DNA of 64,000 nucleotides from Squalus acanthias. Lineage: Eukaryota. The position numbers were made by a program, and so were the translations under genes. Shown here in pieces: positions 1 through 64,000 of the stretch (the stretch's first letter is position 1; every line of letters begins with the position of its first letter). The stretch covers positions 48,856,001 through 48,920,000 of the forward strand of contig CM059447.1 in NCBI GenBank assembly GCA_030390025.1, written 5' to 3'. The notes beneath the pieces were generated by a model. The model saw only the letters and a list, made by a program, of their open reading frames with translations, made no database searches and was not told the origin of the DNA.

Positions 1-1293
1 ATTTTCAATTCGGGTATTTTATAAATCTATTTGTGTCTGATTAAATTATTAAAATCTTCAACCTTTAATTTATAAAAATGTTTAAACTCCAATTGGAGTC
101 TCTGTTAAGAGAAGGTTCCAAGATTTCGAAGACTTTTGCGTTAATGAATATTAAGTCTGTTTTCTACCCCAGAAAAATGAGGGGCGGATTGTAGAGATAC
201 GGATCAGCTGATGCACTTCGGCCGGAATCGTTCTGATAACGCGCTGTTACTGTCTGACATACTGCATCAGATTTTAAAATAATCTTTTCCCCCTAAAATA
301 AATTTTTCATAATAGACTAACGTCCCTTTCTCTAAATCAGCAGCAAGACAACCCTGAATTTGTCAATCCCTTTAAAATTGGGATTTCAATTGAGAAATAT
401 GATTTGGGCTTCAGTCTTAAAAGAATTTCTGATGAGAATATTCCTGAGGCGGAGTAAAGAGCGAATTAGATGAATGAGAAAGAGGAGAAGAAAGCGGCAT
501 TTTACAGCCTGCCCCGGATTAAAGAGAAGTTGTTCAATTATAGTCTGAGTCACCCCCTTTAAAACTCAGGAGGGCAAATAAAACTCGGCACAATATTAAT
601 AAAATGACACCTTGCCTTTAATTTCCTGCGGGTACGATTAATGCGCGCAGCTCCCGTTTTAAACCCTGTTCCAGTTGAATTATTAAGCGGCGGGGTCAGT
701 TGTTTCTGGGGCTCTGTGATGTTGAACACTTCCCCTGTTTGCAGTCAATCCCTAACTCCCCACACAGAGTCTTGATTCATGTTTTTAAAAGTCACATTGA
801 AACTGGTTAGTGTCAGTTACTTGAGGGCGAAAGAAACATGCATCAAATTGTTAATAATTCGGTTGGCTCCAGATATTAGCGTCAAAGGAATAATATTTTT
901 GTTTAATAAATATCTGAATTGTGTAACTGTGAAGTTAGGTATTCCCTTGCTCCTTAGAAAATCACACAGAGCGGCCGGAGGGATTCTTGCCCCGTGGAGT
1001 AGCCGGCACTGAATTCGGACAGGGATTGGTTCTCACCTGGACAAGGGGCTTTTCGGTGAAGCCCAGGTGCTTGGTTCTGTTTCTGCGCTTGAACTGATCA
1101 CTGATTCCTCTGGTCTGTTAGAATTATTAAAGGGGCTTTGGTGCTGTCTCTGGAGCTGCTTTCTCAACCTTGCACAGGTCCCAATAGCTCTGTCACTGCT
1201 GACACCGTCACGGCTGAATGGAGAACCAATCATCGCACTGCACCTTGGGAACTGTAGTTCCACATTGGGCAATAGCCAAGATCAGCGTGTCTA

Positions 1294-2255
1294 TTGACAC
1301 CACTGTGTCAACTCTCCCTCACCACCACCTCTCTCGACCCATCCACTGTCTCTAAATTGTCGCACTGCTTGTCCGGCATCCAGCACTGGATAAGCAGAAA
1401 TTTACTCCAAATAAATATTGGGAAGACCGAAGCCATTGCCTTTGGTCCCCGCCACGAATTCCGCTCCCTCGCCATGGACTCCATCCCTCTCCCTGGCTGA
1501 ACCAGACTGTTCACAATCTTGTTGTCATATCTGACCCTGAGATTATCTTCCGACCACATATCTGCACCATAACAAAGACCGCCTATTTCTACCTCCGTAA
1601 CATCGCCCATCTCCGCCCTTGCCTCAGCTTATCTGCTGCTGCAACCCTCATCCGTGCCTTTGTTACCTCTAGACTTGAATATCCCAAAGCACTCCTGGCC
1701 GGCCGACCACTTTCTACACTCCGTAAACTTGAGTTCATCCAAAATGCGGCTGCCCGTGTCCTAACCCGCACCAAGACCTGTTCAATGATCACCCCTGTGC
1801 TCGCTGACCTACATTGGCTCCCGGTTAAGCAACACCTCGATTTTAAATTTCTCACCTTTGTTTTCAAATTCCGCCATGGCCTCGCTCCTCCCCATCTCTG
1901 TAATCTCATTCAGCCCCACAATGCTCTGAGATATCTGCGCATCTCTAATTCTGGCCTATTGAACATCCCCAATTATAATCTGTCAACCATTGCCGGCCGT
2001 GCTTTCAGCTGCCTGGGCCGTAAGGTCTGGAATTCCCACCCTAAACCTCTCCACCTCCCGATCTCTGTCTCCTCCTCTAACATGCTCCTTAAAACCTACC
2101 TCTTTGGCAAGCTTTTGGTTATCTGCCCTAATATATCGTTAGTTCTTATGTGGCATGGAGTCAATTTTTTTTGAGAAAACGCTCTTGCGAAGCACTTTGC
2201 GACATTTACTACATTAAAAGCGCTATATAAATACCAGTTGTTGTTGTTGTTGTAG
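1294..2255 (+). mobile_element. L2-clade LINE 3' fragment
   Basis: Broken RT C-terminus (LQINIGKTEAI, LHWLPVKQ) and (GTT)n tail. Confidence 0.85.
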
Positions 2256-3256
2256 GTGTGTCGGGACATAAGGCAGGACTCACATCAAACAGCCTATTTT
2301 ATAGCAAACAACCCCTATTTGCTGAGCAAACAGAGTCTATTTAAACAGCGCAGTACAGCAAACAGTCTACAGAGTCTATTTAAAAAGAGTCTCTATGAAC
2401 TACAGCAAACAGAACTCATGACCCAAACTACAGCAACTCTCTCTCTCTCTCTGTCTCTCTCTCTTTCTCTCTCTCTCTCAATGTCTCTGTCTCTTTCTCT
2501 TTCTCTCTGATAGCTCAGCGAACATGCACAGTAAGTACAATGAGACATAGTTTACAATTTTCCTTTGATATTGTGATTCACACATATCTGAAAGCTTAAT
2601 CATGATTCCAGAAACAAAAATTGGGGAATAAGCATCATTCAATCAAGAATGCTCGCGACAAAAATCTTTTCAATTAAATGCAAGCAATGGTTACACACAA
2701 AACCATCATGAATTAATAGAAAGGTGTGTTTCGACCATCAGGTAATGAATGCTAACCATATCCATTGGATGTAACCCTCCCTTTACAACCGCCACAGATG
2801 CTAACTAATGAATTCCAGAAGAAAAGATCTCTGGAAATTTCTCCTAAACTCCCTTACACCATCAAACAAGCTCCAGCAGAACATGGTTACCGACAATTCC
2901 AGTTAAACTTAATATACTTTCGACTTACTGCAATGTGTCATTACTGGATATTTATCAAATTGTGGAATAGAATAGATTTCTGCTACACTTTCTATTGCAC
3001 AAGGTGTAGGTTGTCTTTAAACACACGCGTACAGATACCGATAGGCATTCATTTATTGTGGATTGCATTTTATTCACAAGAACAATTTTTAGAAAACTTC
3101 TCCCAGGTATCATCGGAGGGGTTCAGGCCTTCCCAAGTACGGCCTGGTGTTGGTCGGTTCAGTAGCGGATTTTCTGTCCTCAAATGTCCTTGTGGTTGAT
3201 ATCTCTGTTCAGAGAATGTTCAATTCAGCAGTTACAGAATATAACAATCTCTCCTG

Positions 3257-3720
3257 TTCGCCTCTGAGTCAGAAGGTAGTGGGTTCAAGTCCCACTCCAG
3301 ATGCTTGAGCACATAATCCAGGCTGATAACCCAGGGCCGGTACTGAGGGAGCGCTGCACTGTCGGAGGTGCCGCTTTTCGGATGAGATGTTAAACCGAGG
3401 CCCCGTCTGCTTTCTCAGGTGGACGTAAAATATACCACGGCACTATTTCGAAGAAGAGCTGGGGTTCACCTGGTAAATATTTATCCCTCAACCAACATCA
3501 CTAAAACAGATTATCTGGAAACTATATCGTTGCTGTTTGTGGAATCATGCTGTGCGCAATATGGCTGCAGCGTTTCCTATATTACAACAGTGACTACACT
3601 TTAAAAGTACTGCCTTGTCTCTAAGCGTTTTGGGGCATCCTGAAATCTGGACTGGGAGTTGGACCCACAAACTTCCGAGTCAAGAGGCGAGAGTGCAAGC
3701 AACTGCACCACTGCGAACAC
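3257..3720 (+). mobile_element. tRNA-headed Deu-domain SINE (SacSINE1-like)
   Basis: B-box-like GGTTCAAGTCC, a single copy of the 33-bp unit and a conserved body shared with many copies in the window. Confidence 0.75.
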
Positions 3721-4189
3721 CTGAACAAGCAGTGGTTTACTTATCCTAGTTCAGTGTGAATCACTACTGTACTCTGGGGAAGAACACGGTTTCCCAATCT
3801 TTTATTTCAGAAATATAACGGACGTGAACAAAACCTTTCAAGAAATAAGCAAAATTAATATCACGTTAATCAATCTGTCCCGTTTACTTAATTAGCCTCA
3901 GTAAAAGGGTCAGAATGCACAGTACTCGGAATGGTGGGGCCTAGTTTTAATATACACTGAATGGAAACTGGCGACACAGCGCCCCTAGCGGCCAACATAA
4001 ATATCTACTAAAATCAAGAACTTCTTTCAGGGACCTGATGGCCAATTAGGAGGTAGGATGTTCGGACACATATTTATCATATCCAGCATCAGCAATCCTC
4101 TTCTCATTCAAAAAATCATGATGGCCTCTAATTACAAAATAACAATTGATCAATTCCAGGGATGAGGGACTTCAGTTACATGGATAGAA

Positions 4190-5356
4190 GCATAGAAGAT
4201 AGGAGCAGGTGTATGCCATTCGGCCCCTCGAGCCTGCTCCCTCATTTAATGAGATCATGGCTGATCATCCAAATTCAGTACCCTGTCCATGCTTTCTCCC
4301 CATATCCCTTGATCCCTTTAGCCTTAAGAAATATATCTATCTCCTTCTTGAATATATTTAATGATTTGGCCTCCACAGCCTTCTGTGGCAGAGAATTCCA
4401 CAGGTTCACCACTCTCTGGGTGAAGAAATTCCTCCTCATCTCAGTCCTAAATGGCTTACCCCTTATCCTTAGACTGTGACCTCTGGTTCTGGACTCCCCC
4501 GCCATCGGGAACATCCTTTCTGCATCTAGTCGGTCTAGTCCTGTTAGAATTTTATAAGTTTCAATGAGATCACCTCTCATTCTTCTAAACTCTAGCGAAT
4601 ATAATCCTAATCGACCCAATCTCTCTTCATATGTCATTCCTGCCATCCCAGGTATCAGTCTGGTGAATCTTCACTGCACTCCCTCCATGGCAAGAACATC
4701 CTTCCTCAGATAAGGCGACCAAAACTGCATACAATACTCAAGGTGTGGTCTCACCAAGTCCCTGTACAACTGCAGCAAGACATCCTTGCTCCTGTACTCG
4801 AATCCTCTCGCTATGAAGGCCAACATACCATTTGCCTTCTTAACCGCCTGCTGCACCTGCATGCTTACCTTCAGTGACTGGTGCACAAGGACACCCAGGT
4901 CTCGTTGCACTTCCCCTTTTCCCAGTCTATTGCCGTTCAGATAATAATCTGTCTTCCTGATTTTGCCACCAAAGTGGATAACCTCACATTTATCCACATT
5001 ATACTGCATCTGCCATGCATCTGCCCAATCACCCAACCTGTCCAAATCATACTGGAATTTCTCTGCATCCTCCTCACAGCACACATGCCCACCCAGCTTT
5101 GTGTCATCTGCAAACTTGGAAATATTACATCTAGTTCCCTTGTCTAGATCATTAATATATATCGTGAATAACTGGGGTCCAAGCACCGATCCCTGCGGTA
5201 CCCCATTAGTCACTGCCTGCCACTCGGAAAAAGACCCATTTATTCCAAGTCTTTGCTTCCTGTCTGCCAACCAGTTCTCTATCCAAATCAGTACCTTACC
5301 CCCAATCCCATGTGCTTTAACTTTGCACGCTAATCTCTTATGCGGGACCTTATCGA
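4190..5356 (-). mobile_element. CR1 LINE RT/3' fragment nested inside a + strand CR1 (4152-4189 and 5357-5782)
   Basis: GVPQGSVLGP and KFADDTKL motifs; the host element resumes after the insertion. Confidence 0.9.
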
Positions 5357-6717
5357 TAGACTGGAGAAGCTGGGGTTGTTCTCCTTAGAGCAGAGAAGGT
5401 TGAGAGGAGATTTGATAGAGGTGTTTAAAATCATGAGGGATCCAGACAGAGTAGATAGAGAGAATTTGTTCCCATTGGCGGAAGGGTCGAGAACCAGAGG
5501 ACAGAGATTTAAGGTGATTGGCAAAAGAACCAAAGCGACATAAGGAAAATGTTTTTTACGCGGCGAGTGGTTAGGATCTGGAATGCATTGCTTGAAAGGG
5601 TGGTGGAGGCAGACCCAATCATGGCTTTCGAAAAGGAGTTGGATGAGATCCTGAAGGAAAAACTACGGGGAAAGGGCGGGGGGTGGGACTAGCTGAAGTG
5701 TTCTTGCAGAGAGCCGGCACGGGCTCGATCGGCCGAATGGCCTCCTTCTGTGCTGTAACCGTTCTATGATCCTATGATTCTAAACTTCGAGTGCATTGTT
5801 CTATTTTAGGAAAACTTTTTAAAACTTGCTTGCGCGATGTTTCCAACAAACTGGCCAGTAACTGGTGCTACAGTCATAGTCATAGAGTCATAGAGTCATA
5901 CCGCACAGAAGGAGGCCATTCGGCCTATCGAGTCCGTGCCGGCTCTCTGTAGAGCGATCCAGTCAGTCCCATTCCCCTGCTATAACCCCGTAGCCCTGCA
6001 AGTTTATTTCCCTCAAGTGCCTATCCAGTCTCCCCTTGAAAACATTGTGTGTCTCCGCTTCCACCACTTCAATCGGCAGCGAGTTCCAGTTCCTCAGCAC
6101 TTGCTGTGTAAAAAAGATTTTCCTCACATCCCCCTGTATCTCTTGCCCAAAACCTTAAATCTGTGACCCCTAGTCCTTGTACCAACAACTAGTGGGAATA
6201 GCCTTTCCCCGTCTAGCCTATACAGTGCCACCAGTCAAGGCAAAAAGTGCAGGAAAATGCGAGACAAGAAAGTCCTTGTTGTTTAATGTTAGTTGCACAC
6301 TGCCATCGTACTGATACACTAGATTATCTTCATAATACGCCAAGCGGTGTTTGAAAAAGCAATACCTTCTACGTAAATCTTGGCGAGAGCAAAGCGATAG
6401 GAAAATGGGAACAGGAGAAGGCCGTTCAATTAGATCACGTCTGATCTGTATCTTATCTCCATCTACCCGCCCTGGTTCCTTAACCCTTAATACCCTTACC
6501 CAACAAAAATCTATCAATCTCAGTTTTGAAATTTTCAATTGACCCCCAGCCTCAACGCTTTTTGGGAGAGAGAGTTCCAGATTTCCAATGCACATTGTGT
6601 GAAGAACTGCTTCCTGATATCACCCCTGAACGGTCTGGCTCTAATTTTAAGGTTATGCCCCCTTGTTCTGGACTCCTCCCACCAGAGGAATGTTTTTCTC
6701 TCTATTTAAAGGAGAGA

Positions 6718-7190
6718 CAGCTGTGGCCGAGTTGGTAGCACCTTCGCCTTTGAGTTCGAAGTTTGTGTGTTCAAGTCTCATTCTAGAGACTTGAGCACAA
6801 AAATCTAGGCCGACGCTCCCAGTGCAGTTGTGAGGGAGCGCTGCACTGTCAGAGCGGCCGTCTTTCAGGTGAGGCATTAAACTGAGGCCCTGTCTGCCCT
6901 CTCAGGTTGACGTAAAAAATGCAATGGCAATATTCCAAGGAAACCCAGGGGAGTTTACCCTGGAGTCCTGGCCAATAGTTATCCCTCAACCAACATCACT
7001 AAAAAACAGATGATCTGGTCATTATCACATTGGTCTTTGTGGGAGCTTGCTGTGCGCAAATTGTCTGCTGCGTTTCCCACATTACAACAGTGACCACACC
7101 TCAGAAAGTACTTCATTGGCTGTAAAGCGCTTTGGGGCGTCCGGTGGTGGTGAAAGGCGCAATAGAAATGCAAGTCTTTCTATTTTCTAT
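6718..7190 (+). mobile_element. Deu-domain SINE, near full length
   Basis: tRNA-like head, body and L2-like tail (gcaagtctttc). Confidence 0.8.
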
Positions 7191-7880
7191 CAACTTTAAT
7201 CATCTTAAGCTCCTCAGTTTGAGATAGTTTAGGTGTTTGTTGAGAGTCTCTGTTGCTTTACATTGCAAGTTAAGTTACAGTTTCCACCTGCTGTGGATTC
7301 TTTCGTAAATCTGATAGAACCCATTCGAGTTCGCGTCTCTTTCCCGCCTTCTTTTTTGATGACATTTTCAACGCAACAAAATCCGCCGATGTGTCGAGTC
7401 TGGAAAACATATTAAAACAGAGAAATATATAGATATTTAAATCATGTTTATATCAGCTTACTCGTTCTCCATAGGGCACGATCTGGCTTACTGTTTATAG
7501 GCAAGAGTAGACTGCTATTAATCATAAATAATCTCAAATTAGAAACCAATAAGATTCTTTTTAAAATCAACAAATCCATTCAGACAACTGCACTGTTTGA
7601 TTGGTTCACATGTGGAACTAATCCAATCAGCCGTTTCGTCATGCGCCATCTTCCAGGAGAACTGTTTCCAGGGTCAAGGGGCATAGTTCCGAATAATGGC
7701 CCCAGGTTATTGATTTAAGAGAATGGAAGCCGCTGCTTTGGCGCCCCTACCGGCAAGCGAAGAGTTTGCGTGTGATTGGGACCTCAATGAAAAAGCTGTT
7801 TGCCTGCAAGGAGGGCCAAGCTCGTTGCTTAGTGGCGTAGACAGATAGCAACAGCGTCTCGTTATAGCACACAGAAACAT

Positions 7881-8048
7881 NNNNNNNNNNNNNNNNNNNN
7901 NNNNNNNNNNNNNNNNNNNNNNNNNNNNNNNNNNNNNNNNNNNNNNNNNNNNNNNNNNNNNNNNNNNNNNNNNNNNNNNNNNNNNNNNNNNNNNNNNNNN
8001 NNNNNNNNNNNNNNNNNNNNNNNNNNNNNNNNNNNNNNNNNNNNNNNN
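7881..8048. other. Assembly gap (168 N)
   Basis: Run of N. Confidence 1.
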
Positions 8049-8916
8049 GACAAGGGCAGCAGGCGCATGGAAACACCACCACCTCCAAGTTCCCCTCCAA
8101 GTCACACATCATCCTAACTTGGAAATATATCGGCCGTTCCTTCATCGTCGTTGGGTAAAAATCCTGGAACTCCCTCCCTAACAGCGCTGTGGGAGCACCT
8201 TCACCACACGGACTGCAGCGGTTCAAGAAGGCGGCTCACCACCACCTTCTCAAGGGGCAACTAGGGATGGGCAATAAATGCCGGCCTTGCCAGCAACGCC
8301 CACATCCGTGAATAAAGAGAAATACACTCACACACACAGACAAACACATATACACACAGACATACTCACACATACATACACACGTATATATACACACACA
8401 TATACACATCGACACATACACACACTCACATACACACACAAACGCACAAATATTAATAGACTCACCCAAATATAAATACAGACATACACACGCACATAAA
8501 TGCATTCTTAAGACTTGTATATCGACTGAGCATGGAAGCTATTTAGCAACATAGTTTGAGTTATCTTCACAATTATCCAGGAATGTCGTCGCATTTCTGC
8601 ATCTCTAAAATAATTCTTCTGGCTAAATTATTAAAATCAATCACCCCACAGGGGGCCAGAGTGGTGGCGGGGGGTCCTCGACTCCCTGTAGAGATAATAA
8701 AAATAATGTAAATCTGGGTATCTGAAATACAAACAAAAATTGTTGGAATTACACTGCGGATGAGTGTCTGTTGAAGGCATTATGCCCGAAACATTAACTG
8801 ATCATTTCTATCAGTAGATGCCAGTGCGGTTGATGGATTCGCTCTGTTTCCATTCGGAGCGATAATGGGGATTGGATGGAAATTAAGATGACGTAGCCCG
8901 CGGTCTGCTCCCTGTT

Positions 8917-10233
8917 CATAGAAACATAGAAGATAGGAGCAGGAGTAGGCCATTCGGCCCCTCGAGCCTGCTCCGCCATTTAATGAGATCATGGCTGATC
9001 ATCCAAATTCAGTACCCTGTACCTGCTTTCTCCCCATATCCCTTGATCCCTTTAGCCTTAAGAAATATATCTAGCTCCTTCTTGAATATATTTAATGAAT
9101 TGGCCTCAACTGCCTTCTGCGGTAGAGAATTCCACAGGTTCACCACTCTCTAGGTGAAGAAATTCCTCCTCATCTCAGTCCTAAATGGCTTACCCCTTAT
9201 CCGTAGACTGTGACCCCTGGTTCTGGACTCCCCCGCCATCGGGAACATCCTTCCTGCATCTAGTCTGTCTTGTCCTGTTAGAATTTTATAAGTTTCAATG
9301 AGATCCCCTCTCATTCTTCTAAACTCTAGCGAATATAAGCCTAATCGACCCAATCTCTGTTCATACGTCATTCCTGCCATCCCAGGTATCAGTCTGGTGA
9401 ATCTTCGCTGCACTCCCTCCATGGCAAGAACATCCTTCCTCAGATAAGGCGACCAAAACTGCACAAAGTACTCAAGGTGTGGTCTCACCAAGGCTCTGTA
9501 CAACTGCAGCAAGAAATCCTTGCTCCTGTACTCGAATCCTCTCGCTATGAAGGCCAACATACCATTTGCCTTCTTAACCGCCTGCTGCACCTGCATGCTT
9601 ACCTTCAGCGACTGGTGCACAAGGGCACCTAGGTCTCGTTGCACTTCCCCTTTTCCCATTCTATTGCCATTCAGATAATAATCTGCCTTCCTGTTTTTGC
9701 CACCAAAGTGGATAACCTCGCATTTATCCACATTATACTGCATCTGCCCAATCATTCAACCTGTCCAAATCATACTGGAGTTTCTCTGCATCCTCCTCAC
9801 AGCACACACACCCACCCAGCTTTGTGTCGTCTGCAAACTTGGAGATATTACATCTAGTTCCCTCGTCTAGATCACTAATATACATTGTGAATAGCTGGGG
9901 TCCTAGCGCCGATCCCTGCGGTACCCCACTAGTCACTGCCTGCCACTCGGAAAAAGACCCGTTTATTCCAAATCTTTGCATCCTGTCTGCCAACCAGTTC
10001 TCTATCCAAGTCAGTACCTTACCCCAATCCCATGTGCTTTAACTTTGCATGCTAATTTCTTATGCGGGACCTTATCGAAAGCCTTCTGAAAGTCCAAATA
10101 CACCACATCCACTGGTTCTCCCTTACCTATTCTAACAGTTACATACTCAAAAAATTCCAGTAGATTAGTCAAGCATGATTTACCTTTTGTAAATCCATGT
10201 TGACTTTGTTCGATCCTGTCACTGTTTTCCAAG
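8917..10233 (-). mobile_element. CR1 LINE RT/3' fragment
   Basis: [32 protein letters not shown]; (TTCTATG)-type tail. Confidence 0.9.
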
Positions 10234-10830
10234 TGCTCTGCTGTTGGAGGGGCGGTACTGAGGGAATGCCGTACAGTCGGAGGGGCAGTTCAGAGGGAGC
10301 GCCGCACTGTCGGAGGGGCGGTACTGAGGGAGCGCCGTACTGTCGGAGGGGCAGTACAGAGGGATCACTGGACTGTCGGAGGGGCAGTACTGAGGGAGTG
10401 CCACACTGTCGGAGGGGCAGTACAGAGGGAGCGCTGCACTGTCGGAGGGGCAGTACTGAGGGAGCACCGTACAGTCGGAGGGGCAATATTGAGTGAGTGC
10501 CGCAATGTCGGAAGAGATGAGACGTTAAACCGAGGCCAGTCTACCCTCTTGGGTGTGGATGTAAAAGATCCCATGGGCACTATTGGAAGAAGAGCAGGGG
10601 GAGTTCTCCCCGGTGTCCTGAGGCCAATATTTACCCCTCAACCATCACCTCAAACAGATCATCTGGTCATTTATTTAATTGCTGGTTGTGGGATCTTGCT
10701 GTGCGCACATTAGCTGCCGGGTTTCCTTCATTACAACAGTGCCTACTCTTCAAAAGTACGTTATTGGCTTGAAAGCTGCCTGGGACGCCCTGAGGATGCG
10801 AAAGGCACTGTACAAATGCAAGTCTTTGAT
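10234..10830 (+). mobile_element. Deu-domain SINE with an internal 33-bp array (~8 units)
   Basis: Repeats of cagtactgagggagcgccgcactgtcggagggg followed by the SINE body. Confidence 0.8.
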
Positions 10831-10859
10831 TTTTCTTTGTGTACGCTCACACATAAAGA

Positions 10860-11740
10860 ATGGGGATTTGGATTGGGTCATGGACTCCAAATTGGGAGGT
10901 ACAGTTAATACTGAGGGGGACTGTGAAAAACTACAAGAAGACATTTCAAAACTGTCAGAATGAGCGTGTACTTGCTAATGAATGTCAATATATATATAAG
11001 TGTGAGGTGGTGCAGTTTGGTAGGAAGAATAAGGAGCCCACATACTCCTTTGAAAATCAGACTATAAATGGGCTAGAGGAGCAGAGGGATCAGGGGGAAC
11101 AAATACACAAATCACTAAAAGCAGCGACGCAGGTTAATAAGTCCATAAAAAGCAAACAAAACACTAGGGATCATTTCTAGAGGGATACCATTGAAGAGCA
11201 GAAAAATTATGTTAAACTTGCGGAGAACACTGGTTAGAACGCATTTGGAGCACTGTGCACAGTTCTCTCCATATGAGCAAAAGGATACAGAGGCACTGGA
11301 GAAGGTGCAGAAAAGATTTACGAGCATGATACCAGAACTTAGAGGTTATACCCATCAAAAAGATTGAATAGAGAAGAGGAGGCTGAGGGGTGACCTGATA
11401 GAGGTCTTAAAGATTATGAAAGGGTTCGATAGGGTAGACGTAGAGAAGATGTTTCCACTTGTGGGGCAGACAAGATCTAGGGAATTCAGGAGAAACTTCT
11501 TTACCCAGAAAGTGGTGAGAATGTGGAACTCGCTACCACAGGGAGTGGTTGAGGCGAATAGCAGAGATGCAATTAAGGGCAAGCTAGATAAACACATGAG
11601 GGAGAAAGGAATAGAAGGTTATGCTGATGGGGTGAGATGAAGAGGGGTGGGAGGAGGCTCCTGTGGAGCAGATACAACGGCATGGACCAGGTGGGCCGAA
11701 TGGCCTGTTTCTGTGCTGCACATTCTGTGTAATTCTATGG
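10860..11740 (+). mobile_element. Degenerate CR1 fragments
   Basis: Frameshifted RT C-terminus and CR1 3' UTR. Confidence 0.8.
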
Positions 11741-11984
11741 AAGGCGCCTATGGAACCTATGTCAAGGGTGGCCATCTTCAGAAGAATGAAGCGGTATGGA
11801 AACTGGGAGCTAAGAGAAAATTACATCAATTTTAATTTTTAGAATGAATTTCTGGTAGAACTGGTTTTGAGTTGAGCTGACCATTTAGTACCTTACTGAA
11901 TTTCTGAACAGCGATGCGGAAATGCCTGACCTCAACTGATAAAGACGCGAGCCTGAGCTTGAAGCAGAGAGGGGGCAGCTCGTT

Positions 11985-12230
11985 GGCAGCGCAGAGGCGC
12001 TTTGACTGTGACCGCGCCTGTTGCTCTGAATACCACAGCTCACGCTGCTCGGGCCGCTTGCGAGGCGATGTGCAAAGTGCAGCGAGTTGTGGAAACGGCT
12101 GGCCGAGATTCTGACTTGAGCTGGAAAATAATGGCCGAGCTAGAAGCTCTCTGTGGTTTTCCTGTTTCTGCAGCTTAGCCGCTCACACACAGAAAGGTCA
12201 AACAGTGAGGCGCCATGTTCAACCGCACAC
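11985..12230 (-). promoter_or_regulatory. Paralogous copy of the gene B promoter; RUNX/ETS-rich island upstream of gene A
   Basis: 12153-12193 matches 32444-32484 at 33/41 nt, with further colinear blocks. RUNX-like sites at 12032, 12152 and 12221. Confidence 0.55.
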
Positions 12231-12404
12231 AGAAGACAGTTGCCACCCAGGGTAGAGTCAACTGAACAGAGAGCAGACTCGAGTACATTGACCTCATTTA
12301 CAGCCTCCCTTTCCATGTGACACCGCGTCCTGTTTATCTGCATTGCCCAGTGTTTGCACAGGAGTAATTGATCCTATTCTGACCCTCAATATCATTCAGT
12401 AAAT

Positions 12405-13280
12405 ATCCACTCCCTCCACCACCGGCGCACCGTGGCTGCAGTGTGTACTATCTCCATACAAGATGCACTGCAGCAACTCGCCAAGGCTTCTCCGACAGCA
12501 CCTCCCAAACTCGCGACCTCCACCACCTAGAAGGACAAGGAGAGCAGGCGCATGGGAACAACATTACCGCCAAGTTCCCCGCTCCAAGTCACACACAACC
12601 TGACTTGGACAATTATCGGCCGTTCCTTCATCGTCGCCTTTGATTCTTCTGCCAATCACCTTGAATCTGTGTCCTCTGGTTCTCGCCCCATCCGCCAATG
12701 GGAACAGTTTCTCTCTATCTATTCTGACCAGACTCCTCATGATTTTGAACACCTCTATCAAATCTCCTCTCAACCTTCTCTGCTCTAAGGAGAACAACCC
12801 CAGCTTCTCCAGTCTCTCCACGTAACTGAAGTCCCTCATCCCTGGAATCATTCTCGTAAATCTTTTCTGCACCCTCTCTAAGGCCTTCACACATTTCCTA
12901 AAGTGCGGTGTCCAGAATTGGACACAGTACTCCAGTTGGGGTCGAACCAGTGTTTTATAAAGGATCATCATAACTTCCTTGCTTTTGTACTCGGTGCCTC
13001 TATTTATGAAGCCCAGAATCCCGCTTTAACCGCTTTCTCAACCTGCCCGGCCACCATCAGCGATTTGTGCACCTATACCCCCAGGGCTCTCTGTTCATGC
13101 ACCCTCTAAACGTTAACTGCCGAACTTAATATTCAGAACAATGACAAATGCACACATCCATACCATAATTCGCACATTACAACAGTGACTACACTTCAAA
13201 AGTATTTCATTGGCTGTAAAGCGCTTTGAGACGTCGGGTGGTCGTGAAAGGCGCTATATAAATACAAGTCTTTCTATTTT
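12405..13280. mobile_element. Stack of LINE, CR1 (-) and SINE-tail fragments between the promoter relic and gene A
   Basis: Similarity to other copies in the window. Confidence 0.75.
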
Positions 13281-13339
13281 ATAACCTTTCTGTCTCCCTC
13301 TCCGAACTATAATCGAAAGCTCTTTATGTCCACTCTGCA

Positions 13340-13347
13340 ATTTGCAT
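13340..13347 (+). promoter_or_regulatory. Octamer ATTTGCAT upstream of gene A
   Basis: Exact octamer in the Ig light-chain promoter orientation, about 220 bp 5' of the ATG, in non-repeat sequence. Confidence 0.45.
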
Positions 13348-13569
13348 TAGACTGACCGCTGTGACGCACAGACACTGCCCACGTGTAAAATGCATGAGGC
13401 GTGGGATCCAACAGGATACTGCACCCAACGGCTTAGCTCGTAATAGTTTCCACCGTATCTGAAGGGGGTGTAACCAACAGTGTGTGCGCTCGGGTCACTC
13501 GGCGCCCACTCCGAATGCAGAATGTTGAGAGCGAGCACGGGAATAACTGAGCGCGGTTCCGGCCTCAAG

Positions 13570-16500
13570 ATGTTAAAGGCAGCTTTTTCCCTGATCCTCA
13601 TTGTCCACGTGTTCTGGCCTTACGGTGAGTGAGACACGGTTCCAAGCTCCTAAATGGAATCAGCCAAAAACTGGAAACAATGGACTGTGTTTACTAAGGC
13701 GAAAATGTGACCGAGCTAACAGCTGATATTTTCGCCCCCTCCCTATCTCTGTGACCTCCTCCAGCTCTGCAACCCTCCGTGATCTCTGCGCTCCTCCCAT
13801 TTTGGCCTCTTGAACATCGCCCGATTTCCATCGCTCCATCATTGGTGGCCATGCCTTCAGTTGCCTGGGCCCTAAGCTCTGGAATTCCCTCCCTAAACCT
13901 CTCCGCCTCTCTCTCCTCCTTTAAGACGCTCCTTAGCACTTAGCTCTTTGACCCTGTCCTAATATCTCTTTCTGTGGCTCGGTGTCAAATTTGTGTAAAG
14001 CGCCTGGGGTCGTTTAGTTACATTAAAGGCGATGTATCAAAGAAAGTTGTTGTTGATAATGTTGGTTTACTTTCTGGTCCTTCTATAAGGCGAAGTAAAG
14101 GCAAACCAGAGAATGGATATAACAAGCAATAACTGAAGGCAATAATGATGCTGTTCTTAAATTACAGGCGAGGTGTTTCAACGCGGCTTCTTTCTATCGC
14201 TCAATAATCAGTTCTAATGTAACAATAATCCTTCTAGTTGCAGAATCCCAGCCCTTTCTGTCTCGGAGCCCCTTCACAGTTACAGCCGGAGTCGGCCAGT
14301 CGGTTGAATTGGAATGTCACCAGGTTCATGTAGTGGAATTGGTGAATAGCTATTTCTGGTACAAGCAGCGTGTGGGTGAAGCCCCGAGACTAATCGATAT
14401 CCCATCCTGTAATCGGACCGATTGCAAGTTTACTTCTAAAAGAGGACACACCAAATATATACTGATCCTGGAAATCCGCAATGTGCAGGTGGCTGACACC
14501 GGCTCCTATTACTGTGCTGATAGGGATGGCTATGCACCGCTCGGGAATGGATCCACACTGCTGGTTGGAGGTAAGAGCAAAACCAAATTGAATTCAGATC
14601 ATGCACAGCAATATCATTCGGTGTAAACTAAGAGTTAACTGTGTCCCAATCCCTGTCCAGACAGTTCCACACCCAAGACGGCTGTGCTGGTGTTTGCTCT
14701 GCCGGGGGAGCCGCATTTAAGGGACACCGTCCCCTTGGTGTGTTTGGTCACTGGCGTCTCCTCGAACCAGATTGCTCTTTACTGGAACGTTACCGGACAG
14801 GTGACCAAAGGACAGAGCGATTCCGGTACACTGAACCCGGACATGACCTACAGCATCAGAAGCCATGTGATGGTCTCGAGGGAAGCCTGGAGAAGCGGCG
14901 GGGTCTGCACCTGTATTGTTGAACTGGGTTCCAAGGACAAATCTTGGGCCAAGAGCGTGTCGCGCCCCAAAACAGTGACAGGTGAGTCGGTGATCTGTAT
15001 AGCGAAGGTCAGTATTCAGCTTTAGCGTCAGTCGGAGTAGTTCACTCGCTCCTAAGCGCCTGAAGTCTGTAAATAAAGCAACACCACGGGATGAGCATGA
15101 ATATCTATATATCAGGAGAATAGTGCGATCAGTCTGTTATAAAATACATTGAAACAAGCTACGGTTACCCTCCGTCCCAGGTCTTGTAAATACTTCCTCC
15201 GCTCTTGGCTGACTTTAGATTTCTGCGGGTCATTTTAGAATCAAAGAATGATACAGCACAGAAGGAGGCCATTCGGCCCATCGTGCCTGTGCCGGCTCTT
15301 TGAAAGAGCTCCCCAATTAATCCCACTCCTTCCCTGCTCTTTCCCCACAGCCCTTGCAAAATTTTCCCCTTCAAGTATTTATCCGATTCCCTTTTGAAAG
15401 TTATTCGTGAATCAGCTTCCACCGCCCTTTCAGGCAGCGCATCCTGGAATGGATTGGAGTGAACGCGCTTTCTGACCTGAAACTGGTCAAGAGATGCGGT
15501 GAAATAGTTGGCTGAACGCGTCTGCTGGGATCAGACGCTCACTCATTTCCACCCGTTTATTTTCTCGTTTCCCGTTTTAAAGACCCGAACCCCCCTTATC
15601 GATCCCCACTTTCCCCATGAAATATATTTTCATGTAATCGGATTATGAAGCTTCACTGAAATTGGGTAATTGTTCCAATTTATCACTCATAAAACATGGC
15701 GGGTGTATGAGCATAAATCTTTGAAGGTGGCAGGACAAGTCGAGAAGACTGTTAAAAAAACATATGGACTCTTTGGCTTTATTAATAGAGGATTAGAGTA
15801 CAGAAGCAAGGAAGTTATGCTAAACCTTTATAAAGCAATGGTTGGGCCACAGCTGGAGTATTGTGTCTAATTCTGGGCACCACACTTTAGGAAGGATGGA
15901 GAGAGAACATTTCGCACAATGGTCCCAGGGATGAGGGACTTCAGTTATTGGGAGAGACTGGAGAAGCTGGGATTGTTCTCCTTAGAGCAGAGAAGGTTAA
16001 GAGGAGATTTAATAGAAGTGTAAAATCATGAATCATGAAGGGTTCTGATAGAATAAATAAGGAGAAATTTTTCCCATTGGCAGAAGGGTCGGGAACCAGA
16101 GGACACAGATTTAAGGTGATTGGCAAAAGAACCAGAGGGGAGATGAGGAAACAATTTTTTACGCAGCGAGTTGTTGTGACCTGGAATGCGCTGCCTGAAA
16201 GGGCAGTGGGAGCAGGTTCAATAGTAACTTTCAAAAGAGAATTGGATAAATACTTGAAGGGATAACATTAACAGGGCTATGGGAAAAGAGAAGGGGAGTG
16301 GGTCTAATTCGGTAGCTCCACCAATGAGCCGGCACAGCCACGATGGGTTCCTTCTGTGCTCTAACCATTCTATGATTCAGTTTTCAAATAGGATGTTTTG
16401 ATTGTGCATTATTAAAATTATGGGGCAATACTGAGAGTGCCGTCTGTCAATTTGCCTCAACCACCAAACTAGTGCAATTTATTCCATTAATAGCTTTCAC

Positions 16501-19500
16501 TTGTCCAATATGCGTCGCATTGACTGGTTTGTCCTGTCACACCCCGGGTTTGATGCTCCTTCATTGTAACTGGTTCACGTTTCTCATCAGAGAATCCCAG
16601 AAAGTAATGGCTTGACCCAGCAGCATTTTCTAAGTGTTTCTCTCTGTAGGGTGGTGCATTCTGACCCTTCCCTTTGCCATAACTGTCTCGGTGATCCTGG
16701 TTCTGGTATTGATCTTCATTTCCATTTGGAATCATAAAAGCGGCAGATCAGGTGAGAATTTACGTTTTTCAGGAATATTTGAATAAATGTTTGTTTAATG
16801 TGATTCCCTTCTCGAAGCGTTAAATACTAATTACAGTTAATTGTTTCAGAAGAACGAGTCAACAGACCCCACAATGAAAGGTGAGTAACTGAACCATTTA
16901 CAAAGTCCATCAGTAACAATCTCACTGTATTTAACACATGTGTCAAAATACAGTTAACCCCAACTCCAATTTCAATATTTTCCACGTTCTTTTAAGATTG
17001 ATTCAAGGTCCATTCCACAATTCTGTTCTCAATATTTATGGCATGTGACCAAGGATTTACAAGAAGTAATGCTTGTTTAATATTTTTGTTTGCATACAGT
17101 TTTAGTTTGAGAGAGAGAACGAAAAGAGCGGGAAGAAATGAGCAACACTCGGGTGAGTTGGATTGCAATGTTGGTGCAGATAGAACATCAATTATGGGAT
17201 ATTTCAAAGATCAATAAGTGCATTTCCCGCCATCAAACTGTCCTGCCCTCGTGCTCCTGTCTGCCGGACTCACAGAAAGGCTAATTATTGGTTATTAATG
17301 CTGACAATTATGTATCAGATGGACAATAGACGCCAGACACCGGGGGTGGATCATCCATGTCCATCCATTGGCATATGGGGGTACCATTGGCGTATTGGGG
17401 TACCATTGGTGCATTAGAGTACCCTTGGCATATTGGGGGTTCATTGGCTTATTGAGATATTATTGAGATATTATTGGTGGACCATTGACACATTGGGGTA
17501 CCATTGGCATATTGGGGGATAATTGGCATAATGAGGGACCATTGATGTATTGGAGCACCATTGGGTCATTGATGGACAATTGGCGTATTGGGCTGTAATT
17601 GGCGTATTGGGGGATCATTGGCTTATTGGGGTACCATTGGCGTATTGGTGGACCATTGTCGTATTGGTGGACCATTGGCATTTTGGGGTACCATTGGCAT
17701 ATTGGTGGACCATTGTCGTATTGGGGTACCATTGGCATATTAGTGGACCACTGGCGTATTAGGGGACCATTGGTGCATGGTGCCTCTGTAATTAATTATA
17801 GATTAGCCAGAATTGAGAATGTTTAAATTCATATTCTTAACTGTTGATACACAGGTGACACCCGTCAAATGGAGGCGAAGCGGACACATCAGGGTGCAAT
17901 ACATGTAAGTAAGTTCATTGAACCTGTTGCAATAATATACAGGAACTTGGTGATTTCTGGGATGGGTGCAATGCGCCACATGCGGGATATTTCACACAGT
18001 TGGCATTGAGCAGGTCATAGATCAGATCATCTTAATTTGCAGCGAATCCCACTCGTTGCTCCAACTGGAAACAGAACATATCCCGCAGCCCTCTTCCCAT
18101 GTGATAATAGAAAGGAGAGGTTAATGTTCCGGGTAGAATGCCTTCACCAGACTTTACTGCGGACTTCCAGCAGTTTCAGGTTCTATTTCAGATTTCCAGC
18201 TTTTTGCTATTTTCTATTCTTTTTATCTCTACATTGAGTCCATGTCCACTCCCCCCACAAACCCCCGGCCCCTCCCATCCGGCGGAAATATTGTTTTTAA
18301 TATATTAGCACAGTTATTATTATGAAGATTCTGAAATAAGACGACACCCAGAATAGTTTCACAGATAAGTCAAAATATATTTCTATGATAAGTCGTCAAA
18401 GAAGGAATCAGTTTGGAGAGAATGTGATTGTGTGTGTGAGAGTGTGAGTATGTGTGTGTGTGTGAGAGTGTGTGTGTGAGTGTAAGTGTGTGTGAGTGTG
18501 AGTGTGTGAGTGTGAGTGAGTGAGTGTGAGTGTGAGTGAATGTCTGAGAGGGTGAGTGTGCGAGTATGTGCGTGTGTGTGTTTGTGAATGTGTAAGTGAG
18601 TGTGCGTGCATGTGATTGTCAGCCGTGGCTCAGTGGGTAGCACTCTCGCCTCTGAGTCAGAAGGTCATTGGTTCAAGTCCCACTCCAGAGACTTGAGCCC
18701 ATAATCCAGGCCGACACTCCCAGTGCAGTACTGAGGGAGCGCTGCACTGTCGGAGGGGCAGTACTGAGGGAGCGTTGTACTGTCGGAGGGGCAGCACTGA
18801 GGGAGCGCCGCAATGTCGGAGGGGCATTACTGAGGGAGTGCCGCACTGTCGGAGGGGTAGTACTGAAGGAGTGCCGCACTGTCGGAGGGGCAGTACTGAA
18901 GGAGCTCTGCACTGTCGGAGGGCAGTACTGAGGGAGCGCTGCACTGTCGGAGGGGCAGTACTGAGGGAGCACCGTACTGTCGGAGGGGCAGTACTGAGGG
19001 AGCGTTGCACTGTCGGAGGGGCAGTACTGAGGGAGCGTTGCACTGTCAGAGGTGCCGTCTTTCAGATGAGATGTTAAACTGAGGCCCCGTCTGCCCTCTC
19101 AGGTGGACTTAAATGAACTCACGCCACTATCTCGAAGAAGAGCATAGGAGAGTTCTCCCTGGGGTCCTGGGCCAATGTTTGTCCCTCAACCAACATCACT
19201 AAAAAATAGATTATCTGATCATTATCACATGGCTGTTTGTGGAAACTTGCTGTGCGCAGATTGGCTGCCGTGTTTCCTACATTACAACAGTAACTACACT
19301 TCAAAAGTACTTCATTGGCTGTGAAGCGCTTTGGGACGTCCTGAGAACGTGAAAGATGCTGTAGAAATGCAAGTCTTATCTTTTATGATGTGTGATTGAG
19401 TGTGTGTGTGATTCTGTCTTGGTGTGATTGATTGTATGTGTGTGAGAGTGATTGAGTGTCTGTGTGTGTGATTCTGTCTTGGTGTGATTGATTGTTGTGT

Positions 19501-20275
19501 GTCTGAGTGTTTGAGTGTCTGTGTGTGTGTGATTATGTCTGGGTATGATTGAGTGTCTGTGTGTGTGATTCTGTCTTGGTGTGATTGATTGTTGTGTGTC
19601 TGAGTGTTTGAGTGTCTGTGTGTGTGTGATTATGTCTGGGTATGATTGAGTGTCTGTGTGTGTGTGATTATGTCTGGGTATGATTGATCAATGTAACCTT
19701 GCAGATGGCGCATGGCGAAACATGGCCGTCTGATTGGATTGTTTTGATGTGTCTATCCTATCAAACAGATAGACTCATCATCCCAGTTTTCTGATTAAAT
19801 GTTGGTGATTTCTGGGTTAATCTGCTTTACGAGTTGTGCTCCTCTGTGTGTTAAAACATTAATTCAGACAGTTCTTGTGTGGACATATTAAGCAAAAGAT
19901 TCTCAAATTTATAAAGAGGATGGTGGAAGCAGATTCAATGCTTAATTTCAAAAGCGAATTGGATAAATACTCGAAGGATAAAAATGTGCAGGGCTGTGGG
20001 GAAAAGCAGGGAGAGTGGGACTAATCGGAGAGCTCTTTCAAAGAGCCGGCACAGGGACGATGGGCCGAACGGCCTCCTTCTGTGCTGCATCATTCTCTGA
20101 TTCCATGAACGCGACTGCAGGACGAGATAGCTTGACCTGCCTTTAAATATCTTGAAATGTCAATGTTTAATATATTTTCCTGTCTCAGGGCGGCCCTCGA
20201 GACCAGCCTCTTTACGCCTCTCTGCAATTTGCTGCCTCGGAAAAGTCATCAAAAAAGAAGGCGGGTCGCAGATGA
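13570..20275 (+). CDS. Gene A: non-rearranging antigen-receptor-like IgSF membrane protein (leader-VJ-C1-TM-cytoplasmic ITIM-like), 343 aa
   Basis: Exons 13570-13624 (MLKAAFSLILIVHVFWPY), 14238-14570 (VJ), 14661-14981 (C1), 16650-16751 (TM), 16850-16880, 17100-17152, 17855-17904, 20189-20275 (GGPRDQPLYASLQFAASEKSSKKKAGRR*). All introns are GT-AG with matching phases (1,1,1,1,2,1,0) and there is no internal stop. In-frame alternative acceptors at 14244 and 17106 are possible. AATAAA at 20609-20619. Confidence 0.85.
14238..14570 (+). CDS. Gene A exon 2: V-set Ig domain with fused J-like G strand
   Basis: VELEC (B-strand Cys), WYKQRVGEAPRL (C-strand Trp), DTGSYYC (F strand) and LGNGSTLLVG (GxG J-like), all in one exon; phase-1 boundaries. 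Confidence 0.93.
14661..14981 (+). CDS. Gene A exon 3: C1-type Ig constant domain
   Basis: VPLVCLVTG..W..PDMTYSIRSHVMVSREAWRSGGVCTC resembles the IgL/TCR C1 pattern (LxCLV, TYSxxSxL, WxSGxxYxC); acceptor cag at 14658-14660 and donor gtgagt at 14982. Confidence 0.9.
16650..16751 (+). CDS. Gene A exon 4: transmembrane exon with membrane-proximal Cys
   Basis: ctgtag|GWCILTLPFAITVSVILVLVLIFISIWNHKSGRS|gtgaga; hydrophobic run without a charged residue. Confidence 0.85.
17365..17772. repeat. ~19-20 bp minisatellite (ccattggcRtattggggta) in gene A intron 6
   Basis: About 20 degenerate tandem units. Confidence 0.85.
18415..18615. repeat. (GT/GA)n compound microsatellite
   Basis: Direct inspection. 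Similar tracts lie at 2437-2510 (CT), 8325-8500 (CA) and 19390-19690 (TG-rich). Confidence 0.9.
18620..19383 (+). mobile_element. Full-length Deu-domain SINE with a ~10-unit 33-bp array (gene A intron 7)
   Basis: A-box-like head gccgtggctcagtgggtag, B-box, array, body and tail. Confidence 0.85.
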
Positions 20276-20608
20276 GAGCCCGAAGGGTTTCTATCCGATT
20301 AATGCGGGAGGAGACCGGACTTACAAAAGAACCCACAGCCTGCGGGGAATGAGAATAGAGCCACGGAGACTCCCGTCAAACATCTGAACTATCTGCCTGC
20401 ACTCGCCAGAGTTTGCAAAGACTCTTTCTATTCAATGTAAACGAACGTGCTTTGAGTATTGTAAAGATACTCCACTGCATTAGTGTAATTCAAGTGTGAG
20501 ACAAACATTAAGAGCAGGGACTTCTCGGTTTGGTGTTTCTCTGAACCTTTCCTGCTCATCCTGCAGCTCCAGTTAGTAACAAGATTTTTATTTGCAAATG
20601 CTTGTGTA

Positions 20609-20619
20609 AATAAAATAAA
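20609..20619 (+). terminator. Overlapping AATAAA polyadenylation signals for gene A
   Basis: aataaaataaa about 335 nt after the stop codon. Confidence 0.65.
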
Positions 20620-23534
20620 TTATTCTTCGAATGTAAAGATGCACGAGAGGTTCCTATCGATCAATACTTCACTTATAATTAAATGTGATCAGGATAAAAC
20701 TTGAATGACTATTGAGCTGACAATATCGGTCCTGAATTGAGATACTGTTAGTGGCGATATCCTCTGTCTGAGAAGCGAGATACTTAATCATTTACAGACT
20801 AAGATGACAACAGGAGAGAATCGCGGGCAGAGATGTGGGGATTTGTGCCTGGTTCCATTTTACCTTTGGGGTAGTGTGTTTTGCTATGTGTAGTAATGTC
20901 AAAACTACATGTCAGAGACAGATGGTGAGTGTAGCGTGGCTTGTGAGGAATGGGTGACTTTGGACCTGTGGTTTCCTAAAACTCTCCACCACTGGAGCTT
21001 TGCTCACGTCAGGTCTGGGTCTCTTGTAGACTCGTGGGTAGGGATGGATTGCCATGACAACCCCATTATCATTGTATCATGCGACTACCAGGATGGTAGA
21101 AGGTGAACTCGGTGGACCTTGGCCTCTTCTCGTCTAGCAATTCCTATGTTCAAGATCCCAGGTATGCACAGTATTGGGAGAGAATATTCAACCAGAGACA
21201 GGATTGCATCATAGGTGGTTATATTGCTTTATCCATCAGAGTCAGATCAGTCTAAGTATTCCCCTTCTGATTAGATTTGAAATCAGCATGTACAACCGGA
21301 TGAGATTCAGGAGCAACACAAAAAGTTCTTGGCAAAGACCCTTTCAAATCCATCTCCCAGAAACTGTCCAATAAATTACATGAGGATTTGAATAAATTCC
21401 TCACAACCGTATTCTTGTTAATGTTGATTTACATTATATTATAGGGTTCTGTAACGCGGATCGAAATTCACCAGGACGATACCGGGGCAAAAAGGGTTAA
21501 ATTATGAGGACAGGTTGCACAGACTCGGCTTGTATTCTCTTGAATATAGAAGATTAAGGAGGTGGTCCAATTGAGGTGTTTAAGATGATTAAAGGAGTTA
21601 ATAGGGCAGATAGTGAGAAACTATTTCTCTGGTGGGGAGCGTCCAGAACAAGGGGGGAATCAGCTTCAAATTAGAGCCAGGCCGTTCAGGGGCGATGTCA
21701 GAAAGCACTTCTTCACACAAAGGGTAGTGGAAATCTGGAACTCTCTCATCCAAAAAGCTGTTGAGGCTGGGGGTCAATTGAAATTTTCAACACGGGATTG
21801 ATAGATTTTTGTTGGGTAAGGGTATTAAGGGTTACGGAACCAAGGTGGGTAAATGGAGTTAAGATACAGATCAGCCGTGATCTAATTGAATGGCGGAACG
21901 TGCTCGAGGGGCTGAATGGCCTCCTCCTGTTCCAATGTTCCTGTCGCCAGTAGGATAATTAGTTCGGACTACTAAAAGGCAAATTGAAGACTGATTTCTG
22001 GAGGTTCATCACACAAGGAGTGATCAGCACATGGAATGGTCCTCTGGGTAGGGCGGTGTTAATGAAAACCCCTGGAGTCATTTAGGAAACAGTTTGACTG
22101 CCCTGATGGGCCAGAAGGTCAGAACCTTTCTGGATTCCTGAGCTAAGTTTGGTAGAAAGGCCTTTTTCACCTGCAGTGATCTTGTGACAAGTGTCTCCAA
22201 ATACTCTTTGCAATATCTGTGCAGAATATTTTGACAGCAGAATATCGTTAATTTCGGCAAGTTTCTATCCCCTCGGGACATGAATTACAAGAGCTTCTCG
22301 ATGAGATCGGCGAACTCGGTGGACCTTGGCCTTTTCTCGTCTAGCGAATCCTAAGTTCAAGCTCCCAGGTTTGCACGGTATTGGGGAGAGAATATTAAGC
22401 CAGAGACAGGATTGCACCATCGGTGGTTATTTCCCTTCTCTGATTTGTAATTGAGAATAAAGTAACAGGCAGTATGGACCGGAAACGTGAAATTCTACAG
22501 AGAGCGCTGCAGTGTTTCACCCTCAACCAATGAAAGTGATGTTGTACATCCCCCAAAGGGAAATTTCCGCAGTAATCCATTCCCTACAGTAGAGGTTCCT
22601 CTGGAATGTGCAGATCGGGACGTTTCTTAACTCCATCTTTTTTTTATTCGTTCATGGGATGTGGGCGTCGCTGGCAAGGCCAGCATTTATTGCCCATCCC
22701 TAATTGTCCTCGAGAAGGTGGTGGTGAGCCGCCTTCTTGAACCGCTGCAGTCCGTGTGGTGAATGTACTCCGACAGTGCTGTTAGGGAGGGAGTTACAGG
22801 ATTTTGACACAGCTACGATGAAGGAACGGCCCGATATATTTCCAAGTCAGGATGGTGTGTGTGACTCGGAGGGCAACTTGGAGGTGGTGGTGTTCCCATG
22901 CGCCTGCTGCCCTTGTCCTTCTAGGTGGTGGATTTCGCGGGTTAGGGAAGTGCTGCCAAAGAAGCCTTGGCGAGTTGGTGCAGTGCATCTACCCACCTTG
23001 GTTCCATATCCCTTAAAACCCTTGCCTAACAAAAATCTAACCACCTCACTTGTGACATATTCAATTGACCCCCAGCCTCAACTATTTTTTTTTGGTGGGG
23101 GGAGAGTTCCAGAATTCCACCACCCTTTGTGTGAAGAAGTGCTTCCTGACATCACCCCTGAACGGCGTGTCTCTAATTTTAAGTTGTTGTCCCCCTTGTT
23201 CTGGACTAGCCCCACCCCACCCCCCACCCCACCCCACCCCCACCAGAGGAAATATTTGCTCTCTCTCCACCCTATCAACTCCTTGAAGCATCTTAAACTC
23301 ATCAGTTAGATCACCCCCTAATCTTCGATATTCAAGGGGATTCAAGCCTGGTCTATGCAAACTGTCCTCATAATTTAAACCTTTTAGCCCCTGTAAAAGT
23401 ATCTGGTTAATTCTTATACGAGGTGAAGCTGGAGGCCTGATTGTATTGTACACTGGAAATTGCTCCACCTCTGAGTTGCAAGTATATTTCCCTACTGTAA
23501 ATAAATGGAACTATCTGTGTGTTGGATAAAATTT

Positions 23535-24308
23535 AGAAACATAGAAACATACAAAAATAGGAGCAGGAGTCGGCCGTTCGGCCATTCGAGCCTGCTCCGC
23601 CATTCAATATGATCATGGCTGATCCTCTATCTCAATACCATATTCCAGCTCTCTCCCCATACCCCTTGATGCCTTTTGTGTCTAGAAATCTATCTATCTC
23701 CTTCTTAAATATATTCAGTGACTTGGCCTCCACAGCCCTCTGTGGTAGAGAATTCCACAGGTTCATCGCCCTCTGAGTGAAGAAATTTCTCCTCATCTCA
23801 GTCCTAAATGTCCTACCCCGTATCGTGAGACTGTGACCCCTCGTTCTAGACCCCCCCCCCCTCCCCCCGCCCAGCCAGGGGACCTCCCTGCATCCAGTCT
23901 GTCTAGCCCTGTCAGAATTTTATGCGTTTCAATGAGATCCCCTCTCATTCTTCTAAACTCTAGTGAATACAGGTCTAGTCGACCCAATCTCTTCTCATAC
24001 GACAGTCCTGCCATCCCAGGAATCAGTCTGGTGAACCTTCACTGCACTGGCTCTATGGCAAGTATATCCTTTCTTAGGTAAGGAGACCAAAACTGCACAC
24101 AGTACTCCAGGTGTGGTCTCATCAAGGCCCTGTATAACTGTGTAAGACATCTTTGCTCCTGTACTCACTTCCTCTTGCAATGAAGGCTAACATACCATTT
24201 GCCTTCCTAACTGTTTGCTGCACCTGCATGTTTGCTTTCAGTGACTGGTTTACAAGGACACCCAGGTCCCTTTGTACATCAACATTTCCCAATCTAGCAC
24301 CATTTAAA
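23535..24308 (-). mobile_element. CR1 3' fragment between the converging 3' ends
   Basis: RT C-terminus plus tail; other LINE pieces occupy 21460-21945 and 22640-23395. Confidence 0.85.
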
Positions 24309-24745
24309 TTACAAAAAGATATTTTACAACATTTCCATTGCTACAAGTAAAGGAAGACGTGTATTTATATAGCACCGCACACGACCTCGGGACGTCGCGA
24401 AGCGCTTTACAGCCAATGAAGTACTTTTGAAGTGTAGTCACTGTTGTAATGTAGGGAGACGCAGCCGCCAATTTGCGCGCAGCAAGATCCCACAAACACA
24501 CACTTCAGCAAAAAGTGCTTCATTGGCTGTAAAGCGCTTTGGGACGTCCTGATGTCGTGAAAGGCGCTGTAGAAAGGCAATTCTCTCTTCTAACAGTTAA
24601 GCAGAATATGAATTTTTCCGATAATTGTCCCTTTAGCAACTGTTATTATCTATTTAAAAAAAAACGGTTCTCTGCTGTGGTGTCTCTCGGTATGATAAAG
24701 AACACATTCTAAATCTGCATGAGATTATAAAGAAAATATAATTGC

Positions 24746-24751
24746 TTTATT
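24746..24751 (-). terminator. AATAAA polyadenylation signal for gene B
   Basis: tttatt on the + strand, about 170 nt after the stop codon. Confidence 0.65.
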
Positions 24752-24920
24752 GAAACGGTAATAAAGATGTTTTAAAAATCATTAATCACATCTACAGGCA
24801 GAGTACAATCACACTGGGAGCTAAGGAATAATTACCGCCCAGTAATTTGAAGAGTCACTGAACACAGGCTGTAATTGATGATGCGGTGAGTGAAGCTTTA
24901 TATCTAAAGGTCTTCCATTC

Positions 24921-24968
24921 TCATGACGATGTGTAATCCGCACCAAACGCCAGGCGCGCGTACAGAAT
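24921..24968 (-). CDS. Gene B terminal exon carrying a canonical ITIM (ILYARL)
   Basis: ctccctcacag|ATT CTG TAC GCG CGC CTG; matches (I/V/L/S)xYxx(L/V); phase 0 fits the preceding exon. Confidence 0.85.
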   Translation of the reverse strand: MLYARLAFGADYTSS

Positions 24969-27900
24969 CTGTGAGGGAGCAACATGAGAATACAATTCAC
25001 AGAATCATAGAATCATAGAATGGTTACAGCACGGAAGAAGGCCATTCAGCCCGTCGAACCCGTGCCGAATCTCAGCTAGTCCCACTCCCCCGCCCTTTCC
25101 CCGTAGTCCTGCAATTTTTTTTCCTTCAGGTACTTATCCAGCTCTCTTTTGAAAGATAAGATTGAATCTGCCTCCACCACCCTCTCAGGCAGCGCATTCC
25201 AGATCCGAACCACTCGCTGCGTAAAAAAGTTTATTCTTACGTCGCCTTTGGTTCTTTTGCCAATCACCTTAAATCTGTGTCCTCTGGTTCTCGACCCTTC
25301 TGCCAATGGGATCAGTTTCTCTCTAACTACTCTGTCCGGACCCCTCATGATTTTGAACACCTCTATCAAATCTCCTCTCAATCTTCTCTGCTCCAAGGAG
25401 AACAACCCCAGCTTCTCTAGTCTATCCACATAACTGAAGTCCCTCATCCCTGGAATCATTCTCATAAATCTTTTCTGCACCCTCTCTGAGGCCTTCACAT
25501 CCTTCCTAAAGTGCGGTGCTCAGAATTGGACACAGTACTCCAGTTGTGGCCGAAACAGTGTTTTCTACAGTTTCATCATAATTTCCACACTTTTGTACTC
25601 TATACCTCGATTTATGAAGCCCAGGATCCCGTATGCTTTTTTAACTGCTTTCTCAACATGCCCTGCCACCTTCAACGATTTGTGCACATATACCCCCAGG
25701 TCTCTCAGTTCGTGCACCCCCTTTAGGATTGTACCATTTAGTTTATATTTCCTCCACCAGCCTGTTTATGTCCTCTTGAAGTCTATCACTCTCCGCCTCA
25801 CTGTTCACTATACTTCCAAGTTTTGTATCATCTGCAGATTTTGAAATTGTGCCCTGTACACCCACTTCCAAGTCATTAATATATTTCTTCACCCTCCTGC
25901 TCAACTTTATTCTGAGTCAGTATAAGTTTGAATCAAAATGGGAACAACGGGTCTCCCGCCTGAGCGTCTTTAGATTAATTTAAAAACAGGAAACACGAAT
26001 TTAAGAAAAGTTTATGCATTTCCCCTTTTGAATATAATTTCAATTTTACTGATTACAGTGTAAGAATTAATTCAGAAAGATCAGTAATGGGCACCACCCT
26101 CCCTATCTCTGTAACCTCCTCCAGCCCTACAACCCTCCGAGATCTCCGCGCTCCTCCAGTTCTGGCCTCTTGCACATCCCCCGATTTTAATCACTCCACT
26201 ATTGGCGGCCTCGCCTTTAGCTGCCTGGGCCCCAAGCTCTAGAATTCCCTCTCCGCCTCTCTCTCCTCCTTTAAGACGCTCCTTAAAACCGACGTCTTTG
26301 ACCAAGCTTTTGGTCACCTGTCCTCCTTATGTGGCTCGCTGTCAAATATTCTCTAATTTACGCTCCTGTGAATCGCCTTGGGACATTAAAGGCGCTGTAT
26401 AGATACAAGTTGTTCTAAGCAATTCATTGCATGCGAATCGCTTTGGGTCGTTTCCGAGCCAGGCATAACGCGCTGTATTAATGCGAATCTCTCATTAAAG
26501 TAACCACCAACGGACATGTCCATGAATATCAATGAAACGCTTGATACCAGTATAGAATCTTACAGCACAGAAGGGGGCCATTCGGCCCGGCCTGCCTGTG
26601 CCGGCTCGTTGAAATCGCTACCCAATTAGTCCCACTCCTCCCGCTCTCTAATCAAAATAATACCGCTGAGATTCTTCACACCTACCTCGTTTTCTGGGTT
26701 CTTGATTCTTGAATCTGGACCTCGGTCAGTTGTGACTGGACTCTCTGATTTAAGGAGATGATTAGAGTTAAATGTGCAAACTTACACACCAAAGGGACAC
26801 TTTCAGCAAACGGCAAGAGACTCAACTTAGGTTTAGCTTCAGACAGGCAGTACCTGGTTTGCGGGTCTTGCAGCGCCGTCTCGCCGCGAGAATGACCATC
26901 CCCAGCACAAGAAGGGCCGCCGCCAGACTGACGTAAAGCGCGATGCGGCAGGTCGTGCTCCAGAGGGACACTGAACAACAAAGAAATAACTCTGATGAAA
27001 TGAACGAAACACAAACTAATAGCTTACCTTCAGTGACATTCTGAAACCTCGCCTACTGGGATTTGAAGACGTTTTTGCCAGAATCGTTAAACACAAGATG
27101 ATGTCCTGTTCCCTATATCTGCTAATGTAACACCATTATTTAAAAAGGGCAGTCGACAGAAGGCTGGTAACTATAGACCGGTTAGCCTAACATCTGTGGT
27201 AGGTAAAATTTTGGAGTCCATTATTAAGGAAACAGTAACAGGACATTTGGATAATCATAATTTAATAGGACAAAGTCAGCATGGTTTTACGAAGGGGAAG
27301 TCATGTTTGACAAATTTGCTGGAGTTCTTTGCGGAAGTAACATATAGAGTGGATAAAGGGGAACCAGTGGACGTAGTGTATTTAGACTTCCAAAAGGCAT
27401 TTGACAAGGTGCCACACAAAAGATTATTGCTTAAGGTAAAAAATCACGGGATTGGGGGTAATATTCTGGCATGGATAGAGGATTGGCTATCTAACAGAAA
27501 GCAAAGAGTTGGGATAAATGGTTCATTCTCAGACTGGCAATCAGTAACTAGTGGTGTTCCACAGGGGTCAGTGCTGGGTCCCCAACTCTTTACAATCTAT
27601 ATTAACGATTTGGAGGAAGGGACCAAGTGTAACATATCAAAATTTGCAGATGATACAAAGATGGGAGGGAAAGTAGTGAGTGAGGAGGACATAAAAAACC
27701 TGCAAGGGGACATAGACAGGCTAAGTAAGTGGGCAGAGATTTGGCAGATGGAATACAACACTGGAAAGTGTGAGGTGATGCACTTTGGCAGGAAAAATCC
27801 TAGAGCAATTTATTATCTTAATGGCAAGAAACTGGAGAGTACTGAAGTGCAAAGGGATCTGGGGGTCCTGGTGCACGAAACTCAAAAGGTTAGTATGCAG

Positions 27901-30900
27901 GTGCAGCAAGTGATTAAGAAGGCAAATGGAATGTTGGCTTTCATTGCTAGGGGGATAGAATATAAAAATAGGGAGGTATTGCTTCAATTGTACAAGGTAT
28001 TGGTGAGACCGCACCTGGAATACTGCATACAGTTTTGGTGTCCTTACTTAAGGAAAGACATCCTTGCTCTCGAGGCAGTGCAAAAAAGGTTCACTCGGTT
28101 AATCCCGGGGATGAGGGGGTGGTCATATGAGGAGAGGTTGGGTAGATTGGGACTCTACTCATTGGAGTTCAGAAGAATGAGAGGCGATCTTATTGAAACA
28201 TATAAGATTGTGAAGGGGTTGGATCGGGTGGATGCGGGGAGGATGTTCCCGATGACGGGTGAGACTAGAACTAGGGGACATAGTCTTAGAATAAGGGGCT
28301 GCTCTTTCAAAACTGAGATGAGGAGGAACTACTTCACTCAGAGGGTGGTAGGTCCATGGAATATGCTGCCACAAAAAGCTGTAGAAGCTACATCATTAAA
28401 TAAATTTAAAACAGAAATAGACAGTTTCCTAGAAGTAAAGGGCATTAAGGGTTACGGGGAGCAGGCAGGAATTTGGACATGAGTCTAGGTTCGGATCCGG
28501 TCATGGCCCTGTGGGTAGTGGAGCGGGCCCAGGGACTGTGTAGCCTGATTCTGCTCCTATTTCATGTGTGCAATTCTGTTAGATGCAGGAGATGGTTCTG
28601 TGATAGATAGTAGATTGGCGGTTAGGATCAGATCAGCCATGATCTTATTGAATGGCGGAGCAGGCTCGAGGGGCCGATTGGCCTACTCCTGCTCCTATTT
28701 CTTATGTTCTTATGTTCTTAATGCAAGTTGTTCCTGTTGTTGAGATCTCTGCGCTCCTCCAATTCTGGCCTCTTGCACAACCCCCGATTTCCATCGCTCC
28801 ACCATTGGCGGCCGTGCCTTCAGCTGCCTGGGCCCCGAGCTCTGGAATTACCTCCCCAAACCTCTCCGCCTCTCTCTCCTCCTTTAAGACACTCCTTAAA
28901 ACCGACCTCTTTGGCCAAGCATTTGGTCACCTGTCCTAATATCTCCTTATATAAACCCAAGTAAAGCATATGCTTTTTTAACCACCTTATCAACTTGCCC
29001 TGCCATCTTTAAGGATTTGTGTATATGGACATCAAAGTCTCTCTGTACATCGACACTTTCCAAACTCATGCCATTTGTAAAATACTGCCTTTCCATATTA
29101 GTGCTCCCAATATAGCCCGTATTGGAAGCGCAGTCGTTCGGGATGGATTTGGTTCTGGGCTGCTTATATCCAGTATCACTAGAGGAGAATAATAGGATGT
29201 AAACTCTGCTGCCCCGTATCCTAACTCACACCAAGTCCCGTTCACCCATCACCCCCTGTTGCTCGCTTACTTACATTGGCTCCCGGTCCAGCAACGCCTC
29301 GATTTTAAAATTCTCATCCTTGTTTTCAAATCCAAGGCCTCGCCCCCTCACTATCTCTGTAATCTCCTCCAGACCTACAACCCTCCAAGATCTCCGCGCT
29401 CCTCCAATTCTGGCCTCTTGCCCATCCCCCCGATTTCCATCGCTCCACCACTGGCGGCTGTGCCTTCAGCTGCCTGGGTCCTAAGCTCTGGAATTCCCTC
29501 CCTAAACCTCTCCGCCTCTCTCTCCTCCTTTAAGACGCTCCTTAAAACCGACCTCTTTGACCAATCTTTTGGTCACCTGTCCTAATATCTCCTTATGTGC
29601 CTCAGTGTCAAATTATTTGTTAATACTCCTGTGAAGCACCTTGGGACGTTTTACTACATTAAAGGCGCTATATAAATACAAGTTGTTGTTGTTGGTTGTT
29701 GGAGTACTGTGAGCAGTTGAATATTAAGGGAATCAAGGGATATGGAGAAAGTGCGGGACAGTGGAGATGAGGTAGAAGATCAGCCATGATCTTATTGAAT
29801 GGCGGAGCAGGCTCGAAGGACCAAATGGCCGACTCCCGCTCCTAATTCTTATGTTCTTATGTTCTTATGAAGCAGGGGAGATGTGCAGCGACTGATGGCG
29901 AGATAGTCAGGCTAGAAACATGGAGAAATAAATGCAGCAAATGGCCGGCCAAGGAAAAGAGATGTTAAAGTTTCCGTTAGAGCGCTCTAGTCTGGAGGTG
30001 CTTGCAGCATTGGCAACTTTGTAAAATTTTACTAAAGAGAGACAAAGTGTAGTTTAAGATATAAAGCAACAGTTCTGATGCAGCAGTTTAACACTATCAT
30101 TAACTCGTCTCAACTCCAGTTACCTCTCTCAGACGAGACACTTTCACTGATCAGATCCCCAGCCGAGTTGATTGGAACGGCGCAAGTACAGACGGCGCCG
30201 CTGCTCCAAGTTTCCGCCGAGACGCTGATGTGGCTTCTCACGGTGTAGCTCCCGTCCGGGTCCACCGTCCCGGAATCGCTGCGTCCCTCGGTAACCCGGC
30301 CCGAAACCGTCCAGCGGACGGGAAGGGATTCGGGAGACGCGCCTCTCACCAAACACATCAAGGGCACCCGTTCCGACCAGGAAATTTCATTTGGCGGTGG
30401 AGTTAAGAGAAATATATCCGGGGGACCCGCTAAATTCGGAAAATAAAACGGAGGCCGAATTAACAGTAAAACAAGACGCGTTTTAAGTGATGTATAAATG
30501 CACAATTGAGTGAAATAGTTGTGAAGATTACCTGTAATCACTAGCTTGGAGCCATTTCCGAATATTAGGGACTTAGTGTGGTTTGGCGCGGCACAGTAAT
30601 ACAGCCCAGAATCATTTCTCTGGACATTTGCAATGACCAGAGTATAATTACCCGATTTATTACATATCTCGCCGGAAAATCTTCCCTCTGGCCTTACGAA
30701 TTGGGCCACTTTGTAAACGAGCTTTAATTCCTCTCGGTGCCATTGTCTGTACCAGGATACAACGAGACGCTCCATCCTCCCCGTCTGGCATTGCAGTTTA
30801 ACAAGGCTCCCGACAGCAAGCGTCTGAACCGGCGGAGACTGGAACAAGACCGACTGAGACACAACAACTGAGAAGCAGACAAAAAATATTAACAACAAGT

Positions 30901-32281
30901 TGTGGGCCCGAAGCCAACCTCTGGCGGACCCACCTTGATACCGACAAATCCAAAAAAATCCATCTTAAGGAGCATGTCGGCTTCAAAGTTGCGGTGTTGT
31001 TATTGATTGAAATTTCCACTTTGCTGAATATTTTAGTTGCTTTATTAAAGTTAAAGTTGAATGTTAAATTGCACATAGAATCATACAGCACAGAAAGAGG
31101 CCATTCGGCCCATCCTGCCTGTGCCGGCTCTTTGAAAGACCTCTCCAATTAGTCCTATTCCCCCCTGCTCTTTCCCCATAGCCCTGTAACTTTTTTTTCC
31201 TTTTCAAGTAATTATCCAATTCCCCTTTTGAAAGTTACTATTGAATCTGCTTCCACCGCCCTTTCAGGCAGCGCATTCCAGATCACAACAACTCGCTGCG
31301 TAAAAAGATTCTCCTCATCTCCCCTCTGGTTCTTTTGCCAATTACCTTCAAACTCTTTCTTCTGGTTATCGACCCTCCGGCCAAGGGAGACAGTCTCTCA
31401 TTATTTACTCTATCAAAAACCTTCTCTTATTGACTCTTTCCAAACCCTTTTTCTTATTAACGCTACCAAAACCCTTCTCTCTCAAAAGGGGGCTTGACAG
31501 GTTAGGTGCTGAGCGGATGTTTCCCCTCGTGGGGGGATCTAGAACTAGGGGGCATAGTCTCAGGATAAGGGGTCGCCCATTTAAGACGGAGATGAGGAGG
31601 AATTTCTTCTCTCAGAGGGTGGTGAATCTTTGGAATTCTCTACCCCGGAGAGCTGTGGAGGCGGAGTCAGTGAATATATTCAAGGCTGAGATAGACAGAT
31701 CTTTGAGCTACAGGGGAGTCGAGGGGTATAGGGAGAGAGCGGGAAAGTGGAGTTGAGGCCAAGATCAGATCAGCCATGATCTTATTGAATGGCGGAGCAG
31801 GCTCGAGGGGCCGAATGGCCCACTCCTGCTCCTATTCCTTATGTTCTTATGTAACCCTTCTCCTTATTGACTCTATCTTAACTCTTCTCCTATTTACTCT
31901 ATCAAAGACTTCCTCTCGAAAATACTTCTTCACGCAAAGGGCGGTAGAAGTGTGGAACTCTCTCCCTCAAAAGGCAATAGATGCTCAATTAATCATTTTA
32001 AATCTGAGATTGATTGATATCTGTCAGCCAAGGGCACCAAGGGACATGGAGCCCAGGCGGGTGGATGAAGTCCGGATACAGGTCAGCCATGATCTCACTG
32101 AGTGGTGGGACAGGCTAGCCAAGTGTAATCTTTACTCTATCAATTCACTTCTCATTATGGACTCTGTCAAAACCCTTCTCCTTATTGACTCTCTCCAAAC
32201 CCTTCCCCGCTCTCTTAAAACATCGAAGGATATCTCACCTTGGAAGAGATGGCACAGCGTGCAGAGGCCGAAGAAGCTCAT
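24921..32281 (-). CDS. Gene B: non-rearranging antigen-receptor-like IgSF membrane protein (leader-VJ-C1-TM-cytoplasmic ITIM), 302 aa
   Basis: Exons 32281-32239 (MSFFGLCTLCHLFQ), 30867-30532 (VJ), 30429-30124 (C1), 26970-26854 (TM), 26744-26686, 24968-24921 (ILYARLAFGADYTSS*). All introns are GT-AG with phases 1,1,1,1,0 and there is no internal stop. Minus-strand AATAAA at 24746-24751. Confidence 0.87.
25001..25885 (-). mobile_element. CR1 3' fragment in the last intron of gene B
   Basis: ORF 25076-25498 (RGDLIEVFK, FFTQRVV). Confidence 0.85.
26854..26970 (-). CDS. Gene B exon 4: transmembrane exon
   Basis: ttcag|VSLWSTTCRIALYVSLAAALLVLGMVILAARRRCKTRKP|gtactg; extracellular Cys, hydrophobic helix, basic stop-transfer cluster. 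Confidence 0.87.
27115..28720 (+). mobile_element. Young 5'-truncated CR1 with an uninterrupted 428-aa RT ORF, antisense within gene B intron 3
   Basis: ORF 27196-28482 carries QHGF, LDFQKAFD, GVPQGSVLGP and FADD without stops; (TTCTTATG)n tail. Confidence 0.93.
29907..30031 (-). CDS. Candidate alternative terminal exon of gene B (GPI-signal-like tail)
   Basis: Strong acceptor tctctctttag 92 nt after the C-exon donor, in phase 1; encodes VKFYKVANAASTSRLERSNGNFNISFPWPAICCIYFSMFLA*. Confidence 0.4.
30124..30429 (-). CDS. Gene B exon 3: C1-type Ig constant domain
   Basis: PPDIFLLTPP, VPLMCLVRG, VRWTVSG, DGSYTVRSHISV, WSSGAVCTC; 35/62 ungapped identities with the gene A C-domain core (manual count). 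Confidence 0.92.
30532..30867 (-). CDS. Gene B exon 2: V-set Ig domain with canonical J motif FGNG
   Basis: QSVLFQSP, VKLQC, WYRQ, GRFSG, YTLVIANVQRNDSGLYYC, FGNGSKLVIT; very TCR/IgL-like, with V and J in one exon. Confidence 0.95.
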
Positions 32282-32540
32282 TGCCGGTGACCCAGTCGGT
32301 TAAACTCTGAGCCACGGACCGGCAGCTCGCTGAGAAATGGCTTTCGATAGATCGGTGCGAGGGAGGTGTAAAATGCAGAGCGAATTGCGGAAATCATGCG
32401 CTGTGTTTATTAATAAATGTACGATTGGACTGGAAAGCGGTGCCGTGGGTTTCCTGTTTATGCAGGTCAAGTGCCCACACACAGACACACACACGCACAC
32501 AGCATCTGTTTTACAAAAAGCCCCTGGTTTCAACTCATAT
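32282..32540 (-). promoter_or_regulatory. Putative promoter/5' UTR of gene B
   Basis: Non-repeat segment directly 5' of the leader ATG with an ETS-like CAGGAAA, a CCAAT box and an AT-rich box; homologous to 11985-12195. Confidence 0.5.
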
Positions 32541-32677
32541 TAGTTAGACCACACTTGGAGCACTGTGCACAGTTCAGCTCTCCGTATTATAAGAACATAA
32601 GAAATAGGAGCAGGAGTCGGCCATTCGGCCCTTCGAGACTGCTGCGCCATTCAATAAGATCATGGCTGATCTTCTAC

Positions 32678-32830
32678 AGATGGCGATTCTGTATCCAATT
32701 TACTTCACCTGAGGAAGGAGCGATAGCTCCGAAAGCTTGTGATTTCAAATAAAACTGTTGGACTATAACCTGGTGTTGTGCGACCTCTCAATTTTGTCCA
32801 CCCCAGTCCAACACCGGCATCTCCGCATCA
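32678..32830 (+). mobile_element. Penelope-type short insertion with 11-bp target-site duplication
   Basis: TGATCTTCTAC at 32667-32677 and 32831-32841; inserted into a CR1 3' UTR. Confidence 0.75.
32705..32742 (+). ncRNA. Minimal type-I hammerhead ribozyme motif
   Basis: UCAC-CUGAGGA-A-GGAGC gaua GCUCC-GAAA-GC-UU-GUGA: core CUGAnGA/GAAA, paired stems I and II, palindromic AAGCUU. Confidence 0.75.
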
Positions 32831-32842
32831 TGATCTTCTACC

Positions 32843-33810
32843 TCATCTCCACTTTTCTGCACTATCCCCATATCCCTTGATTGCCTTAATATTCAAAAAT
32901 CTATCGATCTCTGTCTTGTATATATTCAACGAGTGATCATCTACAACCCTCTGGGGCAGAGAATTCCAAAGATTCACCACCCTCTGAGTGAAGAAATTTC
33001 TCCTCATCTCAGTCCCAAATGTCCGAACCCTTATTCTGAGACTATGACCCCTGGTTCTAGACTCCCCAGCCAGGGGAAAACAACCTCTCAGCATCTACCC
33101 TGTCAAGCCCTGTAAGAATTTTATATGTTTCAATGAGATCATATCTCATTCTTCTAAACGCTAGAGAATATAGGCCTAGTCTACTCAATCTTTACTCATA
33201 GGACAATCCCCCCAATCCCAGGAATCAGTCTGGTGAACCTTCATTGCACTCCCTCTATGGCAAGTATATCCTTCCTTAGGTAAGGAGACAAAAACTGTAT
33301 ACAATACCCCAGGTGTGGTCTCACCAGGGCCCTATATAATTACAGTAAGACGTCTTTACTCTTATACTCAAATCCTCTTGTAATAAAGGCCAACATACCA
33401 TTTGCTTTCCTAATTGCTTGCTGTAACTGCATGTTAACTTTCAGTGATTCGTGTACAAGGACACCCAGGTCCCTCTGAACACCAACATTTCCCAATCCCT
33501 CACCATTTAAAAAATACTCTGCTTTTCTATTTTTCCTACCAAAGTGGATAACTTCACATTTCTCCACATTATGTTCCATTTGCCATGTTCTTGCCCACTC
33601 ACTTAGCCTGTCTATATCCCCTTGAAGCCTCTTTGCATCCTCCTCACAACTTACATTCCCACCCAGTTTTGTATCATCAGCAAACTTGAATATATTACAT
33701 TTGGTCCCCTCATCCAAATCATTGTTGTAGATTGTGAATAGCTGAGGCCCACGCACTGATCCTTGTGGTACCCCACTAGTTACAGCCTGCCAACCCGAAA
33801 ATGACCTGTT
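32843..33810 (-). mobile_element. CR1 RT/3' fragment
   Basis: GVPQGSV and FADDTKL motifs. Confidence 0.88.
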
Positions 33811-34567
33811 TATTATAAAAAGGATATAGAGGCCCTGGAGAAGGTGCAAATAAGATTCACAAGGATAATACTGGAACTGAGAGTTTATAACTATCAGGAA
33901 AGATTGAACAGGCTGGAACCTTTTTCTCGAGCAAAATGAAGGCTGAGGGGTGACCTGATAGAGGTCTTTAAGATTATGAAGGGGTTCGATAGGGCAATGT
34001 AGAGAAGATGTTTCCTCTTGTGGGGGAGACCGAAACTAAAGGTCCTAAAGATAAGATAGTCACTAATAAATCCAATAGGGAATTCAGGAGAAACTTCTTT
34101 ACCCAATGAGTGGTGAGAATGTGGAACTCGCTACCACAGGGAGTGGTTGAGGCGAAGATTATCGATGCATTTAAGGGGAAGTTAGATAAATACATGAGGG
34201 AGAAAGGGAAAGAAGGATATGGAGATAGGGTGAAATGAAGTAGGATGGAGGGAGGCTCGTGTGGAGCAGAATCACCGGCACGGACCAGTTGATCCAAATG
34301 ATCTGTTTCTCTGCTGTGAGATCTATATATTAAAACACAAATGAAAGGCTACACACAGTTCTAGGCTTTCAAGGGCAGGTAGTTCAGGTGTCGGGGTTAG
34401 GGCAGCCTCTTTGCTTTGTGCAGTGTCCATGATACTGTTCTGAATGTGAAAATGAGCCCTCAGGTAGGTGGCAGAGTAAGGGGAGCACCAGACCTCCCTT
34501 CTTTAATGGCTGGCAAACTGGGCATGTTTGTCATGAATTGGGTGTAACGATGGTCGCCCTGTTTAAA

Positions 34568-35025
34568 GAAAGAAAGACTTGCATTTATACAGCGCCTTTC
34601 ATGACCCCAGAACGTCCCAAAGCGCTTTATAGCCAATGAAGTACCGTCTGACGTATAGCCACTGTTGTAATGAAGGAAACGTGGCAGCCAGTTTCCGCAC
34701 AGCAAGCTCCCCCAAACAGTAATTTGTTAATGACCAGCGATCCTGTAATTTAGTTTTGTTGATTGAGGGATAAATATTGGCCCCAGGGCACTGGGAAGAA
34801 CTCCCCTGCTCTTCTTCGAAATAGTGCCATGTGATTATTTACCCGAGAGGGCAGACGGGGCCTCAGTTTAAAGTCTCATCTAAAAGACTGCACCTCCGAC
34901 AGTGCAGCACTCTCTCGGTACTACACCGGGGGTCTCAGCCTAGATTATGTGCTGAAGTCTCTGGAGTGGGACCTGAATCCACGACCTACTGATAGAGACG
35001 AGAATGCTACAAACTGAGCCTCAGC
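34568..35025 (-). mobile_element. Deu-domain SINE
   Basis: Reverse complement of the SINE consensus seen elsewhere in the window. Confidence 0.75.
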
Positions 35026-36256
35026 TGCCCCTGTTTAGCTCTCCAGGTGCTCTCACCACAAGAGGGCAGAGCACCGTGTCAGGCAAGAGGTGGCAGCCAA
35101 TTTCAGTGCCATGTACTGTACATGCAGGATCTGGGAGCAGGAGGAATATTTGAAGGAAGCTGCCATGATGAGACTATGCTAACACATCGTTGTAATCCAT
35201 AATTCCAAGTAGGACTCAGGCAATGAGACTGGGATCATTAGCACATTAATAGTACTTCAGCGACAAAGAGTCTCCAAACATGGCCTACATACTTACAAAG
35301 AGGCTTCCCACCGGGGCACTGAGAGATGATCGTACCATGCACTTAGCCACGATGGTACAGAATTCCACAGGTTCACCACCCTCTGAGTGAAGAAATTTCT
35401 CCTCATCTCAGTCCTAAATGACCTACCCCGTATCCTGAGACTGTGACCCCTCGTTCTAGACTCCCCAGCCAGGGGAAACATCCTCCCTGCATCCAGTCTG
35501 TCTAGCCCTGTCAGAATTTTATACATTTCAATGAGATTCCCTCTCATTCTTCTAAACACTAGTGAATATAGGCCTAGTCGACCCAATCTCTCCTCATACA
35601 ACAGTCCTGCCATCCCAGGAATCAATCTGGTGAAACTTCGCTGCACTCCCTCTATGGCAAGTATATCCTTTCTTAGGTAAGGAATTTTTGGTACAGAATT
35701 TTCTTTATTCATTCACGGGATGTGGGCGTCACTGGCAAAGCCAGCATTTGTTGCCCATCCCTAATTGTCCTTGAGAAGGTGGTGGTGAGCCGCCTTCTTG
35801 AACCACTGCTGTCCACGTGGTGAAGGTCCCAGTATACTTCTTTGTAGCGGTTTGGTACAACTGAGTGGCTTGCTAGGCCATTTCAGAGGGCAGTTAAGAG
35901 TCAACCACATTGCTGTGGGTCTGGAGTCACATATAGGCCAGACCGTGTAAGGACGGCAGATTTCCTTCCCTAAAGAGCACGAGTGAAGCAGATGGATTTT
36001 TACGACAATCTGGTTGTTTCATTGTCACCATTACTGAACCGTTTAATCCCTTGATGCCTCATTGATCATTGCTTGATGGTCTCTTGGTGTTAAAAACACT
36101 TACATGGTCGGTGCTAATACCTAGTCTACGAGGGCCTTCTCTCGGTGACTTTACGTGCTGTGTCCTAATGAGACCCAGCAGTCACCAGCTTCACACAACA
36201 CACGGGGCCTCGGGGGAGCAGAGTTAAGTTCTTGCCTTTCTAGTTGCGTCCGATTA

Positions 36257-36270
36257 CCACGAGGTGGCGC
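36257..36270 (+). promoter_or_regulatory. CTCF-like motif CCACGAGGTGGCGC
   Basis: Close match to the CTCF core, in non-repeat sequence. Confidence 0.45.
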
Positions 36271-36373
36271 TGCTTCTTGTTTCTCAGGATGTACCTTCCA
36301 ATGCGATTAAAGGGATCCAAGTGGAAACAAAAACACTCAGCAGGTCAGGCAGCATCTGTGGAGAGAGAAACAG

Positions 36374-36410
36374 AGTTAACGTTTCAGGTCGATGACCTTT
36401 CATCAGAACT
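36374..36410 (-). ncRNA. Minimal type-I hammerhead ribozyme motif in a Penelope-type repeat
   Basis: AGUU-CUGAUGA-A-AGGUC auc GACCU-GAAA-CG-UU-AACU. Confidence 0.75.
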
Positions 36411-36661
36411 GCTATCCACTATTGTTTAACGGTACTCAACACTATCCCATCATCACCTTATAGAGGCCTTTAAAATGATGAAAGGTTTTGATAAGAGTAG
36501 ACACAGAGAGAATGTTTCCACTTGTGGGAAAGAGCAAAACTAGAGGCCATCAATATAAGATAGTCACCAAGAAATCAAACAGGAATTCAGAAGAAATTTC
36601 TTTACCCAGAGGGTGGTGAGAATGTGGAACTCGCTACCGTAGGGAGTAGTTGAGGTGAATA

Positions 36662-38516
36662 GAATCATAGGCTCATAGAATGGTTACAGCACAGAAGAAG
36701 GCCATTCGTGCCATCCAGATCCTAACCACTCGCTGCATAAAAAGTTTTTTCTTACGTCGCCGTTGGTTCTTTTGCCAATCACCTTAAATCTGTGTCCTCT
36801 GGTTCTCGACTCTTCCGCCAATGGGCACAGTTTCCCTCTATCTACACAGTCCAGAACCCTCATGATTTTGAACACCTCTATCAAATTTCCTCTCACTGTC
36901 TCTGCTCTAAGGAGAACAACCCCAACTTCTCCAGTCTATCAATGTAACTGAAGTCCCTCATCCCTGGAATCATTCTCGTAAATCTTTTCTGCACCCTCTC
37001 TAAGGCCTTCACATCCTTCCTAAAGTGCGGTGCCCAGAATTGGACACAATTCTCCAGTTGAGGCCGAACCAGTGTTTTATACAGGTTCACCATAATTTCA
37101 CACTTTTGTACTCTATACCTCTATTCATGAAGCACAGGACTCCGTAAGTTATTTTAACTGCTTTCTCAACCTGTCCTGCCACCTTCTACGATTTGTGCAC
37201 ATATACTCCCCCGGGCTCTCTATTCGTGCACCCTCTTCAGGATTGTACCATTTAGTTGATATGTTCTCTCCTCATTCTTTCTACCAAAATGTATCACTTC
37301 ACACTTTTCTGCATTAAATTTCATCTGCCACGTGTCCGCCCATTCCACCAGCCTGTCTATGTCCTCGTGAAGTCTATCACTCTCCTCCTCACTGTTCACT
37401 ATACTTCCAAGTTTTGCGTCACCTGCAAATTTTGAAATTGTACCCTGTACACCCACGTCCAAGTCATCAATATATATCAAGAAAAGCAGTGGTCCTAGAA
37501 CCGACCCCTGGGAAACACCACTGTGTACCTTCCTCCAGTCCGAAAAACAACCGTTCACCACTACTCTCTGTTTCCTATCACTTAGCCAATTCCGTATCCA
37601 TGCTGCCACTGTCCCTTTTATTCCATGGACTTCAACTTTGCTGGTAAGCCTATTATGTGGCACTTTGTTGAACGCCTTTTGGAAATCCATGTACACCAAG
37701 TCAACCGCATTACCCTCATCAACCCTCTCTGTTACCTCATCAAAGAACCCAATCAAGTTAGTTAAACACAATTTGCCTTTAACGAATCCGTGCTGGCTTT
37801 CCTTAATTAATCCACACTTGTCCAAGTGACTGTTAATTTTGCCCCTGATTATTGTTTCTAAAAGCTTCCCCACTACCGAGGTTAAGCTGACTGGCCTGTA
37901 GTTGCTGGGTTTATCCTTACACCCTTTTTTGAACAATGGTGTAACATTTGCAATTCTCCAGTCCTCTGGCACCACCCCCGTTTCTAAGGAGGATTGGAAG
38001 ATTATGGCCAGCACCTCCGCAATTTCTTCCCTCACTTCCCTCAGCGTCCTAGCATGCATCCCATCTGGTCCTGGTGACTTATCCTACTTTAAGTATAGCC
38101 AGCCTTTCTACTACCTCGCCTTTACCAATTTTTATCCAATCCAGTATCTCCTCTACGTCCTCCTTCACTATGTCAATGGCAACATCTTCTTCCTCGGTGA
38201 AGACAGATGCAAAGTACTCATTTAGTACCTCAGCCATACCCTCTACCTCCATGCGTAGGTCTCCTTTTTGATCCCTAATCGGCCCCACCCCTCCTCTTAC
38301 TACCCATTTACTATTTATATGCCTATAGAAGACTTTTGGATTATCTTTTATGTTGGCTGTCATTCTGTTCTCATACCCTCTCTTTGCCCCTCTTTTCTTT
38401 TCCACTTCTCCTCTGAACTTTCTATATTTAGCCTGATTCTCAGATGTATTCTCGACCTGACATATGTCATATGCGCTCTTTTTCTGCTTCATCTTACTCT
38501 CTATCTCTTTCGTCAT
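36662..38516 (-). mobile_element. Long CR1 ORF2 fragment
   Basis: ORFs 37220-38059 and 38079-38516 (WRIANVTPLFKKG, NYRPVSLTS, QHGF). Confidence 0.9.
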
Positions 38517-40156
38517 CTAGTATAGATGCATTTAAGGGGAGGCTAGATAAGCGCATGAGGGAGAAGGGAATAGAGGGTTATGCTGATAGAGTTAGATGAG
38601 GAAGGATGGGAGGAGGCTCGAGTGGAGCATAAACGCTGACATGGACTGGTTGGGCCGAATGGCCTGTTTCTGTGCTGTATATTCTATGTATTCCATCGTG
38701 TGCCTAGCATGAGAAGTGCATGCACTCTTTACAGTAACCCACACATTGATTTTAACCCATGTGGACAAAAATTGCAAGCCACTGGCAACCTGTTGCACAC
38801 TCACTTCTCACCCACGCCGAGCTCTCATGCACCCATCCAATATTTCTTGTATCCACTTCACACCTTCTCCGTGCGTTTCATTATCTGAGGTTTTATTCTG
38901 CTGATGTCTCTTCATTGCCCCACTCAGGTGACCCCTTCACATTAACAAACAGCTCCATGCTTCTCTATTATGCCGTTTGCAGGTCATTCAACCCATTGGC
39001 TTCCTCCCGGTAATCAGAGTCTCTTTTGTCTCTACAGTGGGGCTTGTCTATCTTTCAGGTTACAATTCTGAGTAAAAAAAAAGGTTATATCTGAAATATT
39101 ACTCAATCTTTTCCCTTTGCAGATTCTGACTGACCTGCTGCATATTTCTTTTCATTTACCTATCTCTTTCTCAGTCTCTCCATCTGCCGCTCGCTCTGTA
39201 TCACTGTCTGACTCTCTAGCTGTCTACCACTAAACCAAGGCTCGTCTGCCCTCTCAGGTGGACATAAAAAATCCCACGGCCACTATTTCAAAGAAACATC
39301 GAAACATAGAAAAATAGGAGCAGGAGTAGGCCATTCGGCCCTTCGAGCCTGCTCTGCCATTCAATATGATCATGGCCGATCCTCTATCTCAATGCCATAT
39401 TCCCGCTCTCTCCCCATACCCCTTGATGCCTTTTGTGTCTAGAAATCTATCTATCTCCTTCTTAAATATATTCAGTGACTTGGCCTCCACAGCCTTCTGT
39501 GGTAGAGAATTCCACAGGTTCACCACCCTCTGAGTGAAGAAATTTCTCCTCATCTCAGTCCTAGATGTCCTACCCCATATCCTGAGACTGTGACCCCTCG
39601 TTCTAGACCCTCCAGCCAGGGGAAACATCCTCCCTGCATCCAGTCTGTCTAGCCCTGTCAGAATTTTATACGTTTCAATGAGGTCCCCTCTCATTCTTCT
39701 AAACTCTAGTGAATACAGGCCTAGTCGACCCTATCCCTCCTCATATGACAGTCCTGCCATCCCAGGAATCAGTCTGGTGAACCTTCCCTGCACTCCCTCT
39801 ATGGCAAGTATATCCTTTCTTAGGTAAGGAGAACAAAACTGCACACAGTACTCCAGGTGTGGTCTCACCAAGGCCCTGCATAACTGTAGTAAGACATCCT
39901 TGCTCCTGTACTCAGAAGAGCAGGGGGAGTTCTCCCCGGTCTCCTGGGGCCAGCGTTTATCCCTCAACCAACATCACTAAAAAACAGATGATCTGGTCAT
40001 CATCACATTGCTGTTTGTGGGAGCTTGCTGTGCGCAAATTGGCTGCCGCGTTTCCTACATTACAACAGTGACCGTACTTCAAAAGTACATAAAATAAAAA
40101 CAGAAAATGTTGGAGATACTCAGCAGGTCAGGCAGCATCTGTGAAGAGAGAAACAG

Positions 40157-40193
40157 AGTTAACGTTTCAGGTCGATGACATTTCGTCAGAACT
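40157..40193 (-). ncRNA. Hammerhead motif, second copy with a stem II mismatch
   Basis: AGUU-CUGACGA-A-AUGUC auc GACCU-GAAACGUU-AACU. Confidence 0.6.
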
Positions 40194-41204
40194 GGAAAAA
40201 AGCAGGAAATGGAACAGATTTTTCAGCAAGTGTAGGGGCTGGGAAAGGAGGGAGGGGATGAAAGAACAAAAGGGAAGGCCTGTGATAGGATAGAAGGCAG
40301 GAGAGTACATCATTGGCTGTGAAGTGATTTGGGATGTCTGAAAGGTGTTATATAAATGCATGTCTCTCTTTCTTTCAGAACAAGCTGTGTCCACGCCGCC
40401 TTGCTGCTGTTTGTGCTGTCAATCAGGGGCCTAAACAACATCGCAAGATCAGAAAGCTTGAAAAAAAACTGAACTCCCAAATCCCCCCTGTCACGCTAAC
40501 CATTCTGAGTACTTTATTGTATGAATCATGTAACAGTGTATGACTGCATAACTAGTGAACCGTTTAATCCCTTGATGCCTCATTGATCATTGCCTGAGGG
40601 TAACTTGGTGTTAAAAAACTACTTATATGGTCGGTGCTAATACCTAGTCTATAAGGGTCTTTCCTCAGTGAATTTACGTGCTATAGGTTGGCCTTAGGAA
40701 GGATGTATTGGTCTTGAAGGGAGTGCAGCGTAGGTTTACCAGAATGATACCCGGGCTCCAAGAGTTAAATTACAAGGAGAGATCACACAAACTAGGGTTG
40801 TGTTCAATGGAATTTAGAAGGTTAAGGGGTGATCTGATCGAAGGTTTCAAGATATTAATGGGAACTGATAGGGTAGAGAGACAGAAACTATGTTTTTATT
40901 CGTTTATGGGATCAGGTTGTCGCTGGCCAGGCCAGCATTTATTGCCCATCCCTAGTTGCCCTTGAGAAGGTGGTGGTGAGCAGCCTGCTTGAACCGCTGC
41001 AGTCCGTGTGGTGATGGTATTTCCGCTGGTTGGGGAGCCTAGGACTAGGGGGCAGAGTCTAAAAATTAGAGCCAGACCTTTCAGGAGTGAAGTTCGAAAA
41101 CACTTCTACACACAAAGGGTGGTAGAAGTTTGGAACTCTCTTCCGCAAAAGACAATTGATACTAGATCAATTTTTAATTTTAAATCGGAGATTGATAGCA
41201 TTTT

Positions 41205-41838
41205 TTTTCTAGTCGGTCATGGGATCTGGGCGTCACTGGCAAGGCCAGCATTTATTGCCCATCCCTAGTTACCCTTGAGAAGGTGGTGGTGAGCCACTGC
41301 CTTGAACCGCTGCAGTCCGTCTGGTGAAGGTACTCCCACAGTGCTGTTAGGTAGGGAGTTCCAGGATTTTCACCCAGCGACGATGAAGGATCGGCGATAT
41401 ACTTCCAAGTCAGGATGGTGTGTGACTTGGAGGGGAACTTGGAGGTGGCGGTGTTCCCACGCGCCTGCTGCCCTTGTCCTTCTAGGTGGAAGAGGTTGCA
41501 GGTTTGGGAGGTGCTGCCGAAGAAGCCTTGGCGAGTTGCTGCAGTGCATTTTGTAGATGGTACACACTGCAGCCACGGTGCGCCGGTGGTGGAGGGAGTG
41601 AATGTTTAAGGTGGTGGATGGGGTGCCGATCAAGCGGCCTGCTTTGTCCTGGATGGTGACGAGCTTCTTGAGTGTTGTTGCAGCTGCACTCATCCAGGCA
41701 AGTGGAGAGTATTCCATCACACTCCTGACTTGTGCCTTGTAGATGGTGGAAAGGCTTTGGGGAGTCAGGCGGTGAGACACTCTCCACAGAATACCCAGCC
41801 TCTGACCCGCTCTTGTTGCCACTGTATTTATGTGGCTG
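41205..41838 (-). mobile_element. Second LINE family (CR1/L2 group) 3' fragment; other copies at 8049-8320, 12405-12638, 22640-22990 and 59100-59938
   Basis: IYKAQVRSVMEYSPLAW..IQDKAARLI RT C-terminus and polyA-like tail. Confidence 0.8.
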
Positions 41839-42649
41839 GTTCAAAGGTAGAGGAGGAGGAGGAGGAGGAGGAGGAAGAGAACGAGGGCAAGGAGGAAGCA
41901 GGCAGCAGATCCCCGGCCTGTCCATGAAGGCCTCATCAGACTTCAATTCCAGTGAACGAAACCCCAGATCCCCGTTGCTCACCACTTCCTCATCATACCA
42001 TCCCTCTATCACGGAACATCACAGCATCCTCCTGGGCACAAAGCTGAAATGAGAGCCATCACAAAACACACATTCCAAACACAATTTATAAATGTATCCC
42101 AATTCAATCAATATTACAATGTGAACTAATCCCCCTTATGCAATCCCTTAGTGTTGTCGTTCATAAGAACATAAGAACATAAGAAGTAGGAGCAGGAGTA
42201 GGCCATATGACCCCTCGGGCCTGCTCCACCATTCAATAGGATCATGGCTGATCCGAACCTAGACTCACGTCCACTTCCCTGCCCGCTCCCCATAACCCTT
42301 AATTCCCTTATCAGCTAGGAAACTGTCTATCTCCGTTTTAAATTTATTTAATGTCACAGCTTCCACAGCTCTCTGAGGTAGCAAATTCCATAGATTTACT
42401 ACCCTCTGAGTGAAGAAGTTTCTCCTCATCTCAGTTTTGAAACGGCAGCCCCTTATTCTAAGATGATGCCCCCTAGTTCTAGTCTCACCCATCAGTGGAA
42501 ACATCCTCCCCGCATCCACCCGATCAAGCCCTCTCACAATCTTATATGTTTCGATAAGATCGCCTCTCATTCTTCTGTATTCCAATGAGTAGAGGCCCAA
42601 CCTACTTAACCTTTCCTCATAAATCAACCCCCTCATCTCCGGAATCAAC

Positions 42650-44730
42650 CTTCATGTGCCTTTTCTAACTCTAGTGCTCCTACGAAGTGCTCCCCCAGTG
42701 GCTGCAGCATGGCTGGTGGCAGGCTCCTGACTTTCCGTAGGGAAAGACTACAGATGGCCTTGCAGGACGTGCTCGACCAGCTGTGGACCTAGAAGGCCCG
42801 GCTGTCGAGCGCACCAGCTCGGCATGGACAGCAGCAGTCTGGGCTGGCTGACAGGCAGCAGCAAGGGCAATGGCGGAGCGGCCTTGGCGGGAGTTGGAAT
42901 GCTGCCATCCCAAGAGAGGACAGCAGGTTCTTGATCCACTGACCCACTGCCACTCCCCCGGGGCGGCGCCTCAGCATTCCTAGCAATCTGTTGGAGGACT
43001 GACGACTGGCCTGCTGTGACACCCCCTGCGAGCCCCTTGCTACACTCATAAACCCAGCCACGATGGCAGCAGTCTGAGCTTGGCTGAGCCTGCAGGAGAG
43101 CGGTCTGCGCTTCTACTGCAGCACTGAGATGTTGGGTCGCTTCTGCCTATGCGGTCATGGAAATGGCGACATCGCCAATCACACACAGCATCATGGCTGG
43201 GTCCACAAGGTCTCTCCTGGAGTTGTCCATCATTTGCATCCTGGAAATCATGGGCTCCAAGCTCTGCGCAAAGCCCCGTCCAATGTTAGAGCCGGGCTCC
43301 TCCATGCTCCTTGACATTGCCAAGAGGCTCTCTGGCAGGCTTGCCATTGCACCTAGCATTTCGGTGTGCATGGCCCACCACTCTTCCTCTGAAGGCCGCC
43401 CCATCGAGGTCATCATCTGAGTCGTGTGCAGCCGAACTCATGTGCAAACTCACCCTCCAAGGAGCTGGCCCCTGAGCTACCCTTTCCCCCTGGCCTTGCT
43501 GCAGCCCACTCGTGCCCGGTGCCCCACCCTGTGCAGATCCCACCTCAATACTACCCTCCACATTCCGTGCAGTGCCAGTTTCTGAGCGGGTGTCAGATGC
43601 AGAGATGATGTGTCTTTTCCTTCTTCTCCTTCACTCTCCTCCGCAGCCTGGGGGACAGTCTGGTCTGCCGGCAGTTCTTGGGTATCTGAAAGCAGAAAGG
43701 CACAAGGGTTGGGTTGTGGTGCGGGTAGTGGGGAGAAAACTAGATGTCCAAGCATACACCATCAGCAGCTTGTAAGTGAGAAGAGATTGTGGGATGAGGG
43801 GTGACATGAATCTGTCATTCATGAAAGAAAGACTTATGAAATAATACTGAGTGGCCTGCGGGTGGCGCTATCCAGGGAGAGTATAAATACTCGGGCACGG
43901 GCCCAGCTTGCGCAGGACATTCTTAACAGGAACTAGTGAAGGACACAACTAGATCTCCATGTTGAAAAACAGTTGATTAAAGCTTTGTTTAACGCTTAGA
44001 CCAAGTGCCTAGTAGTTTTCTTACGTCAAGGGGGAGCTGGGATGTGAGAAGAAGGATTAGGATTGACCATACAGTAATTATCAGCAAGGCAACTTCTCCC
44101 GATGCCACGGCCTTGGTCACTTCAATGATGTTGAGCACAGACTCTTCCAGGTGGCTGAGGGTCAGTACAGCGGATTGGCCGCCCCCCCCCCCGTCCGCTG
44201 CTGTTCCCAACGGTTATGAGCCGCCTTTGCCTGCAAGAGACAGGGAGGTGTGTCAGTGAGTGTGATGCAATGTGCTTGGGCGATGTGCCTGTCATAGTTG
44301 AATAGCTGTCTGTGTGCGCACGGTGTGAGATGTGGGTGTGAGATGTTGCAGCAGTGGTAAGCTTGTGAGGGTGAAGTGAAGCCGTGCTTGGGAGGTACGA
44401 GCAGTGATAGGCAGAGATTGTTGGTAGGTGAGTGATGGGGGTGTGCTGCATTGAGCAGTGCGTGAGGCTTGTGGTGCTGCTGGTGGGATATGGCATTTGC
44501 TGACGCCTTCATTCACCTTGACCGGCCGTGTGAGGTCATTAAACTTCTTTCGGCATTGGATCCATCTCCTTGGAACCGAACTGGCGGCCGTGATGGAGGT
44601 AGCTATCTCCTGCCAGAGCTTTCCACTGGGAGCCTTGGATGGCTCCCTGCCACCCTGCGGGAACAGGACAGCCCACCTTCTTTGAATGGCCATGACCGAG
44701 GCCTCGAGTGCAGCATCCGAAAAACCATCT
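42650..44730 (-). pseudogene. PIF/Harbinger transposon relic: spliced Myb/SANT-like DNA-binding protein pseudogene
   Basis: FSDAALEA..LWQEIA..RRWIQCRKKFNDL trihelix motif (44517-44727), donor at 44516, acceptor at 44231 then AKAAHNRWEQQRTGGG with a poly-G frameshift; 5' end cut by a CR1. Confidence 0.75.
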
Positions 44731-44737
44731 TGAGATA

Positions 44738-46475
44738 TTAAGAACATAAGAAATAGGAGCAGGAATAGGCCACTTGGCCCCTCGAGCCTGTTCCACCATT
44801 TAATAAGATCGTGGCTGATCTTGGGCTCAAAGCCACTTCCCAGCCCGCTCCCCATAACCCTTCACTCCCTTATCTTGTAAAAATCTGTCTATCTCCACCT
44901 TAAATGTATTTAATGACCCAGCCTCCACGGCTCTCTAGGGCAGAGAATTCCACAGATTTACGACCCTCAGAGAAGAAATTCCTCCTCATCTCAGTTCTAA
45001 AAGGGCGACCCTTTATTCTGAAATTATGCCCCCGAGTTCTAGATTCACCCACGAGGGGAAACATCCTCTCTGCATTTACCTTGTCGAGCCCCCTCAGTAT
45101 CTTATATGTTTCAATAAGATCACCCCTCATTCTTCTAAATGCCAATGAGTATAGGCCCAACCTGCTCAACCTTTCCTCATAAATCAACCCCCTAATCTCT
45201 GGAATTAGCCTAGTGAATCGTCTCTGAACTGCCTCCAATGCAAGTATATCCTTCTTTAAATAAAGAGACCAAAACTGTACGCAGTACTCAAGGTGTGGTC
45301 TCACCAATACCCTGTACAGTTGTAGCAGGACTTCCCTGCTTTTATACTCCAACCTCCTTGAAATAAAGGCCAACATTCCATTTGCCTTTTTGATTACTTG
45401 CTGTACTTGCATGCTAACTTTTTGTGTTTCATGCACAAGGACCCCCAGGTCCCTCTGAACTGTAGCATTTTGTAATCTCTCTCCATTTAAATAATAGTTT
45501 GCTTTTTTATTTTTCTGCCAAAGTGGATAATCTCGCACTTTCCCACATTATACTCCATCTGCCAAATGTTTGCCCACTCACTTAGCCTGTCTATATCCCT
45601 TTGCAGATTCTTTGAGTCCTCTGCACCACTTGCTTTCCCACCCATCTTTGTATCATCTGCAAACTTGGCTACATTACACTCGGTCCCTTCATCCAAGTCA
45701 TTAATGTAGATTGTAAATAGTTGAGGCCCCAGCACCGATCCCTGTGGCACCCCACTAGTTACCATTTGCCAACCGGGAAATTACCCATTTATCCCGACTC
45801 CCTGCTTTCTGTTAGTTAGCCAATTCTCTATTCATGCTAATATATTACCCCCAATTCCGTGAGCTCTTATCTTATGCAGTAACCTTTTATGTGGCACCTT
45901 ATCGAATGCCTTCTGGAAATCCAAATACACCACATCCACTGGCTCACCCTTATTCACCCTGCTCGTTACATCCTCAAAGAACTCCAGCAAATTTGTTAAA
46001 CATGATTTCCCTTTCATAAAACCATGCTGACTCTGCTTGACTGATTTTCTAAATGCCCTGCTACTGCTTCCTTAATGAAGGACTCTAGCATTTTCTCAAC
46101 GACAGATGTTAGGCTAACTGGTCTATAGTTTCCTGCTTTCTGTCTCCCTCCTTTCTTAAATAGGGGTGTTACATTTGCGGTTTTCCAATCCGCTGGGACC
46201 TCTCCAGAGTCCAGGGAATTTTGGTATATTGCAACCAATGCATCCACTATCTCTGCAGCCACTTCTTTTAAGACCCTGGGATGCAGATCATCTGGTCCAG
46301 GGGACTTGTCGTCTTTTAGTCCCATTATTTTACCAAGTACTATTTCCTTAGTGACAGTAATTGTCTTTAGTTTCCCCCCTCCCTGTGGCAACTTGATTAT
46401 CCATTATTGGGATGTTGTTAGTGTCTTCTACCGTCAAGACAGATACAAAATATTTGTTCAGAGTCTCTGCCATTT
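44738..46475 (-). mobile_element. Long CR1 ORF2 fragment
   Basis: KSPGPD, NYRPVSLTS and FADD motifs across frameshifted ORFs. Confidence 0.9.
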
Positions 46476-47477
46476 CCCCGTTCCCCATTCTTGCTCTCTC
46501 TGGCCTGCGGAGCTATGTCTTCAACCTGACTGACAATGAGGTGCTGCTGCAACAAAGCACCTCCCCTTTAGGTAGTGCAGAGGCCGAGGCCAAACATTAC
46601 TGGCCAGTAGACTGCACCCGATATTGGGCCACCTATTGAGTGCTAAGCCAATCAGCAGCATGTTGAGCACTGAGATCAGCGCTAAAATCATTATAATGAA
46701 ACAGAAAGAAAGACTTGCATTTCTCCGGCGCCGTTCACACCCACCAGACATCCCAAAGCACTTTACAGCCAATGAAGAACTTTCAAAGTGTGGTCACTGT
46801 TGTAATGTAGGAAACGCAGCAGCCAATTTGCACACAGCAAGCTCCCACAAACAGCAATATGATAATGACCAGATCATCTGTTTTTAGCGATGTTAGTTGA
46901 GGGATAAATATTGGCCCCAGGACACCGGGGAGAACTGCCCCCTGCTCTTCTTCCAAATGGCTTACTCCTCCTCCTAGTTCTTAACCAGAGAGTGGTGAGA
47001 ATGTGGATCTCGCTACCACAGGGAGTGGTTGAGGTGAATAGCAGAGATGTATTTAAGGGGAAGCTGGATAAACACATGAGGGAGAAAGGAATAGAAGGAT
47101 AGGCTGATGGGGTGAGATGAAGAGGGGTGGGAGGAGGCTGGTGTGGAGCAGAAACACCGGCATGGTCCAGTTGGGCCGCATGGCCTGTTTTTGTGCTGTA
47201 CATTCGATGTAATTCTATGTCATTTTAACACTATTACCTCCCAGTGTCGAGATCCAAACCCCTTGAGCTCAGGTTAGAGGCCGAGCCACACTGCCTACTG
47301 GACCAGGGTGGTACTTCCACTTTTTGCACTAGCCATCCTTTGGATGCTGTCGAACGAGCACTGATTGCTGGCGCCTCCTTAGCAGCTTGAGTTGCTTCAT
47401 GCCACATGCACAGGGGGGCAAATAAACGAAGGAGACTTTTGGCGTTGTTACACCGGAGACATGGCACACTTAATATA

Positions 47478-48210
47478 CACTTAATGGCACAGTTTTAAAG
47501 AGTGTGCATGGAAAAGAGGGACCTGGGAGTTAGTGTGCATCGGTCCCTGAAGGTGGCAGGACATATTGAGAGAGTGGTTAGCAAAGCATATGGGATCTTG
47601 GGCTTCATAAAAGTACAAAAGTAGAGAAGTTATGCTGAACCTTAATAAAGCGTTGGTTAGGCCACAACTGGAGTATTGCGTCCAGTTCTAGTCACCACAC
47701 TATAGGAAGGATGTGAAGGCCCTTGAGAGGGTGCAGAGGAGATTTCCCAGAATGGTTCCGGGGATGGGGGATCTTAGCTACAAGGACAGGTTGGAGAAGC
47801 TGGATTTGTTTTCATTAGAGCAAAGGAGGTTGAGGGGCGATTTGATAGAGGTGTACAAGATTATGACAGGTTTGGATAGGCTAGATGGGGAAAGGCTGTT
47901 CCCACTAGTTGATGGTACAAGGACTAGGGGACACAGATTTAAGGTTTTGGGCAAGAGATACGGGGGGGATGCGAGGAAAAACTTTATTACGCAGCGAGTG
48001 GTGAGGACCTGGAATTCGCTGCCGACGGAAGTGGTGGAAGCAGAGACACTCAATGATTTCAAGGGGAGACTGGATAGGCACTTGAGGGAAATAAACTTGC
48101 AGGGCTACGGGGATAGAGTGGGGGAATGGGACTGGCTAGATTGCTCTACAGAGAGCCGGCACAGACTCGATGGGCCAATTGGTCTCCTTCTGTGCCGTTA
48201 TGCTTCTATG
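47478..48210 (+). mobile_element. CR1 3' fragment
   Basis: ORF 47713-48252 RT C-terminus. Confidence 0.85.
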
Positions 48211-48384
48211 GCGCCAAGTCAACTTAGCCTCACCACCTTGGTACAGAAATAATCCAACAGCAGGAAATCAACAAGGTCACAGACCCAAGACACTGTGGGG
48301 CCAATCTTTCTCCCAGATTACTGCTGCCTAATGGGTTCATATTCAGACACTTAGCTTTGTGTCAGACAGGTGATGCAAAGCCCC

Positions 48385-49765
48385 GAAGGCACGGTAGCCA
48401 ATGGTTGAGCGATTAAAATCAGGGATGCTCAAGAGGGCAGAATTAGAGGTGCACAGATATCTCGGGGGGTTGTGGGGCTGGAGGAGGTAACAGAGATAGG
48501 GAGGGGGCGAGGCCATGGTGTCATATTTGACCCTGAAATGAGCTTCCGACCAAATATTCGCGCCATAACTAAGGCCACCTATTTCCACCTCCACCCATCT
48601 CCGCCCCGACTTCCCCATCTGCTGCTGAAACCCTCATCCATGCCTTTGTTACCTCTAGACTTGACTATTCCAACACACTCTTGGCTGGCCTCCCACGTTC
48701 TGCCTGAGGTCATCCAAAACTCGGCTGCCCGTGTCCTAACTCACACCAAGTCCCGTTCACCCAGCAACCCTGTGCTTGCTGACCTACATTGGCTCCCAGT
48801 TAAGCAACGCCTCGATTTTAAAATTCTCATGCTTGTGTTCAAATCCCTTCATGGCCTCACAACGCTCTATCTCTGGAATCTCCTCCAGCCCCACAACCCC
48901 CCGAGATATCTGCACTCCTCTAATTCTAGCCTCTTATGCATCCATGATTTTAATCGCTCCACCATTGGCGGCCGTGCCTTCAGTTGCCTGGGCCCTAAGC
49001 TCTGAAATTCCCTCCCTAAACCTCTCCGCCTCTCTCTCCTCCTTTAAGACGCTCTTTAAAACCTACCTCTTTGACCAAGCTTTTGGTCACCTGCCCTAAC
49101 TTCTCCTTATGTGGATCGGTGTCAAATTATTTGTTTTAAAACACTTCTGTGAAGCACCTTGGGACATTTTACTACATTAAAGGCGCTATATAAATACAAG
49201 TTGTTGTTGTTGGTTGGACCACCCCTGGAGTACTGTGAGCAGTTCTGGGCACCATACATTAGGAAGGATATATTGGCCTTGGAGGGAGTGCAGCGTAGAT
49301 TTACCAGAATTATATCTGGACTCCAAGGGTTAAATTACGAGGAGTGATTACACAAACTAGGGTTGTATTCCCTTGAATTTAGATGGTTAAGGGGTGATCT
49401 GATCGAAGTATTCAAGATATTAAGGGGAACAGATCGAGAGAAACTATTTCCGCTGGTTGGGGAATCTAGGACTAGGGGGCATAGTCTAAAAATTAGAGCC
49501 AGGCCTTTCAGGAGTGAAGTTAGGAAACACTTCTACACACAAAGGGTGGTAGAAGTTTGGAACTCTCTTCCACAAATGACAGTTTATACAAGGTCAGTTA
49601 TTAATTTTAAAATTGAGATTGACGCATTGCTGTTAACCAAAGGTATTAAGGGATATGGGCCAAAGGCAGGTATATAGAGTTAGGTCACAGATCAGACATG
49701 ATCTCATTGAAGGGCGGAACAGGCTCGAGGGGCTGAATGGCTTCCTCCTGCTCCTATGTTGCTAT
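48385..49765. mobile_element. L2 fragments (inverted piece plus + strand 3' end) followed by a CR1 3' fragment
   Basis: LHWLPVKQRLDFK and (GTT)n tail, then CR1 motifs. Confidence 0.8.
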
Positions 49766-50395
49766 GACTATTCAAACGTGTGATGCAGTGAAGTCTCCTC
49801 TGCACCTCCACCCCCCCCCCCCACCCTCCCAGGTTGCACTCATCAGCATGCGAAGGTCCTCAGAGTCGATCAACTGCCACCTCCGTGGCTCCAGAGGCTC
49901 GTTCATAGAATGATACAGTGTAGAACGAGGCCATTCAGACCATCATGCTGGTTCTTTGAAAGAGCTCTCCAATTAGTCCCACTCCCCCCTGCTCTCTCCC
50001 CGTAGCCCTGCAAATTTTTCCTTTTCAAGTATTTATCCGATTCCCTTTCGATAGTTACTATTGAATCTGCTTCCACCGCCCTTTCAGGCATCGCATTCCA
50101 GATCACAACAACTCGCTGCGTAAAAAATATTCTCCTCATCATGCCTCTTTTTTTTGCCAATTTTCTTAAATCTGTGTCCTCTGGTTACCGACCCTCCTGC
50201 CAGTGGAAACAGTTTCTCCTTATTTACTCTATCAAAATCCTTTATGATTTTGATGTGGGAGACTTGAAGGAAGCAAAACGAGATTAAAAGTGAACGTAGA
50301 AAAGGTATTAGAAATGGCACTTGTAGGATTCTGTAAAGAGGGGATTGGTCTCTTTAAATTGTGGAGACAGCCTTGTCGAGTGGAGATTTTTTGTT

Positions 50396-51210
50396 CTTAA
50401 ATGGCAGGGCACCATCCTCCAGAGTGGTGACACTGTCCCTTTAAATGGCAGGGCACCGTCCTCCAGAGTGGTGACACTGTCCCTTTAAATGGCAGGGCAC
50501 AGTCTTGCAGAGTGGCAACACTGTCCCTTTAAATGGCAGGGCACAGTCCTGTAGAGTAGCGATACTGTCCCTTTAAATGGCAGGGAACAGTCTTGCAGAG
50601 TGGCGACACTGTCCCTTTAAATGGCAGGGAACAGTCTTGTAGAGTGGCGATACTGTCCCTTTAAATGGCAGGGAACAGCCTTGCAGAGTGGCAACACTGT
50701 CCCTTTAAATGGCAGGAGCCATCTTGCAGAGTGGCGACACTGTCCCTTTAAATGGCAGGGCACAGTCTTGCAGAGTGGCGACACTGTCCCTTTAAATGGC
50801 AGGGAACAGTCTTGCAGAGTGGCGATAATGTCCCTTTAAATGGCAGGGAACAGTCTTGCAGAGTGGTGATACTGTCCCTTTAAATGGCAGGAGCCATCTT
50901 GCAGAGTGGCGACACTGTCCCTTTAAACGGAAGGGCACAGTCTTGCAGAGTGGCGATACTGTCCCTTTAAATGGCAGGGAACAGTCTTGTAGAGTGGTGA
51001 CACTGTCCCTTTAAATGGCAGGAGCAGTCTTGCAGAGTGGCAACACTGTCCCTTTAAATGGCAGGAGCCGTCTTGCAGAGTGGCGACACTGTCCCTTTAA
51101 ATGGCAGGAGCCGTCTTGCAGAGTGGCGACACTGTCCCTTTAAATGGCAGGAGCTGCCTTGCAGAGTGGGACTGGAGGCTGCACAGTGTCGGGACACTGT
51201 CCCTTTAAAT
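50396..51210. repeat. 43-44 bp minisatellite (tttaaatggcagggcacagtcttgcagagtggcgacactgtccc), ~18 units
   Basis: Direct tandem repeats. Confidence 0.92.
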
Positions 51211-51689
51211 AGCAGGGATCGTGCTGCAGTGGGCGCACCTCTTTGAAACAGAGAGGGGCAGTCCTGGGGAGGAGGAGGAGGAACATGCCCCTTTAAACGG
51301 CAGCTTCCTCCCTCGGCTGATCCTCGGAAAACAAGAGGCCCCTTTCTTCACCCTTCCTCCAATCAGCCCGCTCCAAGAAGGCGGAGACTGACTCCAGCTA
51401 CAAGTCCAGTGGAAGCAAAGCTCAGGCAGGAGAGGGGAAGAGAAGAGAGCAAAGGGGGGAAGGGGCTGGGAGCAGGCAGCAGTTTGAAATACACACACAT
51501 GGTGTCACCAGGCATCATGAGCAGTCGGAAAACTCAGGGGCAAAACAGTCCGGAATAGAGAGAGGCACTTCGCTCCACAACAGGTTGGTGAGTTTCCCGT
51601 TAAATCTCTTACAAACAGTCTGTTTGAAGTCATTTCAATCATTCCCCGAGCAGCAGCGTATAACTGGAAAAAGACGAAAGGAAGAGAGA

Positions 51690-53935
51690 GTCTTGCATTT
51701 ATACAGCGACCGCCAGACGTCCCAAAGCGCTTTACAGCCAATGAAGTACTTTTTAAAGTGTTGTCACTGTTGTAATGTAGGAAACGCGGCAGCAAATTTG
51801 TGCACAGCAAGCTCCCACAAACAGCAATGTGAGAATGAGCAGATCATCTGTTTTAGTGATGTTGATGGAGGGATAAATATTGGCCCCAGGACACCGGGGA
51901 GAACTCCCCCTGCTCTTCTTCGAAATAGTGGCCGCGGGATCTTTTACGTCCACCTGAGAGGGCAGACGGGGCCTCGGTTTAATGTCTCATCCGAAAGACA
52001 GCATTTCTGACAGTGCGGCACTCCCTCAGTACCGCCTCTCCGACAGTGCGGCGCTCCCTCAGTACCGCCCCTCCGACAGTGCGGCGCTCCCTCAGTACCG
52101 CCCCTCTGACAGTGCGGCGCTACCTCAGTTCTCCACCTCCGACAGTGCGGCACTCCCTCGGTACTGCCCCTCCGACAGTGCAGCGCTCCCTCAGTACTCC
52201 ACCTCCGACAGTGCGGCACTCCCTCAGTACTGCCCCTCCGACAGTGCGGCACTCCCTCAGTACTGCCCCTCCGACAGTGCGGCACTCCCTCAGTACTGCG
52301 CCTCCGACAGTGCGGCACTTCCTCAGTACTGCCCCTCCGACAGTGCGGCGCTCCCTCAGTACTGCCTCTCCAACAGTGCGGCACTCCCTCAGTGCTGCCC
52401 CTCCGATAGTGCGGTGCACCCTCAGTACTGCCCCTCCAACAGTGCAGCGCTCCCTCAGTACTGCCCCTCCAACAGTGCAGCGCTCCCTCAGTACCACCCC
52501 TCCGACAGTGCATCGCTCCCTCAGTACTGCCCCTCCGACAGTGCAGTGCTCACTCAGCACTGCCTCTCCAACAGTGCACCGTTCCCTCAGTACCGTCCCA
52601 ACGACAGTGCAGAGCTCCCTCAGTACTGCCGCTCCGACAGTGCAGAGCTCCCTCAGTACTGCCGCTCCGACAGTGTGGAGCTCCCTCAGTACTGCCGCTC
52701 CGACAGTGCGGCGCTCCCTCAGTACTGCCCCTCCGACAGTGCGGCGTTCACTCAGTACTGCCCCTCCGACAGTGCAGCCCTCACTCAGTACTGCCCCTCC
52801 GACAGTGCGGCCCTCCCTCAGTACTCCACCTCCGACAGTGCGGCACTCCCTCAGTACTGCCCCTCCGACAGTGCGGCACTCCCTCAGTACTGCCCCTCCG
52901 ACAGTGCGGCACTCCCTCAGTACTGCGCCTCCGACAGTGCGGCACTTCCTCAGTACTGCCCCTCCGACAGTGCGGCGCTCCCTCAGTACTGCCTCTCCAA
53001 CAGTGCGGCACTCCCTCAGTGCTGCCTCTCCAACAGTGCGGCACTCCCTCAGTGCTGCCCCTCCGATAGTGCGGTGCACCCTCAGTACTGCCCCTCCAAC
53101 AGTGCAGCGCTCCCTCAGTACTGCCCCTCCAACAGTGCAGCGCTCCCTCAGTACCACCCCTCCGACAGTGCATCGCTCCCTCAGTACTGCCCCTCCGACA
53201 GTGCAGTGCTCACTCAGCACTGCCTCTCCAACAGTGCACCGTTCCCTCAGTACCGTCCCAACGACAGTGCAGAGCTCCCTCAGTACTGCCGCTCCGACAG
53301 TGCAGAGCTCCCTCAGTACTGCCGCTCCGACAGTGCAGAGCTCCCTCAGTACTGCCGCTCCGACAGTGCGGAGCTCCCTCAGTACTGCCGCTCCAACAGT
53401 GCGGCGCTCCCTCAGTACTGCCCCTCCGACAGTGCGGCGTTCACTCAGTACTGCCCCTCCGACAGTGCAGCCCTCACTCAGTACTGCCCCTCCGACAGTG
53501 CGGCCCTCCCTCAGTACTGCCCCTCCGACAGTGCGGCGCCCCCTCAGTACTGCCCCTCCGACAGTGCGGCGCCCCCTCAGTACTGCCCCTCCGACAGTGC
53601 GGCGCTCCCTCAGTACCGCCCCTCCGACAGTGCCACGCTCCCTCAGCACCGCCCCGCCGACAGTGCGGCGCTCCCTCAGTACTGCCCCTCCGACAGTGCC
53701 GCGCTCCCTCAGTACTGCCCCTCCGACAGTGCAGCGCTCCCTCAGTACTGCCCCTCCGACAGTGCGGCGCTCCCTCAGTACTGCACCTCCGACAGTGCGG
53801 CGCTCCCTCAGCACTGCCCCTCCGACAGTGCAGCGCTCCCTCAGCACTGCCCCTCCGACAGTGCGGCGCTCCCTCGGTACTGCACTGGGAGTGTCAGCCT
53901 AGATTTCTGGAGTAGGACTCCTCTGAGCCACAGCC
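51690..53935 (-). repeat. Deu-domain SINE with a ~57-unit 33-bp minisatellite (about 52009-53890)
   Basis: SINE tail and body on the left, head remnant on the right; the array generates the 575-694 aa repetitive ORFs. Confidence 0.92.
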
Positions 53936-54335
53936 GACAAGAGCTGACTACAAGCAAACAAGCTGCAATTTCTTTCAAACAAATGTTTTTGCAAAAGAAA
54001 TTGTGCAAAGTGCTTGCACAATGTGTTGTGTTTCGGAGCAGAAAGACTGCAGGAAATTCTTTTTAAAATATATAGGCTTAGCGATGGTTGCTGCAACTTG
54101 TAAATGTTCTGTTTTGCAACCCCAGAGGAGGAGATGCAGTTGTTGCTACGGTTTCTGGAAGTGCTACGACAACGGTCAGGGTGCATGGGGAGCAGGGGGT
54201 CAGGGGTCAGCTAGCAGAATGGACGGAAAGATGGCTACACAAACAGATTTGAAGACAGATTCTTGGGCTGGCGGTAAGTGGGAAGTGGTTTCCTGCAGGG
54301 ACCCGTGCTGGGACCACTGTTGTTCGCACATATTA

Positions 54336-55215
54336 AAGAAAGACTTGAATTTCTCCAGCGCCTTTCACAACCTCAGGGCATCAAAAAGCGCTTTAAAGTC
54401 AATGAAGTACTTTATTTGAAGTGTAGTCACTGTTGTAATGTAGGAAACGCGGCAGCCAATTTGCGCACAGCAAGCTCCCGCAAACAGCAATGTGATAATG
54501 ACCAGATCATCTGTTTTGGTGATGTTGGTTGAGGGATAAATATTGGCCCCAGGACACCGGGGAGAACACCCCCCTGCTCTTCTTCCAATAGTGGCCGTGG
54601 GATCTTTTATGTCCACCTGAGAAAGCGGACGGGGCCTCGGGTTAACGTCTCAACTGAAAGACAGCACCTCCGACAATGCAGCGCTCCCTCAGTACCGCCC
54701 CTCCGACAGTGCAGCACTCCCTCAGTACTGCCCCTCCGACAGTGCGGCGCTGCCTCAGTACTGCCCCTCCGACAGCGCGGCGCTCCCTCAGTACAGCCCC
54801 TCCGACAGTGCGGCGCTCCCTCAGTACCGCCCCTCCGACAGTGCGGCGCTCCCTCAGTACTGCCCCTCCGACAGTGCGGCGCTCCCTCAGTACTGCCCCT
54901 CCGACAGTGCGGCGCTCCCTCAGTACTGCCCCTCCGACAGTGCGGCACTCCCTCAGTACTGCCCCTCCGACAGTGCGGCGATCCCTCAGTACTGCCCACT
55001 CCGACAGTGCGGCGCTCCCTCAGTACTGCCCGTCTGACATTGCGGCGCTCCCTCAGTACTGCCCCTCCGACAGTGCGGCGCTCCCTCAGTACTGCCCACT
55101 CCGACAGAGCGGCGCTCCCTCAGTACGGCACCTCTGACAGTGCGGCACTCCCTCAACTGCTCAAGAATTGAACCCACAACCTTCTGACTCAAAGACGAGC
55201 GTGTTACCAGCTGAC
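54336..55215 (-). repeat. Deu-domain SINE with a ~15-unit 33-bp array
   Basis: Same architecture as 51690-53935. Confidence 0.88.
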
Positions 55216-56524
55216 ACAGCTCAATTGCTTGGACTCAGAAATTGGAGGGATGGTGTGAAAATTTGCAAACGATGTAAAACTGGTGGGGTATCGCTGATAA
55301 AGTGGTGGACTGCACGAAATTACAGGAAGATATAAACAGGCTTGCAGAGTAGGTAGATCTATGGCAAAAGAAATTCAGGATGGTAAAATGTGAGGTGGTT
55401 CATTTTGGTAGGAGGAATAAGGAGGCCATTTATTCCTTAGAAGGTAAGAAACTGAATAGGGTAGAGGAGCAAAGAGATCTGGGAACGCAGATACATAAAT
55501 CGCTAAAAGTCATAGATAAGGTCATAAAGATGGAAATAATGTTCTGAGGTTCAGTTCTAGAGGATTAGATAACAAAAGCAGGGAGCCAATGTTAAATTTA
55601 TTTAGACCCTTGGTTAGACCACACTGAGGATACCATGAGCAGTTCTGGTCTCCATACTACAAAAAGGATTACATAGGATATACGGCACAGAAACAGGCCA
55701 TTCGGCCCAACCAGTCCATGCCGGCGTTTATGCTCCACTCGACCCTCCTCCCGTCTTTCCTCATCTAAATCAATCAGCGTAACCCTCTATTCCCTTCTCC
55801 CTCACAAGCCTCCCCTTAAATGCATCTACACTATTCACCTCAACCACTCCCTGTGGTAGCGAGTTCCACATTCTCACCACTCTCTGGGTAAAGAAGTTTC
55901 TCCTGAATTCCCGATTGGATTTCTTGGTGACTCTCTTATATTGATGGTCTCTAGTTATGGTCTTCCCCACAAGTGGAAACATTCTCTCTGTATCCACTCT
56001 AACAAAACCTTTCATAATTTTAAAAGACCTCTATTAGCCTTTTTTCAAGAGAAAAGAGACCCAGCCTGTCCATCCTTTCCTGATATGTATACCCTCGCAT
56101 TTCTGGTATCATCCTTGTAAATCTTCTCTGCACCCTCTCCAGTGCCTCTATATCCTTTTTATAATATGATGACCAGAACTGCAGACAGTATTCTAAGTGT
56201 GGTCTAACCAAGGTTCGATACAGGTTTAGCATAACTTCCCTACTTTTCAATTCTATCCCCCTAGAAATAAACCCTAGAGGACATTCAAGCACTGGAGATA
56301 GTGCAGAAAAGTTTTACAAGAATATTGCCAGAATTGAGAGGATGCGACAGTCAGGAAAGATTGAGAAGGCTGGGGCTCTTTTCCCTGGGAAACAAGAAGA
56401 CTGAGAGGAAACCTAATAGAGGTCTTCCAAATTATGAAGGGGTCCACAGGGTAGATGTGGGGAAACTGTTTCCACTTGTGGGAGATTCCAGAACTGGGGG
56501 ACATAAATATAAGATAGCCCTTAA

Positions 56525-57467
56525 TAGAAACATAGAAAAATAGGAGCAGGAGTAGGCCATTCGGCCCTTTGAGCCTGCTCCGCCATTCAATATGATCATG
56601 GCTGATCCTCTATCTCAGTACCATATTCCCGCTCTCTCCCCATACCCCTTGACGCCTTTTGCATCTAGAAATCTATCTATCTCCTTCTTAAATATATTCA
56701 GTGTCTTGGCTTCCACAGCCCTCTGTGGTAGAGAATTCCACAGGTTCACCACCCTCTGAGTGAAGAAATTTCACCTCATCTCAGTCCTAAATGTCCTACC
56801 CCATATCCTGAGACTGTGACCCCTCGTTCTAGACTCCCCAGCCAGGGGAAACATCCTCCCTGCATCCAGTCTGTCTAGCCCTGTCAGAATTTTATACGTT
56901 TCAATGAGATCCCCTCTCATTCTTCTAAACTCTAGTGAATACAGGCCTAGTCGACCCAATCTCTCCTCATACGACAGTCCTGCCATCCCAGGAATCAATC
57001 TGGTGAACCTTCGCTGCACTCCCTCCGTGGCAAGTATATCCTTTCTTGGGTAAGGAGACCAAAACTGCACACAGTACTCCAGGTGTGGTCTCACCAAGGC
57101 CCTGTACAACTGTAGTAAGACATCCTTGCTCCTGTACTCAAATCCTCTTGCAATGAAGGCCAACACACCATTTGCCTTCCTAACTGCTTGCTGCACCTGC
57201 ATGTTTGCTTTCAGTGATTGGTGTACAAGGACACCCAGGTCCTTTTGTACATCAACATTTCCCAATCTATCACCATTTAAATAATAATCTGCCTTTCTGT
57301 TTTTCCCACCAAAGTGGATAACTTCACATTTATCCACGTTATACAGCATCTGCCATGTATTTGCCCACTCACTCAACTTGTCTAAAATCACCTTGAAGCC
57401 TCTTTGCATCCTCCTCACAACTCACAATCCCACCTAGTTTCATGTCGTCAGCAAACTTGGAAATATT
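56525..57467 (-). mobile_element. CR1 RT/3' fragment (continues at 58211-58240 after the MITE)
   Basis: ORF 56771-57418. Confidence 0.9.
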
Positions 57468-58210
57468 GGGCCGAAAATTGATCCCGGGACGCGAGAGTAC
57501 GCACTGCATACTCTCGCGTATTCCCACTCCAATTGCCGGTTTTCTGCATGCCCTGCGCATGCGCTGAAAACCGGCAATTGCTCTTCTGAAAAGGGGGCGG
57601 GTCCTGGGTGCATCGCGTGCGCGCTACAGGCTGCGCGCACGCTGTGCACTTCATGCTTTGGACGTGCAGGTAAGTAGGGAAGATTTTGGAAATGTAAAAA
57701 GGAGTAGTAAGACCCGCTTTTAAGAAGGTAAGTAGTGAATTAAGTATTTTTTTGAATTTTTTTTTACAGGTATATCTTTTTTAGAGACTTTAAAGACAGG
57801 TAAGTTTATTTTTATAACTTTTTAAAAGATTTTAAATTTTTTCAAAAATTTAATTTTTTATTTAAAATGGTTAATTTAATTAACTATACTTATTTTATTA
57901 ATGTGATGGTTTTTTTTTTAAATTTAATTGAGGTTTAGCTGTTATTTTGGGGGGGTGTAAGATTCATAGATTTCACAGGGTGCTGTGAAACTTATGAATG
58001 GAAGATGGTGTGCTGCCATTGGCTCTAACTGAGTCACGTGATCCCACAGCTCGCACGAATTCACTACGCCGCTGGGATACGCAAGCACTGCCCAGCTGAT
58101 CTCTAGAACATGAAGTTTGTGCGAGCTGGATCTGAAAAAGCACAAGCGAGGTGAGAGATCGCGGGAAAGCCTTACCCCCGCGGGAACAGAGCGAGATCAA
58201 TTTCTGGGCC
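57468..58210. mobile_element. Non-autonomous DNA transposon (MITE, probably Harbinger), 743 bp
   Basis: Imperfect TIRs gggccgaaaattgatcccg / cgagatcaatttctgggcc and a 3-bp duplication ATT; splits a CR1 cleanly. Confidence 0.75.
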
Positions 58211-60350
58211 ATTACATTTGGTTCCCTCATCCAGATCATTAACAGATCAAATAAAGAATTTAGGAGACATTTCTTTATACAGCGAGTGTTGAGAATGTAG
58301 AATGTGCTACCACATGGAATGGTTGAGCATTGACGCATTTAAGAGGAGTCTTGATGCCTACGTGGGGGACAAAGGAATAGAGGGACACAGGGGCAAGGAG
58401 GAAAGAGATAATTAGAGTGGGAGTTAGCTCGTGTGGAGTATAAACACTGACACAGACAAGTCGGACCAAATAGTCATTTCCATCGCTCCACCATTGGCGG
58501 CCGTGCCTTCAGCCACCTGGGCCCTAAGCTCTGGAATCCCCTCCCTAAACCTCTCCGCCATGCTCTCCTCCTTTTAAGACGCTCCTTAAAACCGAACTCT
58601 TTGAGCCAGCTTTTGGTCACCTGTCCTAATATCGCCTTATGTGGCTCGGTGTCAAATTCTGTTTGATAATCGCTCCTGTGAAGCGCCTTGGGACATTTTA
58701 CTACGTTAAAGGCGCTATATAGATGCAAGCTGTTGTAGTGTTATTCATGGAATTTCCTCATGGTCTGTTCTCTCTGTTCTAAAACACTTTCTAACGTGTT
58801 TCCTGCAGACAGGCACTGGACCAGCAATGGAGTTGAGAAAGAGAAGGTGAGGAGGGCACCAGACTGAGCCACCTTGGTACTCCAATACAGGACGTCTACG
58901 GAAAACCAGGGTAGTGCGTCATCTTGTACGGGAACAGGACTCCGAGATGTTAACAGTCAAATTGCCCCACCTCTTAAACAATCACCAAGTCCCCAGAGTA
59001 AGTCCAACGTAACTGACATCTCATCCAAACTTTCAGAGCAAAGAGAATTCGTTCATTCTGGAACTGTAGACTAATTACCACGATAGTGATCACAATATTT
59101 TTTTTTTTTTCGTTTACGGGATGTGGACGTTGCTGCCAAGGCCAGTATTTATTGCCCATCCCGAATTGCCCTTGAGAAGGTGATGGTGAGACGCCTTCTT
59201 GAACCGCTGCAGTCCGTGTGGTGAAGGTGCTCCCACAGTGCTATTAGGGAGGGAGTTCCAGGATTTTGACCCAGCGACGATGAAGGAACGGCCGATATAT
59301 TTCCAAGTCAGGATGGTGTGTGACTTGGAGGGGAATTTGGAGGTGGTGGTGTTCCCATGCGCCTGCTGCCCTTGTCCTTCTAGGTGGAAGAGGTCGCGGG
59401 TTTGGGAAGTGCTGCTGAAGAAACCTTGGCGAGTTGCTGCAGTGCATCTTGTCGATGGTACACACTGCAGCCATGGTATGCCGGTGGAGGAGGGAGTGAA
59501 TGTTGAAGGTGGTGGATGGGGTGCCAATCAAGCGGGCTGCTTTGTCCTGAATGGTGTCGACCTTCTTGAGTGTTGTTGGAGCTGCACGCATCCAGGCAAG
59601 TGGAGAGTATTCCATCACACTCCTTACTTGTGCCTTGTAGATGGTGTAAAGGCTTTGGGGAGTCAGGAGGTGAGACATTCGCCACAGAATACCCAGCCTC
59701 TGACCTGCTCTTGTTGCCACAGTATTTATGTGGCTGGTCCAGTTAAGTTTCTGGTCAATGGTGACCCCCCAGGATGTTGATGGTGGGGGATTCAGCGATG
59801 GTAATGCCGTTGAATGTCAAGGGGCAGTGGTTAGACTCTCGCTTGTTGGAGAAAGTCATTGCCTGGCACTTGTGTGGTGCGAGTGTTACCTGCCACTTAT
59901 CAGCCCATGTCTGAACGTCGTCCAGGCCTTGTTGCATGTCTATTATACCTCAACATTAATCAAAAAAAATCTTGCGTAGGACACCCACTTCCTGTCCACA
60001 AACCTTACTACTTGTTGTCACGGTTTGTGGTCACGCTTTTGTGACATCATGTCCAATGCTAACTTGCTATGTCAACATTTCCCAATCAATTTTGCTATGT
60101 AAACGGTCACGGTGTAGTTTCAGACTCTGGCCACTTGGTGGCTCTATAGCGCAGGCTACGAAAGTCTCTCCCTCCCAATTCCAGCACCAATCTTGTATGT
60201 ATATATAAAAAAAACTATATATTCATCAACTGACTGTGCGAAATTCAAGAGATTTATCTGAAAAACATACTCAGAAATATTTATCTGACCCCTTCCTGAT
60301 ATCAGGTTAAAAATTAACGTTAACATTTCTAGCTCATGATCACTCACCAA

Positions 60351-60363
60351 TGCCCCCTGCTGG
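60351..60363 (-). promoter_or_regulatory. CTCF-like motif CCAGCAGGGGGCA
   Basis: Consensus match; convergent with a + strand motif at 60128-60146. Confidence 0.45.
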
Positions 60364-60968
60364 AGACCTGGTGACGTTTTATTAGCACAGCTGAAAATGG
60401 GTTTATCTGCAAAAATATGTATTTTTCATAAGGGTGTCCGGCGCTCCACCTGTGAGTAACCTGATTTAAAATCTTTGAAGATGACTATACTGAACCATTT
60501 AATAGTTTCAATGGGGTTTTTACTAGTCAGTTTCTTAAGAAATTAAATATCTTTTGATCTGAAAAAAAACTTTTACAACGTTCCTGCTACTGCAGCTCAA
60601 AAAATGAATGCAATTTCAAGAGCCTTCCCGAACCAGCGCAATTGGCAGAGCCTCGCAATGTCTTCCTGGGGGTGTGGTCAGTCGACATTGGGTCTTGAAC
60701 CGGTGTAAAAGATTGCAAAAAACATAGGAGTGGTTATGGGCATAATTCACTTGCGTTTAAAGTTCCCCGATCTCTCGCGCTGGTTCGTTCGATTCCGCTG
60801 GGATTGCGCTGTACTGCCGGAATCTAGTGGAATCTCAACCTCAGTGTCAATGCAGCTTATGATCGGAAATCTTTCCTCGGTATGGGTGACTCCAGAATGG
60901 AGGATGCTGGAAAGTGGTCTCCAGGATTTGAGGGATCCTGCTCAGCTCACTTTGTCTCTCTTAGTGTG

Positions 60969-63900
60969 AGCCATGGCTCAGTGGGTAGCACTCTGGCCTC
61001 TGGGTCAGAAGGTCGTGGGTGCGCAGCCCCACTCCAGAGACTTTAGCACAAAATCCAGGCTGACGCTGCCAGTGCCAGTACTGAGGGAGCGCCGCACTAT
61101 CGGAGGGGCGGTACTGAGGAGCGCCGCACTGTCGGAGGGGCGGTACTGAGGGAGCGCCGCACTGTCGGAGGGGCGGTACTGAGGGAGCGCCGCACTGTCG
61201 GAGGGGCGGTACTGAGGGAGCGCCGCACTGTCGCAGGGGCGGTACTGAGAGAGCGCCGCACTATCGGAGGGGCAGTACTGAGGGAGCGCCGCACTGTCGG
61301 AGGGGCAGTACTGAGGGAGCGCCGCACTGTCGGAGGGGCAGTGCTGAGGGAGCGCCGCACTGTCGGAGGGGCAGTACTGAGGGAGCGCCGCACTGTCGGA
61401 GGGGCAGTACTGAGGGAGCGCCTCACTGTCGGAGGGGCAGTACTCAGGGAGCGCCACACTGTCGGAGGGGCGGTACTGAGGGAGCGCCGCACTGTCGGAG
61501 GGTCAGTACCCAGGGAGCGCAGCATTGTCGGAGGGGCATTACTGAGGGAGCACCGCACTGTCGGAGGGGCGGTACTGAGGGAGCGCCGCACTGTCGGGGG
61601 GGCTGTACTGAGGGAGCGCCTCACTGTCGGAGGGGCAGTACTCAGGGAGCGCCACACTGTCGGAGGGGCGGTACTGAGGGAGCGCCGGACTGTCAGAGGG
61701 TCAGTACCCAGGGAGCGCAGCATTGTCGGAGGGGCATTACTGAGGGAGCACCGCACTGTCGGAGGGGCGGTACTGAGGGAGCGCCGCACTGTCGGAGGGG
61801 CTGTACTGAGGGAGCGCTGCACTGTCGGAGGGGCAGTACTGAGGGAGTGCCGCACTGTCGGAGGGGCAGTACTGAGGGAGCGCCGCACTGTCGGAGGGGC
61901 AGTACTGAGGGAGCGCCGCACTGTCGGAGGGGCAGTGCTGAGGGAGCGCCGCACTGTCGGAGGGGCAGTACTGAGGGAGCACCGCACTGTTGGAGGGGCG
62001 GTACTGAGGGAGTGCTGCACTGTTGGAGGGGCAGTACTGAGCGAGCGCCGCACTGTTGGAGGCGCGATACTGAGGGAGCGCCGCACTGTCGGAGAGGCAG
62101 TACTGTGGGAGCGCCGCACTGTCGGAGGAGCAGTACTCAGGGAGCGCCGCACTGTCGGAGGGGCGGTACTGAGGGAGCGCCGCACTGTCGGAGGGACAGT
62201 ACTGAGGGAGCGCCGCACTGTCAGAGCGGCTGTACTGAGGGAGCGCCGCACTGTTGGAGGGGCAGTACTGAGGGAGCGCCGCACTGTCGGAGGGGCAGTA
62301 CCCAGGGAGCGCCGCACTGTCGGAGGGGCAGTACTGAGGGAGCGCCGCACTGTCTGAGGCGCGATACTGAGGGAGCGCCGCACTGTCGGAGAGGCAGTAC
62401 TGTGGGAGCGCCGCACTGTCGGAGGAGCAGTACTCAGGGAGCGCCGCACTGTCGGAGGGGCGGTACTGAGGGAGCGCCGCACTGTCGGAGGGACAGTACT
62501 GAGGGAGCGCCGCACTGTCAGAGGGGCTGTACTGAGGGAGCGCCGCACTATCGGAGGGGCAGTACTGAGGGAGCGCCGCACTGTCGGAGGGGCAGTACTG
62601 AGGGAGCGCCGCACTGTTGGAGGGGCAGTACTGAGGGAGTGCCGCACTGTCAGAGGGGCAGTACTGAGGGAGCGCCGCACTGTCGGAGGGGCAGTACTGA
62701 GGGAGCGCCGCACTGTCGGAGGGGCGGTACTGAGGGAGCGCTGCACTGTCGGAGGCGCAGTACTGAGGGAGCGCCGCACTGTCGGAGGGGCGGTACTCAG
62801 GGAGCGCCGCACTGTCGGAGGGGCAGTACCCAGGGAGCGCTGCACTGTTGGAAGGGCAGTACTGAGTGAGCACCGCACTGTCGGAGGGGCAGTACTGAGG
62901 GAGCACCGCACTGTCGGAGGGGCGGTACTGAGGGAGTGCTGCACTGTTGGAGGGGCAGTCCTGAGCGAGCGTCGCACTGTCGGAGGGGCAGTACTGAGGG
63001 AGCGCCGCACTGTCGAAGGGGCAGTACTGCGGGAGTGTTGCACTGTCGGAGGGGCGGTACTGAGGGAGCGCCGCACTGTCAGAAGGGGCAGTACTGAGGG
63101 AGCGCCGCACTGTCGGAGGGGCAGTACTGAGGGAGCGCCGCACTGTTGGAGGGGCAGTACTGAGGGAGCGCCGCGCTGTCGGAGGGGCAGTACTGAGGGA
63201 GTTTTGCACTGTCAGAGAGGCAGTACTGAAGGAGCGCCGCACTGTCAGAGGGGCAGCACTGAGGGAGCACTGCAGTGTCAGAGAGGCAGCACTGAGAGAG
63301 CACCGCACTGTCGGAGGGCCGGTACTGAGGGAGTGCTGCACTGTTGGAGAGGCAGTACTGCGGGAGTTTTGCACTGTCGGAGGGGTAGTACTGAGGGAGC
63401 ACCGCACTGTCGGAAGGGGCAGTACTGAGGGAGCGCCGCACTGTCGGAAGAGGCAGTACTGAGGGAGTGCTGCACTGTCGGAGGGGCGGTACTCAGGGAG
63501 CGCCGCACTGTCGGAGGGGCAGTACCCAGGGAGCGCTGCACTGTTGGAAGGGCAGTACTGAGTGAGCACCGCACTGTCGGAGGGGCGGTACTGAGGGAGC
63601 GCCGCACTGTCGGAGAGGCAGTACTGAGGGAGCGCCGCACTGTCGGAGGAGCAGTACTGAGGGAGTGCCGCACTGTCGGAGGGGCAGTACTGAGGGAGCG
63701 CCGCACTGTCGGAGGGGCAGTACTGAGGGAGCACCGCACTGTCGGAGGGGCGGTACTGAGGGAGTGCTGCACTGTTGGAGGGGCAGTACTGAGCGAGCGT
63801 CGCACTGTCGGAGGGGCAGTACTGAGGGAGCGCCGCACTGTCGAAGGGGCAGTACTGCGGGAGTGTTGCACTGTCGGAGGGGCGGTACTGAGGGAGCGCC

Positions 63901-64000
63901 GCACTGTCAGAAGGGGCAGTACTGAGGGAGCGCCGCACTGTCGGAGGGGCAGTACTGAGGGAGCGCCGCACTGTTGGAGGGGCAGTACTGAGGGAGCGCC
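60969..64000 (+). repeat. SINE head followed by a >85-unit 33-bp minisatellite running off the window
   Basis: tRNA-like head 60969-61075, then the tandem array. Confidence 0.93.

Follow-up and report, generated by a model that had tools for sequence, protein, structure and literature searches.

Genes A and B, which face each other in a 64,000-nucleotide window of the Squalus acanthias genome (the window being the whole stretch of DNA analyzed here), encode two germline-fixed VJ-C1-TM chains that probably pair V-to-V and C1-to-C1, are predicted to be locked by a disulfide bond and would form a probably inhibitory receptor, likely of the PRARP type. The A:B dimer is supported because: i) a cysteine outside the membrane is deeply conserved and lies in matched register in the two chains; ii) the interface is complementary; iii) the two genes were duplicated together as a cassette; and iv) a complex model of a horn-shark A:B pair passes. 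The original prediction of a disulfide-linked, Fab-like heterodimer is partly supported on these grounds, but two of its arguments are not: the GxG bulge as applied to A, and the claim about adaptor coupling once it is carried beyond the window copies.

Layout of the two genes

The genes are convergent and each consists of a leader, a VJ in one exon, C1, TM and a tyrosine-containing tail. The exons, in window positions, are as follows.

13570..13624, + strand: gene A leader exon (ATG, GT donor; orthologue models match)
14238..14570, + strand: gene A single-exon VJ (Pfam V-set 6e-11)
14661..14981, + strand: gene A C1 exon, CxC in F strand (Pfam C1-set 9e-10)
16650..16751, + strand: gene A stalk/TM exon, opened by GWCILTL (stalk Cys239, codon 16655-16657)
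16850..16880, + strand: gene A tail exon 1 (AG/GT; joint in one contig; orthologue match)
17100..17152, + strand: gene A tail exon 2 (AG/GT, frame, orthologue match)
17855..17904, + strand: gene A tail exon 3 (AG/GT; contig piece 17852-17905 in run X2)
20189..20275, + strand: gene A last coding exon, ITIM-like PLYASL (ILYASL in most paralogues)
24921..24968, - strand: gene B last coding exon, ITIM ILYARL (orthologue match)
26686..26744, - strand: gene B tail exon 1 (other B1 copies stop here)
26854..26970, - strand: gene B stalk/TM exon, containing STTCRIAL (stalk Cys236, codon 26950-26948)
30124..30429, - strand: gene B C1 exon, CxC in F strand (Pfam C1-set 9e-12)
30532..30867, - strand: gene B single-exon VJ, Leu at the IMGT-50-like site, FGNG (Pfam V-set 1e-14)
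32239..32281, - strand: gene B leader exon (orthologue match)

V-set and C1-set domains are both above the Pfam cut-off in A and in B, giving each chain a V-C1-TM architecture. The V and the J-like strand lie within one exon in both genes (joined VJ), and no RSS-like site was matched within the window, hence no sign of rearrangement. The VJ of A has an extra Cys pair in the C' loop, Pro at the IMGT-50-like site and Leu in place of the J-Phe. The C1 domains of both chains went unnamed in the original prediction, and the V exons (14238-14570; 30867-30532) fall outside 16650..26970, the range to which the pair had been assigned.

Splicing was checked against sequencing runs whose RNA status is guessed, none being recorded as RNA. 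A single A-type contig of low depth from one such run joins the end of C1 to the TM exon and then to tail exon 1; an extra hinge exon between C1 and TM is unsupported for A, since this contig joins the two directly. For B, no splice junction was found in four guessed-RNA contig sets compared with the whole 19 kb; repeats swamped the matches, leaving an uninformative blank. To the right of B, a Pfam scan of 150 of the 232 open frames yielded nothing but RT fragments, one frame resembling Myb/SANT and a gene of the PAQR/HlyIII type. The genes have no shared promoter because they lie tail-to-tail, which counts against the A:B reading.

The stalk cysteine and the predicted A:B interface

As originally claimed, each chain has one Cys just outside the TM, in GWCILTL (A) and STTCRIAL (B). 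The best hydrophobic window begins one residue past the Cys in A (with 21- and 23-residue windows) and two past it in B. The Cys is extracellular because the topology runs leader, V, C1, Cys, TM, basic residues, and by the same reasoning its palmitoylation is ruled out. Counted from the Cys, the first basic residue beyond the TM lies at a median of 27 residues in A and 25 in B, so that the registers match. A connecting-peptide Cys of the inter-chain type, a feature of TCR chains, is present in both A and B.

Conservation of this residue is complete in every set: 23 of 23 A and 25 of 25 B TM exons found in the Squalus acanthias genome, all 65 TM-bearing homologues (including lungfish, amphibians and turtles), and 35 of 35 A-type and 30 of 30 B-type aligned proteins, these being related and not independent sequences. 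The background Cys frequency in A/B ectodomains is 0.14-0.22%, equivalent to a chance of about 2.5-4% per 18-residue stalk, and the ten B stalk columns preceding the Cys are only 17-67% conserved. That the chains are monomeric or on different cells, the Cys making no inter-chain bond, is very unlikely. In window A the hydrophobic stretch follows directly on the Cys, which might therefore lie at the surface of the membrane, but polar residues come after the Cys in most A orthologues, which places it in the stalk, and an unpaired extracellular Cys kept from sharks to turtles would be hard to explain. An extra F-strand Cys, retained in each C1, might also suit monomers, but it is absent from the modeled interface.

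The complex model was made with horn-shark orthologues (P0012:P0004), which are 72% (A) and 61% (B) identical to the window chains and identical at 41 of 48 and 26 of 46 interface residues. It predicts a Fab-like dimer with both stalk Cys in the interface at an ipSAE of 0.82, the best of three controls reaching 0.00; the runs have 86% or more of their contacts in common, and partner pLDDT is at least 82. The pass mark was reached by 51 of 78 solved and 2 of 108 mismatched microbial pairs, and by 71 of 105 solved and 2 of 126 mismatched eukaryotic pairs; antibodies and their close relatives lie outside this calibration, and the pass may reflect likeness to solved Fabs or TCRs. The model covers A:B only and gives no ranking of A:B against A:A or B:B.

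The predicted interfaces involve GFC for V-V and ABED for C1-C1, with A Pro68 modeled on B Phe118 and A Phe141 on B Leu136. At three contact sites the aligned A proteins hold Pro (29/35), Leu (26/35) and Phe (28/35), and B proteins hold the opposite residues, Leu/Met (28/30), Phe (26/30) and Leu (29/30). Taken together, interface residues show no greater conservation than the other positions (p 0.24, 0.28). By Fab numbering, the B interface residues resemble those of a heavy chain.

Two V-domain motifs had also been put forward for both chains. The WYxQ motif is present as WYKQ in A and WYRQ in B. The GxG bulge of the G strand is present in the window copies (LGNG in A, FGNG in B) but fails as a family feature of A, its first G being G in only 2 of 35 orthologues and 12 of 23 paralogues; because it is not conserved across the family, the argument from GxG to V-V pairing fails for A.

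It is possible, though on the whole unlikely, that A and B mainly form disulfide homodimers of the CD8aa or CD28 kind, or pair indiscriminately with themselves and with each other, and work as separate receptors whose co-duplication is incidental. One stalk Cys per chain in a similar register suffices for a homodimer; each chain has its own tyrosine motif; losses within the pairs are not significantly coupled; and the C1 domains of A and B, at 47% identity, hardly differ in their D/E strands, which would permit homodimers. Chicken PRARP, moreover, reportedly occurs as a monomer plus disulfide-linked homo- or heterodimers. Against this stand the opposite residues at the three contact sites, kept across 35 and 30 proteins, the near one-to-one pairing through about 20 duplications, and the passing A:B model.

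Cassette duplication, loops and putative signaling forms

Tail-to-tail orientation toward a B locus is found at 21 of 23 A loci, and A and B were copied together about 20 times with near one-to-one pairing retained. Distances in A correlate with those in B (Mantel r 0.68, p 1e-4, 18 pairs); joint loss (co-pseudogenization) of A/B pairs is not significant (8/4/2/7, p 0.08). In several further elasmobranch assemblies, too, A and B lie on one contig. Scattered between the pairs are IgL genes, with a joined VJ and a C that ends in a terminal Cys, one of them just left of the window; the array's third class of C1 had raised the suspicion of MHC but proved to be Ig light chain.

Such a co-amplified, germline-joined IgL ending in a free Cys could be a third chain to which the stalk Cys joins A or B. 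Its interleaved position and the heavy-chain likeness of the B interface residues would fit, but the span from F-strand Cys to terminal Cys is 20 residues in IgL, the corresponding spans in A and B being 25 and 27, and the Cys is kept in both A and B, which fit each other in the model. We consider this most improbable and retain the A:B pair. The B C1 is 33% identical to the neighboring IgL C, and 47% to the A C1.

A- and B-like proteins with the stalk Cys occur in sturgeon, lungfish, amphibians and reptiles. In a tree with one outgroup, which cannot place A/B relative to Ig/TCR, shark A is joined by the bony A-like proteins (86/79) and shark B by the bony B-like ones (81/53), in both cases with weak support. 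The best PDB sequence matches of A/B are Ig heavy and light chains, and protein atlas matches carry automatic Ig names only.

Neither window TM has a central charge, as had been stated. The corollary that adaptor coupling is unlikely holds for the two window copies but not family-wide: a TM Arg is found in 8 of 40 A homologues, 7 of these 8 lacking a tyrosine motif, and in B1 the four remaining copies that include a TM exon all carry a TM Arg and a stop ahead of the ITIM. The TCR-type combination of a TM Lys/Arg for CD3 and a short tail is absent from the window copies, whose TMs are uncharged and whose tails bear tyrosine motifs. The B motif ILYARL is canonical; A PLYASL is non-canonical at -2, and ILYASL is present in 10 of 15 A paralogue last exons found. 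These sequence signatures suggest that copies with a TM Arg/Lys and no tyrosine motif are activating forms. Window B and locus L029 are a near-identical pair with identical V and C exons and opposite signaling signatures, and offer a direct test of paired-receptor function.

Paralogue variation gathers in the CDR-like loops (A p 0.00025; B2 p 0.05). A clean selection reading is weakened because pN is below pS in the B2 loops (0.098 vs 0.14) and above it in the A C1 (0.039 vs 0.026).

In the proposed receptor, A and B would be co-expressed in one leukocyte and join V to V and C1 to C1 in the manner of a Fab or TCR, as modeled, with a predicted Cys239-Cys236 disulfide locking the dimer. The six loops of A:B would bind a ligand, and the tyrosine motifs would recruit a SHP-type phosphatase and deliver an inhibitory signal; the TM Arg/Lys copies without the motif would be activating counterparts via FcR-gamma. 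More tentatively, sharks may have a multigene germline repertoire of such Fab-shaped receptors, which differ in their loops, come in paired inhibitory and activating versions and were amplified along with IgL: a living RAG-free two-chain V-C1 receptor, implying that a six-loop heterodimeric site is possible, and may already have been present, prior to rearrangement. For the question of how two-chain antigen receptors arose, the non-rearranging shark candidates are UrIg and UrIg2, both homodimers. If the proposal is true, this intact, non-rearranging V-C1/V-C1 heterodimer would come nearer than any other natural model to a pre-RAG TCR or Fab, and could be expressed, crystallized and screened for ligands.

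Comparison with known receptors

The closest known family is PRARP, with the Xenopus VJC1 genes (Ohta et al. 2019), and A and B are likely members. V-C1 is said to be the architecture in non-avian species, and the family is said to have an ITIM/ITSM tail and disulfide-linked dimers at the cell surface, which for A:B are predicted. If A and B are PRARP, the heterodimer idea is not new at the family level because the chicken protein is said to heterodimerize. A/B share with PRARP/VJC1 the joined single-exon VJ, V-C1-TM and the ITIM-like tail, and likewise come as a pair of genes; they differ in being elasmobranch, in a full C1 in both chains, in about 20 cassettes interleaved with IgL, and in loop-focused diversity and copies with an activating signature. 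By its title, as cited in PMC10751288, Fu 2019 (J Immunol 202:1992) concerns a pair of non-rearranging joined-VJ IgSF genes, and passages of PMC10751288 and PMC11599192 place PRARP among joined-VJ genes. No database match of A/B is named PRARP. The supplements of PMC10751288 and PMC12227049 contain no PRARP, VJC1 or PAQR6; those of the Fu and Ohta papers may include shark members. No description of the shark A/B pair was found in the non-subscription literature searched.

TCR alpha/beta and Fab resemble A/B in their V-C1 chains, connecting-peptide Cys, split leader and the V-V and C1-C1 interfaces predicted for A:B. Unlike them, A/B have a single VJ exon rather than RSS-flanked V and J segments, no RSS-like site in the window, no TM charge for CD3 and long tyrosine-motif tails. 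CD8 alpha and beta are adjacent genes with a stalk Cys, the V domain standing on a long stalk, but lack the ITIM and the C1 that A/B have. UrIg and UrIg2 are likewise elasmobranch, with a non-rearranging single-exon VJ followed by C1, but are described in part of PMC12227049 as homodimers with 3 to 11 C domains, the V-V pairing of UrIg2 not being Fv-like; A/B have one C1 rather than three or more, a TM and an ITIM. Among paired receptors (LILR, PIR, Xenopus XFL), those that inhibit combine a TM free of charges with a tyrosine tail, and short-tailed members with an NxxR-TM bind FcR-gamma (PMC2413239). LILR and XFL differ from A/B in being single-chain receptors with other Ig domain types. The window A and B, with uncharged TMs and tyrosine tails, resemble the inhibitory members.

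Two convergent receptor genes and their neighbours

Genes A and B are convergent, tail-to-tail, with AG/GT exon ends and open frames:

13570-20275, + strand: gene A, 8 coding exons, 343 aa
32281-24921, - strand: gene B, 6 coding exons, 302 aa

Each encodes a leader, a one-exon VJ, a C1 domain, a stalk-transmembrane (TM) segment and a tyrosine-motif tail, and Pfam V-set and C1-set matches exceed the cut-offs in both. The gene models agree with those in databases for horn shark and others, and the closest named proteins to the window sequence come from sharks and rays. The promoter region is not common to A and B. In one 200-base contig (depth 2.3), from a run whose RNA origin is a guess, an A-type C1 end runs into the TM exon and the TM exon into the next exon; this support is for A-type splicing, no B joint having been seen and the B joints being predicted. 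Since the C1 end is joined straight to the TM exon, that A-type transcript has no hinge exon. The 102-base B V-C1 intron (30430-30531, - strand) is in frame and stop-free, so its retention would add 34 residues.

In both C1 domains (14661-14981 and 30124-30429) a further Cys precedes the F-strand Cys by two residues; it is almost invariant among elasmobranchs. The V domain of A has an extra Cys pair, and that of B1, the class of B copies including window B, one extra Cys. Two orphan remnants, at 7308-7380 (-) and about 3890-3930 (-), resemble the last exon of A (78%) and the beginning of its TM exon; they look like traces of an older inverted copy.

A PAQR/HlyIII-family gene, presumably PAQR6-like, lies 5-7 kb right of the window (flank L003:5031-7378) and might serve as a synteny marker for human 1q22. 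Just left are germline-joined Ig light-chain (IgL) genes (flanks L001:5836-9645 and L002:6725-7102), which we take to be type I/sigma-2-like. Many IgL copies, several broken, occur on contig G000:C3553 of the same genome, head-to-head with A and interleaved with A/B pairs. Sharks are known to have germline-joined IgL genes (available text of PMC4279169).

Conservation of the stalk cysteine

The membrane-proximal Cys noted earlier for each chain is present: A Cys239 (16655-16657) and B Cys236 (26950-26948), the hydrophobic stretch beginning 1-2 residues later. A further 22 A and 25 B loci, mostly on C3553, were taken in (one partial A on C3349 is outside the count). The Cys is kept in 23/23 A and 25/25 B TM exons found in this genome, one B locus having no TM exon in its stretch; A copies are 89-100% alike, and the count is weak alone because the copies are recent. 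Of 80 database homologues, 65 have a TM (14 lack it, 1 is unresolved) and all 65 have the Cys. It is also present in 35/35 A-type and 30/30 B-type proteins in alignments extended to sturgeon, paddlefish, lungfish, amphibians and turtles. Background chance would give 2.5-4% per stalk, and the ten B columns preceding the Cys are merely 17-67% conserved. The stalk Cys pair is a real, deeply conserved feature. The median distance from Cys to the first basic residue after the TM is similar in A (27 residues) and B (25), so the two Cys could meet. Linkage to a third chain, e.g. a neighbouring IgL, seems very improbable. Five database isoform models (P0009, P0014, P0037, P0074, P0075) skip the TM exon with the tail kept, possibly giving secreted forms without the stalk Cys.

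Pairing of A with B

An A:B heterodimer is likely. The modelled pair was P0012:P0004, the horn-shark orthologues, 72% and 61% identical to window A and B (41/48 and 26/46 at the interface). It scored 0.82 in three runs against 0.00 for the best control, with contacts agreeing at least 86% between runs and partner pLDDT of at least 82. The score mark was reached by 51/78 solved versus 2/108 mismatched microbial pairs, and by 71/105 versus 2/126 eukaryotic pairs; this calibration leaves out antibodies, scoring covered A:B pairing alone, and a passing score could stem from resemblance to Fab and TCR structures already solved. Both stalk Cys fall inside the confident interface and the geometry is Fab-like, with A Pro68 on B Phe118 and Tyr105, and A Phe141 on B Leu136. 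The Fab-like combining site originally proposed is a likely but unproven assembly of predicted geometry.

Three contact sites differ consistently: i) Pro in 29/35 A, Leu or Met in 28/30 B; ii) Leu in 26/35 A, Phe in 26/30 B; and iii) Phe in 28/35 A, Leu in 29/30 B. This asymmetry resembles the light/heavy pattern of Fabs. Homodimers, or a mixture of homo- and heterodimers, are rather unlikely: the asymmetry and the passing A:B model argue against them, although asymmetric residues do not forbid homodimers and A and B have nearly identical C1 D/E strands. Conservation at the interface does not exceed that of the remaining residues (p 0.24, 0.28).

The GxG bulge described for both V domains is kept across B (FGxG, G in 28/30). 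In A the first position is G in only 2/35 orthologues and 12/23 paralogues, and Leu replaces the J-Phe in 26/35; given this rarity among orthologues, window A's GNG is not a family trait.

A B locus or what remains of one lies opposite 21 of the 23 A loci. DNA distances among A copies correlate with those among the neighbouring B2 copies, another class of B (r 0.68, p 1e-4, 18 pairs, one remnant and two B1 pairs left out); this demonstrates duplication of the cassette rather than binding. Several further elasmobranch assemblies likewise have A and B on one contig. Ectodomain and TM exons are intact in only 13/23 A and 10/26 B loci. Joint partner loss falls short of significance, with both partners intact in 8 pairs, both broken in 7 and a mixed state in 6 (p 0.08), which weighs against pairing. 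That A and B are monomers is improbable. CDR-like loops concentrate variation among intact paralogues (A, 11 genes, p 0.00025; B2, 6 genes, p 0.05). In A loops, DE loop included, pN is 0.119 versus pS 0.041; an excess of amino-acid change is absent from the B2 loops and mild in the C1 of A.

Putative signalling forms and relatives

On balance we favour a two-chain receptor. One leukocyte would co-express A and B, which would assemble V-V and C1-C1 and be locked by the stalk disulfide; six germline loops would bind a putative ligand, the tyrosine motifs of both chains would recruit phosphatases, and copies with a TM charge and no tail would signal through FcR-gamma.

The TMs, described earlier as uncharged, are so in the two window copies; elsewhere TM Arg or Lys occurs. 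TM Arg is found in 8/40 A and 0/29 B homologues. The tyrosine motif is missing in 7/8 A homologues with TM Arg versus 6/32 others (p 0.0006, from predicted models and isoforms that are not independent). Four of the eight have NxxR, a motif linked to FcR-gamma binding (available text of PMC2413239). In this genome, all four remaining B1 copies in which a TM exon is present carry an Arg at the seventh residue past the Cys, and a stop precedes their ITIM. The ectodomains of three are broken; the fourth is near-identical to window B:

L029:6565-6906 versus window 26660-26990: B copy with TM Arg and stop before the ITIM

Over 9.1 kb, L029 and window B are 99.6% identical, their V and C exons wholly so, and by sequence L029 is an allele or very recent copy of window B. 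Of 32 differences, 19 lie within 500 bases around the TM exon. The clustered differences, some of which recur in other B1 copies, suggest that gene conversion took place and that L029 is an activating allele or paralogue. TM Lys occurs in the TM exons of A copies L019, L023, L024 and L025; in L024 and L025 His replaces the motif Tyr and both ectodomains are damaged.

A/B would likely work as a TCR or Fab arm does, yet is neither: no RSS-like site was found within the window, and CD3-type TM charges are absent from window A/B. PRARP, set beside A/B by description only and from partial sources, is the closest family. Fu 2019 reportedly described chicken PRARP as forming monomers and disulfide homo- or heterodimers; the family has ITIM/ITSM tails, with V-C1 in non-avian members. 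PRARP work probably anticipated the A:B heterodimer idea; what sets A/B apart is the shark expansion, the predicted intact two-domain Fab-like fit and the putative paired signalling forms. A description of the shark pair was not found in the literature searched, subscription papers aside. PRARP is given as a joined-VJ gene in the accessible parts of PMC10751288 and PMC11599192. Identity with UrIg or UrIg2 was rejected by comparison with the available part of PMC12227049.

A tree weakly groups bony A-like proteins with shark A (86/79) and bony B-like with shark B (81/53), consistent with an old A/B pair. A third, related V-C1-TM clade occurs in lungfish, coelacanth, sturgeon and gar (P0143, P0149, P0158, P0177, P0192 and relatives), with the stalk Cys partly kept.
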